A DNA stretch of 64,000 nucleotides from Minisyncoccota bacterium. GTDB taxonomy: Bacteria; Patescibacteriota; Minisyncoccia; Phycocordibacterales; UBA9973. The stretch covers positions 87,806 through 151,805 of the forward strand of contig JBAZYS010000002.1 of the NCBI GenBank assembly GCA_041659205.1. Reading direction: 5' to 3'. Both the position numbers and the translations under genes were made by a program. Shown in pieces: positions 1-64,000 of this stretch (positions within the stretch are counted from its first letter, which is position 1; each line of letters starts with the position of its first letter). The notes beneath the pieces were generated by a model. That model was not told where the DNA came from. It made no database searches and saw nothing but the letters and a program-made list of their open reading frames with translations.

Positions 1-24
1 TTATTTTATAAAAATAATTACAAT

Positions 25-312
25 ATGGGCACACTTTGGGAAAATGCTCTCTACAATGGTTATAAAATATATGGCGACGGAATAATAGAGGCTTCTCCAT
101 ACTTTATATCTCCGGGTGATATTAGGGTTCCTTTGCTTAATTGGACTTGGTCTATAAATGATTTTCAAATAGACATAACTGGCCCCAAAAAGAACGTGTT
201 TCCAGTACAAGTACAGCCAGGGGTGTCTGGAAGGTCTACAATAAAATTAAGCATTGAAAATATTTATAAAATTACGGGAGCCATTAGTAAGGAACTTGGT
301 GTAGAATTTTAA
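25..312 (+). CDS. hypothetical small protein (95 aa)
   Basis: ATG-initiated ORF directly upstream of the 318 gene. No recognisable motif. Confidence 0.3.
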   Translation: MGTLWENALYNGYKIYGDGIIEASPYFISPGDIRVPLLNWTWSINDFQIDITGPKKNVFPVQVQPGVSGRSTIKLSIENIYKITGAISKELGVEF

Positions 313-317
313 AATAA

Positions 318-1718
318 ATGAAAAAAATTTTATCATACATTTTAATACTCATTGGACTAATCGGACTGTTTAATCTGCCTGTTCGCGCAGAAGCAGCAGA
401 CCCAATGGGTTCTTGTAAAACTACTATATTTGGTGAAGTAAGAATTTTCCCTGACACACACCCAAACTGTACCGCCCGGGGAGGAGAGTGGAGTGAAACG
501 ACCCAAACATGTCCACCCCCTAAAGTATTAAGCACTACTAGCAACATTTGTGTTGACCCACCGCCAGCATCCGCAGAGCGTTGTTTTGTTAACGGGGTAC
601 AAAAGGAAGGGATATCCACAAAATCTGCTTGTGATGAAATAAATGGAATATGGGCGACCGTACCACCAACGCCAGATGGCCCCCGAGGGACTTGTATTGT
701 AGAAGGAGCTACTTTAAGCGGTTCATGGACAGAGGCAGCTTGTAGGCAACAGCCCAATTTTAAACAATGGTTACCCGAAGCCGCACCAAGAGGAACCTGT
801 ATAATAGGTTCTAGAACTGAACACGATTGGACGAAGGCTGCTTGTGACCTTAGTGGTGGCTCTTGGAGACCAAATCTTGCTGAAGACACAAAATATTATT
901 TTTTGTCTCCTCTGCCTTGTACTGGAACCCCTGAGAGCGGTTGCGTTGATGGAAAACTTAAATCTTTCGACCCTATTGGTGATAATAAATTAGGTGCCTA
1001 TTTAAACCTAATGATAAAGATATTCATCGGTATCTGTGCAGTCTTGGCGGTAATAATGATTGTTATGGGAGGCATTGAATACATGATGACTGAATTAGTC
1101 TCAGGCAAAGAAGCAGGAAGGGAGAGAATAAGAAATGCTTTACTTGGACTTCTTTTAGCTCTTGGTGCATACACTCTACTTAACACAATAAATCCAAATA
1201 TTCTAATAACTGATATACCACTACCAAACCAAGGAATAATAGTAACACTAGAGCCAGAACTTGAATCACCTCAGACAGCCGTTTTGACTGATGAGGGCGC
1301 CCCTTCTGGACCTACTCCTGGTTGTCCAGAAGGAATAGGAAGAACTGCGGGGGGTATATCTGTATGTAATAGTATTGTTGCAAAAGTTAATGATATGATT
1401 ACTGCTGCCAAAAATGCCAATCCTTCTTGTGTATTAACAGGAGGCGGATACAGATCACTCGCGAGACAAGTAGAACTAAGACAGAAAAATTGTCACGGTG
1501 ACACAACAAACAAAAATCCAAACCCTGCATGCAATCCTCCAACTGCACTTCCAGGAAACTCCAGACATCAACAAGGCCTCGCTATTGATTTTCAGAGTAG
1601 CGGACGCTTAATTGAAACAAGAGACAATGTTTGTTTTTTGTGGCTCTCGGCCCATGCAGGACCCACGTTAAAGAACCTGCCTTCGGAACCTTGGCATTGG
1701 TCAATTGATGGAAATTAA
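318..1718 (+). CDS. secreted Cys-rich protein with a central two-helix hydrophobic segment (VirB2/TrbC-pilin-like) and a C-terminal peptidase M15 (VanY-type D-Ala-D-Ala carboxypeptidase) domain
   Basis: N-terminal signal peptide (MKKILSYILILIGLIGLF...VRAEA). About 200 aa with many Cys. Two adjacent hydrophobic helices (IFIGICAVLAVIMIVMGG / LLGLLLALGAYTLL). C-terminal SRHQQGLAIDF matches the M15 SxHxxGxAxD zinc-peptidase motif. Confidence 0.55.
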   Translation: MKKILSYILILIGLIGLFNLPVRAEAADPMGSCKTTIFGEVRIFPDTHPNCTARGGEWSETTQTCPPPKVLSTTSNICVDPPPASAERCFVNGVQKEGISTKSACDEINGIWATVPPTPDGPRGTCIVEGATLSGSWTEAACRQQPNFKQWLPEAAPRGTCIIGSRTEHDWTKAACDLSGGSWRPNLAEDTKYYFLSPLPCTGTPESGCVDGKLKSFDPIGDNKLGAYLNLMIKIFIGICAVLAVIMIVMGGIEYMMTELVSGKEAGRERIRNALLGLLLALGAYTLLNTINPNILITDIPLPNQGIIVTLEPELESPQTAVLTDEGAPSGPTPGCPEGIGRTAGGISVCNSIVAKVNDMITAAKNANPSCVLTGGGYRSLARQVELRQKNCHGDTTNKNPNPACNPPTALPGNSRHQQGLAIDFQSSGRLIETRDNVCFLWLSAHAGPTLKNLPSEPWHWSIDGN

Positions 1719-1730
1719 TAATAATATTTT

Positions 1731-3113
1731 ATGTCAAAAAGAAACTTTATACTTTTAATAATCGTCTTAGTCATCCTCACTCTTGGGGTGTTGGGTTTTC
1801 TGTACCTTCAGCAACCAACTAGCCCGGGAGGGGATAGTACTGGCACAAACTTTGGTTCAAAATTTAATCCCTTTGGAACGAGTGACACAAATAAACCACC
1901 CACTCCACCTCCTCCTGTAGATGTTTCTGGATATGAACCAGCTCCTTCGACTCCAGATGCATTAGTAAAATTAAGAAAAATTTCTAGTATGCCCATAGCT
2001 GGTTTTACGGTATTTTCCAAAGAAAGATTAAAAGATGTAGTTGCCCCGGCAGTAACTCCACTAACAGATACTCCCGCATCCGCAGACGCCCCTGCAGTAA
2101 TTTCTGCCCCGAAGACACCAGCAAAGACAAATACAAAAATAACTAAGCCTACACCACCACTTACAGAATTCATGCCTGCTTTGAGATATGTAGCTCGAGC
2201 TGATGGAAACATTTATCAAACTTTTGCCGACAGGGTTCTTGAACAAAAGTTTTCTGTCACAATAATTCCTAAAATATATGAGGCTTTCTTCGGCAACAAT
2301 GGAAGCTCTGTAATTATGAGATATTTAAAGGGTGATGTTAAAACAGTTGCCACTTTTATCGGAACTCTTCCAAAGGAAATATTGGGCGCAGACACAACGG
2401 TCAGTAATGAAGTAAAGGGAACATTTTTGCCTGATAACATAAAAGACATAAGTCTGCTTCCTGACGGATCTAGCGCTTTTTACTTATTTAATGTCGGAGA
2501 CAATACAATAGGCACTACTCTCAACTTCGTCACAAATAAAAAGGCCCAAATTTTTGACTCATCTTTCAACGAATGGTTATCAGTTTTTTCAAATACCAAA
2601 ACGATTACTTTAACTACTAAACCTTCTTCGGAAGTCCTTGGATATATGTATACATTAAATACTGGTACTAAAAATTTTACTAAAACTCTCGGCGGCATAA
2701 ATGGACTCACGACACTCGCTAGTCCCAGTGGAAACTTGGTTCTTTTTAGTGATAATAATTTATTTCTCAATGTTTATCACACAGACACTAAAACAACAGA
2801 CCCACTCGGGGTGAAAACTCTACCAGAAAAATGTGTCTGGAATAAAACAAGTGACACTGCTTATTGCGGAGTCCCTAAATATATTGCAAGTGGTGGATAT
2901 CCAGACAGCTGGTACCAGGGAGAAGTTTCTTTCTCTGACCAAATCTGGAAAATAGATATCAAAACAGGAAATGCAACAATCATCGCAGATCCAGTAGCTG
3001 TACAGGGGGGAGAAGACACAGACAGCATAAAACTTGCATTAGATGACGGAGAAAATTACTTATTCTTTGTGAACAAAAAAGATTCCTACCTCTGGGAACT
3101 TGGGCTTAAATAA
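1731..3113 (+). CDS. membrane-anchored Pro/Thr-rich hypothetical protein
   Basis: N-terminal TM helix followed by a PPTPPPP-rich linker and a ~350 aa extracytoplasmic domain. No recognisable catalytic motif. Confidence 0.4.
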   Translation: MSKRNFILLIIVLVILTLGVLGFLYLQQPTSPGGDSTGTNFGSKFNPFGTSDTNKPPTPPPPVDVSGYEPAPSTPDALVKLRKISSMPIAGFTVFSKERLKDVVAPAVTPLTDTPASADAPAVISAPKTPAKTNTKITKPTPPLTEFMPALRYVARADGNIYQTFADRVLEQKFSVTIIPKIYEAFFGNNGSSVIMRYLKGDVKTVATFIGTLPKEILGADTTVSNEVKGTFLPDNIKDISLLPDGSSAFYLFNVGDNTIGTTLNFVTNKKAQIFDSSFNEWLSVFSNTKTITLTTKPSSEVLGYMYTLNTGTKNFTKTLGGINGLTTLASPSGNLVLFSDNNLFLNVYHTDTKTTDPLGVKTLPEKCVWNKTSDTAYCGVPKYIASGGYPDSWYQGEVSFSDQIWKIDIKTGNATIIADPVAVQGGEDTDSIKLALDDGENYLFFVNKKDSYLWELGLK

Positions 3114-3130
3114 ATAAATTAATTCATAAA

Positions 3131-3224
3131 AGAAATACTTTAAAAGGGTACAGATTTTTTGAAGCTTAAAAAATCCTGAAGTTTTCGTGTCGCCACACTC
3201 AAAACCCCCTTTTAAAGTATTTCT
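3131..3224 (+). repeat. intergenic palindromic repeat family 1, copy A: conserved core GGTACAGATTTTTTGAAGCTTAAAAAATCCTGAAG...AAAACCCC enclosed by an 18-bp perfect inverted repeat
   Basis: The core at 3149..3206 recurs at 15340, 28910 (reverse complement), 30838 and 31801. Flanks AGAAATACTTTAAAAGGG (3131..3148) and CCCTTTTAAAGTATTTCT (3207..3224) are perfect inverted repeats. It lies between the convergent 3' ends of CDS 1731..3113 and jag. Confidence 0.8.
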
Positions 3225-3235
3225 TTTATTTTCTT

Positions 3236-3724
3236 TTAAACAGAGCCAGTGTATTTAATTACTACTCGGCGGTCACGACCCATGCCAATAGATTCGGTTT
3301 TGAGGTCATTTGCTTCAGATAAAAATTCATGCACAATCCTACGTTCAAAAGCTGACATTGGGTCAACTTCTATATTTGATTTAAAATATCTTGCTCGCTC
3401 TGACATCATATGGGCAACCGCTCGAACACTTTCCACATGTTTCTTTTGAAAACCATTTATATCAATAATGATACCTAAGCCTGAATGATCTTTTTCCCCT
3501 ATCCCTGGGATAGGGGAAGATTTTGACTCAATAATTCTATGAACAAGGTGGCTTAAAGCTTGCAATCCCTCTCCCTCTCTTGAAATAAAGAAATGCGGTT
3601 CACTTACTTCCACTGAAACCCAAATATTTTTAGGACCGTCTTCTACAACAGAAATTCCATTTAACTTTACAGTTGTTTTTTCAATCAACTCTTTTATTAA
3701 ATTTTGAATTTCTTCTTGCTTCAT
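3236..3724 (-). CDS. jag: Jag/KhpB RNA-binding protein (KH + R3H domains)
   Basis: R3H motif FERRIVHEFL. Conserved position next to yidC in the rpmH-rnpA-yidD-yidC-jag cluster. Confidence 0.8.
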   Translation of the reverse strand: MKQEEIQNLIKELIEKTTVKLNGISVVEDGPKNIWVSVEVSEPHFFISREGEGLQALSHLVHRIIESKSSPIPGIGEKDHSGLGIIIDINGFQKKHVESVRAVAHMMSERARYFKSNIEVDPMSAFERRIVHEFLSEANDLKTESIGMGRDRRVVIKYTGSV

Positions 3725-3730
3725 ATTTTT

Positions 3731-4459
3731 TTACTTAATCACTATCTTAAAATTCTTTTCTCTTTTAACATAAATCTGTTGCCCAACCATAAATAAATTA
3801 CTGGTGATCCAATAAAGAGCAACTGCACCTGAAATACTATAAGCAATAAAAGCTATAACAAATGGAAAAATATACTTCATCTGCATACTCATACTCTTAG
3901 AAAAACTGTCTGCAAAAGAAGAAGTGGCTCCCGGGGTAGGGGTAGGAGCTTTCGGCATAAAGTGCGCTTGGAGATATTGAGATACTCCAGCTAATATTGC
4001 TAGAACTAGACTTTTTTGAGTGATATCAAGGAAGCCCAAGAAAAGCATATTCACATGGGCAGGAACGTGAACAAAAGAATAAAGTAACCCCCCATCGAAC
4101 TTTATGCCCTTTAAAAAGACGTAATATAAAGCAAAAATGACAGGAATTTGAATTAAGACGAGCAAGCACCCAGAAAATGGATTAGTATTGTGTTTTTTAT
4201 ATAGCTCAAAAGTGAGACGAGCTTGTTCTTCTTTAGAAGCGCCACTTGTTTTGATTTTATTAATCTCTGGGGTTAAAATATTCATTTCCGCCTGACTTTC
4301 TATGGATTTCTGAGATAATGGGAAAAGAATAATTTTAACAAGGATAGTGAGCACAATAACAGCAAGACCAACGTCTCCACCAGGGATAATAGATACTAAA
4401 AAGGCTAAAGCATTGAGAAGTGGCTGATATAAAATCGTATTCCAAATATTTGAAAGCAT
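3731..4459 (-). CDS. yidC: membrane protein insertase YidC (short form)
   Basis: Multi-TM protein with YidC/Oxa1 core similarity. Conserved position downstream of rnpA/yidD. Confidence 0.8.
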   Translation of the reverse strand: MLSNIWNTILYQPLLNALAFLVSIIPGGDVGLAVIVLTILVKIILFPLSQKSIESQAEMNILTPEINKIKTSGASKEEQARLTFELYKKHNTNPFSGCLLVLIQIPVIFALYYVFLKGIKFDGGLLYSFVHVPAHVNMLFLGFLDITQKSLVLAILAGVSQYLQAHFMPKAPTPTPGATSSFADSFSKSMSMQMKYIFPFVIAFIAYSISGAVALYWITSNLFMVGQQIYVKREKNFKIVIK

Positions 4460-4495
4460 TAGCCTATTCTATATGAAAACCTAAACAATTACAAA

Positions 4496-4711
4496 CTACT
4501 TAACAGGATCTATGTGGTTTTTCTGCCACGGATGACATCGTAAAATACGCAAAAAACCTAAATATATTCCTTTAAAAGGGCCATATTTTTCTATAGCTTG
4601 TTTCGTGTATTCTGAGCAAGTAGGATAAAAAACGCAACTTGGTTTTAAAAAAATTGATATATATTTCTGGTAAAAATTAACGAATTTTACTGAATATTGT
4701 TTTAACTTCAT
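4496..4711 (-). CDS. yidD: membrane protein insertion efficiency factor YidD
   Basis: VFYPTCSEYTKQAIEKYG matches the YidD CxFYPSCSEY motif. It overlaps the rnpA 3' end, as is typical. Confidence 0.85.
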   Translation of the reverse strand: MKLKQYSVKFVNFYQKYISIFLKPSCVFYPTCSEYTKQAIEKYGPFKGIYLGFLRILRCHPWQKNHIDPVK

Positions 4712-5051
4712 TTTCTAAAATAGACACATCTGTTTCGACTTTTTTAAAAATAAAAACACCGCTAAGGGGCGCCGGCAAACTTTCTACATACTTAATAAGT
4801 ATAGAATATAGAAGTCTCCTTAGGGAATTCCTTTTTACTGCGAGTTTAGCAATACTTTTAGGGACGATAACAGAAATACGTGGGGATAAAGAGTTTTGCG
4901 ATGAGCAGCTGGCTTCTGTGTTGCTCATAAAAAACTCTTTAGCCCCATGTATTATATATTTAAAAGTTAAATTGAGAGAATTAATAAACTTACCTTCTTT
5001 AAAGATTTTTTCTACTGCCTTTTTATCGGCCCTATTTTTTTTAGGAAGCAT
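4677..5051 (-). CDS. rnpA: ribonuclease P protein component
   Basis: Basic ~120-aa protein immediately downstream of rpmH. RnpA-like RRLLY/KR-rich signature. Confidence 0.8.
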   Translation of the reverse strand: MLPKKNRADKKAVEKIFKEGKFINSLNLTFKYIIHGAKEFFMSNTEASCSSQNSLSPRISVIVPKSIAKLAVKRNSLRRLLYSILIKYVESLPAPLSGVFIFKKVETDVSILENEVKTIFSKIR

Positions 5052-5070
5052 TTTGTGAACAAAGAGAGAA

Positions 5071-5205
5071 CTATACAGATAATTTCTTTCTACCTTTTTG
5101 GCGTCTTCTTTTTAAGACCTTTTTGCCAGTCTTTATTCTTGATCTAACCAAAAACCCATGGGCTCGGGCTCTTTTTCTCTTTTTAGGTTGGTATGTTTGT
5201 GACAT
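5071..5205 (-). CDS. rpmH: 50S ribosomal protein L34 (44 aa), absent from the ORF track
   Basis: Manual translation of the minus strand gives [44 protein letters not shown], the canonical L34 sequence. It is upstream of rnpA as in most bacteria. Confidence 0.9.
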
Positions 5206-5297
5206 ATAGTAGAGTCTATAATATTATAGGGAATAAATCAAATATAAAAATTTAATCTATAATAAAAAACAGAACCCGTTCTTTAATAGCTTTTCAG

Positions 5298-5317
5298 TTA
5301 TCCACAGCTTATCAACA
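5298..5317 (+). promoter_or_regulatory. DnaA boxes in the rpmH-dnaA intergenic region: consensus TTATCCACA (5298..5306) and TTATCAACA (5309..5317)
   Basis: Exact 9-mer DnaA box consensus followed 2 bp later by a one-mismatch box, about 60 bp upstream of the dnaA start. Classic oriC / dnaA autoregulation position. Confidence 0.7.
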
Positions 5318-5372
5318 GAGTTAGTAAGCTTTTAAAGTGTATTCTATTTACGAAATAGTATAATATGAAACT

Positions 5373-6713
5373 ATGAATACGAAACAGTTGTGGAAAAATT
5401 GTTTGATGAAAATTGAGTCTGGAATGTCTAAAGCAAACTTCAGTACTTGGTTTAAAAATACATCAATTATTAAAGAGGAAACTGGAATTATTTACATCGG
5501 AGTTCCAAATGAGTTTGTCCGCGATTGGTTAATGAATAAATATCACAAACTCATCACTAAAACTATTGCTGAAGCTTATGAGAGTATGCGAGCAGTAGAA
5601 TACACAATTACTAAAATAGAAACTCCGGCCCAAGAAGTAATAACGATCACGGAAAGTGCAGAAAAAGAGCTTCCTTTGAGAGATTTATATATAAACCCAG
5701 GAGACAATCTAAATCCCCGTTACCGTTTCAACTCTTTTATTGTTGGCGCCTTCAACGAGCTCGCTTATGCAGCGTCTCAAGCGATAATAGACTCACCTGG
5801 AACTAAATATAATCCATTTTTTATTTACGGAGGGACTGGTCTTGGAAAAACTCACTTAATCCAAGCAGTAGGTAACTCAATAAAAGACAAGTATCCTGAC
5901 AAAAAAGTGCATTATATGACCTTAGAAAAATTTGCAACTGATTTTATCAACTCCCTTCAGAGCAATAAAGCAAACTCTTTCAAAGAAAAGTATCGTAAAT
6001 ATGATTTATTGATCATCGATGATATCCAATTCATAGGAAAAATGGAAAAAATTCAAGAAGAACTTTTCCATACATTTAATACTTTCTATGAAAACAATAA
6101 ACAAATCATTTTTTCTTCTGATAAACATCCAAACTATATTCCTGAGCTCGCGGACCGTTTAAAGTCACGTTTTGCGGCAGGAATGATAGTAGATATCTCT
6201 GAACCAGAATATGAATCTCGTCTCGCAATCATAAAAGTAAAACTGCGAGAATTAAATATTGTATTAGACGAAGATTTAATAGAATACGTTGCAGGTGCAA
6301 TGCAGGGAAATATCCGAGAGTTGGAGGGGAGCTTAAACCTTATAGTTTGCCAATATCGCTTGAAAAATAAGGCTCCAACCCTTGTAGAAGTAAAAAATTT
6401 ACTTAAAAACAACATGAAGCCAAAGAAAAACATGGCAATAAAAGATGTTGTAAAAATAGTAGCTGAATATTATAAACTAGAAGAAGCTTCTGTTTATGAA
6501 AAAACTAGAAAAAAAGAAATTGTGAAAGCTAGACAAGTTATTATGTATCTACTACGAGAAGATTTTAGTGTTTCTTACCCTTTAATTGGTCAGAAATTGG
6601 GAGGAAAAGACCATACCACAGTCATGCATTCATGTGTAAAAATAAAAGCAGACTTAAAAAATGATTCTCAGTTAATCCAAGAGTTAGAGCAAATAAGAAT
6701 TATGTTTAAATAG
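5373..6713 (+). CDS. dnaA: chromosomal replication initiator DnaA
   Basis: AAA+ Walker A GGTGLGKTHL. C-terminal DNA-binding domain. Conserved rpmH-dnaA-dnaN synteny. Confidence 0.95.
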   Translation: MNTKQLWKNCLMKIESGMSKANFSTWFKNTSIIKEETGIIYIGVPNEFVRDWLMNKYHKLITKTIAEAYESMRAVEYTITKIETPAQEVITITESAEKELPLRDLYINPGDNLNPRYRFNSFIVGAFNELAYAASQAIIDSPGTKYNPFFIYGGTGLGKTHLIQAVGNSIKDKYPDKKVHYMTLEKFATDFINSLQSNKANSFKEKYRKYDLLIIDDIQFIGKMEKIQEELFHTFNTFYENNKQIIFSSDKHPNYIPELADRLKSRFAAGMIVDISEPEYESRLAIIKVKLRELNIVLDEDLIEYVAGAMQGNIRELEGSLNLIVCQYRLKNKAPTLVEVKNLLKNNMKPKKNMAIKDVVKIVAEYYKLEEASVYEKTRKKEIVKARQVIMYLLREDFSVSYPLIGQKLGGKDHTTVMHSCVKIKADLKNDSQLIQELEQIRIMFK

Positions 6714-6951
6714 TTGTTGATAAAGAGTTTAAAACAATACAATAAGTAGTGAAAAGATTGTTAATTAAAAATGATAAAAAATGGTTTTAAATTAAAAAAA
6801 TAATTATTAAAATATTTAAAATAAGTTATTAGTTTTTTAAAAAAAATTAAAACATAAAAAAACATTATAAAATAAGACTTTAAATGTTTATCCACTTATT
6901 AACAGAACTAATATTATTAATAAATTATATATAGAAGATATAAACAAATAC
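6714..6951 (+). promoter_or_regulatory. extremely AT-rich dnaA-dnaN spacer (candidate oriC DNA-unwinding element) with a DnaA box TTATCCACT at 6888..6896
   Basis: About 240 bp at >85% AT with A/T tracts, plus one near-consensus DnaA box. Confidence 0.5.
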
Positions 6952-8049
6952 ATGAAAATAGAATGCTCGACAGAAAAAATAAAAAATGTGATTTCTCAAG
7001 TGGAAAGAATTACTGGTAAAAATTTAACCCTTCCAATTCTAAATTCCATCTTATTAATTGCTTCCGGTAATTCTTTAAAATTTAGATCTACAAATTTAAG
7101 TCTTGGTATAGAGATTGAAATCCCGGCAAAAATTGAGAAAGAAGGGAATCTTGCAATATCTGGTTCTGTTTTAAACGCAGTTTTTTCAAACGTTTCCCAA
7201 AATGAAAATGTATTTCTAGAAGAAAAAGATGGAAATCTTTTGATTAAAACAAAAAAAAGCCAAATAAAGCTTAAAAGTCAGCCTTGTGAAGATTTTCCCA
7301 CAATACCAATGGTTACAGGAAATAGTTTTGAAATAGAATCAAGTAAGTTAATAGATGGGATAAAATCAGTTTATTATAGTTCTTCTGTTTCAGATATTAA
7401 ACCTGAAATATCAAGTGTTTTTCTTTATACAAATGACGAGAATCTTGTTTTTGTTTCCACTGATTCGTTTAGGCTTGCAGAAAAGAAGGTCAAAGTAAAA
7501 GGGTTTGAGGAGATTTTAGGAATTCTTATTCCATATAAAAACATAGGAGAAATATTGAAAGTTTTTGGAGAAGTTAAAGGTGTAATTAAAGTGTGTTTTA
7601 ATAAAAACCAAATTTCTTTTTCTTCTGAAAATACCTACCTTACATCCCGAATAATAGACGGAATATTTCCAGATTACAGACAAATTATTCCAAAAGAATC
7701 CTCAACCGATGTGGTGGTGCTCAAGCAAGATTTATTGAATGCTTTAAAACTTTCAAATATTTTTTCAGATAAGTTTAACCAAGTTAATCTTAAAATTAAC
7801 CCCAAAGAAAAAGTTTTTGAGCTCTCTTCATCAAATAATGATATTGGTGAAAATAAAACATATTTAGATGCTGTGTTGAGAGGGGAGGAAGTAGAACTTG
7901 GGTTTAATTATAAGTATTTTTTAGATTGTTTTCAGTCAATCAATACAGACAGTGTTAACATAAAGTTGTCCGGGGCTTCTCGTCCAATAGTTATCTCTCC
8001 TGTTTCTGATTCATCCTTTACTTATCTCATAATGCCAATGAATAGATAA
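6952..8049 (+). CDS. dnaN: DNA polymerase III beta subunit (sliding clamp)
   Basis: Three-domain ~365 aa protein directly after dnaA with a typical DnaN N-terminus. Confidence 0.9.
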   Translation: MKIECSTEKIKNVISQVERITGKNLTLPILNSILLIASGNSLKFRSTNLSLGIEIEIPAKIEKEGNLAISGSVLNAVFSNVSQNENVFLEEKDGNLLIKTKKSQIKLKSQPCEDFPTIPMVTGNSFEIESSKLIDGIKSVYYSSSVSDIKPEISSVFLYTNDENLVFVSTDSFRLAEKKVKVKGFEEILGILIPYKNIGEILKVFGEVKGVIKVCFNKNQISFSSENTYLTSRIIDGIFPDYRQIIPKESSTDVVVLKQDLLNALKLSNIFSDKFNQVNLKINPKEKVFELSSSNNDIGENKTYLDAVLRGEEVELGFNYKYFLDCFQSINTDSVNIKLSGASRPIVISPVSDSSFTYLIMPMNR

Positions 8050-8050
8050 T

Positions 8051-8308
8051 ATGATAGAAATAAAAGATTTACTTTCTAGGTTTACTAATCTTTTATTACC
8101 CGAGGAAAACAAAAGGGAAACCATTCGAATGGCCATTTCAAGTGTTATTGGGGTAGAAATATCGTCGAAGGATATAAAAATAAAAAATAATATAATATAT
8201 TTAAATATTAAACCTATTTATAAGAATGAAGTCTTCATAAAACAGGAGCAAATTTTTCTAAAATTGAAAGAAACCTTTGGTGAAAAAAGCCCAAAAGATA
8301 TTCGATAA
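8051..8308 (+). CDS. small hypothetical protein downstream of dnaN (possibly DUF721/DciA-like)
   Basis: 85 aa. Position after dnaN is where DUF721 proteins commonly sit. No motif verified. Confidence 0.3.
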   Translation: MIEIKDLLSRFTNLLLPEENKRETIRMAISSVIGVEISSKDIKIKNNIIYLNIKPIYKNEVFIKQEQIFLKLKETFGEKSPKDIR

Positions 8309-8310
8309 TT

Positions 8311-10860
8311 TTATTGTTGATTTATTGTAAAGTTTGTTTTTGTTTCACCTCGGTTAAAAACTGTGTCATAAGAAATTATTTTTAATTCATTAATGTTTTG
8401 TAAATTTTCTATTTCTCTTCCCGTGAAAGAGAAATTAAAAGGTGCTTCTTTTGTTTCTAAATATATATCATTTATAAATATGTCTATTTTTTGTAAAGGA
8501 TAAATTCCAGAATTAGAAATTTTTAAATTTATTTTCTGATCAAGGAAATAATTTGTTGTACTATTTGGTTCAATAATTGTGACCTTTGGTTGATTCGCAC
8601 TAGTATGAACATCATCCATTAAAACAGGCTTTTCGCTCCAGGTTGTTACTGGGTATTTTCCTTTGTTCTGTGCCCACCAATTTTGGACAGGTATTTCCCA
8701 GTGGTTAAATTGAGAATCATTTTCTGGATTAGTTGGTGTAGGTCCTGAAATATCATTTTTATTTACCCAATATAATATTGAGTGGACATTTGTTATTATT
8801 TTTTCTTGCAAGGTTTCTCTAGGAGTAAATTCTGTTGCTAGTTTCCCCGATATTTTATCTATGAAAAAATTTTCACTTCCCAACCACTGTCCGCGAAGGG
8901 ATGGTTTTATTTTTGTTATATCAGTTTCAGTGTCAGGCTTTTCAAAACTTTCATTTGGTAGAGTATTTAGTGCCTCACTAATAAATTTATTCCAAATTGG
9001 ACCTGCAACAGCAGCACCACCTTTCTTCATTGGAGTATTTTCATTATTTCCTGCCCAAACACCGACAACAATAGAAGGTGTGTACCCAATAGTCCAAGCA
9101 TCCTTACTGTTGTTTGTCGTTCCTGTTTTTACTGCAACATTTCTTCCAGCTATATGAAGAACTGAGTTTGCTCCGAAGGTAGGGATTCGCGCACTATTGT
9201 CTGACAAAATATCTGAAATAGTTAGGGCAGAATTTTTTGGCAAAACTTCTTCAGTCCTTGGTTGAAATTCTTCTAAAACTTTTCCGCTTAAATCTTCAAT
9301 TTTTAAAATTCCAGTATATGGATTTCTCGCACCACTATTTGCAAAGACCCCATAAGCGGAAGTCATATCCAAGAGAGATACTTCTCCACCTCCAATAACA
9401 AGAGTCAAACCATATTGCCCGATATTTTTTAAGGTGGTTATTCCCATATCTTCTGCTGTTTTTAAAGAAGCAGGAAGGCCAGCTAAATAGAAAAGTTTTA
9501 CAGCTGGAATATTTATTGATTGAGCGAGTGCATCCCTTAGATTCATTGGACCACGAAACTTTCCATCAAAGTTGTCAGGCATGTAGCAGTCCTTTTGATT
9601 GTGTCCAGGATATGCCTTACCATAAGCGTCGCAGGTGCTCTGAAATTCAGTCGGTAGGTCAAAGAGTACAGTCTCAGGAGTAAACCCCTTATTGAAGGCC
9701 GTAGCGTAAATAAAAGGCTTAAAAGAGGAGCCTGGTTGTCTTGCGGCAGTGGTTATATTGAAATTACCATCAATTGTTTTATCAAAATAATCTCTTGATC
9801 CAACCATTGTTAATATTTGCCCAGTTTTAGGGTCTATTGCAATCAATCCTGCATTTTTTCCATTCCAATCTTTTTCGTTTTTCAGTGCTCCTTCTTTTAC
9901 AATCTGTTCTCCTTTTGCCTGTAAATCTGCATCGATAGTTGTGATAACCTTAAGTCCACCATTGTCCACCATTCCTGTACCATATTTTTGTTCCAAATAA
10001 TCTTTTATAAAAAAAACAAAGTGTGCAGCTTTTATTCCCATCGTTGCTTGGGGAGTGAAAATGACTATTTCCTTTTTTGCTTTGTCGTGTTCTTCTTGGG
10101 TGATGAACTTAAGTTCCAACATTCTTGAAAGGACTAAATTTTTTCTGTTTTCTAGTTTATCTTTATTTTTTCCATACGGAGAAAGCATTGTAGGGGACTG
10201 GGGGATGGCCGCTAAATAGGCTGACTCTGCTAAACTTAGGTCCAGTGCATCTTTGTTAAAGTAAGTTTTACTAGCTGCTTCTATTCCATAAACGTTTCCC
10301 CCATAAGGAACTTCATTTAAATAAGCTTCTAAAATTTTTTCCTTTGACATTGCTCTGTCAATTTTTATTGCAAGAACCCATTCTTTTATTTTTCTGATAT
10401 ATTTAGCCAAACCACTGCTTTGAGTTAAAAGCGTATTTTTTACTAATTGTTGAGTAATTGTTGATCCCCCACCACCAATTCCAAAACCAAATATATTTGA
10501 AAGGAGGGCGCGGACAATAGAAGTTATTCTTATTCCACCATGAGTATAAAATTCAGAATCTTCAATTGCGACAGTGGCGTTTTTTATATTAAAACTCATT
10601 TGTTCAAAAGTAACGTCCGTTCTTTTTGTGTCTTGGTGTATATCATAAAGTAGAATTTTTCCCGTGCGGTCATAAATTTGGGTAGAGTTCACAACTTTTC
10701 TGTCTCCAAAAGAGTGAAAGTCAGGAATTTTTAAAGAAAATAAAAGAACTATAGTAATTCCAAGTGCAAAAATAAAAATACCACTACTTAGTAGTAGTAT
10801 GTTTTTCATCATTTTCTTATTTTTTGAAATATGTTTTAGTTTTTTAAAGGTGTTTCTCAT
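8311..10860 (-). CDS. class A penicillin-binding protein 1A (glycosyltransferase + transpeptidase)
   Basis: N-terminal TM helix. GT51 motifs (EDxxFYxHxG-like, GGSTITQQL). Transpeptidase SSFKPF (SxxK) and KTGTT motifs. Confidence 0.9.
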   Translation of the reverse strand: MRNTFKKLKHISKNKKMMKNILLLSSGIFIFALGITIVLLFSLKIPDFHSFGDRKVVNSTQIYDRTGKILLYDIHQDTKRTDVTFEQMSFNIKNATVAIEDSEFYTHGGIRITSIVRALLSNIFGFGIGGGGSTITQQLVKNTLLTQSSGLAKYIRKIKEWVLAIKIDRAMSKEKILEAYLNEVPYGGNVYGIEAASKTYFNKDALDLSLAESAYLAAIPQSPTMLSPYGKNKDKLENRKNLVLSRMLELKFITQEEHDKAKKEIVIFTPQATMGIKAAHFVFFIKDYLEQKYGTGMVDNGGLKVITTIDADLQAKGEQIVKEGALKNEKDWNGKNAGLIAIDPKTGQILTMVGSRDYFDKTIDGNFNITTAARQPGSSFKPFIYATAFNKGFTPETVLFDLPTEFQSTCDAYGKAYPGHNQKDCYMPDNFDGKFRGPMNLRDALAQSINIPAVKLFYLAGLPASLKTAEDMGITTLKNIGQYGLTLVIGGGEVSLLDMTSAYGVFANSGARNPYTGILKIEDLSGKVLEEFQPRTEEVLPKNSALTISDILSDNSARIPTFGANSVLHIAGRNVAVKTGTTNNSKDAWTIGYTPSIVVGVWAGNNENTPMKKGGAAVAGPIWNKFISEALNTLPNESFEKPDTETDITKIKPSLRGQWLGSENFFIDKISGKLATEFTPRETLQEKIITNVHSILYWVNKNDISGPTPTNPENDSQFNHWEIPVQNWWAQNKGKYPVTTWSEKPVLMDDVHTSANQPKVTIIEPNSTTNYFLDQKINLKISNSGIYPLQKIDIFINDIYLETKEAPFNFSFTGREIENLQNINELKIISYDTVFNRGETKTNFTINQQ

Positions 10861-10898
10861 GTCTCGAATTATAACAGAATATGTGTTATTATTCGAGG

Positions 10899-12095
10899 AT
10901 GAAAAAGCAAGTTGTTATGGATAAAAATAAAATTAAAAACTTACTTGAGAGAGGAGTTGAAAATATATTTGTTAAAGAGAGCCTAGAAAAAAAGCTTTTT
11001 TCTGGCAAAAAACTTAAAGTTTATTTAGGCATAGATCCCACTGGTCCAACTTTACACATGGGGCATGCCATTCCTCTTTTAAAATTAAAACAATTTCAAG
11101 AATTAGGGCACGAAGTGATTCTTTTGATGGGAGATTTTACTGCTATGATTGGAGACCCAACAGATAAAATGGCTGCGAGAAAACAACTTACTCGAAAAGA
11201 AGTTTTGGATAATTTAAAAAAATATAAAAGACAAGCCTCAGTTTTTTTGAATTTTACTGGTGTGAATAAAGCACAATTTAAATTTAATTCTAAATGGCTT
11301 TCAAAAATGAGCTTCGGAGAGGTTTTGAATTTAGCTTCAAATGTCACAGTGGATCAAATGCTAAAGCGTGATATGTTTGCTCGTAGAAATATAGAGGGAA
11401 AACCTATTTTTATTCATGAATTTATGTACCCCCTTATGCAGGGTTATGACAGCGTTGCGATGGATGTCGACGTAGAAGTTGGTGGAAACGATCAAACCTT
11501 TAATATGTTAATGGGAAGAGATTTAGTTTCTCAAATTTTAAAGAAAGATAAGTCTGTTTTAGCAATGAAACTGCTTGAGGACAATACAGGAAAAAAAATG
11601 GGTAAAACAGAAGGTAATATGGTTTCTTTTGAAGATAAACCAGACGAGATGTTCGGGAAAGTAATGAGCTGGGCAGACCCTTTAATATTTAAAGGCTTTG
11701 AGCTTTGTACCTATATAGAGCTTAGCGAAATAAAAGATTTTGAAAAACAAATACAAAATGGGGCTAATCCTAAAGACATAAAAATGAAACTTGCTTTTGA
11801 AATTGTAAAAATTTACCACGGAGAGAAAAAAGCGAAAGAAGCACAAGAAAATTTTGTGAATACTTTTCAAAAAAAAGAAATCCCAGAAGTGGTGGAAGAA
11901 ATAAAAGGGGAAGGGCTACTTACCACAATCCTTTTGGATGTTAAACTTTTTGAGTCAAAGGGAGAAGTACGTCGTTTGTTTGAAGCTGGGGCAATTAAAG
12001 ACATGACAGGTAATAAAAAAATATCAGGAACAGATGTGGTTATTAAAGGGCACGTTTATAAAATTGGAAAACATAAATTCATAAAAATAAAATAA
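10899..12095 (+). CDS. tyrS: tyrosyl-tRNA synthetase
   Basis: Class I HIGH motif (HMGH) and KMGKT (KMSKS) motif. C-terminal S4-like domain. Start set to the internal Met (MKKQVV); the ORF-track start 10881 is also possible. Confidence 0.9.
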   Translation: MKKQVVMDKNKIKNLLERGVENIFVKESLEKKLFSGKKLKVYLGIDPTGPTLHMGHAIPLLKLKQFQELGHEVILLMGDFTAMIGDPTDKMAARKQLTRKEVLDNLKKYKRQASVFLNFTGVNKAQFKFNSKWLSKMSFGEVLNLASNVTVDQMLKRDMFARRNIEGKPIFIHEFMYPLMQGYDSVAMDVDVEVGGNDQTFNMLMGRDLVSQILKKDKSVLAMKLLEDNTGKKMGKTEGNMVSFEDKPDEMFGKVMSWADPLIFKGFELCTYIELSEIKDFEKQIQNGANPKDIKMKLAFEIVKIYHGEKKAKEAQENFVNTFQKKEIPEVVEEIKGEGLLTTILLDVKLFESKGEVRRLFEAGAIKDMTGNKKISGTDVVIKGHVYKIGKHKFIKIK

Positions 12096-12104
12096 ATAAA
12101 AAAA

Positions 12105-12128
12105 CCCACCGATATGGTGGGTTTTTTT
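12105..12128 (+). terminator. rho-independent terminator after tyrS (CCCACC-GATAT-GGTGGG + T7)
   Basis: Perfect 6-bp GC stem, 5-nt loop, run of 7 T. Confidence 0.8.
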
Positions 12129-12129
12129 A

Positions 12130-12258
12130 TTAGCTGTCTTTGTCTGGATCTTCTTCATCGAGACCAAAATCAGTGATTCCTTCAGGAGGAAGATCGAGCT
12201 CGTCGTCGAGATCCATCTTAAAACTCCCTTCCTCTATGTCTTCATCCTCGTCGTGCAT
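12130..12258 (-). CDS. possible small acidic protein (42 aa, MHDEDEDIEEGSFKMDLDDELDLPPEGITDFGLDEEDPDKDS)
   Basis: ATG-initiated ORF not in the track, found by manual translation. Extremely acidic. It starts just after a terminator and has no supporting homology. Confidence 0.2.
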   Translation of the reverse strand: MHDEDEDIEEGSFKMDLDDELDLPPEGITDFGLDEEDPDKDS

Positions 12259-12374
12259 ATTTTTTTTAATTTAAATTTTTAATAAGCGACCAAAAACAAA
12301 CGCTATCTAATTTATTCTTTTGTAACAAAATCCAAAAGGATTGGCAATAGCAAATGTGGATAACCTAACTATAG

Positions 12375-12470
12375 AAATATAGTCTTTTAAAAAGCATTGC
12401 GACCAGCTACCGAGCGAGTATAGCAAATTTTCAGCAGAAAATTATGTGCGGTTTTTAAAAGACTATATTT
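12375..12470 (+). repeat. GC-rich miniature repeat family 2, copy 1, enclosed by a 19-bp perfect inverted repeat
   Basis: Core 12394..12451 (GCATTGCGACCAGCTACCGAGCGAGTATAGCAAATTTTCAGCAGAAAATTATGTGCGG) shares AATTTTTCAGCAGAAAAATAT and a GC-rich hairpin with the copies at 54148 and 62386. Flanks AAATATAGTCTTTTAAAAA and TTTTTAAAAGACTATATTT are perfect inverted repeats; the right one overlaps the ruvC stop. Confidence 0.7.
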
Positions 12471-12958
12471 TTATAGTTTTGCCCTTTTAAATGTGCAAAA
12501 GCTGTAATAGCGATGGCAATAGCATCCAATTCATCGTCTGACTTTTTAGAATTATCTATATCCACTAATATTTTTACCATTTTTATTATTTGTTCTTTAT
12601 TTGCTTTTCCATAACCCGTGGTAGCTATTTTTATTTGAGGGGGGGAGGCTTCAAATATTTTTAATCCAGCATTTGTGGCTTCATAAATTACTACCCCGCG
12701 TGCTTCGGCGACGTGCATGACTGTTTTATGATTAGTAGTTAAAAATAAAGTTTCTATCGAAAGAACATCAGGTTTGTATTTTTTTATTATTTTTTTTACT
12801 TCTTCACCGATTAAAAGTAATCGTTCATTAAATTCTAATTTGGCAGAAGTTTTAAAGCATTCTGAAAAAATTACAGCTTCTTTTTTATCACCTTGTTTTT
12901 TCTCTAAGACCGCGACACCGAGGCGTTCATATCCTGGATCTATTCCTAAAATTATCAT
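12455..12958 (-). CDS. ruvC: crossover junction endodeoxyribonuclease RuvC
   Basis: MIILGIDPGYERLGVAVLE with RNase-H-like fold catalytic Asp/Glu. 167 aa. Confidence 0.9.
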   Translation of the reverse strand: MIILGIDPGYERLGVAVLEKKQGDKKEAVIFSECFKTSAKLEFNERLLLIGEEVKKIIKKYKPDVLSIETLFLTTNHKTVMHVAEARGVVIYEATNAGLKIFEASPPQIKIATTGYGKANKEQIIKMVKILVDIDNSKKSDDELDAIAIAITAFAHLKGQNYKNIVF

Positions 12959-13125
12959 AACTAAAGTTTAACATAATATGTGGATATTTTAATTGACTTT
13001 AGAAATATTAGTGATATATTAAACGTAATTTCCTCTCTGGATGTTTTTCTTTGAGAGGGTGTTCCTTTCAAAGATTCTGGAGATCCACCACAACCAGGGC
13101 CTAAAAGCCCTAAGCAGGAGGATTC

Positions 13126-13275
13126 ATGAAGAAATTCACCGCGCTCATCCCGATCAGCTCGTTCCTGACCCCGGTCATGACGCTGACCTTCGAGCTCCAG
13201 CCCAACGCCCACGGCCAAAGCGGCGCCGTCGGCACGATCTCCATCGGCCACCCCGTCACCCGTAACGGCACTTGA
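13126..13275 (+). CDS. small ORF (49 aa) inside a GC-rich mini-island, preceded by a perfect Shine-Dalgarno
   Basis: AGGAGG at 13116..13121, 4 nt before the ATG. Product MKKFTALIPISSFLTPVMTLTFELQPNAHGQSGAVGTISIGHPVTRNGT. It is antisense to the ruvB-yebC-ruvC transcription direction. Confidence 0.3.
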   Translation: MKKFTALIPISSFLTPVMTLTFELQPNAHGQSGAVGTISIGHPVTRNGT

Positions 13276-13440
13276 ATTAGGGAAAGCATCACGTTGGTGC
13301 TTTCCCAAAAACTCAAACGCCTCCGAAGGAACGGGTTGTTGAAGAAAGGGGAGGCCTCTCACGAGGCCTCCCCCGACTATCAAAAGTCATTAAGATTTTT
13401 TATTTTAAAAAAACACTGGTGGCTTTTTTAATTTGTCTTT

Positions 13441-13977
13441 TTATTCAGCATTAGTATAAACATCCTGCACATCATCATTCTCCTCAATGTCTTCTATGAG
13501 TTTATCTAAAAGTTCTAAGTCTTCATCAGAAAGAGGAATGGAACTATTTGGAACCCAAATAAGTCCTTCTGGGCTTTTTTGTTTAGTAAATGCCCAAGAC
13601 GCAGAACCGATAGCTCCTAAAGTAAAACCATTTTTTGTAAGGATATGTTTTATATCTTGAGCTGTTCTGTTTTTACTATCCGTTAGAGTTTCAATAATAA
13701 TTCCTGCTCCACCCGGGCCATGTGCTTCATAAGTAATGGCATCCATATGGGCAGATGGTTCGCTAGCTTTTTTAACAGCTCTTTCTATAACATCCCCAGA
13801 CATATTTACCTTTTTTGCTTTTTCTATTGCAGCACGAAGTCCAGGAGATTCCTTGCCACCCGAGAGTTTCGCTTCGACAGAAATATAGCGTACAAGCTTA
13901 GAAAAGATTTTGCTTTTCTTCGAGTCAGTAATTGCTTTCTTGTGTTTTATTTGTGCCCATTTATTATGTCCTGACAT
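13441..13977 (-). CDS. yebC: YebC/PmpR-family DNA-binding regulator (short form)
   Basis: N-terminus MSGHNKWAQIKHKKA is the family hallmark. Located between ruvB and ruvC as in many bacteria. Confidence 0.85.
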   Translation of the reverse strand: MSGHNKWAQIKHKKAITDSKKSKIFSKLVRYISVEAKLSGGKESPGLRAAIEKAKKVNMSGDVIERAVKKASEPSAHMDAITYEAHGPGGAGIIIETLTDSKNRTAQDIKHILTKNGFTLGAIGSASWAFTKQKSPEGLIWVPNSSIPLSDEDLELLDKLIEDIEENDDVQDVYTNAE

Positions 13978-13982
13978 ATTTT

Positions 13983-15035
13983 TTATATTAATTTATTTTG
14001 CAAATTTTCTGGTAAGTCGAAATCTAGATGTTCATATGCTTTGCTTGTTGCTACTCTTCCACGCGCTGTACGCTCAAGGAGACCAAGCTGTATTAAATAT
14101 GGCTCTATTACTTCTTCTACGGTAGCTTCTTCTTCGGACATTGCAGCACCAATAGTTTTTAGCCCTACGGGGCCACCCTTGAATTTTTCAATTAATATTT
14201 CTAAGAATTTTCTATCGGAAGAGTTTAACCCAATATCATCAATTGCGAGCATATTTAAGGCTTCTTTTACTGTTTTTTTATCTAAATCTTTTTTGTGTAC
14301 TTGGGCAAAGTCTCGACAACGTTTCAAAAAGTAGTTTGCAGTACGTGGAGTGAAGCGACTTCGTTCCGCAATTTCTTTTAATGCTTCTTCTTCCAGTTTT
14401 ATTTTTAAAAGTTTACTGGACCTTTCGATAATTTTTGCAATTTCTTCATTGGAATAAAATTCTAAACGGAAAACTCCTCCCGAAAAACGAGAACGAAGAG
14501 GGGAGGAAACCATCGCGACACGAGTGGTGGCTGCAATTAATGTGAAGGGAGGTAAGTCGAGTTGAATGGTTCGTGCGGATGGGCCCTTGCCGATAATAAT
14601 ATCTAAAACGCCAGACTCCATCGCAGGGTAGAGAATTTCCTCAACCATTTTATTAAGTCGATGAATTTCATCTATAAAAAGAATATCTCCAGCAGCCAAG
14701 TTTGTGAGAATAGAAGCGAGGTCACCAACTTTTTCTATCGCTGGGCCAGAAGTAATTTTCATTTGTCTGCCAGTTTCTTTTGCAATCAAATGCGCGAGAG
14801 TTGTTTTCCCTAATCCTGGTGGTCCATAGAAAAGAATATGTTCCGGGATGTGTCCGCGCTCTTCGGCCGCTCGCAGTAAGACATTTAGGTTATCTTTTAT
14901 GTGTTTTTGACCGATATATTCGTCCCAGTGGGTAGGGCGGAGAGTTTGATCAAGAAAAGAGTCATCAATACCCCCTTTTTGTTCGATGCTTGAATTGACT
15001 ATTTCTTTAGCTTTTTTACTTGACATTGGTTTCAT
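13983..15035 (-). CDS. ruvB: Holliday junction branch migration helicase RuvB
   Basis: AAA+ Walker A GPPGLGKTTLA, sensor motifs and winged-helix C-terminus. Confidence 0.95.
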   Translation of the reverse strand: MKPMSSKKAKEIVNSSIEQKGGIDDSFLDQTLRPTHWDEYIGQKHIKDNLNVLLRAAEERGHIPEHILFYGPPGLGKTTLAHLIAKETGRQMKITSGPAIEKVGDLASILTNLAAGDILFIDEIHRLNKMVEEILYPAMESGVLDIIIGKGPSARTIQLDLPPFTLIAATTRVAMVSSPLRSRFSGGVFRLEFYSNEEIAKIIERSSKLLKIKLEEEALKEIAERSRFTPRTANYFLKRCRDFAQVHKKDLDKKTVKEALNMLAIDDIGLNSSDRKFLEILIEKFKGGPVGLKTIGAAMSEEEATVEEVIEPYLIQLGLLERTARGRVATSKAYEHLDFDLPENLQNKLI

Positions 15036-15064
15036 TATATGCTATATTGTAAAAGTTGTTCACT

Positions 15065-15095
15065 TATCAACAGGGTATCAACATAGCTATCAACA
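15065..15095 (+). promoter_or_regulatory. three direct TATCAACA repeats (DnaA-box-like) at ~11-bp spacing, 30-60 bp upstream of ruvB
   Basis: cTTATCAACAgg / gTATCAACAta / cTATCAACAtt at 15065, 15076 and 15088. The same TTATCAACA variant occurs next to the consensus DnaA box at oriC (5309). Confidence 0.45.
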
Positions 15096-15318
15096 TTATA
15101 GCATTTGTTGTTCGCCTTATATAGTATAATAGTTTTAAGAGATTAAGCAGAAGGCATTAATCTCTAAGCAATCAGCCACAGGTTATACGAATTTGCATAG
15201 GACGTTTTGGTTACTTTTATTAGTTCACTGGAACCATCCTATAATACTTTGTTACTTTTGGGGCCCAGCTCCGAAAGGATTGTTTAGAGATTAATGCTTT
15301 TTTTATTTGTAAAATTAA

Positions 15319-15420
15319 ACCAAGAATAAAGTTTTTGTCGGTACGGATTTTTTGAAGCTTAAAAAATCCTGAAATTCTCAGCTCGTCAGCTTCGAAACCC
15401 CTTAAAAACTTTTTCTTGGT
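15319..15420 (+). repeat. intergenic palindromic repeat family 1, copy B, enclosed by a 17/18-bp inverted repeat
   Basis: Core 15340..15403 (GGTACGGATTTTTTGAAGCTTAAAAAATCCTGAAATTCTCAGCTCGTCAGCTTCGAAACCCCTTAAAAAC). Flanks ACCAAGAATAAAGTTTTT and AAAAACTTTTTCTTGGT. It sits at the 3' end of pilB. ORF-track ORF 15220..15435 is a translation of this element. Confidence 0.8.
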
Positions 15421-15424
15421 TTTT

Positions 15425-17122
15425 TTACTCTTCATTTAAATCAACGACACTTTGTACTTCTTCGAAAGAAGTAATCCCATTTAGCATTTTTACGAGGCCA
15501 TCTTGGCGCATTGAAAGTATGCCTTGAGCACTCGCTACTTTTTTGATTTCTCTTTCGCTTGGATTTTCTGGCATTATTTTTTCTATAGACTCGTCAGTTT
15601 TTATTGCTTCAAAGATACCAATTCTGCCTTTAAAGCCTGTCATGTTACATTTTTCACAACCAACTGCTGAAAAAAGCTTAAAGGGCACATCTGGATTTAT
15701 ATTATAATTTGAAAGACTTTTTCCTTCAGCTTTAATACTAGCTAAAACACCTCTCATGGTTGCTTCTTCTTCTTTACTTGGAATTTTTTCTTTTTTACAA
15801 AATTGGCAAAGCTTACGGACCAAACGTTGAGCAATAGAAAGTGACAATGCGGAGACTAAAATTTTAGGATTTACACCAAGGTCAATCAGGCGGGGAATAA
15901 CTCCGGCTGCATTGTTTGTATGGAGGGTAGAGAAAACTATGTGACCCGTAAGTGCTGATTGCACCGCAATCTCGGCTGTTTCTTTGTCGCGGATTTCTCC
16001 GACCATTACCACATCTGGGTCCTGACGAAGAGCTGAACGCAAGCCCTCGACGAAAGTGTATCCTTTCTTCATGTCAGTTTGGGTTTGAGTGATACCTACT
16101 AAATGATATTCAACAGGGTCCTCAATCGTTATAATTTTTATTTCTGGGGAATATATTTTTTTCAAAAAGGCATAAAGAGTAGTGGTTTTTCCTGATCCAG
16201 TCGGACCAGTGACGAGAATTAATCCATTTGGTTTTGATATTTCTTGTTGGATAACCGAAAAAAGAAAAGGTTCAATTCCTATTTCTTCAAGTGGCACTTG
16301 GATTGATTTTGGGTCCAAGATTCTCATGACGATTGATTCACCATAAGATCCAGGAATAAGTGAACTACGAATACTTATTTCGTCTTTTCCTTCTGTGATA
16401 CTAAAACGTCCATCCTGTGCTATTTTGGATGTTAATTTCATTCCTGAAAGAAGTTTTATTCTTGAATTTAACAAATGATAAACATCTGAACCGAAAAATA
16501 AAACATCAATCAAAATTCCGTCCAAACGAAGTCTGAGCCTGCCTCTATCTTCCTCAGGTTCAATATGAATATCAGAAGCTTTAATAGCGATAGCCCCAGC
16601 AAGAATTATTTCTAACATCTTTGAAATTTTATGAATTTTATTTTCTTTCAAGGCTTCCGTAATCATTATTTCAATGTCTTTCATTTTGTGAATCTTCTGA
16701 GCTGTTTCTCTTAAAACTTCTCCAGAAATATCTAATCCTCCAATGGTTGAACTTTCTGCCATTGAAATTTCTTTATATCTTTCCCAGACCTTGTTTATAC
16801 TAGCGGAAGATGCCATATAAAAAGTTGGTACGAGGCTGAGCCTTTCCATGTCATCTTTTAGTCTTTTTATCAAATCGTCAGAAGGGGAACGCAAGGCAAT
16901 AAAAATATTTTTTCCGAAAAGTTTAAAAGGGGCAGCATTTAATTCTCTGCAGTCCTTTTCTGAAATTGCACGAAGAGCCTCATTGTCTATCCCTAAACGA
17001 TAGAGATCAATATAAGGGAGACCATATTTTGATTCTGCCAGGGTGGCTACCAGCTGCTCCTCTTCTTGTTTATGCAAATCTTCGAGTTGTCTATTTTGTT
17101 TTTCTTCATCAAATAAAGGCAT
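15425..17122 (-). CDS. pilB: type IV pilus assembly / type II secretion ATPase (PilB/GspE family)
   Basis: GspE N-terminal domain, Walker A LVTGPTGSGKTTTLYA, C-terminal tetracysteine CEKC... Confidence 0.85.
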   Translation of the reverse strand: MPLFDEEKQNRQLEDLHKQEEEQLVATLAESKYGLPYIDLYRLGIDNEALRAISEKDCRELNAAPFKLFGKNIFIALRSPSDDLIKRLKDDMERLSLVPTFYMASSASINKVWERYKEISMAESSTIGGLDISGEVLRETAQKIHKMKDIEIMITEALKENKIHKISKMLEIILAGAIAIKASDIHIEPEEDRGRLRLRLDGILIDVLFFGSDVYHLLNSRIKLLSGMKLTSKIAQDGRFSITEGKDEISIRSSLIPGSYGESIVMRILDPKSIQVPLEEIGIEPFLFSVIQQEISKPNGLILVTGPTGSGKTTTLYAFLKKIYSPEIKIITIEDPVEYHLVGITQTQTDMKKGYTFVEGLRSALRQDPDVVMVGEIRDKETAEIAVQSALTGHIVFSTLHTNNAAGVIPRLIDLGVNPKILVSALSLSIAQRLVRKLCQFCKKEKIPSKEEEATMRGVLASIKAEGKSLSNYNINPDVPFKLFSAVGCEKCNMTGFKGRIGIFEAIKTDESIEKIMPENPSEREIKKVASAQGILSMRQDGLVKMLNGITSFEEVQSVVDLNEE

Positions 17123-17159
17123 TATATTAAAGTATATCTTAAATGGTATAATTTATACA

Positions 17160-19619
17160 ATGCTTGAAGTAAAAAAAGAGAACAAAAAAACATTGGTATT
17201 ACTGGATGCCCATGCAATCATTCATCGTGCTTATCATGCTCTCCCTGAATTTATGTCTAGTAAGGGTGAACCGACTGGCGCACTTTATGGACTTTCTAGT
17301 ATGCTGATGAAAATAATTACTGAGTTGAAGCCCGATTATATTGTTGCTTGTTATGATTTACCCCACAAAACTTTTAGGCATGATGCTTATGAGGGGTACA
17401 AGGCTGGACGTGCAAAAACTGAGGATGCCCTAATTCTACAGCTAAAAAATTCTCGCCAGATTTTCGAGGGTTTTGGTATTCCAATGTATGATGCTATTGG
17501 TTTCGAGGCAGATGATGTTTTGGGAACAATTGTAGAAAAATATAAAAAAGATAAATATTTAAATATTATTATTGCCTCAGGAGATATGGACACGATGCAA
17601 TTAGTCGACGATAAAAAAGTTCAAGTTTATACTTTGAAAAAAGGAATTAACGATACCATTTTATATGACGAAGATGCGGTGGTAAACCGTTTTCATTTTA
17701 AACCTAAATTTTTACCAGACTATAAGGGCCTTCGTGGCGATCCATCGGACAATATTATCGGCATTAAGGGAATAGGGGAAAAGACGGCTGAAATACTAAT
17801 CACAAATTTTGGAACAATAGAAGAAATTTACAAAAAAATCAAAAAAGATGAGGAGGCTTTCAAAAAAGCAGGCATTAGTCCTCGAATGATTGAGTTGCTT
17901 AAAAACAATGAAGAAGAGGCTATGTTTTCAAAAACCCTAGCGACGATTCGAACTGATGCCCCAATTGGCTTTGAAATACCCACAAAGACTTTTTGGGAGA
18001 GTGCGGACTTAAAAAAAATAGAACAAGTTTTCACCACTTTTGAATTTAGGAGTTTGTTCGGACGTCTTAAAAATTTCTTTGGAAATAATACAGAAAAACT
18101 TGAGAAGAAAGATTCTTTGCCCTACGACGGGCTGCAAAATTCTTCTTCTCAAGTTTTTATGGGACCTCATGACGGGTTGCAGAATCTTTCTTCTCAGATT
18201 TCCCCTAAAAAGTTACAAGAAGCGAGTATTGCTTTGTGGTTAATAAATTCGGATATTTCAAATCCAAAATTGGAAGATGTGTTGATGTTTGCAAATACAG
18301 ATTCTTTTGAAGTAGCTTATGATTATATTTTTAAAAAATTAAAAGAAAACAATTTAGAAAAAGTATATGAAGAAATTGAAAAACCCATCATTCCTATAGT
18401 GAGAGAGATGGAAGACTATGGGATTTTGATAGATAAAAAGTATTTTGAAAAACTGTCAAAAGAATATCATACCGAGTTAGATATTTTAACTAAAAGAATA
18501 TACAAGGAGGCGGGCACAGAGTTTAATATTAATTCTCCTAAGCAGTTGGGTGAAGTTATTTTTGGTAAAATGGGGATACTTCCTCCTGGAAAAAGTAAAA
18601 CAAAAAAAAATGCGAGTGGGGGATTTTCTACGAAAGTTTCTGTTTTAGAAGATCTTGAAGAAGATAATCCAATTATAAAAGAAATATTAGCTTATCGAGA
18701 ATTACAAAAATTACTTTCCACCTATATAGATGTTATACCAAAGATGGTGGGAGATGATGGTCGCCTCCATGCTAAATTTTTGCAAAACGGGACAACAACA
18801 GGTAGATTTTCTTCCCAAGATCCCAATTTACAGAATTTACCAATTAAAACAGAGCTTGGTAAAAGAATTCGAGGCGGATTTATCGCTCAAAAGGGTTACA
18901 AGCTTGCTGCTTTTGATTATAGTCAGATTGAGTTGCGAGTGGCCGCAATGCTCTCCGGAGACAAAAAGATGACCCAAATATTTCGCGAGGGAAAAGACAT
19001 TCATGCTGGAGTAGCCTCTTTCGTTTTTAATGTTCCTCTTGAACAGGTTGATTATGAAATGCGTCGGAAAGCAAAAGTAATAAATTTTGGAATTATTTAT
19101 GGTATGGGAGTTTCTGCTTTGCGGAAAAATCTAGGGGGAGCACGTGAAGAAGCCCAAAAGTTTTATGATAATTATTTTAATCAATTTTCAGGTGTTCGGG
19201 ATTATTTAGAAAATGTTAAAAAATATGCGATGCAGCATCATTTTACAGAAACACTTTTTGGCCGAAAGAGATATTTTCCTAATATAAATTCTAGAATTCC
19301 TTTTTTGAAAAATATGGCGGAACGTACTGCCACAAATGCACCCGTTCAAGGTACGGCAACAGCAGATATAATCAAGTTAGCTATAAGGTATGGGGAAGAG
19401 GATTTAAAAAATGCCGGACTTCTGGAAAAGACTCATTTAGTGCTTCAAATTCATGATGAGCTTGTGTATGAAATTGAAGAAAAAGAATTAAAAAAAGCTG
19501 AAAAGATAATAAAAAATGCGATGAACGGAGTTCTAGAGAGGTCTTTTTTACACTACAAAACGGATATTCCGCTTGAAATCCACTCTGGTTCCGGGGACAA
19601 TTTTATGGAAGTTAAGTGA
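17160..19619 (+). CDS. polA: DNA polymerase I (5'-3' exonuclease + polymerase domains)
   Basis: N-terminal 5' nuclease (LLDAHAIIHRAYHAL) and C-terminal pol A family motifs (RRKAKVINFGIIYG, QIHDELV). Start moved to the ATG at 17160 (MLEVKK...); the ORF-track start at 17043 overlaps pilB. Confidence 0.9.
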   Translation: MLEVKKENKKTLVLLDAHAIIHRAYHALPEFMSSKGEPTGALYGLSSMLMKIITELKPDYIVACYDLPHKTFRHDAYEGYKAGRAKTEDALILQLKNSRQIFEGFGIPMYDAIGFEADDVLGTIVEKYKKDKYLNIIIASGDMDTMQLVDDKKVQVYTLKKGINDTILYDEDAVVNRFHFKPKFLPDYKGLRGDPSDNIIGIKGIGEKTAEILITNFGTIEEIYKKIKKDEEAFKKAGISPRMIELLKNNEEEAMFSKTLATIRTDAPIGFEIPTKTFWESADLKKIEQVFTTFEFRSLFGRLKNFFGNNTEKLEKKDSLPYDGLQNSSSQVFMGPHDGLQNLSSQISPKKLQEASIALWLINSDISNPKLEDVLMFANTDSFEVAYDYIFKKLKENNLEKVYEEIEKPIIPIVREMEDYGILIDKKYFEKLSKEYHTELDILTKRIYKEAGTEFNINSPKQLGEVIFGKMGILPPGKSKTKKNASGGFSTKVSVLEDLEEDNPIIKEILAYRELQKLLSTYIDVIPKMVGDDGRLHAKFLQNGTTTGRFSSQDPNLQNLPIKTELGKRIRGGFIAQKGYKLAAFDYSQIELRVAAMLSGDKKMTQIFREGKDIHAGVASFVFNVPLEQVDYEMRRKAKVINFGIIYGMGVSALRKNLGGAREEAQKFYDNYFNQFSGVRDYLENVKKYAMQHHFTETLFGRKRYFPNINSRIPFLKNMAERTATNAPVQGTATADIIKLAIRYGEEDLKNAGLLEKTHLVLQIHDELVYEIEEKELKKAEKIIKNAMNGVLERSFLHYKTDIPLEIHSGSGDNFMEVK
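18099..18197 (+). mobile_element. in-frame palindromic insertion element within the polA inter-domain linker (encodes ...EKKDSLPYDGLQNSSSQVFMGPHDGLQNLSSQ...)
   Basis: A perfect 16-bp inverted repeat TGAGAAGAAAGATTCT (18101..18116) pairs with AGAATCTTTCTTCTCA (18181..18196). The right half is internally duplicated (18117..18153 resembles 18160..18197). A 51-nt stretch (aligned without gaps) is 45/51 identical to uvrA 24768..24822. Confidence 0.7.
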
Positions 19620-20113
19620 GATATTTGTGCTACAATATAGGGATGGAAAGTAGTGACAAAAACAGTATCCCAAAGCATGCTATACATAAAGTTTTAGCTG
19701 ATTCTTATACTGTACATTTTATTTTATTTTTGATCGGGGTAGTTCTCGATTTGATTTTTAATTTTCAATTTTTTAGCAGCACACTAGTAACACCATTTGG
19801 TATTTTCTTTTTAATTTTAGGCACATTTTTGGTTTTTTGGGCACAGAAAACTTCCCGAAATATTAAAAAAGAAAACATAAGTAAAGAGACTTTTTGTAAA
19901 GGGCCTTATTGCTATACGAGAACCCCTACTAATTTTGGGCTTTTGTTTTTAGTATTAGGTTTTGGTTTAATTATTAATGCTTTTTTTGTAGTTTTATCTG
20001 CATTCATATCATTCATTGTTTCAAAGCTTATATTTTTAAAAAAACAAGAAAAAATGTTAGCTTCTAAATATGGTGCACCTTATCTCGAGTATAAAAAAAC
20101 GGTTAAATTTTAG
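19616..20113 (+). CDS. membrane methyltransferase-family protein (ICMT/PEMT-like)
   Basis: Multi-TM protein. KGPYCYTRTPTNFG resembles the isoprenylcysteine/phospholipid methyltransferase GPYxxVRHPxYxG motif. Confidence 0.45.
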   Translation: MRYLCYNIGMESSDKNSIPKHAIHKVLADSYTVHFILFLIGVVLDLIFNFQFFSSTLVTPFGIFFLILGTFLVFWAQKTSRNIKKENISKETFCKGPYCYTRTPTNFGLLFLVLGFGLIINAFFVVLSAFISFIVSKLIFLKKQEKMLASKYGAPYLEYKKTVKF

Positions 20114-20122
20114 TGATTATTT

Positions 20123-20788
20123 ATGTTGTATCTTTTTTCTGGAGACGATTCTAAAAACAAAATTTTAAATTATGAAAAATTTATGAAATCCCTGTCTGCG
20201 CAGGCAGGTATGCCTGCCGAGGCAGAGATTTTTTTTGTAAATCGAAACGATTTTAATCCAATGCAAATTGAGAGTTTTTATTCTGGGGCAAGCCTTTTTT
20301 CTATTTTATCTACAATAGTTTTTCAAAATATTCTTGATTATGAAGAAACAAGAGATTTTGTTTTAGATAGATTAAATCAAATGGGTGAATCTCAAAATTC
20401 TTTTATTTTTCTAGAAAGTAAATTAAATAAACCTATATTAGATGCTTTTAAAAAAGCACGTGCAGAGCTAAATGTTTTTGAAATACCAAAAGAAAAAAAA
20501 GAAAAATTTGATAATTTTTTACTGGCGAACGCTTTCGCAGATAAAAATAAGTTAAATACTTGGATTTATTTTCGTCAGGCAGTAGACCTTGGGGTAGGCA
20601 TGGAAGAGCTTGTGGGTGTTCTTTTCTGGAAAATTAAAGATATGCTTTTAAAGCATAATTTTAGCAAATTCAGCGAAGAACAATTAAAAGGCTTTGCTAC
20701 TAATATTTCTTACCTTTTGCCCGAGGCTCGTAAAAAAGGTCTTGATGCAGAGGCAGTTTTTGAAAAATTTTTACTTGACGCTTTTTAA
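20123..20788 (+). CDS. hypothetical protein (weakly DNA polymerase III delta-like N-terminus)
   Basis: MLYLFSGDD start resembles HolA. 221 aa. No verified motif. Confidence 0.25.
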   Translation: MLYLFSGDDSKNKILNYEKFMKSLSAQAGMPAEAEIFFVNRNDFNPMQIESFYSGASLFSILSTIVFQNILDYEETRDFVLDRLNQMGESQNSFIFLESKLNKPILDAFKKARAELNVFEIPKEKKEKFDNFLLANAFADKNKLNTWIYFRQAVDLGVGMEELVGVLFWKIKDMLLKHNFSKFSEEQLKGFATNISYLLPEARKKGLDAEAVFEKFLLDAF

Positions 20789-20791
20789 TAT

Positions 20792-21079
20792 ATGAAAAAA
20801 GAATTATTTTGCATAATTAGAGGTAGCGTTCAAGGGGTTATGTTTCGAGATTTTGTTCAAAGAAAAGCAGAAGGTTTGAACATTGTCGGCACCGTAAAAA
20901 ATAAGACAGATGGTTCCGTAGAAGTTGTCGCAATAGGGGAAGAGGAAAACTTACAAAAATTACTAAGCTTTCTTAAAAAAGGGCCACTTCTTACTAGAAT
21001 AAAATTAAAAGTCACTAATGTGGAAGTAAGGTTTAGTGAGCCAACAGAAAGTTTTTTAAATTTTAAAATAATATATTAA
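20792..21079 (+). CDS. acyP: acylphosphatase
   Basis: VQGVMFR motif and ~95 aa size typical of AcyP. Confidence 0.8.
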   Translation: MKKELFCIIRGSVQGVMFRDFVQRKAEGLNIVGTVKNKTDGSVEVVAIGEEENLQKLLSFLKKGPLLTRIKLKVTNVEVRFSEPTESFLNFKIIY

Positions 21080-21084
21080 AAGTA

Positions 21085-21783
21085 ATGATTAAAAAAATTG
21101 AGTGTATGGCGATGATAATGGACGGTAATCGTCGCTGGGCGAAAGAAAAAAACCTTCCGACTTTTGAAGGGCATCGTATCGGCTATAATAAAATGAAAGA
21201 AGTGGCAGATTGGTGTATAAAAGAAGAAATACCAAACTTAATTTTGTATGCTTTTTCAATTGAAAACTGGCAACGTACAGAGGAAGAGGTTTCTTATTTA
21301 ATGAATTTAATAAAACAATTAATTAGTAAAGAATTCTCTCTGCTTCAAGAAAAAGGTATAAAAGTAAGCTTTATTGGTGACCTGTCTTTGGTCCCAGAGG
21401 ATATAAAAAAATTAATTAAAAAAACAGAAAATGAGACTGTGCGGTTTCAAAAATTGCACCTTGTTGTGGCTTTTTCCTATGGAGGAAGAAGAGAAATCCT
21501 TAATGCATTAAAAGAAATTTCGAAAGTTAAAAATAAGGAAGAGATTGAAGATCTTACTGAAGAAGGATTTTCAAAATATTTATGGACAAATAAACTTAGG
21601 ATTCCAGATCCTGACTTAGTTCTTCGTACAAGCGGGGAGATGCGTTTGTCTAATTTTTTACCGTGGCAGTCTGTTTATAGTGAACTTTTTTTTATAAAGA
21701 CCTATTGGCCAGATTTTAAAAATGAAGAATTTAAGAAAATCCTCGAAGAGTTTTCTTTAAGGCAAAGGAGGTTGGGGAAGTAG
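21085..21783 (+). CDS. uppS: undecaprenyl diphosphate synthase
   Basis: DGNRRWA motif and cis-prenyltransferase fold signatures (RTSGE..LSNFLPWQ). Confidence 0.9.
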   Translation: MIKKIECMAMIMDGNRRWAKEKNLPTFEGHRIGYNKMKEVADWCIKEEIPNLILYAFSIENWQRTEEEVSYLMNLIKQLISKEFSLLQEKGIKVSFIGDLSLVPEDIKKLIKKTENETVRFQKLHLVVAFSYGGRREILNALKEISKVKNKEEIEDLTEEGFSKYLWTNKLRIPDPDLVLRTSGEMRLSNFLPWQSVYSELFFIKTYWPDFKNEEFKKILEEFSLRQRRLGK

Positions 21784-21788
21784 AATTG

Positions 21789-21861
21789 TGCGCCCGCTCG
21801 GGATCGAACCGAGGACCTTATCCTTAAAAGGGATCTGCTCTACCAGCTGAGCTACGGGCGC
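21789..21861 (-). tRNA. tRNA-Lys (anticodon TTT)
   Basis: 73-nt cloverleaf on the minus strand (GCGCCCGTAGCTCAGCTGGTAGAGCAGATCCCTTTTAAGGATAAGG...GGGCGCA). Anticodon loop CTTTTAA. Confidence 0.85.
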
Positions 21862-21907
21862 ATATTATTTAATTAAATTAAGAACATTCTTTTGTAGTCA
21901 GTTGAAT

Positions 21908-21932
21908 CTGCTACAGCTGAGCTATGGGCGCA
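21908..21932 (-). pseudogene. partial duplicate of the tRNA-Lys 5' region (about 25 nt plus the CATAT(T/A)AT flank)
   Basis: CTGCTACAGCTGAGCTATGGGCGCATATAAT versus tRNA CTGCTCTACCAGCTGAGCTACGGGCGCATATTAT, about 45 bp away. Confidence 0.5.
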
Positions 21933-21979
21933 TATAATCTAACGACTTACCAAAACAGCAACAGACGCTTCAAAAACAC

Positions 21980-24208
21980 ATGTCTTATGATAGTATAAGA
22001 AATATGCTCAAAAATCAAGGAAAACATGAGAATATATTTAAATTACACAACCCCTTTCAACCCGCAGGAGATCAACCCGCAGCTATTTTAGGGCTTGTGG
22101 AGGGACTTAAAAAGGGAATGAAAAAGCAGACATTGCTCGGTGCCACAGGCACAGGGAAGACTTTTACCATGGCAAATGTGATTACCCAATATAACAAACC
22201 GACTCTAGTGATAGCGCACAATAAAACACTTGCAGCTCAGCTTGCTCAAGAGTTCCGTGAATTTTTTCCCGAATCCGCAGTGCATTATTTTGTTTCATAT
22301 TATGATTATTACCAGCCAGAAGCCTACATGCCTGCATCAGATACTTATATTGAAAAAGATGCTTCGATAAACAAAGAGATAGATAGACTTCGACATGCTA
22401 CAACCCAAGCACTCTTAACCAGAAGAGACGTTATAATCGTCGCATCTGTTTCTTGTATTTATGGTTTGGGAAGTCCTGCAGAATATGAAAAAGTAAATCT
22501 TAAATTAGAGCTTGGAATGAAGCTCGATAGACTAACCTTAATGAAAAAGTTAATTGGAATTCATTTTGAACGTACAAATGCAGATTTGAATCCTGGGCAG
22601 TTTAGATCTATCGGTTCAAGGGTAGAATTTATGCCGGTTTCAGAAATTATTATGTATCAAGTGGAATTTTCGGGAACAAAAATTTCTCAAATAACAAAAA
22701 TTGACCCGATTTCTTCACAAATAATTAAACAGGAAGAAAATGTTTTTATTTTCCCTGCAAAACATTTTATTACCGAAGAAGGAAAGAAGAAAAAAGCTTT
22801 GGTGGAAATAAAAAAAGAATTAACAAAGCAATTAAAAAAATTTGAAAAAGAAGGAAAACTTTTAGAAGCTGAGAGAATAAAAAGGCGTACAAACTATGAC
22901 CTCGCAATGATAAAAGAGGTGGGGTATTGCAACGGTATCGAAAATTATTCTCGTCATTTGTCTGGCAAAAAAGAAGGTGAACCACCAGAAACATTATTTT
23001 CTTATTTTCCTCATACGAAAGAAGGAAAAGCAGATTTTTTAACTATCGTTGATGAGTCACACGTAACCTTGCCTCAACTTCAGGGTATGTATGCAGGCGA
23101 TGCTTCTCGTAAAAATACTCTTGTGGAATATGGTTTTCGTTTACCTTCAGCAAAAGATAATAGACCTTTAAAATACGAAGAATTTAGCAAAGTTATTGGT
23201 CCTATAATCTATACAAGTGCGACTCCGAGCGAGCAAGAACGCAGTCAGAGTGAACAAATTGTGGAGCAAATAATTCGTCCTACCGGACTCATTGATCCAG
23301 AGACGATAGTTCGACCAGTGAGTGCTGATAAGGCAAGTGATCAATCTTTTGCTCAGGATCCTGCTTTGCAACGTCACCATTCACAAAAGTCTGCCCCCTT
23401 GTCTTATCCTGGTCAAATTCAAGATTTTATTAAAGAAACAGAACTAACTATCAAAAAAGGTTTTCGAGTCCTTGCCACGACATTGACAAAAAAAATGGCC
23501 GAAGACCTTTCTGTGTATCTAAAAGATAAAAAAATAAAAGCAGAGTATCTACACAGTGATATTAAAACGATGGACCGGATTAAAATTCTTACTCAGTTTC
23601 GAAAAGGGGACTTTGATGTTTTAGTAGGGGTAAATTTACTTCGTGAAGGACTCGATTTGCCAGAGGTGGCATTGATAGGGATCCTCGATGCTGATAAGGC
23701 AGGATTTTTGCGTTCAGAAACGTCATTAATTCAGACCATAGGAAGAGCAGCCCGCAACAGCGAAGGCAAAGTGATTCTTTATGCAGACATCATGACCGAT
23801 GCAATGGAATATGCTTTAAGTGAGACGGCACGTCGCAGAAACATACAAATTGCTTATAATAAAAAAAATGGAATCACTCCGAAAACAATTATCAAAAAAA
23901 TTAAAGACATTACAGAAGAGCTGGAGAGCGAACATGGAAAAGTTGTGAATGCAGAGCTTGCATTAGACGTCGAATTGTTTAAAAAAGCATTTGCTAAAGA
24001 TAAAAGTAATAAAGGAAAAAATGAATCAGACTCAATAAAGAATTTATTATTGTCAGATGAGGAACGCAACCTCGTTGTTTATAAAAAAATAATAACCATC
24101 AAGGAAAAAGAAATGAACAAAGCGGTAAAAGAGTTAGATTTTGAAACTGCTGCAATTCTCCGTGACGAGATAGTAGTACTTAAAACAAGATTGGAAATTA
24201 AAGAATAA
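21980..24208 (+). CDS. uvrB: excinuclease ABC subunit B
   Basis: Walker A GATGTGKTFT. Helicase motifs. C-terminal UVR domain. Contains an extra ~30-aa segment at 23320..23410. Confidence 0.95.
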   Translation: MSYDSIRNMLKNQGKHENIFKLHNPFQPAGDQPAAILGLVEGLKKGMKKQTLLGATGTGKTFTMANVITQYNKPTLVIAHNKTLAAQLAQEFREFFPESAVHYFVSYYDYYQPEAYMPASDTYIEKDASINKEIDRLRHATTQALLTRRDVIIVASVSCIYGLGSPAEYEKVNLKLELGMKLDRLTLMKKLIGIHFERTNADLNPGQFRSIGSRVEFMPVSEIIMYQVEFSGTKISQITKIDPISSQIIKQEENVFIFPAKHFITEEGKKKKALVEIKKELTKQLKKFEKEGKLLEAERIKRRTNYDLAMIKEVGYCNGIENYSRHLSGKKEGEPPETLFSYFPHTKEGKADFLTIVDESHVTLPQLQGMYAGDASRKNTLVEYGFRLPSAKDNRPLKYEEFSKVIGPIIYTSATPSEQERSQSEQIVEQIIRPTGLIDPETIVRPVSADKASDQSFAQDPALQRHHSQKSAPLSYPGQIQDFIKETELTIKKGFRVLATTLTKKMAEDLSVYLKDKKIKAEYLHSDIKTMDRIKILTQFRKGDFDVLVGVNLLREGLDLPEVALIGILDADKAGFLRSETSLIQTIGRAARNSEGKVILYADIMTDAMEYALSETARRRNIQIAYNKKNGITPKTIIKKIKDITEELESEHGKVVNAELALDVELFKKAFAKDKSNKGKNESDSIKNLLLSDEERNLVVYKKIITIKEKEMNKAVKELDFETAAILRDEIVVLKTRLEIKE

Positions 24209-24314
24209 TACAAGACTTTTTAGAGTTTTTGTGGTATAGTGTTGGTAGTTGAATATAGATACACACCCCCTATGAACACGGCGGGGTGTAGTTGTGTTAT
24301 ATAGCTTAATTTTT

Positions 24315-26981
24315 ATGAAAACAGAGAAAAATATAGAAAAAATAACAGTAAAAGGGGCACGGACTCATAACCTAAAGAATATAAACGTCGAAATGCCAAG
24401 GAATAAAATGGTAGTTATTACTGGTGTTTCGGGATCTGGAAAGTCATCCCTTGCTTTCGATACTATTTTTGCGGAGGGACAGCGCAGGTATATAGAGTCT
24501 CTCTCTTCTTATGCGCGACAATTTTTAAACCAAATGCCGAAACCAGACGTGGATGAGATTACGGGGCTTTCGCCAGCAATTTCTATTGACCAAAAATCAC
24601 GTTCCAATAATCCTCGTTCAACAGTAGCAACGATTACAGAGATTTATGATTACCTCCGAGTGATGTATGCCCGTATCGGGCATCCGCATTGCCCCGAGTG
24701 TGGAGAAGAAATTAAAAAACTTTCAAATGAAGAAATTTTAAATTTTGTTTTAGAAAAAATAAAGAATTTAGAGAAGAAGAATTTTTTGCCCTACGACGAT
24801 CTGCAGAATTCCTCTTCTCAAGGTCTTAAGAATGGTAAAAGAAAAATTATGGGGGTGGAGTTTGATGAAACCCAAATTAGTATTTTTTCTCCTATTGTTC
24901 GTGGGCGGAAAGGGGAATATTATCAATTACTTTATGATTTACTTGGAAAAGGTTTTGCGGAAATCCGTCTCGATGGAGTGATAAAGAAACTTCGCGAGCA
25001 AATTACCCTTTCTAAAAACAAAAAACATAATATAGATATAATGGTGGATACTTTTGCGGTACATGAATTTAAGGATAGTCCTGAAGTAAGTCGGATGAGA
25101 CTTTCCGAAGCCTTAGAGCATGCTTTAATTGAGTCCGATGGTTTGGTGACGATTAAAATTGCAGATGATGAATTTATTATGTCCGCAAAGTTTGCTTGTA
25201 AGAATGATGGATTTTCTTTTCCAGAAGTTGAGCCTAGACTTTTTTCTTTCAACTCTCCTTATGGAGCATGTCCGACTTGTAATGGGCTCGGGTCAAAATA
25301 TTTTATGGGTGATGAGCCTTGCGATACTTGTCATGGAGCACGCTTGCGTCCTGAAGCTTTAAATGTTTTTCTGGAGGCAGATGTCGTGGGGGAGAAGGGC
25401 AAAGTCAAAAAGAGTAAAGTAAATATTTTAGACCTTGCTTCACTTTCAATAAAAGACGCACATGATTTCTTCAAGAATTTAAAACTTACAGATCAAGAAA
25501 AAGAAATATCTGTTCCCGTGGTGCGAGAGATTGAAGCTCGGTTACAATTTATGTTAGATGTTGGACTTGATTATTTGCAACTTTCACGCAAAGCCAACAC
25601 TCTCTCTGGAGGAGAAGCGCAGCGTATTCGCCTCGCCTCCCAGCTCGGCTCAAGGCTTGTGGGAGCACTTTACGTGCTTGATGAGCCGACGATAGGGCTT
25701 CATCAGCGAGACAATGATAGACTCATAAAAACCTTACAAAACCTTCGTGATTTAGGGAATACAATATTAATTGTGGAGCATGACGAAGACACGATTTATG
25801 CCTCAGATTATATTGTAGATATTGGACACAAAGCCGGAGTACACGGCGGAGAAGTTATTGTTTCTGGCTACCTTGAAGATTTATTAACGGCAAAAAAGAA
25901 TACAAATAATTCTCGAACGCTTGCCTATTTAAGAGAAGAAGCGAAAATTGAAATTCCTAAAAAGCGACGAGAGGCAAAAGGAGTTCTACGGATTGCTGGT
26001 GGAAATATTTTTAACATAAATAATTTAAATGTAGAAATACCTCTTGGGGTGATGACATCTATCACCGGAGTATCCGGTTCTGGGAAAAGTTCTTTTATGT
26101 ATGAAATTCTTTATAAAAATCTTCAAGCTCGTTATGAAAGAAAATACCGCACTGCCAAAGTTTTTAATTGTTCTTCATTTTCTGGAACCGAATATTTATC
26201 TCGCGCTATTTTAATTGATCAATCACCGATCGGCCGGACTCCTCGTTCCAACGTGGCTACTTATACTGGCGCGTTTACCCATATTCGAGATATCTTTGCT
26301 ACGACCGAGGAAGCAAGACTCCGTGGATGGAAAGCAAATCGTTTTTCTTTTAACGTAAAAGGTGGACGTTGTGAAGCTTGCGAAGGAAATGGAGAAATAG
26401 CGGTAGAGATGCATTTCTTGCCGACCGTTTATGTTACTTGTGATGTTTGTGATGGTAAACGTTTTAATAAAGATACCCTCACTGTAAAATATAAAAAGAA
26501 AAATATTTATGAAGTGCTTCGCATGACCGTAGAAAATGGATTAATCTTTTTTAAAGATATTCCTTCTATTTCAGACAGACTTCAAACACTTATGGATGTA
26601 GGCCTTGGTTATCTTGAGCTTGGACAATCCGCAACCACGCTTTCAGGGGGAGAAGCTCAGAGAGTAAAAATATCTAGTGAACTTTATCGTCCACACTTAG
26701 AGAAAACCATTTACCTTTTGGATGAACCGACGGTTGGTTTACATTATGATGATGTTCATAAACTTTTAGAAGTCTTAAATAAATTAGTTTCTAAAGGGAA
26801 TACCGTTGTACTCATTGAACACAATTTGGACATTGTGAAAAGCTCAGATTATATAATAGATATTGGTCCTGAGGGAGGAGTAAATGGTGGTAATATAGTA
26901 GCTAAGGGGACACCAGAAGAGGTGGCTAATAATGCTAAAAGTTATACTGGAAAATATCTCAAAAAGGTTTTACGCAAATAG
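24315..26981 (+). CDS. uvrA: excinuclease ABC subunit A
   Basis: [12 protein letters not shown]-terminus. Two ABC ATPase modules ([20 protein letters not shown]) and zinc fingers. Start set at ATG 24315 ([19 protein letters not shown]); the ORF track gives 24294. Confidence 0.95.
24768..24822 (+). mobile_element. in-frame palindromic insertion element within uvrA (encodes ...[17 protein letters not shown]...), homologous to the polA insertion
   Basis: GAGAAGAAGAATT (24771..24783) and AATTCCTCTTCTC (24807..24819) form a 12/13-bp inverted repeat around TTTTGCCCTACGACGATCTGCAG. It is near-identical at the nucleotide level to polA 18099..18153. Confidence 0.7.
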
Positions 26982-26985
26982 AAAT

Positions 26986-28329
26986 ATGTCAAATCCATTA
27001 AATATACAATCATATAAAATCGCCTCATCGGCGATCCGCCGTAGAGGCGGAAATTTAAAACTTCCTGACAAGCCCGGTGTGTACTTTTTCTTAAAAAATG
27101 GAGAAATTTTATATATTGGTAAAGCAACATCACTCAAAGATAGAGTAAAAAGTTATCTTGGTAAAGATCTAATAGAAACAAGAGGTCCAATTCTTGTGGA
27201 TATGGTTTTCAAGGCGGATAAAATTGATTGGCAGGAGACTGACAGCGTACTTGAAGCATTGATACTTGAGGCAAATTTAATTAAAAAATATCAGCCTAAA
27301 TACAATACAAAAGAAAAATCAGATAAAAGTTTTAATTATGTTTGCATAACGAAGGAAAAATTACCTAAAGTAATCATTAAGAGAGGGAAAGAGATAAAAA
27401 ACTTTACCAAACAAAAATTTTCTCAGGTCCTCGGAAAAAATCCCCAGACCATTCAAAAATCTTTGTTTGGCAAAGTCTTTGGTCCATACCCTAATAGTTC
27501 TCAACTTCGAGAAGCTTTAAAAATAGTAAGAAGAATTTTCCCGTTCTTGGACGACAAGAGTAAAAATTATCTTGAATTTTACAAACAAATAAATTTAGTA
27601 CCAGATTTGGATGATAAAAAATTGTATTTGCAAAATATTCAAAACATTAAATTGTTTTTTGAAGGTAAAAAGAAAAAAGTTTTAAAAAATTTACAGAAAG
27701 AAATGAATGCATATTCTAAATTGCATGAATTTGAAAAGGCAGGAGAAGTAAAAAGACAAATTTTTGCACTTAAACATATTAATGACGTAGCTTTAATAAA
27801 AAACAGCCCCGCTTCTCATAATTCTTTCTCACTACGTACTGCCAAGCAGAATTCCTCGCTTGAAAAAATTACAAGAAGTGGGGTCTTCCGAATTGAAGCT
27901 TATGACATAGCCCACATGGGTGGTAAAAACATGGTTGGGGTTATGACTGTGGTGGAAGATGGGGAAGTGGCAAAAAGTGAATACAAAAAATTTAAGATAA
28001 GAACCCAAAGTGATGCAAATGATACAGGTGCGTTAAAAGAAGTGTTAGAAAGGCGTCTAACACATACAGAATGGCCTTATCCTAGTTTAATCGTTGTGGA
28101 TGGTGGGATAGCTCAAATAAATGCCACAAAAAAGGTATTGGCTAATTTGAAAATAAATATTCCCATAGTATCAGTCTTAAAAGATGAACGACATAAACCA
28201 AAAGCTATTATGGGAGAGAAGAATTTTGGTTTAAAATATGAGAGAGAGATTTTACTTGCAAATAGTGAAGCGCACAGGTTTGCTATTGCTTATCATAAAA
28301 ATATGCGTAACAGAAACTTTTTAAAATAA
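26986..28329 (+). CDS. uvrC: excinuclease ABC subunit C (short form lacking the C-terminal HhH region)
   Basis: GIY-YIG N-terminus (GVYFFLKNGEILYIGKATSLKDRVKSY). UVR-like helix. RNase-H-like endonuclease region (RIEAYDIAHMGG). Start set to ATG 26986, not the overlapping 26932. Confidence 0.85.
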   Translation: MSNPLNIQSYKIASSAIRRRGGNLKLPDKPGVYFFLKNGEILYIGKATSLKDRVKSYLGKDLIETRGPILVDMVFKADKIDWQETDSVLEALILEANLIKKYQPKYNTKEKSDKSFNYVCITKEKLPKVIIKRGKEIKNFTKQKFSQVLGKNPQTIQKSLFGKVFGPYPNSSQLREALKIVRRIFPFLDDKSKNYLEFYKQINLVPDLDDKKLYLQNIQNIKLFFEGKKKKVLKNLQKEMNAYSKLHEFEKAGEVKRQIFALKHINDVALIKNSPASHNSFSLRTAKQNSSLEKITRSGVFRIEAYDIAHMGGKNMVGVMTVVEDGEVAKSEYKKFKIRTQSDANDTGALKEVLERRLTHTEWPYPSLIVVDGGIAQINATKKVLANLKINIPIVSVLKDERHKPKAIMGEKNFGLKYEREILLANSEAHRFAIAYHKNMRNRNFLK

Positions 28330-28802
28330 TGAAAAAAGAAAACGTTTTAATCTTACATAATATACGAAGCGTCTCCAACGTCGGTGCGATGTTTCGTACG
28401 GCAGACGCAGCCGGAATAAATAAAATTTATTTGACTGGTTACACCCCAGCACCGCTTGATCGTTTCGGTAGGAAAAGAGGAGACTTGGCAAAGTCAGCAC
28501 TCGGTGCTGAAGAATTTGTGCCCTGGGAACAAAAGAAAAGTATTTCTGCACTACTTACTAAATTAAAGAAGGAAAATTTTTTAATTATTGGCATAGAGCA
28601 AGACAAAAAGTCTATTGATTATAAAAAGGTAAAAATTAAACAAAAGAATGCATTCTTGGTGGGTGAAGAGGTGGCTGGAATTTCTAAAGAAAATCTAAAA
28701 AAGTGCGATGTTATTGCTGAAATACCAATGCGTGGGAAAAAAGAATCCTTAAATGTATCTGTGGCGCTGGGGATCGCTTTATTTAGAATATGTAACTTAT
28801 AA
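28329..28802 (+). CDS. SPOUT-superfamily RNA 2'-O-methyltransferase (TrmH/SpoU family)
   Basis: SpoU motifs: LVGEEVAGIS, AEIPMRGKKESLNVSVALGIALF. Confidence 0.8.
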   Translation: MKKENVLILHNIRSVSNVGAMFRTADAAGINKIYLTGYTPAPLDRFGRKRGDLAKSALGAEEFVPWEQKKSISALLTKLKKENFLIIGIEQDKKSIDYKKVKIKQKNAFLVGEEVAGISKENLKKCDVIAEIPMRGKKESLNVSVALGIALFRICNL

Positions 28803-28895
28803 TGTCCGCATAAAATTTTGCTGAATTTTTGCTCAAGACTCGGCCCGTCGGCCTCCGTAGCTATTATAAATTTCATATTCTAAATTATTGGATAA

Positions 28896-28999
28896 GATAA
28901 AGAATAAAGTTTTTAAGGGGTTTCAAAGCTGACGAGCTGAGAATTTCAGGATTTTTTAAGCTTCAAAAAATCCGTACCGACAAAAATTTTATTTTTTAT
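28896..28999 (-). repeat. intergenic palindromic repeat family 1, copy C (reverse-complement orientation)
   Basis: The reverse complement of 28910..28978 reads GGTACGGATTTTTTGAAGCTTAAAAAATCCTGAAATTCTCAGCTCGTCAGCTTTGAAACCCCTTAAAAAC. Imperfect AT-rich inverted flanks. It lies between the convergent 3' ends of trmH-like and mutM. Confidence 0.8.
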
Positions 29000-29001
29000 C
29001 T

Positions 29002-29874
29002 TTACTTCTGATGCACTGAGCAAAAGTGGGCACTACGGCCGTTTACTACTATTCTTTTTATGATGCCCCTACAGCCTATTTTTCTACATTTTTCTCCTGT
29101 GCGTCTGTAGGCTTCGTGGTGCATTTGGAATTTACCTGGCAGGCCATAAATATTTTTATAATCTGACATTGAGTCTCCCCCGAAATCTATACCTTTTTTC
29201 AGTGTTTCTTTTATTGCTTTGAATATTAGTTCTAGCTCCTTTTTGTTGATTTTTGAAACTTTTCGTTCTGGGTGCACACTAGCTCGCCAGAGTATTTCGT
29301 CGGAATAAATATTTCCAATACCAGCGATGATACTCTGATTTATCAGAACTGTTTTTATCTTTCCGTTTGGTTTTTTATTTAATTGCTCATTTAGTTTTTC
29401 TAAAGTGAAATTTTTTTCTAGGGGCTCTGGACCGATATTATTTAGATGTCTTGTGTTATGTGCAGTTTTTGTATCAAGAAGAGTAATCTTTCCAAATTTT
29501 CTTAAATCAGAAAATACTAAATATTTTTTATTAGAAAGGGAAAAAACAACATGGGCAAATTTAATTTTGGGATCCTTCCCATAAAAAAGGTACCCTGTCA
29601 TTTTTAAATGTACGAGTATCGTTTTACTTGCCCCGATATGGCGTGGGCCCCCAGAAAGATTTATCAAAATATTTTTTGCTCGTCTTTCTATAGACAAAAC
29701 TTTTTTCCCTATAATTTCTTTCCTGAATACAGTAAAAAACTTAGGATTAGCAATTGATTCCTTTTGGCGTTTGTCTTTAGTGGACAAATCTGTCCAAACA
29801 TTTGTTATTTTTAGACCTAAAATTGTCTTTTCCAGGCCTCGTTTTGTTGTTTCTACTTCTGGTAATTCTGGCAT
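29002..29874 (-). CDS. mutM: formamidopyrimidine-DNA glycosylase (Fpg/MutM family)
   Basis: N-terminal MPELPEVE catalytic Pro2/Glu3. C-terminal zinc finger CRKIGCRG...C..H. Confidence 0.9.
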   Translation of the reverse strand: MPELPEVETTKRGLEKTILGLKITNVWTDLSTKDKRQKESIANPKFFTVFRKEIIGKKVLSIERRAKNILINLSGGPRHIGASKTILVHLKMTGYLFYGKDPKIKFAHVVFSLSNKKYLVFSDLRKFGKITLLDTKTAHNTRHLNNIGPEPLEKNFTLEKLNEQLNKKPNGKIKTVLINQSIIAGIGNIYSDEILWRASVHPERKVSKINKKELELIFKAIKETLKKGIDFGGDSMSDYKNIYGLPGKFQMHHEAYRRTGEKCRKIGCRGIIKRIVVNGRSAHFCSVHQK

Positions 29875-29956
29875 TCTGTTAATAAATTAAAAATAATAAC
29901 ATTATCTTAGCACGAGTTTGCAGATTTTTTAACGGGACACGTGTTATAATCATTCA

Positions 29957-30817
29957 ATGTTAATGAAAAGATTACGATTTATATTATTTATTTTTTCAAT
30001 ATTTTTCCTGGTGCCTCTTTCAAAGAGCCAAGCTAGTGTTGCCGCGCCTATTAAAATTTTATTAGTTCCAGGGCATGATGATGAAGTTTGGGGAGCAAAA
30101 TATAGGAATGTAAAAGAGGCAGATATGAATTTGGCAGTAGCTACCCAGATTTATAATCTCTTAAAGAAAGATAAAAGATTTGATGTCTATGTTACTCGTG
30201 ACAATAATGGTTATACAAAAGATTTTGCAGATTATTTCCCTGCACAAAGAGATAAAATTTTAGCTTTTGAACAAAATGCTAAAAAAATAATGAATAGTAA
30301 TATTTCTAGTGGTAATTTTGTTCAGAAAGAGAACGCACCACATCACACCGTGAGTGAAGACATTGCCTTACGTTTGTATGGTTTTAATAAATGGGCGAAT
30401 GAAAATAAAATAGATGCAGTAGTTCATTTTCATTTTAATGATTATCCGCGTTCCAATAGCCAAAAAATTGGCAAGTACAAAGGATTTGCCATCTATATGC
30501 CAGATGGGCAATTTGTAAATTCTAGGGAAAGTGGACAGCTCGCCGCTAATATTTTTACCCAGTTGCATAAAAAATATGCATCCAGTGACTGGAAACCAGA
30601 AGCAGGAGGACTTGTACCAGACCAAAAGCTCATTGCTATTGGTGCGAATAATACATTGAATGCTTCCGTGCGCTCTGTTCTAATAGAATATGGATATGTT
30701 TATGAAAAGAAATTTAGAACAAAGGCTGCGCGTCTTTCCGCTTATAAAAACATGGCAAGTCTTACCTCAACAGGAATAAAAAATTATTTTTTCCCCAAAA
30801 AAGTTAGCACAAAATAA
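29957..30817 (+). CDS. secreted N-acetylmuramoyl-L-alanine amidase (Amidase_3 family)
   Basis: Signal peptide. LLVPGHDDEVWGAKY...YVTRDNN matches the amidase_3 zinc-binding core. Confidence 0.8.
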   Translation: MLMKRLRFILFIFSIFFLVPLSKSQASVAAPIKILLVPGHDDEVWGAKYRNVKEADMNLAVATQIYNLLKKDKRFDVYVTRDNNGYTKDFADYFPAQRDKILAFEQNAKKIMNSNISSGNFVQKENAPHHTVSEDIALRLYGFNKWANENKIDAVVHFHFNDYPRSNSQKIGKYKGFAIYMPDGQFVNSRESGQLAANIFTQLHKKYASSDWKPEAGGLVPDQKLIAIGANNTLNASVRSVLIEYGYVYEKKFRTKAARLSAYKNMASLTSTGIKNYFFPKKVSTK

Positions 30818-30923
30818 ATAAAAAGATTTTTGCCGGTACGAATTTTTTGAAGCTTAAAAAATTCTGAAATTCTCGGCTCGTCAGCCTCGAAACCCCTTAA
30901 AAACCTTTTTATTTATTTTGTAC
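30807..30923 (+). repeat. intergenic palindromic repeat family 1, copy D, enclosed by a 19-bp inverted repeat that overlaps both convergent stop codons
   Basis: Core 30838..30904 (GGTACGAATTTTTTGAAGCTTAAAAAATTCTGAAATTCTCGGCTCGTCAGCCTCGAAACCCCTTAAAAAC). Flanks GCACAAAATAAATAAAAAG and CTTTTTATTTATTTTGTAC. The left flank contains the amidase stop and the right flank the ruvA stop. Confidence 0.8.
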
Positions 30924-31479
30924 TTAATATTTTTAGTGCCTCACGGATTCTGGTGTTCATGGTTGCGTCAGGGGAGCACTTCTTTAATGCCTCCCGTGCT
31001 TCGTTTTGAGAATAACCTAGTGATTTTAAAGCCTCGAGTGCATCCAATTCTTCTTTAAGGGAACTTTCTCCTTTATCTTCTCCTATCTTGTCTCGCAACT
31101 CTATCACAATTTTTTCTGCCGTTTTTTTACCTATACCAGATATTTTTGTAAGGTATGAGACGTCTCCAGTCCCAATAGCTTTTTTGAGTGTTTCGATTGA
31201 AGCAATTCCAAGGATTGCGAGAGCCGAGCGTGGCCCAATGCCAGATACATTTATGAGCATTTCAAAGAATTCTAATTCTTCTCGGTCTAGAAAGCCGTAT
31301 AGGTCGAGTGCATCTTCCCGCACTCGGGTATGAATGGAGAGCATTATTTCATCACCGACTTTTTTTACTTTAGATAAAGTGTCTGGAGAGGCACTTATTT
31401 TATAACCAACTCCGCCCGTCTCCACTATTAAGAATTTATCTGTTTTTAATATAATTTTTCCTTTTATGCTTCCGATCAT
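30913..31479 (-). CDS. ruvA: Holliday junction DNA helicase RuvA
   Basis: MIGSIKGKI N-terminal OB domain. Two HhH motifs (GIGPRSALAIL, GIGKKTAEKI). C-terminal RuvB-binding domain. Confidence 0.9.
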   Translation of the reverse strand: MIGSIKGKIILKTDKFLIVETGGVGYKISASPDTLSKVKKVGDEIMLSIHTRVREDALDLYGFLDREELEFFEMLINVSGIGPRSALAILGIASIETLKKAIGTGDVSYLTKISGIGKKTAEKIVIELRDKIGEDKGESSLKEELDALEALKSLGYSQNEAREALKKCSPDATMNTRIREALKILSTK

Positions 31480-31532
31480 CCATTAAGCATAGCATAATTG
31501 CATTTTTTTGGGTTTTTTGCTATATTACATAT

Positions 31533-31784
31533 ATGCCAATAACACAATCAGCTAAAAAAGCAATCCGAAGTTCCCTTCGCAAGAAGGCCTTTAATGATGG
31601 ACGTAAGAAAATAATGAAGGAGGTAATCAAAAAGATTGAGAAAATTGCTAAAACCGACAAGGCTGAAGCTGCAAAAATGCTTTCTTCTGCTTTCCAAGCT
31701 ATAGATAAATCTGCACAAAAAGGTGTTATTAAGAAAAATAACGCTGCTCGTAAGAAATCTCGTTTATCAAAGTTGGTCAAATAA
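31533..31784 (+). CDS. rpsT: 30S ribosomal protein S20
   Basis: MPITQSAKKAIRSSLRKKAFN... Lys/Ala-rich 83 aa typical of S20. Confidence 0.9.
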   Translation: MPITQSAKKAIRSSLRKKAFNDGRKKIMKEVIKKIEKIAKTDKAEAAKMLSSAFQAIDKSAQKGVIKKNNAARKKSRLSKLVK

Positions 31785-31885
31785 AGAATAATATTTTTTT
31801 GGTACAGATTTTTTGAAGCTTAAAAAATCTTGAAGTTTGCTCGCCGTCGCTCGCAAAACCCCTTCAAAATAATATTCTTTATTTT
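31780..31885 (+). repeat. intergenic palindromic repeat family 1, copy E
   Basis: Core 31801..31866 (GGTACAGATTTTTTGAAGCTTAAAAAATCTTGAAGTTTGCTCGCCGTCGCTCGCAAAACCCCTTCAAAAT). Near-perfect inverted flanks AAATAAAGAATAATATTTT and AAAATAATATTCTTTATTTT. The left flank overlaps the rpsT stop. Confidence 0.8.
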
Positions 31886-31894
31886 TATAAATTT

Positions 31895-32158
31895 ATGAAT
31901 CATTTACTTGAATTTTATGGAACTGAGTGCCCACATTGCGTGGATATGCATCAACTCGTGGAGAAGTTAGAAAAAGAAGAAGGAATTAAAGTTGAAGCGA
32001 TAGAAGTTTGGCATAATAAAGAAAATGAAAAGCGTTTACTTGAATTAGACAAGGACCTTTGTGGGGGAGTACCTTTTTTCTATAATACAAAAACAACTAA
32101 ATGGATTTGTGGAGGAGATAGTTACGAAAATCTAAAAGCTTGGGCGCAGGGAAAATAA
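31895..32158 (+). CDS. thioredoxin-fold protein with CPHC active site (glutaredoxin-like)
   Basis: 87 aa. CxxC motif (CPHC) near the N-terminus, typical of small thioredoxin/glutaredoxin-like proteins. Confidence 0.6.
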   Translation: MNHLLEFYGTECPHCVDMHQLVEKLEKEEGIKVEAIEVWHNKENEKRLLELDKDLCGGVPFFYNTKTTKWICGGDSYENLKAWAQGK

Positions 32159-32203
32159 TGCCTTCGGTATTGCTCAGAAAAAAATAAATATACAAAATAA
32201 AAA

Positions 32204-32226
32204 AGCCCCCAGAAGGGGCTTTTTTA
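32204..32226. terminator. bidirectional rho-independent terminator (AGCCCC-CAGAA-GGGGCT flanked by A and T runs) shared by the thioredoxin-like gene and cspA
   Basis: GC stem with A-tract upstream and T-tract downstream, between convergent genes. Confidence 0.8.
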
Positions 32227-32238
32227 TTTGAGTGAATA

Positions 32239-32436
32239 TTACGCGCGTTGTACGTTTGTAGCATTCAATCCTTTTGGTGATTCTTCAGTTTCGAAAGAAA
32301 CAGTATCACCTTCCTTTAACTCGTCAAAAGTTACGCCAACAAGAGAGTTACTGTGGAAGAATAAATCCTTCTGTAGTCCTTCTGCTGTTATAAAGCCGAA
32401 ACCTTTATCAGTGAGTCTTTTTATTGTACCAGTCAT
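32239..32436 (-). CDS. cspA: cold-shock protein (CspA family)
   Basis: GTIKRLTDKGFGFI RNP1 motif and FFH RNP2. 65 aa. Confidence 0.9.
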   Translation of the reverse strand: MTGTIKRLTDKGFGFITAEGLQKDLFFHSNSLVGVTFDELKEGDTVSFETEESPKGLNATNVQRA

Positions 32437-32688
32437 TGATTTTTTTGTTTAAATTATTAAATTACAAATAAAGGATAAATCCTTTAATGCAACATCGTTC
32501 GGACATTATAAATACAATTTGTTTTTATACGCTCCTCACTTGTCGCAGCAAGATTACTTTAGAAATCGACTCTTTTCGCACCTACTTTGTACATAGAGTA
32601 TATACGAATAAAGTCATTTTGTCAACCCCCTGGGTGAATATATCGGAAAAACCTTTCTATTTTGGCTTAAATAGGCTAGTCTGTATAA

Positions 32689-34185
32689 ATGTCTAAAGAA
32701 GTGAAAGAAACAGTAAAAACAGGAGAAACTATAGGTAGATTTGATAATGTCTCATTTGAGTGGGGGGTCAATAAGCCTATTTTAGATGAGGTAAGTTTTA
32801 CCATTAGGCGAGGAGCGAAACTTGCTTTAATGGGGCAAAATGGCGCTGGGAAAAGCACTATTTTTGGACTTATCTCTGGCACCTGTCGTCCAGAGTCTGG
32901 GATTGTTAATATTGTGAAAGGAGTGAGTATCGCTTCTGCTCTACAGGTGATTCCGCGTGACCAACTTGATTTAACTGTTCGAGAATTTTTTGAAAAGTGT
33001 TTTAAGGATAAAGTTTATGATATTGATCCTAAGATTGATGATGTTTTAGAAGTTGTAAATCTAAAAGGTCATACAAAAGTGCACGATAGAATTATTCGCA
33101 CTTTTTCTGGGGGACAGCAAGCACGTTTACTCCTCGCTTCGGGGATTATTCAAAATGCGGATTTACTTTTACTTGATGAACCGACAAATAATTTAGATAG
33201 AGCTGGAATTGAGCACTTAACAAAATTTCTAGTTAATTATCCAAAAACAGTTTTAGTTATTTCCCATGATGCTGAATTTTTAAATGCTTTTACCCACGGA
33301 GTGCTTTATTTAGATGTTTACACAAAAAAAATTGAGCAATATACAGGAAACTATTTTGATGTAGTGAAAGACATTGCTGCGAGAGTAGAAAAAGAAAATA
33401 TGAAGAATGCTCAGTTGCAAAAAGAGATTCAAGCAAAGAAGGAGCAAGCAAATGTCTTCGCATATAAAGGGGGACGACTTCGCTTGGTTGCTAAAAGAAT
33501 GCGAGAAAAAGCAGAAGAACTCGAAGAAGAGATAGTGGATGTCCGAAAAGAAGATAAAGCTATCAGGCCTTTCATCATTCCTTCTCAACCGGACCTCATC
33601 GGCGAGATTTTAAATATTTCTTCTTTCACGACGATGAAAAATGGAAAAATAATAAAACATAAAGCGCATGTTTCTTTAAATAAAAATAAACATTTACTTT
33701 TGCAAGGGCCCAATGGTATTGGCAAGACAACCCTCCTCGAGAGGCTCGCGAGTGGTCATGCAGACGGAGAAAAAGTAAAAGAGGGCATACGTATTGGGTA
33801 TTATAGACAAGATTTTTCTACACTAGATTTTAATGACACTGTTTATAATTCCTTAGCAGATGCTATGCGTGAAGGAGGAGAAAGATTGGATGAAGAGCGT
33901 ATGCGTTCTATCGCGTCTGGTTTTCAAATTACTGGGGAGTTTATTCGGACAAAAATTGGAGACCTGTCTGAGGGACAGAAGGGACTCGTAGCTTTCGCTA
34001 GGTTAGTCCTTCAGAAACCCGGCCTGCTTATATTAGATGAACCTACAAACCACATAAATTTCCGCCATATACCAGTTATTGCAGAGGCACTTCACAAATA
34101 CGCGGGAGCGATGGTTATCGTTTCTCACGTACCTGAATTTATAAAACAAATTAGGATTGACGAAGTATTGGATCTAGAAAAGTAG
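32689..34185 (+). CDS. ABC-F family ATPase (tandem ABC domains, no TM domain; translation-factor type)
   Basis: Two Walker A sites (GQNGAGKST, GPNGIGKTT) and two ABC signatures (FSGGQQARLLLA, LSEGQKGLVAFARL), with a charged inter-domain linker. Confidence 0.85.
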   Translation: MSKEVKETVKTGETIGRFDNVSFEWGVNKPILDEVSFTIRRGAKLALMGQNGAGKSTIFGLISGTCRPESGIVNIVKGVSIASALQVIPRDQLDLTVREFFEKCFKDKVYDIDPKIDDVLEVVNLKGHTKVHDRIIRTFSGGQQARLLLASGIIQNADLLLLDEPTNNLDRAGIEHLTKFLVNYPKTVLVISHDAEFLNAFTHGVLYLDVYTKKIEQYTGNYFDVVKDIAARVEKENMKNAQLQKEIQAKKEQANVFAYKGGRLRLVAKRMREKAEELEEEIVDVRKEDKAIRPFIIPSQPDLIGEILNISSFTTMKNGKIIKHKAHVSLNKNKHLLLQGPNGIGKTTLLERLASGHADGEKVKEGIRIGYYRQDFSTLDFNDTVYNSLADAMREGGERLDEERMRSIASGFQITGEFIRTKIGDLSEGQKGLVAFARLVLQKPGLLILDEPTNHINFRHIPVIAEALHKYAGAMVIVSHVPEFIKQIRIDEVLDLEK

Positions 34186-34879
34186 ATAATTCTTTGCCTA
34201 TAATAGGGCGAAAAGTATTAGGCTTTAGATTACCCAATGTTATATTCATAAATCTCTCACGTTTAAGGTCTGCAACTTCTTGAAAGAGGGCTGAACACAT
34301 TCGGCGGATTTGATGTTTTTTACCTTCGGTTAAGATTATTTTAAAAGTAGAGGGACCCAAGATTTTAACCTTACAAGGTTTGGTTTTATATCCCTCAATA
34401 TTTACTCCTGCTTCCATTTTTTCTTTAAAGTTTGAGCGTAGTTTTTCTTTTGTCCGCACTACGTATTCCTTCTCATGAAAATATTTTGGATTTAAAAGTG
34501 GGTCAGTGATACGTCCATCGTTTGTTAGGATAAGTAGTCCATGAGAATTTTTATCCAGTCTGCCGATAGGGAATACATCCTTGGGAATATTTTTGTTTTT
34601 TATTTCTTCCTTAATGTCTGTCTCATCTCCTTGGGGTGAGTGGGTGATGACATCTATAGGTTTATTGTAAGCGAAATATATATATTCTTTTGCTTTTGCA
34701 CCCTTTACTTCAACGACATCTTTTTCATTTACTTTGCTACCGAGGACGGCTAATTTTTTATTGATGAATACCTTTTTGTTAGCCACGAGCTCATCCGCCC
34801 CTCGTCTGGTAGAGATTTTTTTAAGGGCCAGATATTTGTTTATCCGCATGGGGTATAGGTTTTTTGTTGTTTCCTTCAT
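34151..34879 (-). CDS. pseudouridine synthase, RsuA/RluB family (S4 domain + catalytic domain)
   Basis: S4 RNA-binding N-terminus (RINKYLALKKISTRRGADELV). Catalytic GRLDKNSHGLLILTNDG. The real start may be the internal Met (MRINKY, 34849). Confidence 0.8.
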   Translation of the reverse strand: MKETTKNLYPMRINKYLALKKISTRRGADELVANKKVFINKKLAVLGSKVNEKDVVEVKGAKAKEYIYFAYNKPIDVITHSPQGDETDIKEEIKNKNIPKDVFPIGRLDKNSHGLLILTNDGRITDPLLNPKYFHEKEYVVRTKEKLRSNFKEKMEAGVNIEGYKTKPCKVKILGPSTFKIILTEGKKHQIRRMCSALFQEVADLKRERFMNITLGNLKPNTFRPIIGKELSTFLDPILRQS

Positions 34880-34959
34880 AAATATTAGTTTACCACACTT
34901 GCTAAGCGTATGTGGGGGAGAGTATCATTAGAAGAATTATAAATTAATCATCTTATTAT

Positions 34960-36009
34960 ATGCTAAAACAAAAATTTTATATTGTAATCGTTCTAGTTTT
35001 AACTTTAGCCTTTAGCACAAAAGCTCTTGCATCTTTAACTTTCAGTTCGGCTGCTATCACAGGTACAACAGCTTCTACAATTGATGTGGGTTCTGGGAAT
35101 GCTTTGTCATTACAAACAACAAATGGGGGCAATATTATTACAGGAAGTGGAAATGTTGGTATTGGAATTACTCCAACAAACAAACTAACTGTTTCAGGAA
35201 CTTCAAATTTTACAGGACACATGGCGATTGGGCCGACAGCGCTTGTGGATTCTGGTGGAATATATCCAAATATGTTGGACATAGAAGATACTCTTTCTAT
35301 ATCATCTAACGGTGCGGCGATAGCTATTTATACGATTTACGATCCAACAATAAATGGTTTGGATTATTTTGGTACTGATTCTAATGTTACTATACCTATT
35401 ACAAACAATAAAAATATTTCACAAGTAATAGGAAATAATAATAATGTAATTAGCAATGGAAGCGGGAATATAACAGTATCGATGGAGGGGGGTGATTTTG
35501 CTGCCTATCAATCCGGCACTGGTTCGGTAACTAGTCTTAGGGGTATTAATGCCGAAGCAGTAAATGAAGGATCTTTATCCATTGCAGAGCAATCTTCTAT
35601 AGTTGCACGTGTTTATAATACTAAGGTAGGTAGTACTATTACGAATATTTATGGATTGAGAATTCGTGATATTGTATCAAATGCTGGTACTTTTACAAAT
35701 ACATATGGAATATATATTGGTGACGTTTCTATTGGCACGCAAACGAATTATCCATTTTCCCTATATTCTTCGGACGCAAATTCCTATAACTATTTTGCAG
35801 GGAATGTCGGAGTTGGAGTTACTGCACCCTCACAAAAACTTGAAGTGAATGGTGGAGTTCGTTTGAATACAGTTACTGCTAAGCCTACTTGTGATGTGAC
35901 AGTGCGTGGCACACTATGGACAGCGCAGGGTGGAGCAGGAGTAGCCGATACGGCTGAAATTTGTCGCAAAGGTGCTGCAGATACTTATTCCTGGGTTACG
36001 ATTTACTAA
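34960..36009 (+). CDS. secreted Gly/Thr/Asn-rich protein with tail-fibre-like GNVG(I/V)G(I/V)T..(K)L.V.G repeats
   Basis: Signal peptide. Two copies of GNVGIGITPTNKLTVSG / GNVGVGVTAPSQKLEVNG. Low-complexity beta-rich composition. Confidence 0.5.
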   Translation: MLKQKFYIVIVLVLTLAFSTKALASLTFSSAAITGTTASTIDVGSGNALSLQTTNGGNIITGSGNVGIGITPTNKLTVSGTSNFTGHMAIGPTALVDSGGIYPNMLDIEDTLSISSNGAAIAIYTIYDPTINGLDYFGTDSNVTIPITNNKNISQVIGNNNNVISNGSGNITVSMEGGDFAAYQSGTGSVTSLRGINAEAVNEGSLSIAEQSSIVARVYNTKVGSTITNIYGLRIRDIVSNAGTFTNTYGIYIGDVSIGTQTNYPFSLYSSDANSYNYFAGNVGVGVTAPSQKLEVNGGVRLNTVTAKPTCDVTVRGTLWTAQGGAGVADTAEICRKGAADTYSWVTIY

Positions 36010-36092
36010 TTTTATTTAATAGTAGTTTGAGGTCTAATCTGTACAGACTGCACATTTTCGCTACCAGCTACGTTTAGCTATTTTAATAATAA

Positions 36093-37301
36093 TTATTCGT
36101 ACCTTAAGGCATCGATCGGATTAAGCATTCCTGCTCGACGTGCGGGATAGTATCCAAAAATAATTCCAATACCCGCGGATACACCGAAAGCAAGTAAAAC
36201 AGAAGAGAGCGTCACTGAAGTAGCGAGTATTCCTGTCGAAGTCACGATAAAGGAGATGAGCCAGCCCAAAACAATTCCAAAAAACCCACCGATAAATGTT
36301 AGCATGATTGCTTCAGAAAGAAATTGAATATTTATATCCCCCCTCTTTGCACCGATTGCTTTTCGAAGTCCGATTTCTTTTGTGCGTTCTGTTACAGTAG
36401 TGAGCATCATATTCATAATGCCTATTCCTCCAACTAAGAGTGAGATGGAAGCAATAGCCGCGAGGAAAAGAGTGAAAGTGTCTATCACCGTAGTAAGTGT
36501 TCCTAAAATGTCTTCTTGGGAAATTATTGAAAAATCTGCTTCCGCAATGTGATGTTTATCTAGGAGGGTATTGGTAGCTAATTCTTTGACCAAGGTCATA
36601 TCGTTTTTATCAGCGACAGATACAGCCATCATTGAAAGATAATCCATTCCAGAGAGAATTTTTTGCATTGTAGAAAGGGGAACAAAAATCATATTATCAG
36701 GTCCAGAAAAACCAACTCCACCCTTCGAGACGAGTACCCCAACAACGTTAAAGTTAACCTTATTAATACGAATAGTTTTACCGACGGGGTCAGCATCTTG
36801 GAATAAGTCAGTAGCGACAGTTGCTCCGAGGACTGCTTGTCTACCTATACTTCTATCGTTCGCATCAGAAATAAAGCTTCCGTTTGCAAGGGAAAGGTTG
36901 TGCACATTTAAGTAATCAGAAACTACTCCCGTGATGGTGGTATTAGTATTGTTTCCAGTTGCGACAACTTGAAATCTACTTGAAACTTCTGGAGAAACAG
37001 CAGTGACACCATCAATAGCTTTTATAACAGCGATGTCCTCATTCTTTAATGTTTGAGCTGCTCCACGACCTGAGGAAACTATTCCTCGGCCTGGCTGAAC
37101 GATTCCTGGGATAATGGTCAGAAGATTTGAACCGAGACCTTCAATGCTGGATTGAATAGATTGTTTTGCTCCATTACCAATGGAAACCATTGCAATAACA
37201 GAAGCAATACCGATGACGATACCGAGCATCGTTAAAAGAGAGCGTGCTTTGTTTGCAGTGAGGGAACTATATGTTTCATTTAAGATATCTTTTATTTTCA
37301 T
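36093..37301 (-). CDS. ABC transporter permease, FtsX/MacB family (4 TM + large extracytoplasmic domain)
   Basis: N-terminal TM, ~220-aa periplasmic domain, C-terminal three TM helices with FtsX-like signature. Confidence 0.85.
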   Translation of the reverse strand: MKIKDILNETYSSLTANKARSLLTMLGIVIGIASVIAMVSIGNGAKQSIQSSIEGLGSNLLTIIPGIVQPGRGIVSSGRGAAQTLKNEDIAVIKAIDGVTAVSPEVSSRFQVVATGNNTNTTITGVVSDYLNVHNLSLANGSFISDANDRSIGRQAVLGATVATDLFQDADPVGKTIRINKVNFNVVGVLVSKGGVGFSGPDNMIFVPLSTMQKILSGMDYLSMMAVSVADKNDMTLVKELATNTLLDKHHIAEADFSIISQEDILGTLTTVIDTFTLFLAAIASISLLVGGIGIMNMMLTTVTERTKEIGLRKAIGAKRGDINIQFLSEAIMLTFIGGFFGIVLGWLISFIVTSTGILATSVTLSSVLLAFGVSAGIGIIFGYYPARRAGMLNPIDALRYE

Positions 37302-38002
37302 AGATTTATAATTCTTTTGGTGTGGGTGTTTTGGTCCAAGATCAGTTTTCCGTCTTTGATAAAAAGAATTCTATCTGCATGTTCTGCTATTTCTTGTTCA
37401 TGAGTAATGACGATTATTGTGCGCCCTAATTCTTTATTTAATTTTTGAAAAGTTCCCATCACGATTTCTCCAGTTTTTGAATCCAGGTTTCCCGTAGGTT
37501 CATCCGCTAAGATAAGAGATGGATTGTTCACGAGCGCGCGAGCAATTGCCACGCGCTGAATTTGACCACCAGAGATTTGATTGGAGCGGTGTAAGAAGTG
37601 ACCTTCATCTAGACCTGCAGAGAGCAGGGCTGCTTTTGCTCTTTCTTCTCTCTCAGCACCGTGTATACCTGCGTAAACTAAAGGTAACATTACATTACGC
37701 AAGACAGTAGTTCTTGGTAGGAGATTAAATGCTTGGAAAACGAAACCGATTTTATCTCTACGGATATCTGCCAACTGGTCATCAGATAAAGAAGAAACGT
37801 CTTTATCGTCGAGGAAATATGTTCCATTTGTTGGACTATCGAGAGCACCCAAGATATGCATTAAGGTAGATTTCCCACTTCCTGAAGGTCCCATGATAGC
37901 GACGAATTCTCCGTCAGTAATTGTAAAAGAAACATCATTTAATGCTTGAAATTCTACATCACCAGTCTTGTATGTTTTTGTAATATTTTTAATTTCAATC
38001 AT
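37298..38002 (-). CDS. ABC transporter ATP-binding protein (MacB/LolD-like)
   Basis: Walker A GPSGSGKST, signature ISGGQIQRVAIARAL, Walker B ILADEPTGNLD. Start set to the internal ATG (MIEIKNITKTYK), not the 38071 extension. Confidence 0.85.
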   Translation of the reverse strand: MIEIKNITKTYKTGDVEFQALNDVSFTITDGEFVAIMGPSGSGKSTLMHILGALDSPTNGTYFLDDKDVSSLSDDQLADIRRDKIGFVFQAFNLLPRTTVLRNVMLPLVYAGIHGAEREERAKAALLSAGLDEGHFLHRSNQISGGQIQRVAIARALVNNPSLILADEPTGNLDSKTGEIVMGTFQKLNKELGRTIIVITHEQEIAEHADRILFIKDGKLILDQNTHTKRIINL

Positions 38003-38015
38003 AAAATATGGAAAA

Positions 38016-39707
38016 CTATCTTCCCAACCCTCCTCCACCACCTCCTCTAGTTCCAGTTGAAGGAGAACCAAATAGGCTCGGTGCAGCAGCAGCGGTTTTG
38101 GTGGCTGATGGTAAGATTGTTCTCGTTACAATTTCATCACCTTCCTTAATACCAGAAATAATTTCAGTTTGCGAATCGTTCGAGAGACCAACTTCTATGG
38201 GGATTTTATTTGGAGGAATTTTGGAAATGGAGCCTAGCAGCCCATCAGTTGGTGCAATTGGTGGAGTAGTAAAAATTTCAACATAACTCGTTCCTGACTG
38301 TGATTTTATTGCGCCATTGGGAACTGTTAAAACATCTTGTTTGATGTCTGTAATGATTGCCGCACCAACGCTCATTCCTGGTTTTACTCTTTCATCTTGT
38401 GTATCGAAACTTATTTTTACAATATAGGTCACGACTCCTTGTGAAACCGCACCAATGGTATCGATGTCAGCTACGATTCCTGAAATACTTAAATTAGGAA
38501 TAGCGTCGAAAGTCAGAGTTGTTTTTTGGCCAAGTTTTATTTTTGCTACATCAACTTCGTTGAGAGAGATTTCAGCGAGCTGTTGTTTTGTGACAATAGA
38601 ACCGAGGGCGGCAGAAGATGTCTCTCCTAGTTTTGCATCGACAGTTGCGATGACGCCATCAAAAGGAGCAAAAATATAATAATCAGATAAATCAGATTGA
38701 GCATTTAGTAGATTATCCTGCGCTTGTTTTACGGCAAGTTGTTTTGCTCGTAAATCAAATTCGTCTGGTTGATATAAATCGCGAAGCTTTTTATTGTTTT
38801 GGGCAATCGTAAGGTTCGCAGTATCATTTATTTTTTTCTGATCATCAATTGAGTTTTGATAAGCAGTATTGTTTGCATTGTAAGTAGTAGCAGATTTATT
38901 AGGCAGGGTAATAGTCCAAGTAGGCTGGCTTGAAGAAGTAGTTGCAAATTTTATATATAGTCCAGAGTCACCGATAGGCTGAGGGAGAACAGTAGAAACA
39001 GTCCCAGCCCCATTTACTATTCCAGCCGGTACACTATCGGCACTAAAATATGATCCGCTTCCTGTTGCATATATTTTTATAGAAATAACAACTTCTTGGT
39101 CTTTTATATAGGTTCCAGTAATTGTAGGTGGAGTTTGGGCTTCGGATATATTAATAGATGATGCTGAAATAGAAGTATTTAATAAAACACGATAACTATC
39201 TTTAATTGCTTTTTCTGCGTCGAGTTTTGATGTTTCTGCATCGGCTATCGCTTTTTTTATTTCCAATACTGCCACATCGTCTGGCACACGCTGGAATTTT
39301 TCTAAAGCGAGTTTCACTGTTTCTAAATTTGTCTCGGCATCTCGGACAGCCTTCTTTGCATTTTTTGCATTTAAGCCAAAAAGTGTTTTACCTTTTTTTA
39401 CTATGTCTCCAGGCTTTACTCCAATATAAGTAACTTCTCCTGTGGCTCGAGCTTTTAAGTCGACTTGGTTTGAGGCTGACACTTGACCACTTCCAGAGAT
39501 AGAAGCCACGATTGTGCCTTTTCCTACCTTGGCTGTTAGGTAGCGAGTGTCACCAGCAGTACTGGTAATTTTTCCGTAAACAAAATTTCCAAGAAGTAGC
39601 ATTATTGCGAGTGTAATTATACTAATAATCTTGTGTGCGATGATGTAGGTTTTAATTTTTGTTAAATGTTCTTTCATTTTATTGTATTGGTGTTGGTGCT
39701 TGTTCAA
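38016..39707 (-). CDS. membrane-fusion / periplasmic adaptor protein (HlyD/MacA-like) with an inserted Thr/Ser-rich region and Gly-rich C-terminus
   Basis: N-terminal TM, biotinyl-lipoyl-like segments, long coiled coil (KAVRDAETNLETVKLALEKFQ...), C-terminal GTRGGGGGGLGR. Confidence 0.7.
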   Translation of the reverse strand: MNKHQHQYNKMKEHLTKIKTYIIAHKIISIITLAIMLLLGNFVYGKITSTAGDTRYLTAKVGKGTIVASISGSGQVSASNQVDLKARATGEVTYIGVKPGDIVKKGKTLFGLNAKNAKKAVRDAETNLETVKLALEKFQRVPDDVAVLEIKKAIADAETSKLDAEKAIKDSYRVLLNTSISASSINISEAQTPPTITGTYIKDQEVVISIKIYATGSGSYFSADSVPAGIVNGAGTVSTVLPQPIGDSGLYIKFATTSSSQPTWTITLPNKSATTYNANNTAYQNSIDDQKKINDTANLTIAQNNKKLRDLYQPDEFDLRAKQLAVKQAQDNLLNAQSDLSDYYIFAPFDGVIATVDAKLGETSSAALGSIVTKQQLAEISLNEVDVAKIKLGQKTTLTFDAIPNLSISGIVADIDTIGAVSQGVVTYIVKISFDTQDERVKPGMSVGAAIITDIKQDVLTVPNGAIKSQSGTSYVEIFTTPPIAPTDGLLGSISKIPPNKIPIEVGLSNDSQTEIISGIKEGDEIVTRTILPSATKTAAAAPSLFGSPSTGTRGGGGGGLGR

Positions 39708-40182
39708 AAGGAGGAGGAACAGGCATGCCGAGTGGCATTATTCTGATAAATTTTGCTTCTATCTGTCCTTGTGCGTTGGGGGATCCAATTATTACAACAA
39801 AATCATTGACTGAAAGGTCGCTAGTTTTAACAAGAGACATCATTTCTTGTATTCTTGTGTCATCTTTTATTAAAATTACTTTTTCAGTATTGTCTTTATC
39901 TTGAACGATTATTGTCGGTAATTCTATTTTTATTATTTTACCTATTGCACCACCTGCATTTGGGAAATTATCATTACCAAACATCATTCGATTTGGTTTC
40001 ATTCCAAAATTGCGCTCATAATTGTCACCCCAAGCTCGTCCAAAAGAGGCTTTATGAAAACCTACTTTTACTCCTGCAGAAAATATTAATAATGCGATTA
40101 TTGCTATCCCAATTGTGTACAAAACTCTTGAGGCAGTTTTTGACTCAAAAACCTTTTTTACGTCCTCATATATTTTTTTCAT
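39679..40182 (-). CDS. membrane-anchored hypothetical protein
   Basis: Single N-terminal TM helix. Located between the putative anti-sigma gene and the efflux adaptor. Confidence 0.4.
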   Translation of the reverse strand: MKKIYEDVKKVFESKTASRVLYTIGIAIIALLIFSAGVKVGFHKASFGRAWGDNYERNFGMKPNRMMFGNDNFPNAGGAIGKIIKIELPTIIVQDKDNTEKVILIKDDTRIQEMMSLVKTSDLSVNDFVVIIGSPNAQGQIEAKFIRIMPLGMPVPPPFEQAPTPIQ

Positions 40183-40197
40183 TGATTTTTTAATTAT

Positions 40198-40614
40198 TTA
40201 AAATGATAAGGTTCTTAAACTTACTAATTGACCTTTAGTAAGCTGTCTAGCTACATATTTAATTGATAAAAATAAAGTAAAAATAAGAGAAAGAGATAAA
40301 ATTATGCTCATTGTGGGCAGTGATTCAGTAATAGAAAAAATGAATTCTTTCCAGTAAGACAGGACTGTTGTGCCATCAGAAAATACTAAAGAAAAATATT
40401 CATAAAAACCTGATTGTGCTAAGTCTCCCAATAATATTTTAAAAGCAGGTATTAACCCTGCGATAGAAATTATTCCCAAAAAAGCAGAAGACCATAATTT
40501 AATGTTATTTTTATGATTTTCGCGGATAGTAATTGTTTGCCAAATATTTTCAGCCAAAATGGAGCTACCATCGTACTTAGCTTTTTTAAATACATTTGCT
40601 AATTTATTTTGCAT
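40198..40614 (-). CDS. putative membrane anti-sigma factor (by position)
   Basis: Small protein with C-terminal TM helices immediately downstream of an ECF sigma gene. No sequence motif verified. Confidence 0.35.
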   Translation of the reverse strand: MQNKLANVFKKAKYDGSSILAENIWQTITIRENHKNNIKLWSSAFLGIISIAGLIPAFKILLGDLAQSGFYEYFSLVFSDGTTVLSYWKEFIFSITESLPTMSIILSLSLIFTLFLSIKYVARQLTKGQLVSLRTLSF

Positions 40615-40655
40615 ATAAAGTGTATACGTAACAGAAAGTCATTTGGGTGCAAAAA

Positions 40656-41249
40656 TTAGCTAAGTATTTTTCGTAGTTCGAGGATAGCTCTCCGATGATT
40701 ACTTTTTATTGTGTTTAGTGGTTTATCTAAAATTTTCCCTATTTCTTCAAAAGTCATTTCTTCTTGATAATGAAGAATTAAAACTTCTGCATAGCCCGAC
40801 CTAAGTTCCTTTAATTTCTTATTTAATAGTTCACTGTCTTCTAATTTTTGCACGATTTCTTCAGGTAACAAATTTTCATCTGGGATATTTTCCGCAAAAG
40901 AATCTACATCTTCATCATTTTCTTTCTGAATATCAGAAAACAAAATACTTTTCTTTTTTCTCAAAAAGTCTGTTATTGTATTTTTTGCAATAATAAAAAT
41001 CCAAGTTTTAAAACTTGCCTTACTGGGGTCATATTTTTTTATATTTTTCCAGGCTTTTATAAAAATCTCTTGAACGATATCCGGGGCACTGTTTTTACTA
41101 GCTAGGCGTGCAGAAAAATTATAAAGTGGCGTTATGTAACGATTTATTAGAGTTTTAAACGCTTCTTCATTATCATTTTTGTATAAAACAATGAGTTCTT
41201 CGTCAGTTTCATCAGATAACATATTGTAAATATAACACAAAAACAGCAC
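40656..41249 (-). CDS. RNA polymerase ECF-type sigma-70 factor
   Basis: Sigma-70 region 2 (LINRYITPLYNFSARL...DIVQEIFIKAWK) and region 4 HTH (MTFEEIGKILDKPLNTIKSNHRRAILELRK). Confidence 0.85.
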   Translation of the reverse strand: MLFLCYIYNMLSDETDEELIVLYKNDNEEAFKTLINRYITPLYNFSARLASKNSAPDIVQEIFIKAWKNIKKYDPSKASFKTWIFIIAKNTITDFLRKKKSILFSDIQKENDEDVDSFAENIPDENLLPEEIVQKLEDSELLNKKLKELRSGYAEVLILHYQEEMTFEEIGKILDKPLNTIKSNHRRAILELRKILS

Positions 41250-41294
41250 ATTTTTGTGTGCTGTTTTTGTAATGTTCTTATTTTTTATTACTTT

Positions 41295-44200
41295 TTATTG
41301 TAATGTAGTAGTCGTAGTTTTTTTGCCAGATGGTTGATCAATGACAGTCGTAGTTTTTTTACGGAAAGATTGATCATAGGTGTACTTAGTTAAATATACA
41401 AGTATAAGTACAAGAAGGAGAAGAAGGAGCCATCCGAATAAGTTTGTAGGGAAGAAACCAGCTCCGAAGACATTTGCGCCAAGGAAGTTAAGATTTGTTC
41501 CATCATTCCAAACTTGGGCTGAGACATTTGCACTTACTGATTGAGGCTGACCAGAAGGATCAATATAACTCAAAGTTGCAGGGAAGTTCAAATTTGTTCC
41601 AGCTTTTATGTTATCACGTACTCGTACTCTTACAGTGACTACTCCTTTACCATTTGCTCGAAGAGTTCCGAGGTTGAAGTATAGGGTATTACCAGAGATT
41701 GAGGGATTGCTTGGGTTTGAGAATAGATAATCTACTTCAAGAGGAAGATTCATTTGAAGAGTAAGGTTCGTGATTGAAGCATTCCCGATGTTTTGATAAC
41801 TCACTGTGTAATTTATTTCATCACCCGGTTTTGGCATGGTGTTATCAATCGTAGGAACGATTGGTTGGTTGCGGTCAACAGAAGAGGTGATTAAGACGAG
41901 GGAAGATGGGATAATAGGAGTTCTATTTGTTTGACCACCGACAGTTATTGTCTCAGTATCACTTGCAGAACCGAAAGCATTACTACAAGTTATTTCGTAA
42001 GTCTTACTTGAAGTTAAACTTCCAGTATAGAAGGAGCCTGGACCAATACTTTTTACTCCGGCCCAGCCGACAGATCCGCCTGACGCATTACATGAGGTTG
42101 CATTTGTGGTAATCCAGCGAACAGTTGCAGAACCATTGTAAGCTAGATTTGTTTGATCTGAATAAACTACTACAGTTGGCTGATTACTTATGATTTGTTG
42201 ATTATCTACATTAACAGTTGTAGTAGCATTTGCTTGCTGGCCACTACTGTTTGTACAAGTAATACCGAAGTTTGTTGCATTGGTTAAGTTACCTGTGTAG
42301 AAACTTCCAGAAGTACTTCTGTTTCCAGACCATCCGTTAGTACCATTATTGGCGGAACATGATGTCGCATTTGTAGAATTCCAAATTATTAATGAAGTTC
42401 CATTGTAAGGGACAGAAACTGGATTTGCATACATGGTAACAGTTGGGTATTGAGTTTGGTTGTTTACATATACTGAAGTAGAAGCATTTGCTTGCTGACC
42501 ACTACTATTTGTACAAACGATATCAAAGTTTGTTGTATAGGTTAAGTTTCCAGTATAGAAACTACCGGAAGTACTTTTACTTCCTGCCCATCCGTTTAAT
42601 CCATTTGTACCAGTACAGTAACTTGCGTTTGTAGAATTCCAAGTAACTAAAGAAGTTCCATTATAAGAAATAGAAGCTGGACTTGCGTACATGGTAACAG
42701 TTGGGTTTTGATTTTGATTATTTACATAAACAGTGGCATTGGCACTTGCTGATTGACCAGTGTTGTTTACGCAATTAATAACATATGTAGTTGTACCTTG
42801 TGGTACTACCACTCCTGATCCACTAATTGAGTTACTTCCTGTCCAATAAGCATTACATGAGGTTGCATTTTGGGAAGTCCAAGTAAGAGTAGAGTTACTA
42901 CCTTGCTGAATGCTTGCTGGGTTGGCAGTTAGTTGTACTGTTGGAGCTTGAGTTTGGTTTACGTAAACAGTTGCATTAGCACTTCCTTGCTGGCCAGCAC
43001 TGTTTACACAGTTAATAACATAAGTAGTTGTACCTTGTGGTACTACCACTCCTGATCCAGTAGTGTTTGTATTTGTAGTCCAGTAAGCATTACATGAGGT
43101 TGCATTTTGGGAAGTCCAAGTAAGAGTAGAGTTACTACCTTGCTGAATATTTGTTGGATTAGCAGTTAGTTGAACTGTTGGAGCTTGAGGATTGTAATTG
43201 AAACTAGCATTAACCGTACAATTTGAAGTAATTGCACCTGTGGTAAATGTGTTTCCATTTAAATATCCATTACAACCAGAAACATTATTTATTGAGTATC
43301 CTTGATTTGCAGTTATGTAAAAGGTTGCAGTATTTCCAGAATTAATTTGCTGAGAAGTAGGAGCGATTGATCCACCTGTTCCAGCATTTGTGGAGACGGT
43401 GAAAGTAGTAGGGGCGTTTGGCGCACAGATTGAACCGTTCCAAGAAGAACCATTTGCACATGACGAAGTAGCTGATTTTGTATCTAGAACCGTAGATCCA
43501 TTTCTAAGATTATATATTGTATATGGGTATCCAACATATACTAAAAGAGGGTATGTGTTATTTGCAGCAGTAGAAAGAGTCGCACCTGTGTTTCCATCTA
43601 TCAACATTGGATTTGTAGTATTTGCTGTCGTCCAAGTAGCGCCGGTAACAGTACAAGTGCTTGCACCGGAAGCGATGATACAGCTTGAAGGGGAAATAGT
43701 TAAATTTCCAGTTGCTGGGTTAGGAGGATTTTGTACAAAACTAGCATATACAGTACAAGCAGAATATATCGCGCCAGTATTGTATGTAGTAGCAGTAGTA
43801 ATGTTGTTCAACTGACTACCATTACAACCATAAACTGACCCAGTGTATCCAGAATTTGGAGTTACTGTGAAGTTTGTGGTGTTTCCTGAAACGACTTGCT
43901 GATTTGGGGGAGTAATGTTTCCACCTACGCCTGATCCTGTGGAGGTAACGGTGTAGGTAGAAGGGGCGTTAGGTGTAAAACTAGCATTTACAGTACAGAC
44001 AGCATTTATTGCACCAGTAGTGTATGTCGTAGGAGCTGTAATATTATTTAATGCAATACCATTACATCCAGAAACTGAACCAGTGTATCCGTAGTTTGGA
44101 GTTACTGTGAAGCTTGTAGTACTTCCTGCATTAACGTTCTGAGTTCCTAGGGGAGAGATAGTTCCGTTGTTGCCTGCGTTTGAAGTGACTGCGTAGGTAG

Positions 44201-44567
44201 TAGCCTGACACGTAGGAGTCATAATGCTTCTGATATTTAATGGATTGGTTCCGTAAGCATTTACAATTACCATTCTGAAATAGTAAACAGTGTTTTCGGA
44301 TAGTCCAGTAACAAGCTGTTCAACATGAGATAGAGAATTAAAATGTTGTACGGCTGTATGTATTCCTAATCCTTGTTCGACATTATTATAAGTAGTGTCG
44401 TATTCGAAATGGACATCGAATGGCGGAGTGCCGCTTGTGATGTCACCAGTGAAATAAGCACTATTACAAGTGAGTGCAGATGCGGGAGTCGCAAATGCAA
44501 AAGACCCGAAGAGTGTTACCACACTCAACATTAATCCGACCGACAATAATTTTATTTTGTTATTCAT
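41295..44567 (-). CDS. giant cell-surface protein (1090 aa): signal peptide, tandem Ig/PKD-like Thr/Ser/Asn-rich domains, C-terminal TM anchor
   Basis: Signal peptide. At least two ~95-aa near-identical repeats (APTVQLTANP..IQQGSNSTLTWTSQNATSCNAYWT...TTYVINCVN) and 2-3 repeats of PTVTMYA.P.S..YNGTSL..WNSTNA. C-terminal LLLLLLVLILVYL. Near-identical DNA repeats are present. Confidence 0.7.
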   Translation of the reverse strand: MNNKIKLLSVGLMLSVVTLFGSFAFATPASALTCNSAYFTGDITSGTPPFDVHFEYDTTYNNVEQGLGIHTAVQHFNSLSHVEQLVTGLSENTVYYFRMVIVNAYGTNPLNIRSIMTPTCQATTYAVTSNAGNNGTISPLGTQNVNAGSTTSFTVTPNYGYTGSVSGCNGIALNNITAPTTYTTGAINAVCTVNASFTPNAPSTYTVTSTGSGVGGNITPPNQQVVSGNTTNFTVTPNSGYTGSVYGCNGSQLNNITTATTYNTGAIYSACTVYASFVQNPPNPATGNLTISPSSCIIASGASTCTVTGATWTTANTTNPMLIDGNTGATLSTAANNTYPLLVYVGYPYTIYNLRNGSTVLDTKSATSSCANGSSWNGSICAPNAPTTFTVSTNAGTGGSIAPTSQQINSGNTATFYITANQGYSINNVSGCNGYLNGNTFTTGAITSNCTVNASFNYNPQAPTVQLTANPTNIQQGSNSTLTWTSQNATSCNAYWTTNTNTTGSGVVVPQGTTTYVINCVNSAGQQGSANATVYVNQTQAPTVQLTANPASIQQGSNSTLTWTSQNATSCNAYWTGSNSISGSGVVVPQGTTTYVINCVNNTGQSASANATVYVNNQNQNPTVTMYASPASISYNGTSLVTWNSTNASYCTGTNGLNGWAGSKSTSGSFYTGNLTYTTNFDIVCTNSSGQQANASTSVYVNNQTQYPTVTMYANPVSVPYNGTSLIIWNSTNATSCSANNGTNGWSGNRSTSGSFYTGNLTNATNFGITCTNSSGQQANATTTVNVDNQQIISNQPTVVVYSDQTNLAYNGSATVRWITTNATSCNASGGSVGWAGVKSIGPGSFYTGSLTSSKTYEITCSNAFGSASDTETITVGGQTNRTPIIPSSLVLITSSVDRNQPIVPTIDNTMPKPGDEINYTVSYQNIGNASITNLTLQMNLPLEVDYLFSNPSNPSISGNTLYFNLGTLRANGKGVVTVRVRVRDNIKAGTNLNFPATLSYIDPSGQPQSVSANVSAQVWNDGTNLNFLGANVFGAGFFPTNLFGWLLLLLLVLILVYLTKYTYDQSFRKKTTTVIDQPSGKKTTTTTLQ

Positions 44568-44736
44568 AATTTTTTATACCTCTCTCGAGGTTTATTAATA
44601 ATTAAAAGTAAAAACGACTTCTTACTTTCCGGAATCATGAATCTAAGATATTAATCTATATTCATAACTTTGGAAAGTAGAGGAGGTAAGCGTAAAAAAA
44701 ATACGCGAACCTCCTCCGATTGTGTGGACACGATGT

Positions 44737-45471
44737 TCAGTGCCCGTTGCCGGTGGTTCCTCCACCGATTTGGCCGGAAGGAGCACTGTCTCCTCCACCG
44801 AATGCACGTCCCCCGATGTACGCTGCCGCGAGATGCACGAAGAACGTCTTCCAGGGATGATCCCTCCAGCAGTGGGTGTACCAGTTGCCCTTCGGGGGGA
44901 CAACGGTATTTTCCTTCGGCGGGGGGTTCTTCTTGACGTAAGCCGCGAACGCGGCGTCTAGATCTTCTTTGGTCAGCTGTTGTCTCCCAACGAGGACGTC
45001 CAACTTGCTGTCCATGGAGTCTAGCTTGGCTAATACCAGCTGCATTTCGTTGCAGCTCTTTTCGTACGCCTCCGGGTAGGAGACGATTTTTCCCTTCGGT
45101 TGCCACCCGGTGGTGACAACTTCGTTGCCGCAGACGGCAATCCAGAGGGCGACTTTGGTTTCCTCGTCCACCATGACGAGAACACCAGCGGGAAGAATGC
45201 CCGACGATTCAGTGTTGTTTTCACCCCTGAGGGTGATGATCGGGGAGTCGTGTTCCAAGACGATCCCGATTTCTCTCCGCCAGTTGGGCTTGCGGGGAGA
45301 CAGGTCAATCGGCTTGCCCGCATTTTGCGGGTGCGTATTGAGCCTGAAGTACCTCGCCCCTGACTGTACCTGCGTCGCATGCGTCGGTGTCTGCGCGTTG
45401 GCGATTGAGGCACCAGCGACGAGAAACATTGCCACGGTAATCGTGGCCACTCCTGACAGAATACTTTTCAT
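44737..45471 (-). CDS. GC-rich (~58% GC) putative horizontally acquired secreted protein (244 aa) of unknown function
   Basis: ATG start. Signal peptide MKSILSGVATITVAMFLVAGASIANA. Gly-rich C-terminus. Codon usage (GGC, CCG, AAG) is foreign to the surrounding ~33% GC DNA. A hairpin terminator follows at about 44688..44716. Confidence 0.6.
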   Translation of the reverse strand: MKSILSGVATITVAMFLVAGASIANAQTPTHATQVQSGARYFRLNTHPQNAGKPIDLSPRKPNWRREIGIVLEHDSPIITLRGENNTESSGILPAGVLVMVDEETKVALWIAVCGNEVVTTGWQPKGKIVSYPEAYEKSCNEMQLVLAKLDSMDSKLDVLVGRQQLTKEDLDAAFAAYVKKNPPPKENTVVPPKGNWYTHCWRDHPWKTFFVHLAAAYIGGRAFGGGDSAPSGQIGGGTTGNGH

Positions 45472-45703
45472 GACTGCTCCTATGTGTGATAAAATGAACG
45501 GATTTTTTGGGGAAACCCCCGTTTATGGGGAGCGTCCTCATAAACTTATTTCACCTAGCATTGTATCATACCGGTGTGAAAATGTCAAATACATTATAAA
45601 GGGAGTGAGGTGCTAACTTTTTGAAGTTATTTTTATATTTTTTATTTAATTTGAATTTTCAGAGAAAAACTGTTACTCTAAAATAGTAAAAGAAACATAT
45701 GAG

Positions 45704-45775
45704 GCCCTCATAGTTTAATGGATAGAATGCGAGCTTGCGGAGTTTGCGATGTAGGTTCGATTCCTACTGAGGGCA
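45704..45775 (+). tRNA. tRNA-Arg-like (anticodon loop TTGCGGA, anticodon GCG), close paralogue of tRNA-Arg(TCT) at 52505
   Basis: 72-nt cloverleaf. Acceptor GCCCTCA/TGAGGGC. T-arm GTAGGTTCGATTCCTAC. Anticodon stem has 3 Watson-Crick + 2 G-U pairs, so it may be divergent or a pseudogene. Confidence 0.55.
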
Positions 45776-45811
45776 CTAGCACGAAAGAAGCCAACTGCTT
45801 GGCTTTACGTA

Positions 45812-45900
45812 GGAAGCGAAAAGCTTTTACCTATTTTTTTATAAAAAATGTAAAAGGTATACTGTTCTCGTAGAGAAAGATTTCCTACTGAGGGCACAAA
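45812..45900 (+). repeat. conserved ~85-bp module downstream of tRNA-Arg, ending in a direct repeat of the tRNA 3' end (CCTACTGAGGGCAC)
   Basis: About 85% identical to 52636..52725. Contains AAAAGGTATACTGTTC (-10-like TATACT). The final 14 nt exactly repeat the 3' end of this locus's tRNA. Confidence 0.6.
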
Positions 45901-46407
45901 CTAAAATCCTAGGACTTCCATGATTTTTTCGGAAGCGTGTTCTTTCATCTCTTCTTCTTTAATATTTTTTGAAGTCATCACTGAATGAATATCCCCTGCA
46001 AGTGTTTCATTTATTGGAATGGAGATTATTGGCATGAAAGCTCTTTCCGTATGGATAAAAAATAATGGTTTTAGATAAGCTGGATTGTTTACTTCATTGG
46101 TATTATCCAACTGAACGTAAAAAGATTTAATATTTTCATAAGGATACACCCGGTCATGGATTTTAAACCCAGTTTCATTTAATTCATAGGTGACCATCTC
46201 TGGCTTTTTCATTGCGAAAAATCCGAGGAGCACTCCAGAGAGCAAAAGCAGAGCCGCGAAAAAATAATTTTCAAAAATGATTGAAGCGATGGAGCTCGTC
46301 ACGACAATTATGCCGAGGGCCCAGAACCAATCTTGGCTTCTGTCTTTTTCTTCATATTCCAAAGCGGACCAAACTAGTCTTTCATTTGATCTTTCTATTA
46401 TTTCCAT
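45901..46407 (-). CDS. hypothetical membrane protein (two TM helices, PH-like C-terminal region)
   Basis: Two adjacent TM helices after an acidic N-terminus. No catalytic motif. Confidence 0.4.
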   Translation of the reverse strand: MEIIERSNERLVWSALEYEEKDRSQDWFWALGIIVVTSSIASIIFENYFFAALLLLSGVLLGFFAMKKPEMVTYELNETGFKIHDRVYPYENIKSFYVQLDNTNEVNNPAYLKPLFFIHTERAFMPIISIPINETLAGDIHSVMTSKNIKEEEMKEHASEKIMEVLGF

Positions 46408-46427
46408 GATTTTATTATATCACGTTT

Positions 46428-48056
46428 TTAGTTTTTTCCATGGATAGGAACACCTAGAAATCTCAGTGCATCTTCTGATTTTTTAAAAATTAAACCTTTT
46501 TGTTTCAAGTTTTTATACTTATGAGACAATTCTTCTATTAAGGGAAGATTGCTTGGATTTATTCCTGTTAAAATTGCCTGTTGTCCTCCTTTTTCTATGA
46601 TATCGATGATTTCATCGAGGGCTTCAACTCCATCGGTATCAATAAAATGAACCCTGCGAAGCCTCAGTATAATGTACTTGTATTTTTTTGTATTTGTTTC
46701 AAAGCGTTCCACATGAGCGCGGCTATTTATATAACATAATTCACCCTTAAAAGAATAAAGCAAAACGTCGCCTTCTTTTATGTCATTTAATTTTGTATCT
46801 GAAACAGAATGAATTAATCCTTCGTCAAATTTATTTACTTTTAAGTTAAAATGTCCATGAGAAATCCTATCGACGAAAATAAGAAGAGATATAGAGACAC
46901 CGAGAAGGATGCCTACGATTGGGTCCTTTACGATTGTCACAAGAGCGACAAATAAAGAAACAAAAAATCCAGATTTTTGGTAAGACCACAATTTTTCATA
47001 ATGTTCTTTTTCTACCATTTGAATAGCTACAAAGACTAAAATAGCAGCAATGACTGCGAGAGGAATGTATTTAAAATATCCCAAAAGGAGAAGTGAAATG
47101 AGGGCCACACTAAGGACACTGATGATTGCAGAATATCTACTTGTGGCACCAGTTTTAATATTTAGAGAAGTCCTCGCTAGGGCAGCTGTCGCTGGCATGC
47201 CCCCAACCAGGCCAGAAAAAATATTTGCTAGCCCAAGGCCGAACATTTCTTTTCTTCCGTTGTGTTTTGTGTGAGTCATTCCGTCTGCTATTTTTGCTGA
47301 AAGCATTGTTTCTAAAATGGCGACGAGGGCGACGACCATAGCTGTCTCCAGCATGAATGAAGAAAATTCTAAATGGGGCATTCTAAAAAATTGGAAACTT
47401 ATATCTCCAAACTTGCTACCGAGCGTCTGAAGTGTAAAGGGGATAGTATGCGTTTCACTTAAATAACCAAGCAATATACCTAGGGGAGCAAGTGCAATCG
47501 CACCAGGTATTTTTTGTGTAATTTTTCTAAATAAAATAAGTCCTAGGAGAAAAATTATAAAAACAGCAAAAGTAATCCAAGAAATACTGGAGAAGTGTTT
47601 GATGGACTCTAGTGTGTTGGAAAAGAGATTTTCATGCTGGGGAATGTTTTGTAAACCGAGTGCAAAGTTCATTTGACCAAGTCCAATGATGAAAGCCACT
47701 CCCAGGGTAAAGCCGTGAATGACGCTAGAGGGGATGAGGACGAGGTACCTTTCAAGTTTTAGAACATAAGCAATGAGGATAAAAATTCCAGCGATAAAAG
47801 TGAGCATTGGTAGGCCACTTAGTCCATGTAGTAAAACATAAGTAGCGACTATTCCAGAGAGTGCTCCTGTGGGTCCGACAATATTAAAATTACTTCCACC
47901 GAATATGGCAGCGATGAGTCCCGCCCAAATGGCCGTGATAATGCCGATGACTGGAGTCGCCCCAGAAGCTACAGCTAGGGAGACTGATAAGGGTATTGAA
48001 ATAAGGGAAACTGTAAGGCCAGACTTCAAGTTTTTTTTAATATTTTCTAAAATCAT
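46428..48056 (-). CDS. SulP-family anion permease with C-terminal STAS domain
   Basis: N-terminal SulP signature (SLISIPLSVSLAVASGATPVIGIITAIWAGLIAAIFGGSNFNIVGPTGALS). About 11 TM helices. C-terminal STAS fold. Confidence 0.85.
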   Translation of the reverse strand: MILENIKKNLKSGLTVSLISIPLSVSLAVASGATPVIGIITAIWAGLIAAIFGGSNFNIVGPTGALSGIVATYVLLHGLSGLPMLTFIAGIFILIAYVLKLERYLVLIPSSVIHGFTLGVAFIIGLGQMNFALGLQNIPQHENLFSNTLESIKHFSSISWITFAVFIIFLLGLILFRKITQKIPGAIALAPLGILLGYLSETHTIPFTLQTLGSKFGDISFQFFRMPHLEFSSFMLETAMVVALVAILETMLSAKIADGMTHTKHNGRKEMFGLGLANIFSGLVGGMPATAALARTSLNIKTGATSRYSAIISVLSVALISLLLLGYFKYIPLAVIAAILVFVAIQMVEKEHYEKLWSYQKSGFFVSLFVALVTIVKDPIVGILLGVSISLLIFVDRISHGHFNLKVNKFDEGLIHSVSDTKLNDIKEGDVLLYSFKGELCYINSRAHVERFETNTKKYKYIILRLRRVHFIDTDGVEALDEIIDIIEKGGQQAILTGINPSNLPLIEELSHKYKNLKQKGLIFKKSEDALRFLGVPIHGKN

Positions 48057-48228
48057 AATTTTTTATTTAAACTAGTAATTTATACACGAAAAAAAAGTTC
48101 GGTATTGCTACCGGACAGATACTACTCAACTAGGTGAACAGATCTGCTCTTTATAGTTCTTAGAGAGATAAAATAATCTCGCTTGTTTTCATAATAGCGA
48201 AAATTTAAAAAACAGGCAAATATTTTGT

Positions 48229-48453
48229 TTAGAATTTTAGAAACTCAAGGAGTTTGTATACTAAAAATGCTGGCCAGACGAAAGCTTTAAGAACACCAAG
48301 CACTCCCATCCAGAAAGTATCTGCGTGTTGTATAAAATAAATAAGTGCACCGATTAAACCTAAACCATATGCGGCACTAGACGGCCCGCCCATGTTTTTA
48401 TTTCCACACTTTTTATTGCTAATTGAATCAACTTTTATAGTTTCTTGTTCCAT
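48229..48453 (-). CDS. small membrane protein with a glycine-zipper helix
   Basis: 74 aa. GGPSSAAYGLGLIGALIYF followed by a second TM helix. Confidence 0.35.
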   Translation of the reverse strand: MEQETIKVDSISNKKCGNKNMGGPSSAAYGLGLIGALIYFIQHADTFWMGVLGVLKAFVWPAFLVYKLLEFLKF

Positions 48454-48488
48454 GGTCTAATTTTATCAAACGAGATAAAACAATCAAG

Positions 48489-48573
48489 CGGAGGCGGTGA
48501 GATTCGAACTCACGGTGGGTTGCCCCACTCCTGTTTTCAAGACAGGTGCACTAAGCCTCTATGCGACGCCTCC
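48489..48573 (-). tRNA. tRNA-Ser (anticodon TGA), type II with long variable arm
   Basis: 85-nt cloverleaf: acceptor GGAGGCG, anticodon stem-loop CCTGT-CTTGAAA-ACAGG, variable arm GTGGGGCAACCCAC, T-arm GTGAGTTCGAATCTCAC. Confidence 0.85.
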
Positions 48574-48684
48574 AATATTTAATTACTGACGAACCTATTT
48601 GTAACCTTACTTTATTTTAAGGCTTTTCTCAAGTCAGATTATCTTTTGAATATTAAAATACCCCTTTCGGGGTATTTTAGATTT

Positions 48685-48948
48685 TTATTTAACTGGTAGT
48701 TCTGGTTGCTTTTCTCTTTTTAGAATTTCCTCTATATCAGCCCATTTCTTTTTTGCTACATAGAAAATATATACAAGCTCTAAGATTCCAGCGGTGTTAA
48801 GCACAAGGAGTGCTAAGAACCATCCTTTTTTGTCATTTTTTGACGCTATCCACAATGCACAACCTTTCCAAAACAAAGACCATATTGCTATTAATAAAAA
48901 AGTCAAACCCCAGCTACTACTCATAAACAATGGATTAAATTGGTTCAT
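48685..48948 (-). CDS. small two-TM membrane protein, hypothetical
   Basis: 87 aa with two hydrophobic helices and a Lys-rich C-terminus. Confidence 0.35.
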   Translation of the reverse strand: MNQFNPLFMSSSWGLTFLLIAIWSLFWKGCALWIASKNDKKGWFLALLVLNTAGILELVYIFYVAKKKWADIEEILKREKQPELPVK

Positions 48949-48993
48949 ACTTATATTATACTATAGATAAATTTCTATGCTAGTATTCTATAT

Positions 48994-49443
48994 ATGAGAT
49001 TTTTAGGTATAGATTATGGGACGAAAAGGATTGGGATAGCTATTTCAGACGAGAATGGCACCCTTGCTTTCCCTAAAGAGATTGTTTTAAACGATGCAAG
49101 TACCTTCAAAAGGATTGGTGATCTTCTTAAAAAAGAAAATATAAAAGAAATCATAGTCGGAGAGTCAGTAGATTTTTCAGGTAAGTTAAACGTCCTCTCT
49201 GGCAGGATTGAAGTCTTTATTCTAGAATTGAAAGAGAAGTTTAAATTGCCAGTCCATAAACAAAAAGAATTTCTAACTTCAGTCGAAGCCCGCAAGATGG
49301 GAAGTAGTAAAAAAGATTTCAACCAAGGTCAGTCGCACAGTAAAGTAAAACAGATAAAATCTGGCCGAGTAGACGCATCAGCCGCCGCACTTATTTTGCA
49401 AAGATATTTAGACAAAATAAATAAAAATGACTTGTCCCGTTAG
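48994..49443 (+). CDS. ruvX: Holliday-junction-resolvase-like / pre-16S rRNA nuclease YqgF (RuvX)
   Basis: MRFLGIDYGTKRIGIAISD N-terminus with RNase-H-like fold. Confidence 0.85.
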   Translation: MRFLGIDYGTKRIGIAISDENGTLAFPKEIVLNDASTFKRIGDLLKKENIKEIIVGESVDFSGKLNVLSGRIEVFILELKEKFKLPVHKQKEFLTSVEARKMGSSKKDFNQGQSHSKVKQIKSGRVDASAAALILQRYLDKINKNDLSR

Positions 49444-49473
49444 ATTTTTTACTAATTTTTAATAAAAATAATT

Positions 49474-49854
49474 ATGCAAGAAGAAGATAAAAATAAAGAA
49501 GAGGTTAGTATCAAAAAATCTAATGGGATTAACATAGAAGATTTTAAAAAAGTTAATATCGTCGTTGGGCAGATACTGTCTGCAGAAAAAGTTCCTGAGA
49601 CGGACAAATTATTGAAACTCTCTGTTGATTTAGGAGAGGTGATTCCCAGACAAATTGTTTCTGGCATTTCACTTTATTTCCCAGACTGCTCAGTGCTAGT
49701 GGGGAAAAAATGTATGTTTGTCGCTAATTTAGAGCCAAGGATGATCCGAGGTATTGAAAGTAACGGAATGATATTGGCAGTCTCTACCGAAGATGGAAAA
49801 TTCTCTTTACTCTCACCCAATGACGAAATTCCCGTAGGGGCCACTGCAAAATAA
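49474..49854 (+). CDS. tRNA-binding (Myf/EMAP/CsaA-like) domain protein
   Basis: DFKKVNIVVGQILSAEKVPETDKLLKLSVDLGE...IVSGI matches the OB-fold tRNA-binding domain found at MetRS/PheT C-termini and in CsaA. Confidence 0.75.
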   Translation: MQEEDKNKEEVSIKKSNGINIEDFKKVNIVVGQILSAEKVPETDKLLKLSVDLGEVIPRQIVSGISLYFPDCSVLVGKKCMFVANLEPRMIRGIESNGMILAVSTEDGKFSLLSPNDEIPVGATAK

Positions 49855-49891
49855 TGGCGATAAAAAGATGAATATCGTATAATATTGTTAT

Positions 49892-50986
49892 ATGTTTGGT
49901 AATTCATTTAATAAACTTTTTCTCAAACTTTTTCCTACACCTAAATTTTTATCAGAACCTTTTTTTGGTTTGGATATTTCTGACGAATCATTGAAATATG
50001 TAGAACTTATTACGACGAAGGACGGCATTAAGACTGGACGATATGGAGAACGAAGTATTCCACCAGGGGTTATTGAGTCTGGAAAAATTAAAGATTCAAA
50101 GAAGATGGAGGAAATTTTACTGAAGTTGAAAAAAGAAGAAGGAGTGAAGTTTGTGCGTGTTTCTTTGCCGGAAGAGCAAGTTTATCTTTTTGCTTTAAAA
50201 TTAGAAAAATTAGGTTTGAAAAATATTCGTGAAGGGATTGAGCTTGCTCTCGAGGACCATATCCCAATAGCAGCCCAAGATACTATTTTTGACTATGAGT
50301 TAGTCAGCGAAAGTACTCAAAATTTGGAGGTGCAAGTCACCGCTATCCCCAAAAATATAATTGAGAATTATTTATTGATTTTTCAACATTCTGAAATAAC
50401 TGTTAAAGCTTTTGAGCTGGAAGCACAAGCAGTTTCTCGAGCTGTTATAGAAAAAGGAGATATGGATACTTATATGGTTGTGGATTTTGGTAAAAAAAGG
50501 ACTGGTATTTTTATTGTTTCAAAAGGGATTGTTGTTTTCACCTTCACTCTAGATTTGGGGGGAATAATGTTGACCAAAATGATTCAAAAAAACTTCAATA
50601 CAACTTTTGAGGAAGCAGAAAAAATGAAAGAAGAGTATGGGCTAGAAAGAAATACTGACAATAAAGAAATCTTTGCTGTGCTTTTAAATAGTGTTTCAGT
50701 ATTGCGCGACGAGATTGTTAAACATTTTATGTTTTGGCAAACACATAAAGATGAAGATGGTAAAAATAATCCTCCGATAAAAAAGATAATTCTTTGCGGA
50801 GGGGATTCAAACTTAATAGGACTTGCTGATTATATTTCAGTTAGCATGAAAAGTACGGTGGAGATGGGGAATGTTTGGACTAATATATTAAATAGAGAGG
50901 ATTCTGTTCCAGATATGACTTTCCGAAAATCACTTGCATTCGCGACAGCCGTGGGCTTAGCTTTAGGGGATTTAAATAATAGATAA
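49892..50986 (+). CDS. pilM: type IV pilus assembly protein PilM (actin-like ATPase fold)
   Basis: FFGLDISDESLKYVEL N-terminal motif. Followed by pilN/pilO-like genes. Confidence 0.8.
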   Translation: MFGNSFNKLFLKLFPTPKFLSEPFFGLDISDESLKYVELITTKDGIKTGRYGERSIPPGVIESGKIKDSKKMEEILLKLKKEEGVKFVRVSLPEEQVYLFALKLEKLGLKNIREGIELALEDHIPIAAQDTIFDYELVSESTQNLEVQVTAIPKNIIENYLLIFQHSEITVKAFELEAQAVSRAVIEKGDMDTYMVVDFGKKRTGIFIVSKGIVVFTFTLDLGGIMLTKMIQKNFNTTFEEAEKMKEEYGLERNTDNKEIFAVLLNSVSVLRDEIVKHFMFWQTHKDEDGKNNPPIKKIILCGGDSNLIGLADYISVSMKSTVEMGNVWTNILNREDSVPDMTFRKSLAFATAVGLALGDLNNR

Positions 50987-50987
50987 T

Positions 50988-51530
50988 ATGATAAATTTAA
51001 TACCAAAAGAAGAGAAGAAAAAGATGACCATGGGTTTTTATTTTAAACTCGGTATATTGTTCTTTTTTATGGTAGATTTCTGTATTTTAGTTGCATTCTT
51101 TTCTTTTCTTCCATCATATTTTATTTCCTCAGTGAAATATTCTCTTATTGGTGAAAAGCTCGAAGCCCAAAAACTTGAACCATTGCCACCACTTGGTGAA
51201 CAATCCCTTGCTCTTGTTAAAGATATAAATTCTAAGCTTGATCTAATTGAAAAATTTGAAAAGAATAGATTTCTTGTCTCTGGTAAAGTTATTAACTCAA
51301 TACTTTTAAAGAAAAGGTCTGATATTAAAATTACTCAAATTTTATATGAAAACAGTGAGGCAAAAGGTAAAAAAATTAGCATTACTGGCTCAGCTCCTTC
51401 TCGTGAAGTTTTGCTTTTATTTCGCCAGGCCCTAGAAGATAGCCCAAATTTTAAAAATATTGATTTACCCGTTTCAAATTTTGTGAAAGGAAGTAATATT
51501 AGTTTTTATTTAACCTTAATTCCTTCCTAG
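50988..51530 (+). CDS. pilN: type IV pilus assembly protein PilN-like (N-terminal TM + coiled coil)
   Basis: Bitopic protein downstream of pilM, with coupled start/stop. Confidence 0.6.
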   Translation: MINLIPKEEKKKMTMGFYFKLGILFFFMVDFCILVAFFSFLPSYFISSVKYSLIGEKLEAQKLEPLPPLGEQSLALVKDINSKLDLIEKFEKNRFLVSGKVINSILLKKRSDIKITQILYENSEAKGKKISITGSAPSREVLLLFRQALEDSPNFKNIDLPVSNFVKGSNISFYLTLIPS

Positions 51531-51531
51531 T

Positions 51532-52071
51532 ATGAAAAATAACTTTCAAAAAATATTACTGGCTATCTCCGCAATGCTTTTATTAGTTTGTTCTTTTGCT
51601 TTCATTTTTTTATTTAATAAAATAAATGACAATAATCAAAAAATTGAGCAGGATACTATAAATTTACAAACGGAAGCACGTAGGCGTGAAGACATGTTGT
51701 CTCTCAACAGATCATTACAGAAGATTGTTGACGACAGAGCCTTGCTGGAAAGTCACTTTATAAAAAGTTCCGATGTTGTTCCATTTTTAAACATGATTGA
51801 AAAATTAGCACAAGATGCTGGCGTCTCGGCGCAAATTGATTCTGTTAATTCAAAAACAAATAACCAGGAATTAACAGTGGAGCTAAGAGCTTCAGGTGTA
51901 TTTGAAACAGTCTATAAATTTTTAATCCTTTTAGAAAATTCTCCTTATGAAATTGATTTTTTATTAACAGACATACATAGGACTTCATCTTCAGTCGTTG
52001 TTGGTAAAATTCCCGAGGTTTCAAAGTGGGAGGCAATTTTTAAAATACAACTAATAAGCTACATACCATAA
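51532..52071 (+). CDS. pilO: type IV pilus assembly protein PilO-like
   Basis: N-terminal TM, coiled coil, C-terminal ferredoxin-like region. Operon position after pilN. Confidence 0.55.
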   Translation: MKNNFQKILLAISAMLLLVCSFAFIFLFNKINDNNQKIEQDTINLQTEARRREDMLSLNRSLQKIVDDRALLESHFIKSSDVVPFLNMIEKLAQDAGVSAQIDSVNSKTNNQELTVELRASGVFETVYKFLILLENSPYEIDFLLTDIHRTSSSVVVGKIPEVSKWEAIFKIQLISYIP

Positions 52072-52072
52072 T

Positions 52073-52381
52073 ATGAAAATAGAATTCTTTAAAAAAGAAA
52101 ATAATTTTAAGAAAAAAGATTTTAATCTCAACCCCAATTTTTATTGGAAAATAGCTGTTATTTTTACATTTTTATGCATGGCTCTCATTTTCTTTTTTGC
52201 TTATCGTCTTTTTAGTCAAATAGAGGGAGAATCTGTTTTGCCAATTGCGAGTATCAATGGACAGATTCCAATGGTAAAGGAAAGTCGTATGCATAACGCA
52301 CTTTTTTACTTTACAGAGAAAGAACAAAAATCAGCAGAAATTTTAATTGCTCCATTTGCCATCGTTGACCCTTCTCTTTAA
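52073..52381 (+). CDS. small membrane protein, last gene of the pilMNO operon (PilP-like position)
   Basis: Single TM. Translationally coupled to pilO. Confidence 0.35.
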   Translation: MKIEFFKKENNFKKKDFNLNPNFYWKIAVIFTFLCMALIFFFAYRLFSQIEGESVLPIASINGQIPMVKESRMHNALFYFTEKEQKSAEILIAPFAIVDPSL

Positions 52382-52418
52382 AAATGCTAATTTGAATATG
52401 TTCTACGTTATATATTTT

Positions 52419-52494
52419 GCGCGGTTAGCTCAGTTGGTAGAGCAACCCGTTTACACCGGGAAGGTCGCAGGTTCGAGTCCTGCACCGCGCACCA
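52419..52494 (+). tRNA. tRNA-Val (anticodon TAC), CCA encoded
   Basis: GCGCGGTTAGCTCAGTTGGTAGAGCAACCCGTTTACACCGGGAAGGTCGCAGGTTCGAGTCCTGCACCGCGCACCA. Confidence 0.9.
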
Positions 52495-52504
52495 GTCTTC
52501 CATT

Positions 52505-52576
52505 GCCCTTGTAGTTCAATGGATAGAACGAAGCTCTTCTAAGGCTTTGATGTAGGTTCGATTCCTACCAAGGGCA
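52505..52576 (+). tRNA. tRNA-Arg (anticodon TCT)
   Basis: GCCCTTGTAGTTCAATGGATAGAACGAAGCTCTTCTAAGGCTTTGATGTAGGTTCGATTCCTACCAAGGGCA. Anticodon loop CTTCTAA. Confidence 0.85.
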
Positions 52577-52635
52577 CAAAATAAACGAAGTGTATTTCGG
52601 GCCCGAGAACAAGCAAATTTATTTGCTTGTGTGTA

Positions 52636-52725
52636 GAAATCGAAAAGCTTTTCCTTATTTTTTTTAAAAAAATGGAAAAGGTATACTGTTCCTGTAAGGA
52701 AAGATTACCCTACCAAGGGCACAAA
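52636..52725 (+). repeat. conserved ~85-bp module downstream of tRNA-Arg(TCT), ending in a 19-nt exact repeat of the tRNA 3' end (CCTACCAAGGGCACAAAAT)
   Basis: Homologous to 45812..45900. Contains AAAAGGTATACTGTTC. It is followed by two mutually exclusive hairpins (GTAAAGCA-AGTAAAC-TGCTTTAC or GCAAGTAA-ACTGCT-TTACTTGC) before the rluA-family gene. Confidence 0.6.
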
Positions 52726-52768
52726 ATGCGTAAAGCAAGTAAACTGCTTTACTTGCGACCTAAAATTT

Positions 52769-53497
52769 ATGACAACTAAAATAAAAATTTTATTTGAAGA
52801 TTCTAATATTCTAGCTATTGATAAGCCAGCGGGTATTTCTGTGCACGGGGATGGTAGGAGTAAAGATAAAACAATTGCTGATTGGGTACTAAAAAATTAC
52901 CCAAAAATGAAAAATGTTGGCGAGCCAATGTTTTTTGACAACAAAGGCGAAAGACTTGAAATAAAAAGGCCGGGCATTGTTCATAGACTAGACCGAGATA
53001 CTTCTGGTGTTCTGCTTTTGGCAAAAAACAAGAAAGCTTATGAATTTCTGAAGAGTCAATTTCAAAATAGAGAAATTAAAAAAACCTATGTCACAATTGT
53101 TTCTGGTTTTATAAAAGACGATAGGGGAGTAATAAATAAGCCAATTGGCCGAAGTCCTGCAGATTTTCGTCGATATCTCTCTGGCCGGGGAGTTCGTGGG
53201 GAAACAAGAGAAGCCGTTACTCAGTATAAAGTCTTAAAGAGATTCGAGGCCCCAACCAAGTTTACATATTTAGAAGTCTATCCTAAGACTGGTCGGACGC
53301 ACCAGATTCGAGTTCATATGAAATACTTAAATCATCCAGTTGTTTGTGATGAGCTCTATAACCCTGGCGCCCCTTGTCCCAAAGAGATAAAACGCATGGC
53401 CCTCCATGCTAAATCTATTGAATTTAAAGATTTGAAAGGAAAGACCATAAAAGTGGAATCACCTTTGCCTTTAATGTTTAGAAAAGTAATAGCTTAG
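52769..53497 (+). CDS. RluA-family pseudouridine synthase
   Basis: ILAIDKPAGISVHG and HRLDRDTSGVLLLAKN catalytic Asp motif. Confidence 0.85.
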   Translation: MTTKIKILFEDSNILAIDKPAGISVHGDGRSKDKTIADWVLKNYPKMKNVGEPMFFDNKGERLEIKRPGIVHRLDRDTSGVLLLAKNKKAYEFLKSQFQNREIKKTYVTIVSGFIKDDRGVINKPIGRSPADFRRYLSGRGVRGETREAVTQYKVLKRFEAPTKFTYLEVYPKTGRTHQIRVHMKYLNHPVVCDELYNPGAPCPKEIKRMALHAKSIEFKDLKGKTIKVESPLPLMFRKVIA

Positions 53498-53552
53498 TAT
53501 TTTTTGTTTATTGATTGCCTTTAAAAATCTTTTGTGTTAAAGTGCCTTTACT

Positions 53553-53975
53553 ATGGCAGGAAATAAAATTAATAAAATAAAATTTAGTCCAGTAGATATT
53601 GAAGAGCGAAAAAAGCTTGATTTCAAGGCTGGAGACACAGTTTCTGTATCATCAAAGATTATTGATGAAAAGGGCAAGTCTCGTTTTCAGGTTTTCGAAG
53701 GTATTGTCCTTGCTCGCAAGCATGGAGGAGAGGCAGGAGCTACTTTTACCGTTAGGAAAATCGCTTCCGGTGTTGGAGTTGAAAGAATCTTCCCTTTATA
53801 TTCTCCAATGATAGGAGAAATTAAAATAACCAAAAGAGCTCGTGCCCGCAGAAGTAAACTCTACTATATCCGTACAAAAGCTGTAAAAGATGTCCGCCGC
53901 AAGATGCGTTCTGTCGCAAACCAAATAGAAGGAGAGCCGGATGTTGCAGAAGTAGTAGAAAAGGCAGCAGAATAA
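53553..53975 (+). CDS. rplS: 50S ribosomal protein L19
   Basis: FKAGDTVSV...FQVFEGIV...ERIFPLYSP matches L19. Confidence 0.9.
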   Translation: MAGNKINKIKFSPVDIEERKKLDFKAGDTVSVSSKIIDEKGKSRFQVFEGIVLARKHGGEAGATFTVRKIASGVGVERIFPLYSPMIGEIKITKRARARRSKLYYIRTKAVKDVRRKMRSVANQIEGEPDVAEVVEKAAE

Positions 53976-53993
53976 AAATAAACAAACAAAAAA

Positions 53994-54020
53994 ATCCATT
54001 TCACAAAAGTGGATTTTTTT
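53994..54020 (+). terminator. rho-independent terminator after rplS (ATCCA-TTTCACAAAAG-TGGAT + T7)
   Basis: Stem-loop followed by TTTTTTT. Confidence 0.7.
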
Positions 54021-54046
54021 GTTAGAGTTTGTTTGGTGTTGTTTTT

Positions 54047-54128
54047 GCCCAGGTGGAGAAACTGGTAGACTTACTACCTTGAGGTGGTAGCGCCGAAAGG
54101 CATGGGGGTTCGAGTCCCCCCCTGGGCA
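54047..54128 (+). tRNA. tRNA-Leu (anticodon GAG), long variable arm
   Basis: GCCCAGGTGGAGAAACTGGTAGACTTACTACCTTGAGGTGGTAGCGCCGAAAGGCATGGGGGTTCGAGTCCCCCCTGGGCA. Confidence 0.85.
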
Positions 54129-54147
54129 CAAAAGCGAAGCTTTTGTG

Positions 54148-54213
54148 AGTCCGCAGCGCGACGGCGCGAGGAGCGGGCCGCGAAATTTTTCAGCAGAAAA
54201 ATATTTGCGACCC
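54148..54213 (+). repeat. GC-rich miniature repeat family 2, copy 2
   Basis: AGTCCGCAGCGCGACGGCGCGAGGAGCGGGCCGCGAAATTTTTCAGCAGAAAAATATTTGCGACCC. The hairpin GCGC-GACG-GCGC covaries with GCCC-GACG-GGGC in copy 3. It sits between tRNA-Leu and tRNA-His. Confidence 0.7.
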
Positions 54214-54260
54214 AAATGATTAGCATTTTTATGCTTTTTTTGTTATAACTATTCATACAT

Positions 54261-54336
54261 GGTGCCTATGGTGTAATGGTTAGCACTAGAGCTTGTGGAG
54301 CTCTTAGTCAGGGTTCGAATCCCTGTAGGCACCCCA
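54261..54336 (+). tRNA. tRNA-His (anticodon GTG) with encoded G-1 and CCA
   Basis: G-GTGCCTATGGTGTAATGGTTAGCACTAGAGCTTGTGGAGCTCTTAGTCAGGGTTCGAATCCCTGTAGGCACCCCA. Anticodon loop TTGTGGA. Confidence 0.85.
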
Positions 54337-55283
54337 TGAAAAAGGTCAAAAAAGAAAAAGTTCCTAAATACGACACTCGCAAAGTACTTTTTGTATGTAA
54401 CGGAAATATTTTTAGAAGTTTTTCAGCAGAGACTTTGTTAAAACACTATCTTAGTAAACATAAAATAAAAGGATGGGAAGTTTTTTCGGCGGGGGTGATA
54501 GCAAAAAAAGAGGCAGTTGATAAAGAAGTCATCGCTGATCTTAAAAGTTTCGGGGTGAAAGATTTAAGACACAAACAACATAAATTAAATAAAAAAATGT
54601 TAAAGGATTTTGATTTGGTTATTGCGGTAGCGCAAGACCAAGTCGATTTTATTAAAAATAAATTTAATTATAACCACACAGTTTTATTTAATGAGCTTGT
54701 AAAAGATGAAAGAAGTTCAATTTTAGATACTGATACAGTAAAAAATTATGAAACTAATCGAAAAGGAGTTGAACGTAAAATAGATGAAACTGTAAAATAT
54801 ATACATGACAGTATACCAAAACTTGTGGATGGAATTAACGAACGAGTGTACCTTTTTTCTGATTTTGCTAAAGGTTTACAAACAAGAAAACATTTTAATG
54901 GTTTTCCTTTTATAAAATTGCACGAAACTCCCAATACCCTCGCTTTCATGTCAGTAAGTATTCCTTCTAAAGAAGATGGCCATATTCTTATTATTCCCAA
55001 GAAGAGATATGTATTTTTCCATGAAATACCGTCAAAAATTTTAAATGAGCTTTTCTTATCACTCCAAAAAATTGGAGGAGTTTTAGAACGAGACCATGGG
55101 GGATACAATGTACTTCTGAATAACGGTAGGGCGGCAGGGCAATATATTTTTCATGCGCATTTTCATCTCTTACCTCGGGATAATAATGATCAGATAAATC
55201 TTAATGGTTGGATAAATAAAAAAATGACTTCCGCACAGTTTGTGGACTTTAATATGAAGCTTAAAGATAAAATAAACTCCTAA
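54336..55283 (+). CDS. fusion protein: N-terminal low-molecular-weight phosphotyrosine phosphatase (CX5R) + C-terminal HIT-family (histidine triad) hydrolase
   Basis: VLFVCNGNIFRS P-loop (C-X5-R) at the N-terminus. HAHFHLLPR histidine triad near the C-terminus. Start moved to ATG 54336 because the ORF-track N-terminal extension overlaps tRNA-His. Confidence 0.7.
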   Translation: MKKVKKEKVPKYDTRKVLFVCNGNIFRSFSAETLLKHYLSKHKIKGWEVFSAGVIAKKEAVDKEVIADLKSFGVKDLRHKQHKLNKKMLKDFDLVIAVAQDQVDFIKNKFNYNHTVLFNELVKDERSSILDTDTVKNYETNRKGVERKIDETVKYIHDSIPKLVDGINERVYLFSDFAKGLQTRKHFNGFPFIKLHETPNTLAFMSVSIPSKEDGHILIIPKKRYVFFHEIPSKILNELFLSLQKIGGVLERDHGGYNVLLNNGRAAGQYIFHAHFHLLPRDNNDQINLNGWINKKMTSAQFVDFNMKLKDKINS

Positions 55284-55288
55284 AATAT

Positions 55289-55696
55289 TTATTGGAGATT
55301 TGTGTTTGGGTGGTTTTCTTCTACCTCTTTATCTATGTGTTCTAGTTTTTTCTCTAGTCTGTTTAGGGTACTCTGTAAGCTCTTGAGCTGCATTTCTTCT
55401 GTCTGGAGTTCCTCCTCTTCTTTTTCTGCTATTTTTTTCTCCCCGACAAGTCCAGAGATAATAAGTTGGTTTCCGATGAAAGAAGATACAAATACACCTG
55501 TGATTATAAGTATTACTACTCCGATGATTACTGAGATGGTTGAACCCATATTCATTTCATCTGCTGTATGCCAAACTCCACGCCAAAATAGAACAACACC
55601 AATACCCCCTATGAATGCATAAAGAATGGGGTAGTGGCTTAATTTCCCTCTTATTTTTCTTTCTAATCTATCAAAAAATTTTAGAATATTTTGCAT
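55289..55696 (-). CDS. hypothetical membrane protein with C-terminal coiled coil
   Basis: Two TM helices followed by EEEEL..LKSLQSTLNRLEKKLEHIDKEVEE heptad-like region. Confidence 0.4.
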   Translation of the reverse strand: MQNILKFFDRLERKIRGKLSHYPILYAFIGGIGVVLFWRGVWHTADEMNMGSTISVIIGVVILIITGVFVSSFIGNQLIISGLVGEKKIAEKEEEELQTEEMQLKSLQSTLNRLEKKLEHIDKEVEENHPNTNLQ

Positions 55697-55750
55697 TTTT
55701 TTATTTTATTATACTTGTCGTAATAATACACTAAGAGTACAATAATTTCC

Positions 55751-56329
55751 ATGATAAGGAATGATCTAAACTTGATTAGAGTTTTGGAAGAAAATGGGGT
55801 CGTGGTGATGCCTACAGATACTTTGTATGGAATAGTGGGTAGGGCACAAGAGGCCTCAGTTGTTAATCGTATTTATGATCTTAAAAAAAGAACATCTCTT
55901 AAGCCTTGTATAATATTAATTGGTGATATAAGTGAGCTTGAAAAATTTTCCATTACTCTTAACAGAGAGCAAAGAAAAATTATAGAAAAATATTGGTCTT
56001 TTAATTTTACTCAAGATAAGACAGAGCCTGTGTCTATCGTCTTAGATTGCCCCAATGATTCATTTGCTTATCTTCACCGGGGAACAAGGACACTCGCTTT
56101 TCGAGTCCCTACGTTTAAACCATTTAGAGAATTCCTATTAAATGTTGGCCCACTCTTAGCGCCTTCAGCAAATCCAGAAGGATTACCTCCAGCCAAGGAT
56201 ATTTTTGAAGCAAAAGACTATTTCGGAGATAAGGTTGATTTATATGTAGATGGGGGGATTATCACAGGCAAGGCTTCAAGGTTAGTTAAATTATATAGAG
56301 ATGGCTCCGAGGCTATTTTGAGGATATAG
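55751..56329 (+). CDS. tsaC: L-threonylcarbamoyladenylate synthase (YrdC/TsaC family, tRNA t6A)
   Basis: VVMPTDTLYGIVG and KPCIILIGD motifs of the YrdC fold. Confidence 0.85.
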   Translation: MIRNDLNLIRVLEENGVVVMPTDTLYGIVGRAQEASVVNRIYDLKKRTSLKPCIILIGDISELEKFSITLNREQRKIIEKYWSFNFTQDKTEPVSIVLDCPNDSFAYLHRGTRTLAFRVPTFKPFREFLLNVGPLLAPSANPEGLPPAKDIFEAKDYFGDKVDLYVDGGIITGKASRLVKLYRDGSEAILRI

Positions 56330-56333
56330 ACTA

Positions 56334-56362
56334 TTGACAATAATGCTTGCTAGGTGTATAAT
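56334..56362 (+). promoter_or_regulatory. perfect sigma-70 consensus promoter TTGACA-17 bp-TATAAT upstream of the GC-rich ORF
   Basis: TTGACA at 56334..56339, 17-nt spacer, TATAAT at 56357..56362. A 7-bp GC hairpin TGACGGC-ACTC-GCCGTCA abuts the ATG at 56418. Confidence 0.7.
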
Positions 56363-56417
56363 ACAGAAGGTATAAATACTAAGTTCCTCAAATCTTTGAC
56401 GGCACTCGCCGTCATCA

Positions 56418-56993
56418 ATGTGGCCAAAAGGCCCAAAAGGAGACCTCGTGTCCGAAAATACTAAGCCGGAAGAACTCGAAGTGATCGAGGAGATCGAAGA
56501 TCTTCTCGTTATCGTGGACAGAAGCAAGGTCAAGCTTCTTCCAGCGACAAAGGGTGTTGAGAAGTTTCACACCCTCGTTGAAGGCGGGCAGATTTGCCTC
56601 AACCCGTCGCAAGTGTGGCCGGAGGAATTTCCGGTCTCGGTGGAGTTCCTGGAAGAGAGCGAAGGGAAAGAAACTCCCGAAGTCCTGATTATCGGCCACC
56701 GGATTGCCGCCGGGTCGGGGACCCTTCCGGAAGTTTTCTCCTTCCAAAAGGAGGTATTCGAGAAGGGCACTCTGGTGGACGAACAGATCATCATGTTCTG
56801 CCGGAAGTTTCCGGATGAGCTGAGGTCGAAGAACCTCTTCCCCATGAAGGAGGGGGAAGAAGAGTTCGTCGTCGTTCTGTATCGGAATGAACAAAACCTG
56901 GTCGTCAAAGAGAAGTATTCACTGAAGGCCCCAAGGTTGTTCACGCCGCAGGATTGCCTGTTGGTTTGGATTTCCTACAAGATCACGACCTAG
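56418..56993 (+). CDS. GC-rich (~52% GC) putative horizontally acquired acidic protein (191 aa), function unknown
   Basis: Long ATG ORF in a compositionally foreign ~650-bp island. Own consensus promoter upstream and two hairpins downstream (ACGACCTAG-TCTC-CTAGGTCGT overlapping the stop, then a terminator). Confidence 0.55.
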   Translation: MWPKGPKGDLVSENTKPEELEVIEEIEDLLVIVDRSKVKLLPATKGVEKFHTLVEGGQICLNPSQVWPEEFPVSVEFLEESEGKETPEVLIIGHRIAAGSGTLPEVFSFQKEVFEKGTLVDEQIIMFCRKFPDELRSKNLFPMKEGEEEFVVVLYRNEQNLVVKEKYSLKAPRLFTPQDCLLVWISYKITT

Positions 56994-57030
56994 TCTCTAG
57001 GTCGTTTCATCAAAAACCGTTTTCTCAAGG

Positions 57031-57059
57031 AAAAAACCACCCTGAGGAGGCGGTTTTTT
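57031..57059 (+). terminator. rho-independent terminator (A6-CCACC-CTGAGGAG-GCGG-T6)
   Basis: Stem-loop flanked by A6 and T6. Confidence 0.6.
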
Positions 57060-57092
57060 CTTTTTATATTAAAACTTTTATACTCCTCCTTC

Positions 57093-58481
57093 TTGTGTCA
57101 TACTAAAAGGATGAAAAAAGGGATTTTAGAAAAACTTTTTAGCGCTCCTGCAGAAATACTAGAAAAGAGTGTAGAAGTCGGGCGCGGGATAGAAACAGGT
57201 ATCGCAAATGAAAAACCAGTAAAAGCTGCTATAGACTATTGGAAGAAATTGGGCCCAGGGCTAATCACAGGGGCGGCAGATGATGATCCTTCTGGGATTG
57301 CTACTTATTCTCAAATGGGTGCATCTCAAGGTTTCGGACTTATTTGGTTGTCACTTTTTTCTTTTCCTCTCATGGCGACGATTCAGGAAATGTGTGCTCG
57401 CATCGGACTCGCTACTGGAGTCGGACTCGCTGCAAACATTAGAAAATATTATTCCAAAAAACTTCTTTATTTATGTACAGCACTTTTGCTTTTCGCAAAT
57501 GTTTTCAACATTGGAGCAGACTTGGGTGCGATGGCGAAAGGAACTCAACTCATATTTCCGGCCTTAAATTTTATTTTTCTAATTTTTATTTTTGCAATAG
57601 TTTCTTTATTTCTCCAGATTTTTATTTCTTATAAGAAATATGCCAAATATTTAAAGTATCTTACTTTTGTTCTTTTTGCTTATGTTATTTCTGCTTTTTC
57701 AGTGAAAATAAATTGGGGGGAAGTTTTTCAAAACACCGTCATTCCTAGTTTTCATTTTTCTAAGGACATAATCATACTTATCACTGCGGCCCTCGGGACT
57801 ACCATCAGTCCATATTTATTTTTCTGGCAATCTTCCCAAGAAGTCGAGGAGCAAATTTTACATGGAGAAAAAACGGAGGCTATTCGTCGGGCGAGTACTA
57901 CCGGGGTAGATATAAAAAATATGCGAATTGATGTCTGGTCAGGGATGTTTGTTTCGAATATGATAATGTTTTTTATTATCGCAGCTTGTGCTGCGACGCT
58001 GTTTTCAAATGGAATTACGAACATTGCGACTGCTTCTGATGCCGCCCTGGCCCTTCGTCCTTTTGCTGGGAATTTTGCTTTTGTTCTTTTCGCTTTAGGT
58101 ATTTTGGGTACTGGACTGCTCGCTATACCTGTACTCGCTGGTTCGGCATCATATGCGATCTCAGAATCTTTCGGTTGGAAGACGGGGCTTTATCGAAAAC
58201 TAAAACAGGCTACGAGCTTTTATGGGATTATAATCATTGCAATGGCCCTCGGAATAATATTAAATTTTGTCGGTCTAGACCCAATCAAAGCACTTATTTA
58301 TTCAGCTGTTTTGAACGGTATTATCTCTCCATTTATGATTTTTTTCATTGTTCATTTAAGTGGAGATGAAAGTGTTATGGGTAATTTTAAAAACAAGAAA
58401 ACGGGTAATATTTTTGGGTGGATAACTTTCGTTTTGATTTCACTTGTTAGTATTGGGGCACTTATCTCTATCTTTTTATAA
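57093..58481 (+). CDS. NRAMP-family divalent metal cation transporter (MntH-like)
   Basis: GPGLITGAADDDPSGIATYSQ matches the NRAMP GPG...DPGN consensus region. About 11 TM helices. The true start may be the internal Met (MKKGILEKLF). Confidence 0.75.
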   Translation: MCHTKRMKKGILEKLFSAPAEILEKSVEVGRGIETGIANEKPVKAAIDYWKKLGPGLITGAADDDPSGIATYSQMGASQGFGLIWLSLFSFPLMATIQEMCARIGLATGVGLAANIRKYYSKKLLYLCTALLLFANVFNIGADLGAMAKGTQLIFPALNFIFLIFIFAIVSLFLQIFISYKKYAKYLKYLTFVLFAYVISAFSVKINWGEVFQNTVIPSFHFSKDIIILITAALGTTISPYLFFWQSSQEVEEQILHGEKTEAIRRASTTGVDIKNMRIDVWSGMFVSNMIMFFIIAACAATLFSNGITNIATASDAALALRPFAGNFAFVLFALGILGTGLLAIPVLAGSASYAISESFGWKTGLYRKLKQATSFYGIIIIAMALGIILNFVGLDPIKALIYSAVLNGIISPFMIFFIVHLSGDESVMGNFKNKKTGNIFGWITFVLISLVSIGALISIFL

Positions 58482-58482
58482 A

Positions 58483-59562
58483 ATGCAGATACAAGAAAAT
58501 TACAATTTAGCTAAATTAAATACTTTCGGCATAAATGCAGTTTCTAAATTTTTTGCAGAGATAAATTCCGAAGAGGAATTAAAAGAACTTTTTACTAATT
58601 CTGTGTTTGTAGAAAATAAGAAATTTTTCTTAGGAGGTGGAAGTAACATTCTATTCGTTAAAGATTTTGATGGGATTGTTGTTAAAATTTCAATGCGTGG
58701 GAAGAAAGTTTTAGAAGAAAATGAAAAAAGTGTTTTGCTTGAGGTTTGCGCAGGAGAGAACTGGCATGATTTAGTCACCTATGCTGTCGACAACAACTGG
58801 GGCGGTATAGAAAATCTTGCTTTTATCCCTGGGACCATGGGAGCAGCCCCCGTACAGAACATTGCCGCTTATGGAGAAAATTTTTCAGATGTTTTTGAAT
58901 ATCTTGAGGCATTTAATATTGAAACAGGGAAGATTGAAAAATTTAATAAAATAGAATGTAATTTTGGTTATCGGGATAGTATTTTTAAAAAGGAATTGAA
59001 GGGTAAATATATAATATTAAAAGTTGTAATTCGACTTTCAAAAAATCCTCAAATTGAAACTTCTTATTATCAGATTGGTATAGTTCGTGATTCTATAAAA
59101 GAAGAATTACAAAAAATAGCAACACCACCTTTTACTATTAAAGACGTGTATCAAGCAGTAGTAAATATTCGAAAAAGAAAACTTCCAGACCCAGCAAAGA
59201 TGCCTACCGTCGGTAGTTTTTTCTTAAATTCAGTTGTGAGTAAAGAAAAATATGAAGAATTAAAAAGAGAAGTAACAGAATTGCAGTGTTATCCTGTTGA
59301 CCATTTACACTATGAAAATCTAAGCAGCCCTGAGTTGCAAAAAGAAGATTTTGTAAAAGTTGCTACGGGGAGGCTTTTGCAAGAGTTGGGATGGCTCGGA
59401 AAATGGATAGGAAACGTGGGGATACACGACAAGCACGCATTAATAATTGTAACCAATGGTAAAGCTACAGGGGAGGAAGTAGTAGATTTTGCAGAAACAG
59501 TTAAAAAAAGCTATTTCGATCGTTATGGAATAAAACTAGAAACTGAAGTGAATTTGATTTAG
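58483..59562 (+). CDS. murB: UDP-N-acetylenolpyruvoylglucosamine reductase
   Basis: NTFGINAVSKFFAEINSEEEL...FLGGGSNILF FAD-binding N-terminus typical of MurB. Start set to ATG 58483 (MQIQENY). Confidence 0.8.
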   Translation: MQIQENYNLAKLNTFGINAVSKFFAEINSEEELKELFTNSVFVENKKFFLGGGSNILFVKDFDGIVVKISMRGKKVLEENEKSVLLEVCAGENWHDLVTYAVDNNWGGIENLAFIPGTMGAAPVQNIAAYGENFSDVFEYLEAFNIETGKIEKFNKIECNFGYRDSIFKKELKGKYIILKVVIRLSKNPQIETSYYQIGIVRDSIKEELQKIATPPFTIKDVYQAVVNIRKRKLPDPAKMPTVGSFFLNSVVSKEKYEELKREVTELQCYPVDHLHYENLSSPELQKEDFVKVATGRLLQELGWLGKWIGNVGIHDKHALIIVTNGKATGEEVVDFAETVKKSYFDRYGIKLETEVNLI

Positions 59563-59660
59563 AGCTTTTTATTGCTATAATGAGTTTATTATAAGTATTA
59601 AATAACCAAGCACCGCGCCACAACGGACGGTCGCACGGCGTGATTTTGTAAAATCAAATT

Positions 59661-60152
59661 ATGGAAAATAAAAAAAGTATGAATATAGTTTTAGCAGTTG
59701 TAATAGTCTTAGCACTGGTGGGAGTTTTAGTTTTTATTAGCATAAAGAATAAAGCAAATATGGCTTCAAATAATGTAGTAAACAATGTTCCTAGTGATAC
59801 AGTAGGAGGAGAAAACGTAGCACCAAGTGACAACAATGTTGTTGCCCCTTCAGCAAAAGTTGCTAAGGTGGGAGATACTGTTGCGATGAATTACACTGGG
59901 CGATTAGAAAATGGCACGGTTTTTGATTCAAACGTAGATCCTAAATTCAAACACGTAGAACCTTTCGTCTTTAATTTGGGAGCTGGTCAAGTAATTGCTG
60001 GCTGGGATAAAGGAATCGTGGGGATGAAAGTCGGGGAAAAGAAAACTCTTACAATATTACCAGCTGATGGTTATGGAGCAGCTGGAGCTGGTGGAGTTAT
60101 CCCTCCTAATGCGACATTAATATTTGAGGTTCAATTATTAGGAATTAAATAA
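59661..60152 (+). CDS. FKBP-type peptidyl-prolyl cis-trans isomerase (membrane-anchored)
   Basis: N-terminal TM. FKBP domain GDTVAMNYTGRLENGTVFDSN...GAGQVIAGWDKGIVGMKVGEKKTLTILPADGYG. Confidence 0.85.
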   Translation: MENKKSMNIVLAVVIVLALVGVLVFISIKNKANMASNNVVNNVPSDTVGGENVAPSDNNVVAPSAKVAKVGDTVAMNYTGRLENGTVFDSNVDPKFKHVEPFVFNLGAGQVIAGWDKGIVGMKVGEKKTLTILPADGYGAAGAGGVIPPNATLIFEVQLLGIK

Positions 60153-60194
60153 TCCCAGTAGTAGAGCGAAGCTCACTACAGGACAAGCAATATT

Positions 60195-60998
60195 ATGATT
60201 GAAATATCAACAAATGAAAAATCTAAGTTAGTGAAATTGATCTTCGGGTTTTTGGTTATAGTGTCTTTATACTTTCTAGTAAAGACATTTTCTGAAGTTA
60301 AAAATTATAACAATATGCCAGGTGGTTCTATTGCTTTAAACACCATTTCTTTTGAAGGAAAGGGTGAAGTAAGTGCAGCCCCTGACCTCGCGACTGTAAG
60401 TTTTACAATTCGTGAAAATACTAAAGAAGTAAAAGATGCTCAAGATAAAGTAACCGCAAAGGAGTCTGTCGTATTAGCTTTTCTAGATAAATCTGGGATT
60501 GCAAAGAAAGACATAAAAACAGAAAGCTATAACACTTATCCAAAATATGATTACGGAAGACCTTGTTATGGAGGGTATGGAATGCCTTGCCCACAAGCAG
60601 AACCAAAAATAATTGGTTACGAAGTTTCAGAATATATTTCTGTAAAAATTCATGACCTTACTAAAGCTGGGGAAGTAGTGAAGGGAATTACTGCTGTTGG
60701 AATTACTGAAATGAGTGGTCCTTCTTTTTCAATTGAAAAAGAAGATGATTTAAAGAATCAGGCCCGTAAGATAGCCATAGATGAGGCAAAAGCAAAAGCG
60801 GAAGCCCTTTCTAAAGATCTCGGTGTGCATTTAGTTAGAATTGTAAATTTCTCTGAAAATGGAAATTATCCAATGCCTATGTATGCAAAGGGGATGATGG
60901 CGGACAGTGTATCAAGTGCTCCTTCTCCTACACCAGAACTTCCTACTGGAGAAAACAAAATCACTTCAAATGTCACAATAACCTACGAAATAAGGTAA
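60195..60998 (+). CDS. SIMPL-domain (DUF541) protein, membrane-anchored
   Basis: N-terminal TM. SIMPL fold signature regions (VSFTIRENTKEVKDAQDKV..., KIAIDEAKAKAEALSKDLGV). Confidence 0.7.
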   Translation: MIEISTNEKSKLVKLIFGFLVIVSLYFLVKTFSEVKNYNNMPGGSIALNTISFEGKGEVSAAPDLATVSFTIRENTKEVKDAQDKVTAKESVVLAFLDKSGIAKKDIKTESYNTYPKYDYGRPCYGGYGMPCPQAEPKIIGYEVSEYISVKIHDLTKAGEVVKGITAVGITEMSGPSFSIEKEDDLKNQARKIAIDEAKAKAEALSKDLGVHLVRIVNFSENGNYPMPMYAKGMMADSVSSAPSPTPELPTGENKITSNVTITYEIR

Positions 60999-61032
60999 AT
61001 TGACTTTTTAGAAAAAAAGAGTACTATTAAAA

Positions 61033-61056
61033 GAGCCCTTGAAAGGGGGCTTTTTT
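61033..61056 (+). terminator. rho-independent terminator after the SIMPL gene (AGCCC-TTGAAAG-GGGGCT + T6)
   Basis: GC stem followed by TTTTTT. Confidence 0.7.
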
Positions 61057-61125
61057 AAAAGGTTTAATAAAAAGTGTCGCATTTTAGTGAAGGGTTGTGC
61101 GATGTCTTTCGCAAAATAAAAAATT

Positions 61126-61311
61126 ATGTCAAAAATTACCCAATATTTCGAAGAAACAAAGACGGAATTGAAGCATGTTATTTGGCCATCAAGGAGCCAG
61201 ACTTTGTACTATACGGCAATAGTTATTCTTTTATCTATTGTAATATCATATTATTTAGGTATTTTTGATTTTATTTTTTCTTTGGTCTTACAGAAAATAA
61301 TTCATATCTAA
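61126..61311 (+). CDS. secE: preprotein translocase subunit SecE
   Basis: 61 aa. KTELKHVIWPSRSQTLYYTAIVILLSIV single TM. Upstream of nusG-rplK as in the conserved operon. Confidence 0.85.
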   Translation: MSKITQYFEETKTELKHVIWPSRSQTLYYTAIVILLSIVISYYLGIFDFIFSLVLQKIIHI

Positions 61312-61324
61312 AGTTTTAAAATTT

Positions 61325-61870
61325 ATGTCAAAACAAGAAACACAAGGGGTAAGAAATTGGTATGCGATACACACTTATGCAGGATATGAGAACGTTGTTC
61401 TTCGTAATTTGAAACAGCGCATAGACTCTCTTGGAATGAACGATAAGATTTTTAATGTTATTGTTCCTGTTGAAAAGAAAATAAAAATTAAAGCTGGAAA
61501 AAGAGCAGAAGTAGAAGAAAAGATTTATCCAGGTTATGTATTGGTAGATATGATTGTGACAGACGATTCCTGGTATGTTGTCCGTAATACTCCACGTGTG
61601 ACTGGATTCGTTGGTGCTGGAGTAAATCCTGTTCCACTTAAAAAAGAAGAAGTAGACTTCCTCTTCAAGAAGATGGACTCTGGAACCCTTAAACATAATA
61701 TTGATATGACCGTCGGAGAGACAGTTCGGATCAATGATGGTCCATTTAAAGACTTAGAAGGTAAAGTAAGTTCAGTAGATCAGGATCGTGGTAAGGTAAA
61801 AGTTCTAGTTTCAATGTTCGGTCGTGAAACTCCAGTTGAACTCGATTTCTTGCAAATTAAGAAAATTTAA
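61325..61870 (+). CDS. nusG: transcription termination/antitermination factor NusG
   Basis: NGN domain (WYAIHTYAGYENVV) and C-terminal KOW (GETVRINDGPFKDLEGKV). Confidence 0.9.
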   Translation: MSKQETQGVRNWYAIHTYAGYENVVLRNLKQRIDSLGMNDKIFNVIVPVEKKIKIKAGKRAEVEEKIYPGYVLVDMIVTDDSWYVVRNTPRVTGFVGAGVNPVPLKKEEVDFLFKKMDSGTLKHNIDMTVGETVRINDGPFKDLEGKVSSVDQDRGKVKVLVSMFGRETPVELDFLQIKKI

Positions 61871-61958
61871 GGAGCAGAGCGACTATAAATTTCTGTATGC
61901 TGACTCGTCGGCGAAGAAAATTGCAATTATAAGTATTCTATAGTAATCTAAAAAAAGT

Positions 61959-62381
61959 ATGGCAAAGAAAATAACTAAAAAAATTAAATTACAAATCCAG
62001 GCCGCAAAGGCAACCCCTGCGCCCCCTTTAGGGCCCGCACTCGGTCAAGCTGGTATTAACATTGGTGATTTCGTTACTAAGTTTAACGCTGCAACAGCTA
62101 AGATGGCTGGAGACAAAGTTGGAGTTTCTATCACTGTTTACGAAGACCGAAGTTATGATTTCGTTATTAAGACTCCTCCCGTTACAGGACTTATCCTTAA
62201 AGCAGCTGGTATAGAGAAAGGTTCAGGTAAAAACGCTTCTACAAAAGTTGGTAAAATAACTAAAGCTCAGGCTCTAGAAATTGCTAACAAGAAACGCGCA
62301 GACTTGAATGCCAAGGACGACCAAGGTGCGATCAACATCGTCGCCGGCTCCGCTCGAAGCATGGGGGTAGAAGTAATATAA
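61959..62381 (+). CDS. rplK: 50S ribosomal protein L11
   Basis: [35 protein letters not shown] is the canonical L11 N-terminus. Confidence 0.95.
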
Positions 62382-62473
62382 ATTACTTATACCGGCCGGA
62401 GCCCGACGGGGCGAGGCGTGCCCAGACAATTTTTCAGTAGAAAAATATGTGTGGGTAGAAGTAATATAAATTA
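62366..62473 (+). mobile_element. GC-rich miniature repeat family 2, copy 3: a 68-bp insert flanked by 20-bp direct repeats GGTAGAAGTAATATAAATTA (target-site-duplication-like) that include the rplK stop
   Basis: DR1 at 62366..62385 covers rplK codons GVEVI*. The insert 62386..62453 is CTTATACCGGCCGGAGCCCGACGGGGCGAGGCGTGCCCAGACAATTTTTCAGTAGAAAAATATGTGTG. DR2 is at 62454..62473. Confidence 0.7.
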
Positions 62474-62501
62474 GTAATATAAATTAATTTTTACACTAAA
62501 A

Positions 62502-62529
62502 AGCCAACGGTCCGACCGTTGGCTTTTTT
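62502..62529 (+). terminator. rho-independent terminator after rplK (AGCCAACGG-TCCGA-CCGTTGGCT + T6)
   Basis: Perfect 9-bp stem followed by TTTTTT. Confidence 0.85.
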
Positions 62530-62554
62530 CGTTTTCAGGGAGTATATTTAAGAG

Positions 62555-63061
62555 GTGAAAAAATTTAAAGATAAAAATATTAAACACAAAAGACCCAGCT
62601 GGGACGAGTATTTTATTGGAATGGCGGACTATGTGGGGACTAGGGGGACTTGTGATAGAGGGAAGAGTGGCTGCATAATCGTTAAAGACAAAAGAGTCAT
62701 TTCTACTGGTTACGTCGGTTCACCTCCTGGGTTACCTCATTGTGACGATGTAGGCCACGAAATGCATACTGTCGTAAATGAAGATGGGTCAAAGTCGCAA
62801 CACTGCATTAGAACTGCGCACGCAGAACAAAATGCTATTTCTCAAGCAGCTAGATTTGGAATTGCTGTAGACGGAAGTATTTTATATTGTCGTATGACAC
62901 CTTGTTATTCTTGTGCAAAAAGTATAATCACTGCAGGGATAAAAAGAGTAGTAGCCGAGAGAGATTATCATGCATCCAAGAGAAGTAAAGAAATTTTTAA
63001 AAAAGCCGGACTAAAATTAGAAATTATAAATAAAGAAGTGCAAAAATATTCTAAGCAATAA
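62555..63061 (+). CDS. dCMP deaminase (ComEB/cytidine-deaminase-like zinc enzyme)
   Basis: HAEQNAI (zinc His and catalytic Glu) and PCYSCAKSI (zinc Cys pair). 168 aa. Confidence 0.85.
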   Translation: MKKFKDKNIKHKRPSWDEYFIGMADYVGTRGTCDRGKSGCIIVKDKRVISTGYVGSPPGLPHCDDVGHEMHTVVNEDGSKSQHCIRTAHAEQNAISQAARFGIAVDGSILYCRMTPCYSCAKSIITAGIKRVVAERDYHASKRSKEIFKKAGLKLEIINKEVQKYSKQ

Positions 63062-63065
63062 TTTT

Positions 63066-63395
63066 ATGATTGACCTTAAGGAATTACAAAAAGAGGTGAT
63101 GAGAAATAAGATAGAGAAGGGTTTCAATGTAAGCGACACTGCGCTAGAATTTTGCCGTGCTCATGAGGAGCTATCTGAGGCTTTTTCTAAATATAATAGA
63201 AATCAATCTGGGGTAGCAGAGGAATTTGCAGATGTAATGATATTTATTTTAGGGATGTGTGAAAATATGGGTTTCGATTTGGAAAAAGAATTACTTCGAA
63301 AAATTGAGATAAATAAAAAAAGAGTTTATAAAAAATCTAAATCCCCAGAAGGGAAAGATGTCTTTACAAGAGTGAAGACAGATGAGGATCCTTAA
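63066..63395 (+). CDS. MazG-like nucleoside triphosphate pyrophosphohydrolase (all-alpha NTP-PPase)
   Basis: EExxExxE-type acidic metal-binding helices (ELSEAFSKY...VAEEFADVMIFIL) and ~110 aa size typical of small MazG-family proteins. Confidence 0.6.
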   Translation: MIDLKELQKEVMRNKIEKGFNVSDTALEFCRAHEELSEAFSKYNRNQSGVAEEFADVMIFILGMCENMGFDLEKELLRKIEINKKRVYKKSKSPEGKDVFTRVKTDEDP

Positions 63396-63396
63396 T

Positions 63397-64000
63397 TTAT
63401 TTCATCACAATATCATGCTCTCCGCGTTTGATATCAAATCTATCTATTTCGCTGTCTAAGTGCATCACTAAGCCGAATTTACTGAAAAGGTCTGAAAGAG
63501 TTTCAGCTAGCATCTTTGCCTTTCTGCGTAATGTTGGGTGCACGAAACGAGTAGCTCGTAATTCTGCCAAGTAAACTAAGGCCGGAATGTTCCCCGTTAG
63601 TCTATTTGAGGTATTATATCCCATTGCTAAATAGTACTGTTTCTCTTCCTTTGAAATATTTAATTTATTTATTTTTTCTTCTTGTTCTTTAATAAAAGAT
63701 TTTGCTCTTGCTCTGTGTTCTTCGGGCAGTTCATTTATATACCATTTTTCGAACCCTATCTCAGTTGTAATTAGTGGCATTCTTTGAGTCACTGCGCGAT
63801 GTCTCTGTAAGTCACGGAAAGAACCAAAATCAAGAATAAATTCTAATTGCAAAGTTCCAGCTTCCGCAATGTGTTTAGGTACTTCTGTTTTTGGTGGTCT
63901 TTTTTCTAAGACTTCTTTTGGTAAAAGTTTTGTATTTATAGAATTATTTACAACTTTAAAGTCTGGGCAATTTTTGTCATGATAGTAATAATCATTTTTC
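63397..64000 (-). CDS. thyX: flavin-dependent thymidylate synthase ThyX (5' end truncated by the window edge)
   Basis: ThyX RHR motif (LQRHRAVTQRM). The reading frame stays open upstream of the ORF-track TTG start to the end of the window. Confidence 0.75.
   Translation of the reverse strand, partial: KNDYYYHDKNCPDFKVVNNSINTKLLPKEVLEKRPPKTEVPKHIAEAGTLQLEFILDFGSFRDLQRHRAVTQRMPLITTEIGFEKWYINELPEEHRARAKSFIKEQEEKINKLNISKEEKQYYLAMGYNTSNRLTGNIPALVYLAELRATRFVHPTLRRKAKMLAETLSDLFSKFGLVMHLDSEIDRFDIKRGEHDIVMK

Follow-up and report, generated by a model that had tools for sequence, protein, structure and literature searches.

Coding RNAs can be heavily structured, as exemplified by the genomes of ssRNA phages. 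Abundant envelope proteins have stable mRNAs with stabilising stem-loops at their 5' ends. Rickettsia palindromic elements are palindromic mobile repeats, some of which are inserted in frame in genes. As for the giant surface proteins of CPR bacteria, they are thought to mediate attachment to the host. Coding palindromes that are tolerated by selection are also known (PMC6649704), and template switching is documented to give rise to stems, and to keep them, in a single step (PMC8794818).

Deviant GC content next to a tRNA gene is routinely taken as a mark of foreign DNA. This is how a first-pass annotation interpreted the locus described here, which lies in a 64,000-nucleotide stretch of the genome of a Minisyncoccota bacterium (hereafter 'the window'). 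The rule appears to fail at this locus, as the deviation is inherited and maintained. The GC-rich block resembles a genomic island without behaving as one.

A GC-rich block that coincides with one coding sequence

The whole window has a GC content of 36.0%, with a mean of 0.360 and an sd of 0.054 in 300-nt windows. Between 44700 and 45499, the values rise to 0.535-0.605 in 200-nt windows, with both flanks at 0.30-0.44, and the peak of 0.59 lies approximately 4 sd above the 300-nt window mean. The sharp block of about 790 bp reported initially was recovered (54-60% GC across 44700-45480). The described jump from ~33% to ~58% is real as a rise, but its background is nearer 36%. Further GC-rich patches are present in the window at 12960-13440 and 56350-57050. 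The genes of the locus are as follows.

44737..45471, minus strand: CDS of a 244-aa protein, which is the GC-rich block itself (57% GC, GC3 0.70)
41295..44567, minus strand: giant surface protein gene of 1090 aa, product secreted or anchored, with DUF11/CLIPPER and InlB-B-repeat-like domains
45704..45776, plus strand: tRNA-Arg, anticodon GCG, divergent from the small gene

The 244-aa ORF exists exactly as first annotated, including its quoted N- and C-termini, and the giant gene and the tRNA gene flank it as stated. Its GC1/GC2/GC3 values are 0.56/0.46/0.70, compared with 0.46/0.35/0.29 for the 32 ORFs in the window that are 200 aa or longer; a GC3 of 0.70 is typical of a genome of ~58-60% GC. 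The codon comparison with other genes that had been proposed does single out the gene (GC3 0.70 vs 0.29±0.08): codon usage is inverted at all amino acids, and G-ending codons and GC-rich amino acids are likewise enriched. The excess is limited to the CDS. The promoter, the leader and the downstream spacer are as AT-rich as the rest of the genome, the GC boundaries match the start codon and a 3' hairpin, and the giant gene has an ordinary low GC content (39%, GC3 0.26).

The GC3>GC1>GC2 pattern falls in the frame of the 44737..45471 ORF, which supports the earlier view that the other ORFs called in the region are alternative-frame artefacts. Given a dN/dS of 0.2 relative to its orthologue in the related locus L001, a family of 58 proteins and a confidently predicted beta domain, the 44737..45471 ORF on the minus strand is a real protein gene. 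Both the window and L001 contain long open antisense ORFs. We rejected an overlapping or antisense gene, as the ORFs of the other frames are broken up and differ in extent from one orthologue to the next, and third positions have reached saturation. High expression, with translational selection for C-ending codons, was also discarded as the sole cause of the composition, since the ribosomal protein and EF-Ts genes of related loci reach a GC3 of only 0.26-0.41, and since G-ending codons and GC-rich amino acids are increased as well. A link between the tRNA-Arg(GCG) and the codon usage of the gene was ruled out, because the latter contains only one CGC and one CGT codon.

A conserved two-gene module in low-GC relatives

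Low-GC relatives carry a GC-rich orthologue at the same site, which contradicts the proposal that the gene arrived recently, possibly from a host, and occupies a 'classic island position'. The orthologue also forms a GC-rich block at nine further distinct loci, with 50-60% GC against 30-47% in the flanks and a GC3 of 0.56-0.73 on backgrounds of 30 to 47% GC. Its GC content is 58% in L001, 53% in L003, 59% in L004, 55% in L007, 60% in L010, 55% in L011, 54% in L016 and 50% in L020; in L002 it is 42% on a background of 30%. The sequences of L004/5/6, L007/8 and L020/21 are identical and come from independent assemblies and separate samples.

The homologue search led to low-GC, CPR-like contigs and not to a high-GC donor lineage. 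All nearest homologues are found there, including the strongest matches examined (down to E = 9e-15, P0024), and members from higher-GC bacteria are distant (E of at least 6e-10; L018 52%, L022 63% and L023 61% GC). No closer homologue was found in high-GC organisms, phages or plasmids. The first-pass annotation had itself named such an outcome, with homologues confined to low-GC relatives whose local GC is just as high, as speaking against its interpretation. Wider scans for related loci with a 3-sequence alignment found none. The 54-sequence family alignment is too diverse for a pattern search, and a word-index protein search with it gave four matches.

In all 11 loci with enough sequence, a co-oriented gene for a giant secreted protein directly follows the small gene. 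The two genes form a conserved CPR surface module, namely a small signal-peptide protein gene followed by a giant gene on the same strand; the module is defined in the present analysis and corresponds to no named family. Synteny thus argues against an island, with the giant gene conserved downstream and tRNA-Arg(GCG) upstream in the subclade of the window. The orthologous tRNA gene adjoins the small gene in L001 (as a fragment), L002, L003 and L004. Only in L004 does a large serine recombinase gene adjoin the tRNA. In the window, the last 16 nt of the tRNA gene (45761-45776) recur at 45882-45897, the only repeat of this kind; the two copies flank 105 bp that lie beyond the tRNA as seen from the small gene.

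The AT-rich promoter, the 5' UTR and the downstream operator-like repeat can be aligned across the subclade of the window. In order of transcription, the elements around the small gene are the following.

45560..45588, minus strand: sigma-70-type promoter TTGACA-17 nt-TACAAT with a TG extension, near consensus (11/12 matches in a scan)
45503..45532, minus strand: 5' UTR stem-loop(s) CCCC-AUAAAC-GGGGG-UUU-CCCC, then an A-run, from the sequence and the leader alignment
45477..45481, minus strand: ribosome-binding site AGGAG, 5 nt ahead of the ATG, with GGAG aligned in orthologous upstream regions
44680..44716, minus strand: GC-rich hairpin GAGGAGGU...ACCUCCUC right after the stop codon, with 15-nt arms that are 87% complementary
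44623..44679, minus strand: AT-rich inverted repeat, consensus CACTCTTTAAAGTTATGAA / TTCATAATTCCAAAGAGTG, between the small and the giant gene, with invariant alignment columns

In the promoter, TTGACAT and TGATACAAT are nearly invariant among the window, L001, L003, L004 and L002. A GGGG...CCCC hairpin is present in five of five aligned orthologous leaders, and the 5' UTR stem-loop presumably stabilises or regulates the message. The hairpin after the stop codon is terminator-like, without a clean U-tract, and has counterparts in L001, L003 and L004. The AT-rich inverted repeat was found independently in the window, in L001 (924-965), in L004 (9504-9560) and in L007 (6700-6741); it might be an operator, or else form a leader hairpin for the giant gene.

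In the comparison with L001, the small gene and its giant neighbour have diverged to a similar extent, with 54% and 50% amino acid identity and third-position identities of 0.40 and 0.44, respectively. The dS value is 2.3 for the small gene and 1.5 for its neighbour, and the dN/dS of the former is 0.46/2.29 = 0.2; synonymous sites are saturated. Synonymous W/S differences between orthologues are balanced in direction, which fits equilibrium and parallel decay alike. In a midpoint-rooted NJ tree, the GC-rich members are on deep branches and the AT-rich members form one derived clade. Core-domain identity between GC-rich members drops to 27-45%.

The encoded protein and its family

The 244-aa protein consists of a signal-like N-terminus, a beta domain of ~90 residues, long helices, a C-terminal hydrophobic helix and a Gly-rich tail. 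It had been described as secreted. The signal-like N-terminal helix and the Gly-rich tail are indeed present; free secretion did not hold up, as the hydrophobic helix that precedes the Gly-rich tail makes membrane anchoring more likely. The AF2 model has a pLDDT of 78.6 overall and above 90 over residues about 60-130, a core predicted to be a small all-beta domain. No significant profile or structural match to the protein was obtained in Pfam or the PDB. The weak best matches of the predicted core include SH3 and SH3b domains (lysostaphin, ALE-1), reminiscent of SH3b-like or small beta-barrel domains that bind cell walls. The family comprises 58 representative proteins or clusters and has neither a Pfam entry nor a solved relative. 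It is thus an uncharacterised protein family with a tight link to giant surface proteins.

Excess folding of the coding sequence

Folding energies were expressed as z scores of the CDS relative to synonymous-codon shuffles. The window gene has z scores of -4.35 and -5.3, and an independent tool gave -4.41 relative to dinucleotide shuffles. The values are -4.7 and -6.0 for L001, -19 for L016, -12 and -15 for L007, -12.5 for L020, -10 for L010 and -7.7 for L012. The family ranges from -2.2 to -19, compared with a median of -0.75 and a minimum of -4.05 for 28 control genes (Mann-Whitney p = 1e-6). Within the family, the window gene is one of the milder cases, and its z scores exceed those of the most extreme controls only slightly (-3.1 inside the window, -4.05 outside it). 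It has four local hairpins of at least 8 bp that account for 10% of its nucleotides, and its relatives have 9-17 stems each; in L007 and L016, perfect or near-perfect local stems make up 40-48% of the CDS. The longest Watson-Crick run has 11 pairs in the window gene, compared with 14-15 in L007, L010 and L016, and the longest predicted stem with mismatches allowed is ~19 bp, in L007.

Excess structure does not depend on GC-richness, since AT-rich members of the family have it as well (z of -2.8 to -7.7). No excess was seen in L022, a distant relative whose genome is high in GC (z of +0.7). No such folding trait was detected in other genes of the same genomes, ribosomal protein genes included; it is confined to one gene and ends at its start and stop codons. 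In Rfam 15, only tRNAs reach the gathering score, and the hits at E<=1 in 44550-45700 are chance miRNA models. Sense and antisense z scores are alike for the closest relatives of the window gene, so the strand assignment rests mainly on a pooled G·U bias. Within strong stems, G·U pairs number 45 and A·C mismatches 24, compared with 579 and 516 in shuffles, a modest pooled difference (Fisher p = 0.047) that points to sense RNA and not DNA.

Most hairpins are lineage-specific, and only one stem is clearly conserved in position in the family.

45156..45187, minus strand: hairpin within the CDS, over the motif AGVLVMVDEETK (GGUG.UUCUCGUC-AUGGUG-GACGAGGA.AACC), a position-conserved stem

Fifteen MFE pairs are common to at least four of 13 sequences, compared with 1.9±2.4 in synonymous shuffles, and 11 of these 15 belong to the 45156..45187 stem. 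In that stem, 67.6% of cells are paired, as opposed to 59.3±1.9 in shuffles (0/500) and 29-46% in slid controls. Its covariation is 0.246 vs 0.149 (1/500 shuffles). The stem has compensatory changes, with pairs 10-27 and 12-25 alternating between CG, GC and UA. In the comparison of L016 with L020, a synonymous double change was observed. The L010/L019, L004/5/6, L007/8 and L020/21 sequences are identical within each set and hence have no differences that could show compensatory substitution.

Origin and maintenance of the GC-rich gene

The sharp GC jump, the GC3 of 0.70, the adjacent tRNA-Arg and the nearby 16-nt repeat are all features that a recent acquisition from a high-GC donor, for instance an actinobacterial host, would have left upon insertion beside a tRNA gene. 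Such an event is nevertheless very improbable. Same-site orthologues in at least five related genomes share the tRNA, the promoter, the downstream repeat and the giant gene, and the divergence of the small gene equals that of its low-GC neighbour. Furthermore, close homologues are all in low-GC CPR-like contigs with no phage or plasmid match, the direct repeat fails to bracket the gene and the block has no integrase. The compositional jump alone would also fit a high-GC fragment mis-joined into a low-GC contig by chimeric assembly or contamination. We practically dismiss this idea: an AT-rich promoter and leader followed by the GC-rich CDS, an AT-rich spacer and the giant gene were seen in many assemblies made independently in different projects, the GC boundaries fall at the start codon and the 3' hairpin, and several loci were recovered identically from separate samples (L004/5/6, L007/8, L020/21), which excludes an assembly artefact. 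An ancient transfer of a GC-rich gene into a CPR ancestor, with unfinished amelioration and no force maintaining its GC content, would agree with the presence of distant members in higher-GC bacteria (L018, L022, L023), with the deep branches of the GC-rich members and with an AT-rich clade that resembles an ameliorated offshoot. However, with identities of 27-45% and saturated synonymous sites, standard amelioration reasoning predicts that GC3 should have fallen to 0.2-0.3 everywhere, as that of the giant gene did, whereas it is still 0.56-0.73 in nine further loci. As this scenario also leaves both the hairpin excess and the lasting GC-richness unexplained, we consider it improbable.

Another alternative is a largely neutral process at the DNA level. 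Template switching during replication might make and homogenise quasi-palindromes, possibly with GC-biased repair between the arms, and hairpins and GC content would then be self-perpetuating mutational by-products. Perfect Watson-Crick palindromes with good scores on either strand are frequent among the stems, most stems are lineage-specific rather than conserved in position, one-step creation and maintenance of stems by template switching is on record (PMC8794818), and coding palindromes tolerated by selection provide a precedent (PMC6649704). Still, the preference for G·U over A·C in stems relative to shuffles is unexpected of a strand-symmetric process, the trait is limited to one gene with its ends at the start and stop codons, and it has been kept through very deep divergence while neighbouring genes show none. 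With no known reason for template switching to target this CDS, we find such a process rather unlikely. Alternatively, the composition might be set by a second, overlapping function, be it that of a gene in another frame, of a structured ncRNA or antisense RNA, or of a DNA element with an effect on the downstream giant gene. The strong structure signal on both strands, the long open antisense ORFs in the window and L001, the invariable place of the gene directly ahead of the giant gene, and the conserved operator-like inverted repeat that separates the two are compatible with this proposal. It is unlikely all the same, as no Rfam family matches even at E<=1, the third-position identity of 0.40 between orthologues reveals no constrained second frame, the antisense ORFs are fragmented, not co-extensive and expected in GC-rich DNA, and most stems shift position, unlike those of a defined ncRNA fold.

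The explanation that we favour, with about even confidence that it is correct, is that of a native gene whose GC-richness is upheld by selection for extensive base pairing in its mRNA. The block would be a vertically inherited gene of a Paceibacterota-type (CPR) lineage, the first in a two-gene surface module. Its GC-richness would be actively maintained as a property of the coding sequence alone, given that the promoter, the leader and the downstream spacer are AT-rich like the genome. Selection on pairing in the sense mRNA appears to be the most likely force; G/C-ending codons, and in part GC-rich amino acids, would be chosen such that many stable local hairpins form. The structure presumably serves stability or expression control. 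Together with the near-consensus promoter, the strong ribosome-binding site, the 5' stem-loop and the 3' hairpin, it might yield a long-lived, nuclease-resistant message, or else it might throttle translation and read-through into the giant gene. Several observations weigh against this explanation, namely the mild excess in the window gene, the mostly lineage-specific hairpins, the similar sense and antisense z scores, the excess structure of AT-rich members, the absence of the trait from other genes of the same genomes and the ordinary folding of L022.

It is tempting to go further and envisage a previously undescribed class of bacterial genes, in which the entire CDS doubles as a chain of RNA hairpins. 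Selection on pairing would hold the gene 20 GC points above its genome over long periods, and cause covariation between amino acids encoded by the two arms of a stem (in the conserved motif, L...E against A...R). This proposal is possible but doubtful. The structured message might then be an exceptionally long-lived mRNA in ultra-small cells that are poor in ribosomes, or a translation-gated switch for the downstream giant adhesin gene. To our knowledge, no chromosomal bacterial case of whole-CDS structuring with a 20-point GC shift has been described, and limited literature searches for this combination returned no match. If the RNA structure is a maintained trait, the family provides a natural case of selection on mRNA folding acting against genome-wide mutational bias, and even on protein sequence. 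It would also bear on how the expression of giant surface proteins is controlled in ultra-small, ribosome-poor cells.

Comparison with known systems

Like tRNA-linked genomic islands, the locus has a short block of sharply deviating GC content and codon usage beside a tRNA gene, and a short direct repeat derived from the 3' end of the tRNA is close by. Unlike them, it consists of one gene without a Pfam domain, and no integrase or mobility gene is found in the block. The tRNA-end repeat encloses 105 bp away from the gene rather than bracketing it as attL and attR. Moreover, the gene, the tRNA, the promoter, the partner gene and the GC deviation itself are conserved in relatives, the site being occupied in L001-L004. 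As the deviation is inherited and maintained, automated predictions of horizontal gene transfer or host linkage in CPR genomes are liable to be misled by this gene family.

Coding palindromes (2019, PMC6649704) are similar in that inverted repeats lie in an intact, conserved ORF whose arms are both translated, with a compromise between protein and stem, and in that self-complementarity exceeds the level expected by chance from protein and codon usage, as it does in the present family. However, the stems of the mitochondrial cases reach 284 bp (PMC6649704), whereas those described here are 8-19 bp long. The present stems are bacterial and belong to one gene family, where GC content far exceeds that of the surrounding AT-rich genome, and the window gene has few of them. 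Rickettsia palindromic elements and REP-type repeats (REPs: PMC3733652) also place hairpin-forming palindromic sequences in or beside genes, but they are multi-copy families of shared sequence, while each stem is unique here. A mobile palindromic repeat was rejected, as a blastn search with the gene as query returned only chance 12-15-mers from the remainder of the 64-kb window. The structured coding RNAs of ssRNA phage genomes and stable envelope-protein mRNAs resemble this gene in having a CDS that is largely paired. The strong promoter and the hairpins in the 5' UTR and at the 3' end, all predicted here, would fit a long-lived and abundant message of that kind.

A GC-rich gene and its product

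GC content rises from 0.30-0.44 outside the block to 0.535-0.605 over 44700-45499 and drops again on either side (200-nt windows). Against a whole-window value of 36.0%, the block peaks at 0.59, about 4 sd above the mean (300-nt windows). This bears out the sharp jump reported in the first-pass annotation, and both neighbours that it named were found where it placed them:

44737..45471, minus strand: the one ATG-initiated ORF that matches the block (small gene, 244 aa)
41295..44567, minus strand: surface-protein gene (giant gene, 1090 aa)
45704-45776, plus strand: tRNA-Arg

The gene call was right, and the termini quoted for the product match. GC1/GC2/GC3 of the small gene are 0.56/0.46/0.70, compared with 0.46/0.35/0.29 (GC3 sd 0.08) in 32 window ORFs of at least 200 aa, and codons shift from A/T-ending to G/C-ending for every amino acid with synonymous codons. 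As GC3 exceeds GC1 and GC1 exceeds GC2 in this frame, the other ORFs of the block are usual by-products of GC-rich DNA, as had been proposed.

An identical protein, annotated as hypothetical, is already catalogued for a Candidatus Paceibacterota MAG; it has no match in Pfam. When a profile built from three sequences was run with HMMER against all 1.84 billion representatives, 58 proteins scored E<=1e-3, among which 25 reached E<=1e-10; the family is real but uncharacterised. AlphaFold (54-sequence alignment) gave a pLDDT of 78.6 overall, with the following predicted features:

N-terminal part: signal-like helix
Residues about 60-130: small all-beta domain (pLDDT >90)
Residues 133-161 and 168-181: long helices
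Residues 206-225: C-terminal hydrophobic helix
C-terminus: disordered Gly-rich tail

The signal-like helix and Gly-rich tail of the earlier description are thus retained in the model. Because of the predicted hydrophobic helix and the clear C-terminal transmembrane segments of relatives, however, the product is best read as a surface protein with a C-terminal anchor rather than as a secreted protein. Judging only from conserved adjacency, it probably serves the giant surface protein as a membrane-anchored partner.

Conservation of the gene and its flanks

We retrieved the DNA surrounding homologues (loci L001-L023) and compared the GC content of each gene with that of its flanks. At the raised loci, GC jumps at the start codon and falls past the stop. 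The L001 orthologue has 50-54% amino acid identity and a GC3 of 0.72.

Table. GC content of family genes and flanks, and folding z-scores of the coding sequences (negative, more structured than shuffled controls). Slashed handles denote identical sequences.
Locus; gene GC; flank GC; z
Window; -; -; -4.35 and -5.3 (two runs), -4.41 against dinucleotide shuffles
L001; 58%; ~35%; -4.7 and -6.0
L002 (intermediate); 42%; 30%; -4.4
L003; 53%; 34%; -3.3 and -4.2
L004/5/6; 59%; 34-40%; -4.0 and -3.7 (L004)
L007/8; 55%; 33-38%; -11.9 and -15.4 (L007)
L010/L019; 60%; 41-48%; -9.6 and -10.7 (L010)
L011; 55%; 40-45%; -2.5 and -2.2
L016; 54%; 30-37%; -19.1
L020/21; 50%; 35%; -12.5 (L020)
L012 (AT-rich); 45%, only slightly raised; -; -7.7
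L009, L013, L014 (AT-rich); 33-38%, not raised; -; -5.7, -2.75, -5.9

When the core domain was used for an NJ tree with midpoint rooting, GC-rich members formed the deep branches, with core identities down to 27-45%, and AT-rich members a single derived clade. Only two of the loci, the window and L012, carry the name Paceibacterota; most contigs were classified by inference from their composition and gene content. The last ~11 residues of P0003, the homologue encoded at L002 (...IGRASCRERV), are an artefact, a translated Illumina adapter at the contig end (L002 10570-10603), and were trimmed before alignment.

A giant secreted-protein gene follows in the same orientation at 11/11 loci with enough sequence. 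At L001 it is an orthologue of that of the window, 50% identical over 223 aligned N-terminal residues. Within the subclade to which the window belongs, the small gene has an orthologous tRNA-Arg(GCG) a short distance upstream (window; L001, as a fragment; L002 9600-9672; L003 470-542; L004 8412-8486). The AT-rich non-coding flanks are alignable within this subclade and contain:

45588..45560, minus strand: near-consensus promoter TTGACA-17-(TG)TACAAT (scan and ortholog alignment)
Small-gene leader: hairpin GGGG...CCCC (flank alignment)
Upstream of the small gene: AGGAG site (read from sequence)
Past its stop codon: GC-rich hairpin (flank alignment)
44623-44679, between small and giant genes: AT-rich inverted repeat CACTCTTTAAAGTTATGAA / TTCATAATTCCAAAGAGTG, conserved in the window, L001, L003, L004 and L007

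A half-site resembling this repeat, CACTCCCTTTATAATGTAT, occurs at about 45589-45612, just upstream of the -35 box; together they may form a shared candidate operator through which one regulator acts on both genes. The whole small-gene cassette lies between the arms of a further, weaker inverted pair of 22 nt (44657-44678 / 45616-45637, 73% complementary).

The tRNA-Arg, orthologous in five loci, has anticodon GCG instead of the usual bacterial ACG. Its orientation relative to the small gene is the same in L001-L003 and opposite in the window and L004, and in L004 the gene for a large serine recombinase (492 aa) terminates within it; this points to a local site of inversion or recombination. 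Sixteen nucleotides of the tRNA 3' end are perfectly repeated in direct orientation (TTCCTACTGAGGGCAC; 45761-45776 and 45882-45897, 121 nt start to start), with 105 bp enclosed on the side of the tRNA that faces away from the small gene. The repeat resembles a scar left by integration and excision downstream of the tRNA.

The first-pass annotation had proposed horizontal acquisition, possibly from a host. This is unsupported and falls to the refuting outcome that the annotation itself had named, the GC-rich orthologues being found in low-GC contigs with shared flanks and synteny; family members from higher-GC genomes are distant relatives only. The block has no integrase, no paralogue or repeated piece of the gene was found elsewhere in the window, and phage and plasmid collections gave no match to it. 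A chimeric assembly is ruled out by identical sequences from separate samples. The small gene and its low-GC neighbour have diverged equally (third-position identity 0.40 vs 0.44, both with saturated dS). Given the orthology, aligned flanks, synteny and equal divergence, the GC-richness was inherited along with the gene and the regulatory flanks. The GC-rich genes persist against backgrounds from 30 to 47% GC, with the adjacent giant gene at genomic GC3. By ordinary amelioration reasoning, we infer that a passively decaying foreign composition could not last through such divergence across many lineages. The small gene is therefore very probably native rather than a recent import.

Folding of the coding sequence

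The GC-richness is confined to the coding sequence and conserved, and the family messages are unusually self-complementary. With synonymous-codon shuffling as control, which leaves protein and codon counts unchanged, 28 control genes of the window and related loci, including giant and ribosomal protein genes, had z-scores of +1.5 to -4.05 (median -0.75; family vs controls, Mann-Whitney p = 1e-6). In L007, L016 and L020 the coding sequence strings together local hairpins whose stems, 8-19 bp long and perfect or nearly so, cover 30-48% of nucleotides; these sequences nonetheless align full length with the family. In the window gene the effect is mild, with a moderate signal and four stems of at least 8 bp. 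GC-richness is not required for excess structure, since the AT-rich clade is over-structured as well.

Most stems are lineage-specific. When 13 members were aligned by codon, 15 MFE pairs recurred in at least four sequences, compared with 1.9±2.4 in shuffles; a single stem, which lies over the motif AGVLVxVDxxT (window 45156-45187), accounts for 11 of the 15. In this stem, 67.6% of cells are paired; shuffles reach 59.3±1.9 (0/500) and slid registers 29-46%. Covariation is 0.246 vs 0.149 (1/500), and central pairs change among CG, GC and UA. The codons involved alternate between CUC/GAG (Leu...Glu) and GCG/CGC (Ala...Arg), so that the amino acids of both arms appear to be constrained by pairing. 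Further stems are common to L016 and L020, with one doubly synonymous compensatory change (CUUCC/GGAAG vs CCUCC/GGAGG). The alignments show, at the sequence level, that at least one stem has been kept by compensatory change.

Two distant members gave opposite results. L023 3001-4326 (GCA_053497935.1) encodes 441 aa with a long Gly/Pro/Gln-rich tail; this gene is at 61% GC within a 51-54% GC genome and strongly over-structured (z -7.3), so that the trait may not be restricted to CPR-like genomes. The Thermoanaerobaculia member L022, from a high-GC genome, is neither GC-enriched nor over-structured (z +0.7).

Other GC-rich patches

A second island (12960-13440, 52-56% GC) lies between ruvC (12455..12958, minus strand) and a YebC-like gene (13441..13977, minus strand). 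It has no Rfam match and a z of -6.5 on the minus strand. Its 49-aa ORF (13126-13275, plus strand; GC3 0.90) has an AGGAGG site 4 nt upstream and a hydrophobic N-terminus, MKKFTALIPISSFLTPVMTLTF... Small secreted proteins encoded by GC-rich genes may form a class that recurs in this genome. A third patch (56350-57050, about 55% GC, z -2.3, no Rfam match) carries a candidate 191-aa ORF (56418-56993, plus strand) with no Pfam match, whose sole homologue, nearly identical, lies on a contig of 1.4 kb. Related low-GC contigs have isolated GC-rich stretches as well: in L004 a gene for a multi-pass membrane protein of 200 aa (5727-6329, minus strand; 55% GC, GC3 0.67, z -3.7) and in L010 a block at 61% GC whose ORF is doubtful (3309-3761). 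The L004 recombinase gene has a z of -4.05.

Possible causes and comparison with known systems

The most likely mechanism is selection of G/C-rich codons, which would stabilise stems amid an otherwise AT-rich transcriptome and so yield a long-lived, nuclease-resistant mRNA and/or structure-limited translation. Such a role fits the near-consensus promoter, AGGAG site, leader hairpin and 3' hairpin. The structured message might also gate the downstream giant gene, given the invariable position of the latter and the conserved operator-like repeat between the two. A neutral process at the DNA level could also contribute, namely template switching, which acts on quasi-palindromes (PMC8794818) and would homogenise them, perhaps together with GC-biased repair. 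Sense and antisense z-scores are similar. Despite this, the non-Watson-Crick positions of strong stems comprise 45 G·U and 24 A·C (579 and 516 in shuffles), which speaks more for pairing of the sense RNA than for a strand-symmetric DNA property. The allele pairs retrieved for the small gene are identical in sequence, and the distant relatives from high-GC genomes, L022 and L023, disagree. We consider the chances that RNA structure explains the GC-richness of the small gene to be about even.

The first-pass annotation saw a classic island position, yet the small gene resembles a tRNA-linked island in composition and position only; of the five defining features tested, it lacks four. A multi-copy palindromic element was rejected, as no piece is repeated elsewhere in the window. 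The gene belongs to no Rfam family, and literature searches turned up no account of genes of this kind, whether in CPR or in other bacteria, which is weak evidence of absence. What heads this surface-protein module is a conserved, GC-rich and unusually structured coding sequence. The nearest described phenomenon is the 'coding palindromes' of nematomorph mitochondrial genes (PMC6649704), which share the principle of stems within conserved coding sequence. In contrast to these, the stems of the small gene are much shorter, bacterial, limited to one gene family and accompanied by a 20-point GC excess.

What the first reader, a model, noticed from the sequence alone, without database searches (positions are those of the whole stretch)
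45704..45900. tRNA-Arg-like gene followed by a conserved 85-bp module that ends in a repeat of the tRNA's own 3' end (att-site-like footprint), copy 1
Seen in sequence.

Two paralogous tRNA loci (45704..45775 and 52505..52576) are each followed, 35-60 bp later, by a ~85% identical module CGAAAAGCTTTTCC-TATTTTTTT-AAAAAATG-AAAAGGTATACTGTTC...GAAAGATT.CC.

The module terminates in a direct repeat of that locus's own tRNA 3' end: CCTACTGAGGGCAC here and CCTACCAAGGGCACAAAAT at 52708. The acceptor-stem difference between the two tRNAs (TGA versus CAA) is mirrored in the repeats.

A full tRNA plus a downstream partial 3'-end repeat is the classic attL/attR signature of integrase-mediated insertion at tRNA genes, but here only about 130 bp lie between them. 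The possibilities are:
(i) remnants of excised or decayed integrative elements, consistent with the adjacent GC-rich island at 44690..45480;
(ii) a segmental duplication of a tRNA-Arg locus with its downstream promoter;
(iii) a regulatory tRNA-3'-end mimic.

This tRNA has the unusual anticodon GCG and two G-U pairs in its anticodon stem, so it may itself be a decaying paralogue.
Basis: partly seen in the sequence, partly recalled or inferred. Interest (0 to 1): 0.5.

Follow-up and report, generated by a model that had tools for sequence, protein, structure and literature searches.

The report
tRNA-tail structured insertion module family
The "tRNA plus repeated 3' end" is real and is one copy of a widespread, apparently undescribed family of small structured non-coding modules that sit just downstream of tRNA genes in Patescibacteria, each carrying an antisense and a sense copy of its own tRNA's 3' end.

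Summary
In detail: tRNA-Arg(GCG) 45704-45776 and tRNA-Arg(TCT) 52505-52577 are each followed by an 84%-identical module that ends in a 14- or 19-nt copy of that tRNA's own 3' end.

It is not a local relic. The module core occurs in about 70 Patescibacteria species, and in 60 of 71 loci it lies 44-300 nt downstream of a same-strand tRNA. At least 14 tRNA kinds are involved, and each tail copies its own tRNA.

The module has three parts:
- an antisense arm, which is the Watson-Crick complement of the tRNA's T-loop, T-stem and acceptor 3' strand;
- a conserved three-way-junction core, in which helices P2 and P3 covary strongly and TATACT is a junction rather than a promoter;
- a complete or sharply truncated sense copy of the tRNA 3' end.

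Tandem and nested arrays, orphan copies and filled or unfilled orthologous sites all occur. No integrase or transposase lies nearby, and there is no match in Rfam, phage, plasmid or literature searches.

Best reading (about 0.45): a non-autonomous insertion module specific for tRNA 3' ends, targeted through its tRNA-complementary arms.

Main rival (about 0.3): a cis-acting RNA in the tRNA 3' trailer.

A decayed integrase island, a segmental duplication, a pseudo-tRNA and a promoter are rejected.

The parts
45704..45776 (+). tRNA-Arg(GCG), the host tRNA of copy 1. Its 3' segment S(prox), made of the T-stem 3' strand, acceptor 3' strand and AC, is 45763-45776.
   Evidence: ARAGORN; Rfam tRNA 62.2 bits; coordinates.
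45788..45805 (+). Hairpin H (AAGCCAA-CUGC-UUGGCUU), the first part of the module. The same hairpin occurs in Arg-GCG units of L006, L032, L054, L069, L077 and L081.
   Evidence: Sequence; comparison across loci.
45809..45817 (+). Antisense arm A' (GTAGGAAGC). It is the complement of the T-loop 3' part plus the T-stem 3' strand, and forms the 5' strand of closing stem P1.
   Evidence: helix 1; one search shows the arms are the Watson-Crick complement of the tRNA 3' strand.
45818..45883 (+). Conserved three-way-junction core. J1/2 is GAAAAG (45818-23), P2 hairpin is 45824-56, J2/3 is GTATACTG (45857-64), P3 is TTCTC-GTA-GAGAA (45865-77), and AGATT(T) is 45878-83.
   Evidence: Covariance model hit of 85.2 bits. 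Covariation: all 13 P2 pairs and all 5 P3 pairs show double changes.
45884..45897 (+). S(dist), the sense copy of the tRNA-Arg(GCG) 3' end (CCTACTGAGGGCAC).
   Evidence: (D1).
52505..52577 (+). tRNA-Arg(TCT), the host tRNA of copy 2. S(prox) plus trailer is 52564-52582.
52578..52630 (+). Left part of copy 2. It comprises a small trailer hairpin (52578-97), a degenerate acceptor-antisense arm CGGGCCCGAG (52598-607; intact as GTGCCCGCAG in the orthologue L083), and hairpin H (52609-30).
52633..52706 (+). Copy 2 antisense arm A' (GTAGAAATC, 52633-41) followed by the core. P2 is 52648-80, J2/3 is 52681-88, P3 is 52689-701, and AGATT is 52702-06.
   Evidence: Covariance model hit of 93.1 bits. This core is closest to Arg-GCG-type cores.
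52709..52727 (+). S(dist) of copy 2, a 19-nt sense copy of the tRNA-Arg(TCT) 3' end plus 5 nt of trailer.
   Evidence: (D7).
52735..52760 (+). An H-like hairpin followed by GCGACC. This is the remnant of a second module type ('type B') downstream of copy 2.
   Evidence: Comparison with L085 and the type B alignments.
54130..54212 (+). A related type B module directly after tRNA-Leu(GAG). It is not part of the reported finding but belongs to the same class of tRNA-tail modules.

Best explanation
The locus holds one copy of a family of small (about 130-200 bp) non-coding structured modules that colonise the 3' flank of tRNA genes in Paceibacteria-type Patescibacteria.

Each unit reads, 5' to 3':
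- an optional trailer or terminator hairpin;
- an antisense arm complementary to the tRNA's acceptor 3' strand, sometimes extending into the trailer;
- hairpin H;
- an antisense arm complementary to the T-stem 3' strand and T-loop (GTAGG-AATCGAA);
- a conserved three-way-junction core;
- GATT;
- a sense copy of the tRNA 3' end.

Proposed mechanism: the unit is a non-autonomous insertion module. It is placed at, or just after, the T-loop-to-3'-end segment of a tRNA gene, so that this segment ends up on both sides of the insert. Its tRNA-complementary arms recognise the target by base pairing, in a folded hairpin that reproduces the duplex of the tRNA gene's 3' end. The enzyme would be supplied in trans and is unidentified.

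Shown here: the existence of the family, the covarying structure, the rule linking arms and tail to the adjacent tRNA, the arrays and orphan copies, and the absence of linked protein genes.

Inferred: mobility itself, the guide role of the arms, and whether folded DNA or RNA is the active form.
For: - Distribution. The core pattern hits 73 loci in the GTDB species genomes. Two hits are archaeal and appear to be chance matches; the other loci are patescibacterial MAGs or uncultured bacteria, many labelled Paceibacterota, Nomurabacteria or Parcubacteria. 60 of 71 loci have a same-strand tRNA 44-300 nt upstream. The tRNAs include Arg-gcg/tct/cct, Trp, Glu, Lys, Leu, Ser, Ala, Gln, Pro, Asn and His.
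- Tail. It equals the adjacent tRNA's own 3' end: 21 of 62 copies are identical over 14 nt and 31 of 62 have at most 2 mismatches. Some run past the gene end: L070 25 nt, L046 23 nt, L045 22 nt.
- Structure. All 13 P2 pairs and all 5 P3 pairs carry compensatory changes, 92-99% of cells are paired, and 0 of 500 shuffles reach the observed values.
- Arms are inverted copies of the tRNA 3' strand. At positions where the tRNA has a G-U pair, the arms carry the Watson-Crick complement in 29 of 32 cases and the tRNA's own 5'-strand base in 2 of 32.
- The inverted acceptor copy is linked to the module: 21 of 68 tRNAs with a module have one, against 3 of 64 without.
- Insertion-like behaviour:
  - tandem units in L051;
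  - arrays with a sense copy between units in L026, L016 and L018;
  - orphan units carrying tRNA-type arms away from any tRNA, at L044 2160-2251, L006 14218-14323 and L082;
  - the orthologous TCT site is filled in the window, L083 and L062, but not in L006 or L009;
  - the core of window copy 2 is of Arg-GCG type inside a TCT-type flank;
  - near-identical cores sit at different tRNAs in different genomes.
- The core helices show no G-U excess (GU 29 versus AC 23), whereas tRNA stems from the same loci show 72 versus 6.
Against: - No recombinase, transposase or reverse transcriptase was found in about 650 kb around the units or in the window.
- No polymorphism between a filled site and a precisely empty site was caught. 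The 'empty' L009 site carries a module remnant, and the metagenome scan found no empty site.
- Nearest neighbours of units are mostly in other genomes (37 of 42), so recent bursts within a genome are not evident.
- The acceptor-antisense arm stays a perfect match to the tRNA in at least 12 loci where the distal sense copy is truncated. This suggests a constraint tied to the tRNA itself rather than a dead insertion.
- The related type B module has near-invariant G-U pairs, which is RNA-like.
- How the arms would be re-written for a new tRNA is unexplained.
- The G-U/A-C count is sensitive to the alignment.
Confidence: 0.45

Rival explanations
1. A cis-acting structured RNA in the tRNA 3' trailer. 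The unit is co-transcribed with the tRNA. Its antisense arm can pair either with the tRNA's 3' strand and trailer, or with the downstream sense copy. Pairing with the sense copy gives a tRNA-like mimic of the acceptor and T arms that closes the core.

This three-segment layout (sense, antisense, sense) would control or direct 3'-end processing, or separate the tRNA from downstream RNA by RNase P or RNase Z. It could also make a stable tRNA-like small RNA.
For: - The unit is always on the tRNA strand and downstream of it.
- In the window and in L062/L083 it lies in the spacer between tRNA-Arg(TCT) and the RluA gene, which abuts the tRNA in L006. Co-transcription of that spacer is inferred from this layout, not measured.
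- Core sequence and structure are strongly conserved.
- The acceptor-antisense arm is kept perfectly complementary to the tRNA even where the distal copy is truncated, while the distal T-stem strand that closes P1 is almost always kept.
- The arms complement the gene plus its trailer, that is the precursor, rather than the mature CCA end.
- A tandem G-A motif is conserved in the P2 apex.
- The related type B module has conserved G-U pairs.
- E. coli rtT RNA is a precedent for an RNA processed from tRNA-3'-end-containing repeats.
Against: - About half the units sit behind a canonical-looking intrinsic terminator, with no room for a promoter of their own.
- The P2 and P3 helices show no G-U excess.
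- The direct repeat can include trailer bases with no obvious RNA role.
- Arrays, nesting, orphan copies and the use of at least 14 different tRNAs, each requiring three matched segments, are hard to produce by ordinary evolution of a regulatory element.
- No expression data are available.
Confidence: 0.3
2. Classical attL/attR footprints. On this view each locus is what remains after a tyrosine-integrase element (prophage or island) integrated into the tRNA and then lost almost all of its DNA.
For: A full tRNA followed by a downstream partial copy running from the T-loop to the 3' end, sometimes a few nt beyond, matches the geometry of integration at tRNA T-loops (established knowledge of tRNA-targeting integrases).
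Against: - The same conserved, covarying core of about 90 nt lies between the repeats in about 70 species and at at least 14 tRNA kinds.
- No integrase or cargo was seen in any locus.
- There are 0 hits in IMG/VR viral contigs and none in the phage or plasmid collections.
- An internal antisense copy of the target is not a feature of ordinary att sites.
Confidence: 0.07
3. A degenerate duplicated tRNA (pseudo-tRNA) with an insertion in its T-loop, or a segmental duplication of a tRNA-Arg locus together with a downstream promoter.
For: The unit contains acceptor-like and T-stem-like strands in tRNA order. TATACT resembles a -10 hexamer.
Against: - The arms are the Watson-Crick complement of the tRNA 3' strand, not copies of its 5' strand (29 versus 2 of 32 at G-U positions).
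- There are no D-arm or anticodon-arm remnants. Hairpin H is homologous across different tRNA types.
- The wider flanks of the two window copies are unrelated.
- TATACT is an invariant junction between covarying helices, with no fixed -35, and the promoter scan does not call it.
Confidence: 0.03

Closest known systems
attL/attR sites of tyrosine-integrase elements integrated in tRNA genes (T-loop sublocation class)
   Same: An intact tRNA followed downstream by a direct copy of the segment from the T-loop to the 3' end, sometimes a little beyond. Orientation relative to the tRNA is fixed. Successive elements can stack at one tRNA.
   Different: Only 100-300 bp lie between the repeats, with no integrase or cargo. 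The interior is a conserved structured core plus an antisense copy of the target. The family serves many tRNA species with matching arms.
E. coli tyrT/tyrV 178-bp repeats encoding rtT (RttR) RNA
   Same: The tRNA is followed by tandem units that each contain the last 19 nt of the tRNA (verified). An RNA is processed from them (10.1101/2024.07.17.603846). L051 has the same tandem layout.
   Different: The sequences are unrelated and there is no Rfam rtT hit. The E. coli case is a single locus and a single tRNA. No antisense arm or three-way-junction core is known there.
Folded single-strand recombination sites: integron attC and the CTX-phage attP hairpin
   Same: An imperfect inverted repeat closes a variable or structured centre. 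The stem reproduces the duplex of the target site. Structure is conserved through covariation. Arrays of units each end in the shared core. A recombinase is not necessarily adjacent.
   Different: The target here is a tRNA 3' end rather than attI or dif. The shared repeat is 14-31 nt rather than 7 nt. The core sequence is highly conserved. No IntI or Xer link was tested. This is a resemblance by architecture only.
IS200/IS605-derived palindrome-associated elements (PATEs), REP elements and RAYT transposases (HUH single-strand transposition)
   Same: Small, non-coding and hairpin-rich. Insertion is orientation-specific. In IS608, cleavage sites are recognised by DNA-DNA base pairing with an internal guide next to a hairpin (established knowledge). 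Mobilisation is non-autonomous, in trans.
   Different: The guide-like arms here are 9-23 nt, against 4 nt in IS608. No Y1 transposase was found near any unit. The ends and hairpins are unrelated in sequence.
Rfam RF02973 Enterococcus-1 RNA motif
   Same: The L051 units align to it with the same layout: outer stem, hairpin, then a long stem enclosing internal hairpins.
   Different: The score is 31 bits against a gathering score of 71.4. Only L051 matches; the window copies do not. Its function is unknown.
Group I introns in Patescibacteria tRNA genes (PMC13011429)
   Same: The same phylum, and structured non-coding insertions associated with tRNA genes.
   Different: Those introns interrupt the anticodon loop (position 35/36) and self-splice. 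Here the tRNA is uninterrupted, the module lies downstream, and Rfam finds no group I signal.

Membership tests
tRNA-integrating integrase element (attL/attR) | Direct repeat of the tRNA 3' segment on both sides of the insert | tested here: met
   14 and 19 nt in the window; a general rule across loci.
tRNA-integrating integrase element (attL/attR) | Integrase gene and cargo between the repeats | tested here: not met
   121 and 145 bp start-to-start in the window. No recombinase family recurs in 555 neighbouring ORFs. No such domain in the window ORFs scanned.
tRNA-integrating integrase element (attL/attR) | Related copies present in phage, plasmid or viral sequence | tested here: not met
   0 hits in IMG/VR, the phage collection and the plasmid collection.
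Any Rfam 15 RNA family | Score at or above the family gathering threshold | tested here: not met
   No hit on the modules. The best is Enterococcus-1 at 31 bits against 71.4, in L051 only.
Structured nucleic-acid element (RNA or single-stranded DNA) | Helices supported by compensatory changes | tested here: met
   P2 13 of 13 pairs and P3 5 of 5 pairs with double changes; 0 of 500 shuffles; slid controls give 43-59% paired against 88%.
Structured RNA on the tRNA strand | G-U pairs tolerated far more than A-C (strand asymmetry) | tested here: inconclusive
   Type A P2 plus P3: GU 29 versus AC 23. tRNA control: 72 versus 6. The count is alignment-sensitive. The related type B module has near-invariant G-U pairs.
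tRNA pseudogene or tandem tRNA duplicate | The 5' strands should be copies of the tRNA's own 5' strands, and D and anticodon arms should be recognisable | tested here: not met
   The arms are the Watson-Crick complement of the 3' strand in 29 of 32 cases. Neither ARAGORN nor Rfam calls a tRNA on the unit.
Sigma-70 promoter | -35 and -10 hexamers at 16-18 bp spacing | tested here: not met
   Not called by the promoter scan. The sequence upstream of TATACT is the 3' strand of a hairpin of variable length.
MITE (miniature inverted-repeat transposable element) | Terminal inverted repeats, fixed-length target-site duplication, and many dispersed copies | tested here: not met
   The repeat length varies from 5 to about 31 nt. 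Copy number is about 1-3 per 8-kb locus. Insertion is confined to tRNA tails, with a few orphans.
IS200/IS605-type non-autonomous element | A Y1 HUH transposase in the genome, and subterminal hairpins with guide-to-cleavage-site pairing | not testable with these tools
The architecture is only analogous.
Self-splicing group I intron | Interrupts the gene, and has the P3-P9 catalytic core | tested here: not met
   The tRNA is intact upstream. No Intron_gpI hit. The length is about 90 nt.

The most novel reading that the evidence does not exclude
The arms are a programmable guide. A protein-less (in cis) mini-element, or its RNA, reads the 3' end of a specific tRNA gene or pre-tRNA through 9-23 nt of Watson-Crick pairing.

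Two versions fit the data. In one, the guide homes the element into that tRNA's tail. This would be a new kind of base-pairing-guided mobile element in ultra-small bacteria. In the other, the sense-antisense-sense layout acts as a tRNA-specific switch that gates maturation of that tRNA.
Probability: 0.2. Interest if true: 0.9.

Novelty: new variant of a known kind. Interest (0 to 1): 0.68.

Why it matters
Patescibacteria have tiny genomes with single-copy tRNA genes, yet roughly one tRNA in ten in the loci examined carries one of these modules. A conserved structured element that encodes both strands of its host tRNA's 3' end points to one of two things.

One is a new way for mobile DNA to target essential genes without killing them. 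The other is a new layer of tRNA-specific RNA processing or control in a major, poorly understood bacterial lineage.

There are practical consequences too. The family explains many 'partial tRNA' fragments and intergenic repeats in genomes assembled from metagenomes. It offers a marker for Paceibacteria. It is also a defined candidate for Rfam and for biochemical tests.

Tried and rejected
- Promoter reading of TATACT. Rejected.
- Minihelix fold of the last 35 nt alone. It fits copy 1 (z = -3.8) but not copy 2, and was superseded by the larger P1/P2/P3 model.
- Rfam at permissive thresholds on the window and on 8 loci. Nothing found. Enterococcus-1 is only a weak architectural lead.
- Hammerhead, twister and group I intron cores, compared by eye. 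No match; this rests on inference only.
- Phage attP origin. 0 hits in viral contigs, phages and plasmids.
- Linked protein genes. Clustering 555 neighbouring ORFs gave only housekeeping synteny, for example a 160-aa membrane protein upstream of tRNA-Arg-GCG. The two ORFs between units in L026 are a C39-like peptidase and an unknown protein.
No hit.
- Search for a precise empty site in metagenomes. It returned only a relative with a type B module and a contig end.
- Exact-protein look-ups for two window ORFs, intended to obtain gene calls. Both failed.
- Literature searches for a description of the element. None found.
- General tRNA-terminator explanation for the antisense arm. Rejected, because the inverted copy is linked to the module: 21 of 68 against 3 of 64.

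Full report
**1. The observation**

ARAGORN finds seven tRNAs in the window, including tRNA-Arg(gcg) at 45704-45776 and tRNA-Arg(tct) at 52505-52577. Both are strong Rfam tRNA matches, at 62 and 73 bits.

Each is followed by a module that is 84% identical to the other over 77 nt (D2; alignment). Each module ends in a copy of that tRNA's own 3' end:
- CCTACTGAGGGCAC at 45884-45897, identical to 45763-45776;
- CCTACCAAGGGCACAAAAT at 52709-52727, identical to 52564-52582 (D1/D7).

The combined pattern is absent from shuffled sequence. A covariance model finds exactly these two copies in the 64 kb. The description is therefore correct.

**2. Source and context**

The window is part of a 163-kb JGI metagenome contig. 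Homologues of its proteins are annotated Paceibacterota, Nomurabacteria or Parcubacteria.

dnaA and dnaN lie at 5.4-8.0 kb, and cumulative GC skew rises from there. Both tRNA-Arg genes therefore appear to lie on the leading strand.

No recombinase or transposase domain was found in the large ORFs of the window. The 'GC-rich island' is a 244-aa ORF with a signal-like N-terminus.

**3. It is a family**

The exact pattern GGTATACTGTTC-N6-8-GAAAGATT hits 73 loci in one-genome-per-species GTDB contigs. Two are archaeal and appear to be chance matches; the other loci are patescibacterial MAGs or uncultured bacteria. There are no hits in viral contigs, phages or plasmids.

In 60 of 71 loci a tRNA lies on the same strand 44-300 nt upstream. 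Six of the remaining eleven are cut off by a contig edge.

The tRNAs are Arg-gcg (about 20), Trp (about 12), Glu-ttc/ctc (about 10), Arg-tct (6), Lys-ttt/ctt (5), Arg-cct (3) and Leu (2), plus Ala, Gln, Pro, Asn and His. The covariance model adds Ser and Val.

In every case the sequence after GAAAGATT copies the 3' end of that particular tRNA. Of 62 copies, 21 are identical over 14 nt and 31 have at most 2 mismatches. The copy can run past the gene into the trailer: L070 25 nt, L046 23 nt, L045 22 nt.

**4. Anatomy**

Alignment of 61 units (A2), and of 88 covariance-model hits (A3), gives this order:
- T-stem-like 5 nt followed by AAUC;
- GAAAAG;
- P2, a hairpin of variable length, often with a tandem G-A motif;
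- G-GUAUACUG;
- P3 (UUCNN-GUA-N'N'GAA);
- A;
- GAUU, with 0-2 extra nt;
- the T-stem 3' strand and then the acceptor 3' strand.

P2 and P3 covary strongly. All 13 P2 pairs and all 5 P3 pairs show double changes, 92-99% of cells are paired, 0 of 500 shuffles reach the observed values, and slid controls fall to 43-59% paired. TATACT is therefore an invariant junction, not a promoter. The promoter scan does not call it either.

Upstream of the core lies hairpin H, with a loop of about CUGC. In about half the loci there is a further segment that is the reverse complement of the tRNA's acceptor 3' strand plus AC, and often of the trailer too. Together with an intervening terminator-like hairpin this makes a long palindrome, seen in L052, L038, L025, L072, L036, L063 and L015.

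**5. The arms are antisense copies, not a duplicated tRNA**

GTAGG-AATCGAA is the exact reverse complement of TTCGATT-CCTAC.

At positions where the tRNA has a G-U pair, the arms carry the Watson-Crick complement of the 3' strand in 29 of 32 cases. They carry the tRNA's own 5'-strand base in only 2.

An inverted copy of the acceptor 3' strand within 130 nt downstream is linked to the module. It occurs at 21 of 68 tRNAs with a module and at 3 of 64 without. At least one of those three has a diverged module detected by the covariance model; the other two were not confirmed.

The arms match the gene plus its trailer rather than the mature CCA end.

**6. Dynamics**

- The distal sense copy is often cut at a sharp breakpoint, after the T-stem strand plus 0-6 nt. 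This is not point-mutational decay.
- The acceptor-antisense arm still matches the tRNA perfectly in at least 12 such loci.
- L051 has two tandem units.
- L026, L016, L018 and L072 have arrays of different cores separated by sense or antisense copies.
- Orphan units carrying tRNA-type arms occur away from tRNAs: L044 2160-2251 after what, by eye, looks like an rdgB-like gene (not scanned), L006 14218-14323, and L082.
- At the orthologous tRNA-Arg(TCT)/RluA site, the unit is present in the window, L083/L084 and L062. It is absent in L006, where the tRNA abuts the ATG, and reduced to a remnant in L009.
- Copy 1 is closest to Arg-GCG units of other genomes. The core of copy 2 is also of Arg-GCG type, but its trailer, antisense arm and hairpin H are orthologous to the TCT locus of L083. 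Copy 2 is therefore chimeric.
- Cores at least 0.9 identical occur at different tRNAs in different genomes. Units within one genome are usually not each other's nearest relatives (5 of 42).

**7. RNA or DNA?**

Type A helices show no G-U excess: GU 29 against AC 23. tRNA stems from the same loci show 72 against 6. This is DNA-like, but the count is alignment-sensitive.

A second module type ('type B') is present in the window after tRNA-Leu, at 54130-54212, and as a remnant at 52735-52760. It shares the 5' arm and the context. It has covarying helices with two near-invariant G-U pairs, which is RNA-like.

About half the type A units lie behind a canonical-looking terminator. Others, including copy 2, lie in a spacer between the tRNA and a downstream gene that is probably co-transcribed; this is inferred from the L006 layout. 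The question stays open.

**8. Known families**

No Rfam family matches. Enterococcus-1 aligns weakly to L051 only, at 31 bits against a gathering score of 71.

Literature searches found no description. The published Patescibacteria tRNA group I introns are a different thing, inserted in the anticodon loop.

The closest analogues are:
- tRNA att sites, which share the repeats but carry an integrase and cargo that are absent here;
- the E. coli tyrV/rttR 178-bp repeats, verified, with the processing role cited;
- folded attC or CTX-type sites and IS200/IS605-type guide pairing, which resemble the unit by architecture only.

**9. Verdict**

The finding is real and is the visible tip of a widespread, apparently undescribed family of tRNA-tail modules.

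I favour a non-autonomous insertion module specific for tRNA 3' ends, with tRNA-complementary arms as its targeting device (about 0.45). A cis-acting trailer RNA comes second (about 0.3).

Four readings are rejected on tested features: a decayed integrase island, a segmental duplication, a pseudo-tRNA and a promoter.

Noticed in passing
window 54130-54212 (+), directly after tRNA-Leu(GAG) 54047-54129: A second kind of tRNA-tail module ('type B': GUG-AGUCCGCAG-CGCGACGGCGCG-AGGAGCGG-GCCGCGA-hairpin-UUGCGACC). It is homologous to modules in at least 10 other loci. Its helices covary and it has two near-invariant G-U pairs, so it is probably a structured RNA. No Rfam match.
   Followed up: partly
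window 52735-52760: An H-like hairpin followed by GCGACC, between copy 2 and the RluA start codon. It looks like a deletion remnant of a type B module when compared with L085 and L009.
   Followed up: partly
window 5373-8049 and AT-rich 6000-9000: dnaA and dnaN lie beside the lowest-GC stretch of the window (0.27-0.30), and cumulative GC skew rises from there. This is probably the chromosomal replication origin region.
   Followed up: no
window 44737-45471 (-): The 'GC-rich island' is a 244-aa ORF with a hydrophobic, signal-like N-terminus and no Pfam match. L006 has a collagen-like ORF at the corresponding place.
   Followed up: partly
L026 (oriented 5592-7580): The order here is tRNA-Arg(GCG), a unit with a different core, a full sense copy plus trailer, and a type A variant. 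Then come two ORFs, one unknown and one a C39-like peptidase, followed by a 5'-truncated unit ending in the tRNA's T-stem strand. Genes are therefore bracketed by units in a cassette-like layout.
   Followed up: partly
L072, about 90 nt after the type A unit: A second, continuous 21-nt perfect antisense arm (GTGCGCCCGGTAGGAATCGAA) to tRNA-Lys lies more than 300 nt from the tRNA. It is followed by another core ending in TTTGTGACCAC, with no sense copy after it.
   Followed up: no
L002 9798-9948 and L004 5178-5329: In two close relatives the tRNA-Val/tRNA-Arg(TCT) pair is inverted relative to the RluA gene, and no type A module is present. This is a local rearrangement at the same locus.
   Followed up: no
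L019 1151-1224 (oriented): ARAGORN calls a 'tRNA-Stop(tta)', a possible suppressor or mis-called tRNA, as the host of a type B plus type A array.
   Followed up: no
window 53974-54034: A 28-nt inverted repeat (79% complementary) upstream of tRNA-Leu gives weak sub-threshold Rfam hits (Thr_leader, OrzO-P). It is probably the rplS terminator.
   Followed up: no

What the first reader, a model, noticed from the sequence alone, without database searches (positions are those of the whole stretch)
62366..62473. Family 2: GC-rich ~65-bp miniature element, one copy inserted at the rplK stop with a 20-bp flanking direct duplication
Seen in sequence.

Three clear copies share a GC-rich hairpin plus the AT hairpin TTTTTC-AGCA-GAAAAA inside AATTTTTCAGCAGAAAAATAT. 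Their cores are at 12394..12451, 54148..54213 and 62386..62453.

In copy 3 the 68-bp insert is bracketed by perfect 20-bp direct repeats GGTAGAAGTAATATAAATTA. The first repeat encodes the last five codons and the stop of rplK. This is the signature of an insertion with target duplication that preserved the L11 C-terminus.

Copies 2 and 3 show a compensatory change in the GC hairpin (GCGC-GACG-GCGC versus GCCC-GACG-GGGC). Copy 1 is instead enclosed by a perfect 19-bp inverted repeat.

The 60-70% GC cores are strikingly foreign to this ~33% GC genome. A degenerate fourth relative (ACGGACGGTCGCACGGCGTG followed by GATTTT-GT-AAAATC) lies at 59610..59656.
Basis: seen in the sequence. Interest (0 to 1): 0.62.

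Follow-up and report, generated by a model that had tools for sequence, protein, structure and literature searches.

The report
Y-shaped GC-rich repeat after rplK
The 68-base GC-rich insert after the ribosomal protein L11 gene is one copy of an apparently undescribed, structured repeat found at gene ends throughout the tiny-celled Patescibacteria; it entered rplK long ago by copying the gene's last codons, and its core has stayed highly conserved since.

Summary
The reported features are real. There are three + strand copies of a two-hairpin GC-rich core. Copy 3 is bracketed by a perfect 20-21-nt direct repeat of the rplK end.

The core belongs to a Patescibacteria-wide family: more than 120 loci in species-representative genomes, no Rfam 15 match, none in viral contigs. 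Its Y-shaped fold is supported by covariation. The window holds at least eight copies, all next to gene 3' ends.

Among 82 related rplK loci:
- nine carry the same element at the same site;
- seven carry a different core there;
- the rest, including the closest relative (93% identical), lack either core.

Every filled site reads T (last rplK codons), a 4-5-nt loop holding the stop codon, T' (inverted copy of T), core, T2. In several relatives T2 still spells the longer L11 end G(I/V)EVKD*.

So an insertion with target duplication did happen, but long ago and with an added inverted copy. The core is 93% identical between carriers, while synonymous sites are near saturation (47%).

Best reading: a structured 3'-trailer RNA module of mobile origin; its function is inferred. 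The proposed fourth copy (59610-59656) is not supported.

The parts
61959..62381 (+). rplK (L11, 140 aa, ends ...SMGVEVI*). It is the last gene of a secE-nusG-rplK unit, and no rplA follows it.
   Evidence: ORF list. Pfam families on the identical protein in L001.
62366..62385 (+). T: upstream copy of the direct repeat. It covers the last base of the Gly codon, codons V-E-V-I, the stop and 4 nt beyond.
   Evidence: It is native, because the same rplK end is present in the empty-site relatives L001 and L002.
62366..62393 (+). P0 hairpin: GGTAGAAGTAAT / loop ATAA (holds the stop codon TAA, 62379-62381) / ATTACTTATACC (T', an inverted copy of the rplK end).
   Evidence: Inverted repeat I3 and RNA fold. 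In 17 filled rplK loci T' matches that genome's own rplK end at 11-12 of 12 positions. In the 14 distinct P0 sequences, 98.2% of cells are paired, there are 27 double changes, and 0 of 500 shuffles reach this.
62395..62417 (+). P1: GCC-GGA-GCCC-GACG-GGGC-GA-GGC. A GC hairpin with a GNA/GA internal loop and a GACG loop.
   Evidence: Fold. Family covariation in helices 1 and 2. cmsearch score 75.8 bits.
62419..62457 (+). P2: outer GC stem (UGCCCAGACA / UGUGUGGGUA) capped by the A/U hairpin AUUUUUC-AGUA-GAAAAAU, with a bulged A. Its 3' strand overlaps the start of T2.
   Evidence: Fold. Helix 3 has 8 pairs with double changes.
62454..62473 (+). T2: downstream copy of the direct repeat, read here as the displaced original rplK end.
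   Evidence: T2 of relatives reads G(I/V)EVK(D)*.
62474..62486 (+). Third, partial copy of the repeat (GTAATATAAATTA), in tandem with the end of T2.
   Evidence: Repeat family D1.
62498..62528 (+). Canonical intrinsic terminator downstream of the element. Copy 3 therefore lies inside the rplK 3' UTR.
   Evidence: Inverted repeat I2 and terminator scan.
54127..54213 (+). Copy 2. The P0 hairpin CACAAAAGC-GAA-GCTTTTGTG starts in the last bases of tRNA-Leu(GAG) (54047-54129). The P1+P2 core is at 54146-54213. A terminator-like hairpin follows at 54222-54241.
   Evidence: cmsearch score 76.1 bits.
12367..12478 (+). Copy 1. A degenerate core (12394-12451) sits at the apex of a 27-bp stem (12367-12393 / 12452-12478). 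The ruvC ORF (minus strand) runs 8 codons into the 3' arm.
   Evidence: 21.8 bits. The orthologous filled locus is L207; L206 is empty or a remnant. RuvC orthologues are 158-160 aa against 167 aa here.
3126..3229 (-). Sub-family B2 copy (core 3149-3208) at the apex of a 23-bp perfect stem, between convergent genes.
   Evidence: Fold z = -7.98.
15318..15421 (-). Sub-family B2 copy (core 15342-15401) with long arms.
   Evidence: Fold z = -5.2. blastn 97% to the B2 core.
28781..28885 (-). Family copy (core 28801-28863) whose A/U hairpin stem is flipped (AAAAUU/AAUUUU). One arm contains the last codons of the trmH-like gene.
   Evidence: (25.3 bits).
28896..29000 (+). Sub-family B2 copy (core 28917-28980). 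It lies head-to-head with the previous copy, between convergent genes.
30815..30915 (-). Sub-family B2 copy (core 30837-30896). Its two arms carry the stop codons of both convergent genes.

Best explanation
Copy 3 belongs to a Patescibacteria-wide family of short structured repeats.

Structure
- The conserved core is two hairpins.
  - P1 is a GC stem with a GNA/GA internal loop and a GACG loop.
  - P2 is a stem capped by AUUUUUC-AGCA-GAAAAAU, with a bulged A.
- The core sits beside or on top of a stem built from locally repeated sequence, which gives a Y-shaped fold.

Origin of the rplK copy (inferred from comparison)
- An ancestor whose L11 ended ...G-I/V-E-V-K-D* received the core a few codons before the stop.
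- The last codons were duplicated, giving T upstream and T2 downstream.
- An inverted copy T' was laid down directly after the new stop codon.
- The gene therefore stayed intact, one residue shorter. Its mRNA now ends in P0 (T:T', with the stop codon in the loop), P1, P2, T2 and then the ordinary terminator.

Function (inferred, not shown)
- The element is transcribed as the 3' trailer of the upstream gene or tRNA.
- It acts in cis as a stable RNA 3'-end module: a barrier or processing signal and a probable protein-binding platform.

Spread and arm upkeep (inferred)
- The family spreads, or once spread, by a copy mechanism that takes its flanking arms from the target.
- The perfect arm complementarity is kept at the DNA level.
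For: Family and fold (shown)
- More than 120 loci in GTDB representative genomes match the pattern. True members occur only in Patescibacteria-labelled or unnamed MAGs.
- 131 covariance-model hits fall in 700 kb of those loci, about 30 beyond the ascertained ones.
- In 38 sequences, 95.4% of cells are paired and 12 pairs show double changes, with G.U intermediates. 0 of 500 shuffles reach this, and slid controls give 38-54%.

Strand specificity (shown)
- Arm mismatches in 51 elements are 27 G.U/U.G against 5 A.C/C.A (p = 1e-4).
- My tally of the table gives 27 of 28 tRNAs within 320 nt of a copy on the element's strand.

Position (shown)
- All eight window copies lie next to gene or tRNA 3' ends. 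Five lie between convergent genes.
- Copy 3 lies between the stop codon and the terminator.

Conservation at the rplK site (shown)
- Among ten carriers the core is 93% identical. rplK third codon positions are 47% identical and first plus second positions 92%.
- The element is 87-95% identical to copies in loci whose flanks are about 75-77% identical.

Insertion and duplication (shown by comparison)
- 65 of 82 related loci carry neither core.
- T2 spells G(I/V)EVKD* in L127, L128, L177, L178 and L195.
- All filled loci have the shorter end G(I/V)EV(K/I)*.

Same rule at tRNAs (shown)
- The direct repeat starts exactly at C56 of the T loop and runs to the tRNA end. Lengths: L008 40 nt, L009 22, L044 20, L055 20, L072 19.
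- An inverted copy of that end lies 5' of the core; in L027 it matches 19 of 20 positions (my reading).

No linked gene and no phage copies
- No protein family is enriched within 3 kb of 125 copies.
- No true copy occurs in 2.9 million viral contigs.
Against: - There are no expression data, so transcription and any RNA function are inferred.
- For long-armed copies the orientation relative to flanking ORFs is mixed: 28 co-oriented tandem, 22 antisense tandem, 21 convergent, 13 divergent, by a crude ORF call. Many copies therefore cannot be simple sense 3' trailers.
- Copy 3 is followed by a normal terminator, so it is not needed for termination.
- The closest relative genome lacks the element at both loci that could be compared. 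The rplK site is clean; the ruvC site may hold a remnant. The element is therefore dispensable.
- Presence is patchy on a weak NusG+L11 tree.
- Element distances do not track host-protein distances (Mantel r = -0.41, p = 0.96). The 93% identity could reflect repeated site-specific acquisition rather than constraint.
- P0 shows only double changes and no G.U states. That fits DNA-level copying and gives no independent evidence of RNA selection on P0.
Confidence: 0.5

Rival explanations
1. It is a purely selfish mobile repeat with no host function. The element spreads by a copy mechanism such as replication template switching, fold-back synthesis or an unlinked enzyme. It survives only where it is harmless, at gene 3' ends. 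The structure is conserved because only well-folded copies can be copied again.
For: - Many copies per genome, with at least 8 in 64 kb.
- Copies in one MAG have identical 66-nt cores but different arms.
- Tandem arrays occur in L008, L086 and L013.
- Distribution at the rplK site is patchy, and a different core occupies the same site in seven loci.
- The element is absent from the closest relative at two loci.
- There is no co-divergence with the host.
- Hairpin caps are swapped between P1 and P2 in some copies.
- The rplK site shows target duplication plus an inverted copy.
Against: - No transposase, reverse transcriptase or integrase family is enriched near 125 copies.
- rplK carriers share locus-specific core features although synonymous sites are near saturation.
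- Sequence conservation of unpaired loop bases holds across classes as distant as Saccharibacteria and Paceibacteria.
- No copies occur in viral contigs.
Confidence: 0.27
2. It is an independent small RNA gene family. The Y-shaped RNA would be a trans-acting or protein-sequestering RNA made from its own promoter or cut out of 3' UTRs. Local arms would serve only as the closing stem.
For: - Covariation is strong and loops are conserved.
- Mismatches are strand-specific.
- Orientation is independent of neighbouring genes for long-armed copies.
- Some sub-groups form rod-like 130-170-nt hairpins with conserved internal loops.
Against: - No conserved promoter-like motif was noticed upstream of copies. 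This was not tested systematically.
- Short-armed copies are co-oriented with the tRNA immediately upstream and begin within its last bases.
- Copy number is very high for a trans-acting RNA.
Confidence: 0.12
3. It is a DNA-level site. The palindromic arms and the two inner palindromes would form a cruciform or a protein-binding, recombination or topology site between convergent genes, as proposed for BIME elements and gyrase. Alternatively the repeats are leftover attachment sites of integrative elements that target gene 3' ends.
For: - Five of eight window copies lie between convergent genes.
- Direct repeats at tRNAs start in the T loop and restore the gene. That is the classic layout of tRNA-targeting integrases, stated from my own knowledge.
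- P0 arms stay perfect without G.U intermediates.
Against: - Arm mismatches are strongly strand-asymmetric, and GA bulges exist on one strand only.
- Only 70-190 nt lie between the direct repeats, and no integrase is nearby.
- The repeat sequence differs at every target, so a fixed attP cannot explain it.
- Window copies lie on both strands (four + and four -) while cumulative GC skew rises throughout. So there is no replication-strand bias.
Confidence: 0.08

Closest known systems
REP / BIME / REPIN elements of Enterobacteria and Pseudomonas (from my own knowledge)
   Same: Both are short, abundant, extragenic hairpin-forming repeats found in either orientation. Both are concentrated after gene 3' ends and between convergent genes. 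Both are transcribed as parts of 3' UTRs, where they can stabilise upstream mRNA. Arms keep complementarity through paired changes.
   Different: In REPs the palindromic arms themselves are the conserved sequence, with a 5' GTAG. They are tied to a RAYT transposase, and no target duplication is known. Here the conserved part is a two-hairpin apex. The arms are locus-specific and in some cases copied from the neighbouring gene end. No RAYT could be looked for, because whole genomes were not available.
Bacterial MITEs (Correia/NEMIS, Rickettsia RPE, ERIC) (from my own knowledge)
   Same: Both are non-autonomous, multi-copy, about 100-150 nt, structured and flanked by direct repeats. They can extend or alter neighbouring ORF ends, as ruvC is extended here.
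   Different: MITEs have conserved terminal inverted repeats and short target duplications of fixed length. Here the termini vary between copies with identical cores. The duplication ranges from about 14 to 40+ nt and comes with an inverted copy.
GC clusters and double-hairpin elements of fungal mitochondria; repetitive hairpin-forming elements of sponge mitochondria (PMC2800124, title seen; the rest from my own knowledge)
   Same: Both are GC-rich, hairpin- or double-hairpin-forming mobile repeats in an AT-rich compact genome. Both lie in intergenic spacers and at gene ends. They can sit in or next to coding ends without destroying the gene.
   Different: Those are organellar and much less conserved in sequence across taxa. 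No conserved GNA/GA motif or A/U hairpin is reported for them. No T / T' / core / T2 layout is described.
tRNA-gene-targeting integrative elements (from my own knowledge)
   Same: The direct repeat begins in the T loop and extends to the tRNA 3' end, so the gene is rebuilt after insertion.
   Different: There is no integrase. Only 70-190 nt lie between the repeats. The same layout occurs at a protein-gene end (rplK). The repeat is target-specific at every site.

Membership tests
Any Rfam 15 RNA family (including small ribozymes, tRNA-like RNAs, sRNAs) | Covariance-model match at the curated gathering score | tested here: not met
   Only seven tRNAs in the window reach the gathering score. At E<=10 over 62300-62560 and E<=5 over 28700-29050 there are only terminator-driven or chance hits far below threshold.
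MITE | Terminal inverted repeats conserved in sequence among copies | tested here: not met
   Copies with identical 66-nt cores (L052, L056, L097, L112) have different arms. The conserved part is central, not terminal.
MITE | Short target-site duplication of fixed length | tested here: not met
   Direct repeats measure 19-40 nt at tRNAs and 21 nt at rplK in the window. Most long-armed copies have none.
MITE / IS-derived element | A cognate transposase encoded by related full-length elements | tested here: inconclusive
   No protein family is enriched within 3 kb of 125 copies. Whole genomes could not be searched.
REP / REPIN | Conserved imperfect palindrome with 5' GTAG, and a RAYT gene in the genome | tested here: inconclusive
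   The conserved sequence here is a two-hairpin apex, not the arms. Presence of a RAYT is not testable without the whole genome.
Intrinsic (Rho-independent) terminator | GC-rich hairpin followed directly by a U tract | tested here: not met
   No U tract follows P2 of copy 3. A separate canonical terminator lies at 62498-62528. Long-armed copies mostly lack a 3' U tract.
Integrase-type integrative element (att sites) | Integrase gene and cargo between direct repeats, with a fixed attP core | tested here: not met
   Only 70-190 nt lie between the repeats. No integrase cluster is nearby. The repeat sequence differs at each target.
Structured non-coding RNA (generic) | Secondary structure kept by compensatory changes on one strand | tested here: met
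   95.4% of cells are paired, 12 pairs show double changes, and 0 of 500 shuffles reach this. G.U versus A.C asymmetry is 27:5.
Structured non-coding RNA (generic) | Evidence of transcription | not testable with these tools
   No transcriptome data are available.
Group I intron in Patescibacteria tRNA genes (bioRxiv 10.1101/2025.07.03.662931) | Group I intron fold inserted at position 35/36 of the anticodon loop | tested here: not met
   The paper's abstract places those introns at 35/36. Here the junction is at 55/56 of a duplicated tRNA 3' end, downstream of an intact tRNA. No group I intron was hit in Rfam.

The most novel reading that the evidence does not exclude
Patescibacteria carry a previously undescribed class of structured mobile RNA/DNA element. 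It homes to the 3' termini of genes: position 55/56 of tRNA T loops and the last codons of ORFs. It builds its own stem by copying the target end once directly and once inverted (T, T', core, T2). That would imply a new copy-and-insert mechanism with no linked transposase, for example target-primed or fold-back template switching. After insertion the copies would be co-opted as conserved 3'-end RNA modules bound by a phylum-specific factor.
Probability: 0.3. Interest if true: 0.85.

Novelty: new variant of a known kind. Interest (0 to 1): 0.68.

Why it matters
Patescibacteria have tiny genomes with very little non-coding DNA. Here a 55-70-nt structured core occurs about once per 8 kb in this window, and it is conserved in sequence across the classes of the phylum.

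- **If it is an RNA module**, it points to an unrecognised, phylum-specific layer of RNA 3'-end biology and to an unknown binding partner.
- **If it is mainly mobile**, its layout (conserved apex, arms copied from the target, direct plus inverted duplication, T-loop junction) does not fit known bacterial transposition schemes.

Practical consequences follow either way. The element alters gene ends: L11 is one residue shorter, and RuvC is eight residues longer. It also marks breakpoints of gene order.

Tried and rejected
- **Known RNA family:** Rfam at gathering and relaxed thresholds on copy 3 and on the 28.8-kb pair gave nothing.
- **Literature:** five full-text searches found no description of this motif. 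The one relevant-looking paper concerns group I introns at tRNA position 35/36 and is a different thing.
- **Linked mobility gene:** all-against-all clustering of ORFs within 3 kb of 125 copies found only scattered housekeeping families.
- **Phage vector:** the same pattern scanned over viral contigs gave three chance hits that lack the upstream GC hairpin and show no family resemblance.
- **Simple terminator:** rejected for copy 3, because a canonical terminator follows it.
- **Arms of copy 1 as a duplicated ruvC coding end:** rejected. RuvC orthologues end 8 residues earlier, the arm starts right after the ancestral stop position, and the window's ORF reads through a CAA where relatives have TAA.
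- **Third direct copy of the arm upstream of long-armed copies:** none was found.
- **Vertical co-divergence of the rplK element with its host:** no positive correlation was found, and the NusG+L11 tree is too weak to count gains and losses.
- **Translational bypass over the insert (T4 gene 60 type):** considered because T2 keeps a codon-like pattern, but set aside. The upstream copy already supplies a complete end and stop, and the third-position excess in T2 rests on only a few variable sites, by my count.
- **Kink-turn in P1:** the internal loop is GNA/GA or GA/GA, with too few bulged bases for a standard K-turn. This is recalled from memory and was not tested.

Full report
**1. What is in the window**

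- The conserved 21-mer occurs three times on the + strand. The chance expectation is 0.02.
- Copy 3 is flanked by GGTAGAAGTAATATAAATTA at 62366-62385 and 62454-62473. The repeat is 21 nt exact and 24 nt with one mismatch. A third partial copy lies at 62474-62486.
- rplK ends at 62381. The first repeat therefore covers V-E-V-I, the stop and 4 nt beyond.
Together they form a hairpin, P0, whose ATAA loop holds the stop codon.
- P1 (62395-62417) and P2 (62419-62457) follow. A canonical terminator lies at 62498-62528.

**2. The family is phylum-wide and structured**

Distribution:
Nearly all are Patescibacteria MAGs: Paceibacteria, Nomurabacteria, Saccharibacteria, Wildermuth-, Lloyd- and Moranii-bacteria.
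- The few hits in other phyla lack P1 and are chance matches.

Two layouts share the same P1 and P2:
- In the short-armed form, a hairpin or short closing stem precedes the core. Window copies 2 and 3 are of this form.
- In the long-armed form, the core caps a 15-40-bp stem that is perfect or nearly so. Some copies have a second outer stem, giving rods of 130-170 nt. Window copy 1 is of this form.
- Some copies have the two hairpin caps exchanged between P1 and P2.

Support for the fold:
- On 38 short-armed cores, 95.4% of cells are paired and 12 of 23 pairs show changes on both sides. 0 of 500 shuffles reach this. Sliding the partners drops pairing to 38-54%.
- The A/U helix never varies, but it was fixed by the search pattern.

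Further members found with the covariance model:
- It scores copies 2 and 3 at 76 bits.
- It finds five more members in the window, each with long arms.
- It finds about 30 copies in the fetched loci beyond those the pattern had picked.
- Rfam has no match for any copy tested.

**3. Evidence that a single strand matters**

- In 51 elements with arms (1197 pairs), mismatches are G.U or U.G 27 times and A.C or C.A 5 times (p = 1e-4).
- My tally of the table gives 27 of 28 tRNAs within 320 nt of a copy on the element's strand. Copies downstream of a tRNA usually begin within its last bases.
- All eight window copies adjoin gene 3' ends, and five lie between convergent genes.
- Across 120 loci the orientation relative to flanking ORFs is otherwise mixed.

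**4. The rplK site in relatives**

A scan of JGI metagenomes with L11 gave 80 loci (81-96% amino-acid identity over the recomputed alignments). L001 and L002, found by exact protein match, add two more.

Occupancy of the site:
- Nine loci (L127, L128, L135, L137, L142, L150, L151, L167, L180) carry the same element at exactly the same place, scoring 68-79 bits.
- Seven loci (L123, L124, L132, L176, L177, L178, L195) carry an unrelated core at that place with the same surrounding layout.
- L192 keeps a remnant.
- The remaining 65 loci carry neither core, including L001 and L002. Those two share an identical L11 and about 93% DNA identity with the window, up to position 62383.

Downstream gene context:
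- Filled and empty sites occur both with yhhQ and with comEB as the downstream gene.
- No relative has a tandem repeat without an insert.

T' and T2:
- In every filled locus T' is complementary to that genome's own last four codons, at 11-12 of 12 positions.
- On the 14 distinct P0 sequences, 98.2% of cells pair. There are 27 double changes and no one-sided or G.U state.
- All filled loci end G(I/V)EV(K/I)*, whereas roughly half of the empty loci end MGIEVKD*.
- T2 reads G(I/V)EVKD* in L127, L128, L177, L178 and L195, and G-V-E-V-K* or similar in the others.

I read T2 as the displaced original gene end. On that reading the insertion duplicated about 14-20 nt of target and added its inverted copy.

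The event is old. Among the ten carriers rplK third positions are 47% identical, yet the core is 93% identical, like first and second codon positions at 92%. The element is 87-95% identical to copies whose flanks are about 75-77% identical.

In relatives T2 differs from T. The perfect identity in this window therefore looks secondary. The window's and L001's unusual G-V-E-V-I end resembles the T2 consensus of other carriers. That hints at conversion of T by T2 and at later loss of the element in L001 (inference).

**5. The same rule at tRNAs**

- In L008, L009, L044, L055 and L072 a perfect 19-40-nt direct repeat starts exactly at C56 of the T loop and runs to the tRNA end or beyond.
- The downstream copy abuts the 3' end of P2.
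- An inverted copy of that end lies 5' of the core. In L027 it matches 19 of 20 positions, by my reading.
- Tandem arrays occur in L008, L086 and L013.

**6. Copy 1**

- RuvC orthologues at 82-94% identity are 158-160 aa. The window protein is 167 aa.
- L207 (90% RuvC identity) has the orthologous element, with arms starting right after its TAA.
- The window has CAA at that position and reads 8 codons into the arm.
- L206 (92% RuvC identity, from the same sample as L001) has 23 nt there instead, possibly a remnant.
- These arms are therefore not copied coding sequence, and the element is dispensable.

**7. What it most likely is**

Shown:
- a covarying, strand-specific, phylum-wide two-hairpin core;
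- placement at gene 3' ends;
- an old insertion in the rplK end with direct and inverted duplication;
- high conservation of the core at that locus;
- no linked gene and no phage copies.

Inferred:
- It is transcribed with the upstream gene and works as a cis-acting 3'-end RNA module, with loops that bind a conserved factor.
- It arose from a repeat that builds its arms from the target.
- The arms stay perfect through DNA-level copying, since P0 shows no G.U intermediates.

Weak points:
- There are no expression data.
- Orientation of long-armed copies is mixed.
- The closest relative has lost the element.
- Distribution is patchy on a weak tree.
- Element distances show no co-divergence with the host.

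A purely selfish reading therefore remains a serious rival.

**8. Comparison and novelty**

In habit it resembles REP/BIME-type repeats, bacterial MITEs and mitochondrial GC-rich double-hairpin elements. It fails the defining tests for MITEs (no conserved termini, no fixed short duplication), intrinsic terminators and integrase att sites, and it matches no Rfam family. I rate it a new variant of a known kind: an interspersed structured repeat with an unusual anatomy (conserved apex, arms sometimes copied from the target, T, T', core, T2).

Noticed in passing
window 13050-13400: A GC-rich stretch of about 350 nt, up to 68% GC in 100-nt windows, lies between ruvC and a yebC-like gene in a roughly 35% GC genome. 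It holds only spurious GC-type ORFs. It has no Rfam match at the gathering score or at E<=1. It is a candidate for an unannotated structured RNA.
   Followed up: partly
window 30815-30925: The two arms of the palindrome around the copy at 30837-30896 carry the last codons and stop of both convergent genes. The gene at 29957-30817 (+) ends ...VSTK*, and ruvA at 30913-31479 (-) ends ...LSTK*. Both proteins therefore end in the same S-T-K read from opposite arms.
   Followed up: partly
window 3149-3208, 15342-15401, 28917-28980, 30837-30896 (partial at 31801-31834): A second sequence sub-family has the same architecture. Its core is GGGGUUUCGAGGCUGACGAGCCGAGAAUUUCAGGAUUUUUUAAGCUUCAAAAAAUCCGUACC, and three of the four full copies are 95-97% identical to it over the whole 62 nt. 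The covariance model links it to the finding.
   Followed up: yes
L123, L124, L132, L176, L177, L178, L195 (directly after rplK): A different three-hairpin insert occupies the same rplK site with the same T, T', core, T2 layout. Its sequence is AAGCTTTTGAGATATTTTG...CAAAATATCCAAAAGGTG followed by TACTGCTCCTGTAAGGAGTA. Its last hairpin also turns up in L006, L008 and L117.
   Followed up: partly
window 61959-62560 and 82 related loci: rplK is never followed by rplA. The next gene is a dCMP deaminase (comEB-like), a yhhQ-like transporter or another gene. This fits the L1-less Parcubacteria known from the literature (my own knowledge). Gene order changes exactly at the element.
   Followed up: no
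window 62461-62486: A 13-nt tandem duplication, GTAATATAAATTA x2, lies at the junction between T2 and the downstream comEB region. It may be a scar of the rearrangement that separates this genome from L001 and L002.
   Followed up: no
window 12455-12481 (ruvC 3' end): RuvC is 8 residues longer than its orthologues. A CAA replaces the ancestral TAA stop, so the ORF runs into the repeat arm.
   Followed up: yes
L207 1-513: A gene with a weak LAGLIDADG_3 hit lies upstream of yebC in a relative, where the window has the unexplained GC-rich stretch. A homing-endonuclease or intron context for that region was not examined.
   Followed up: no
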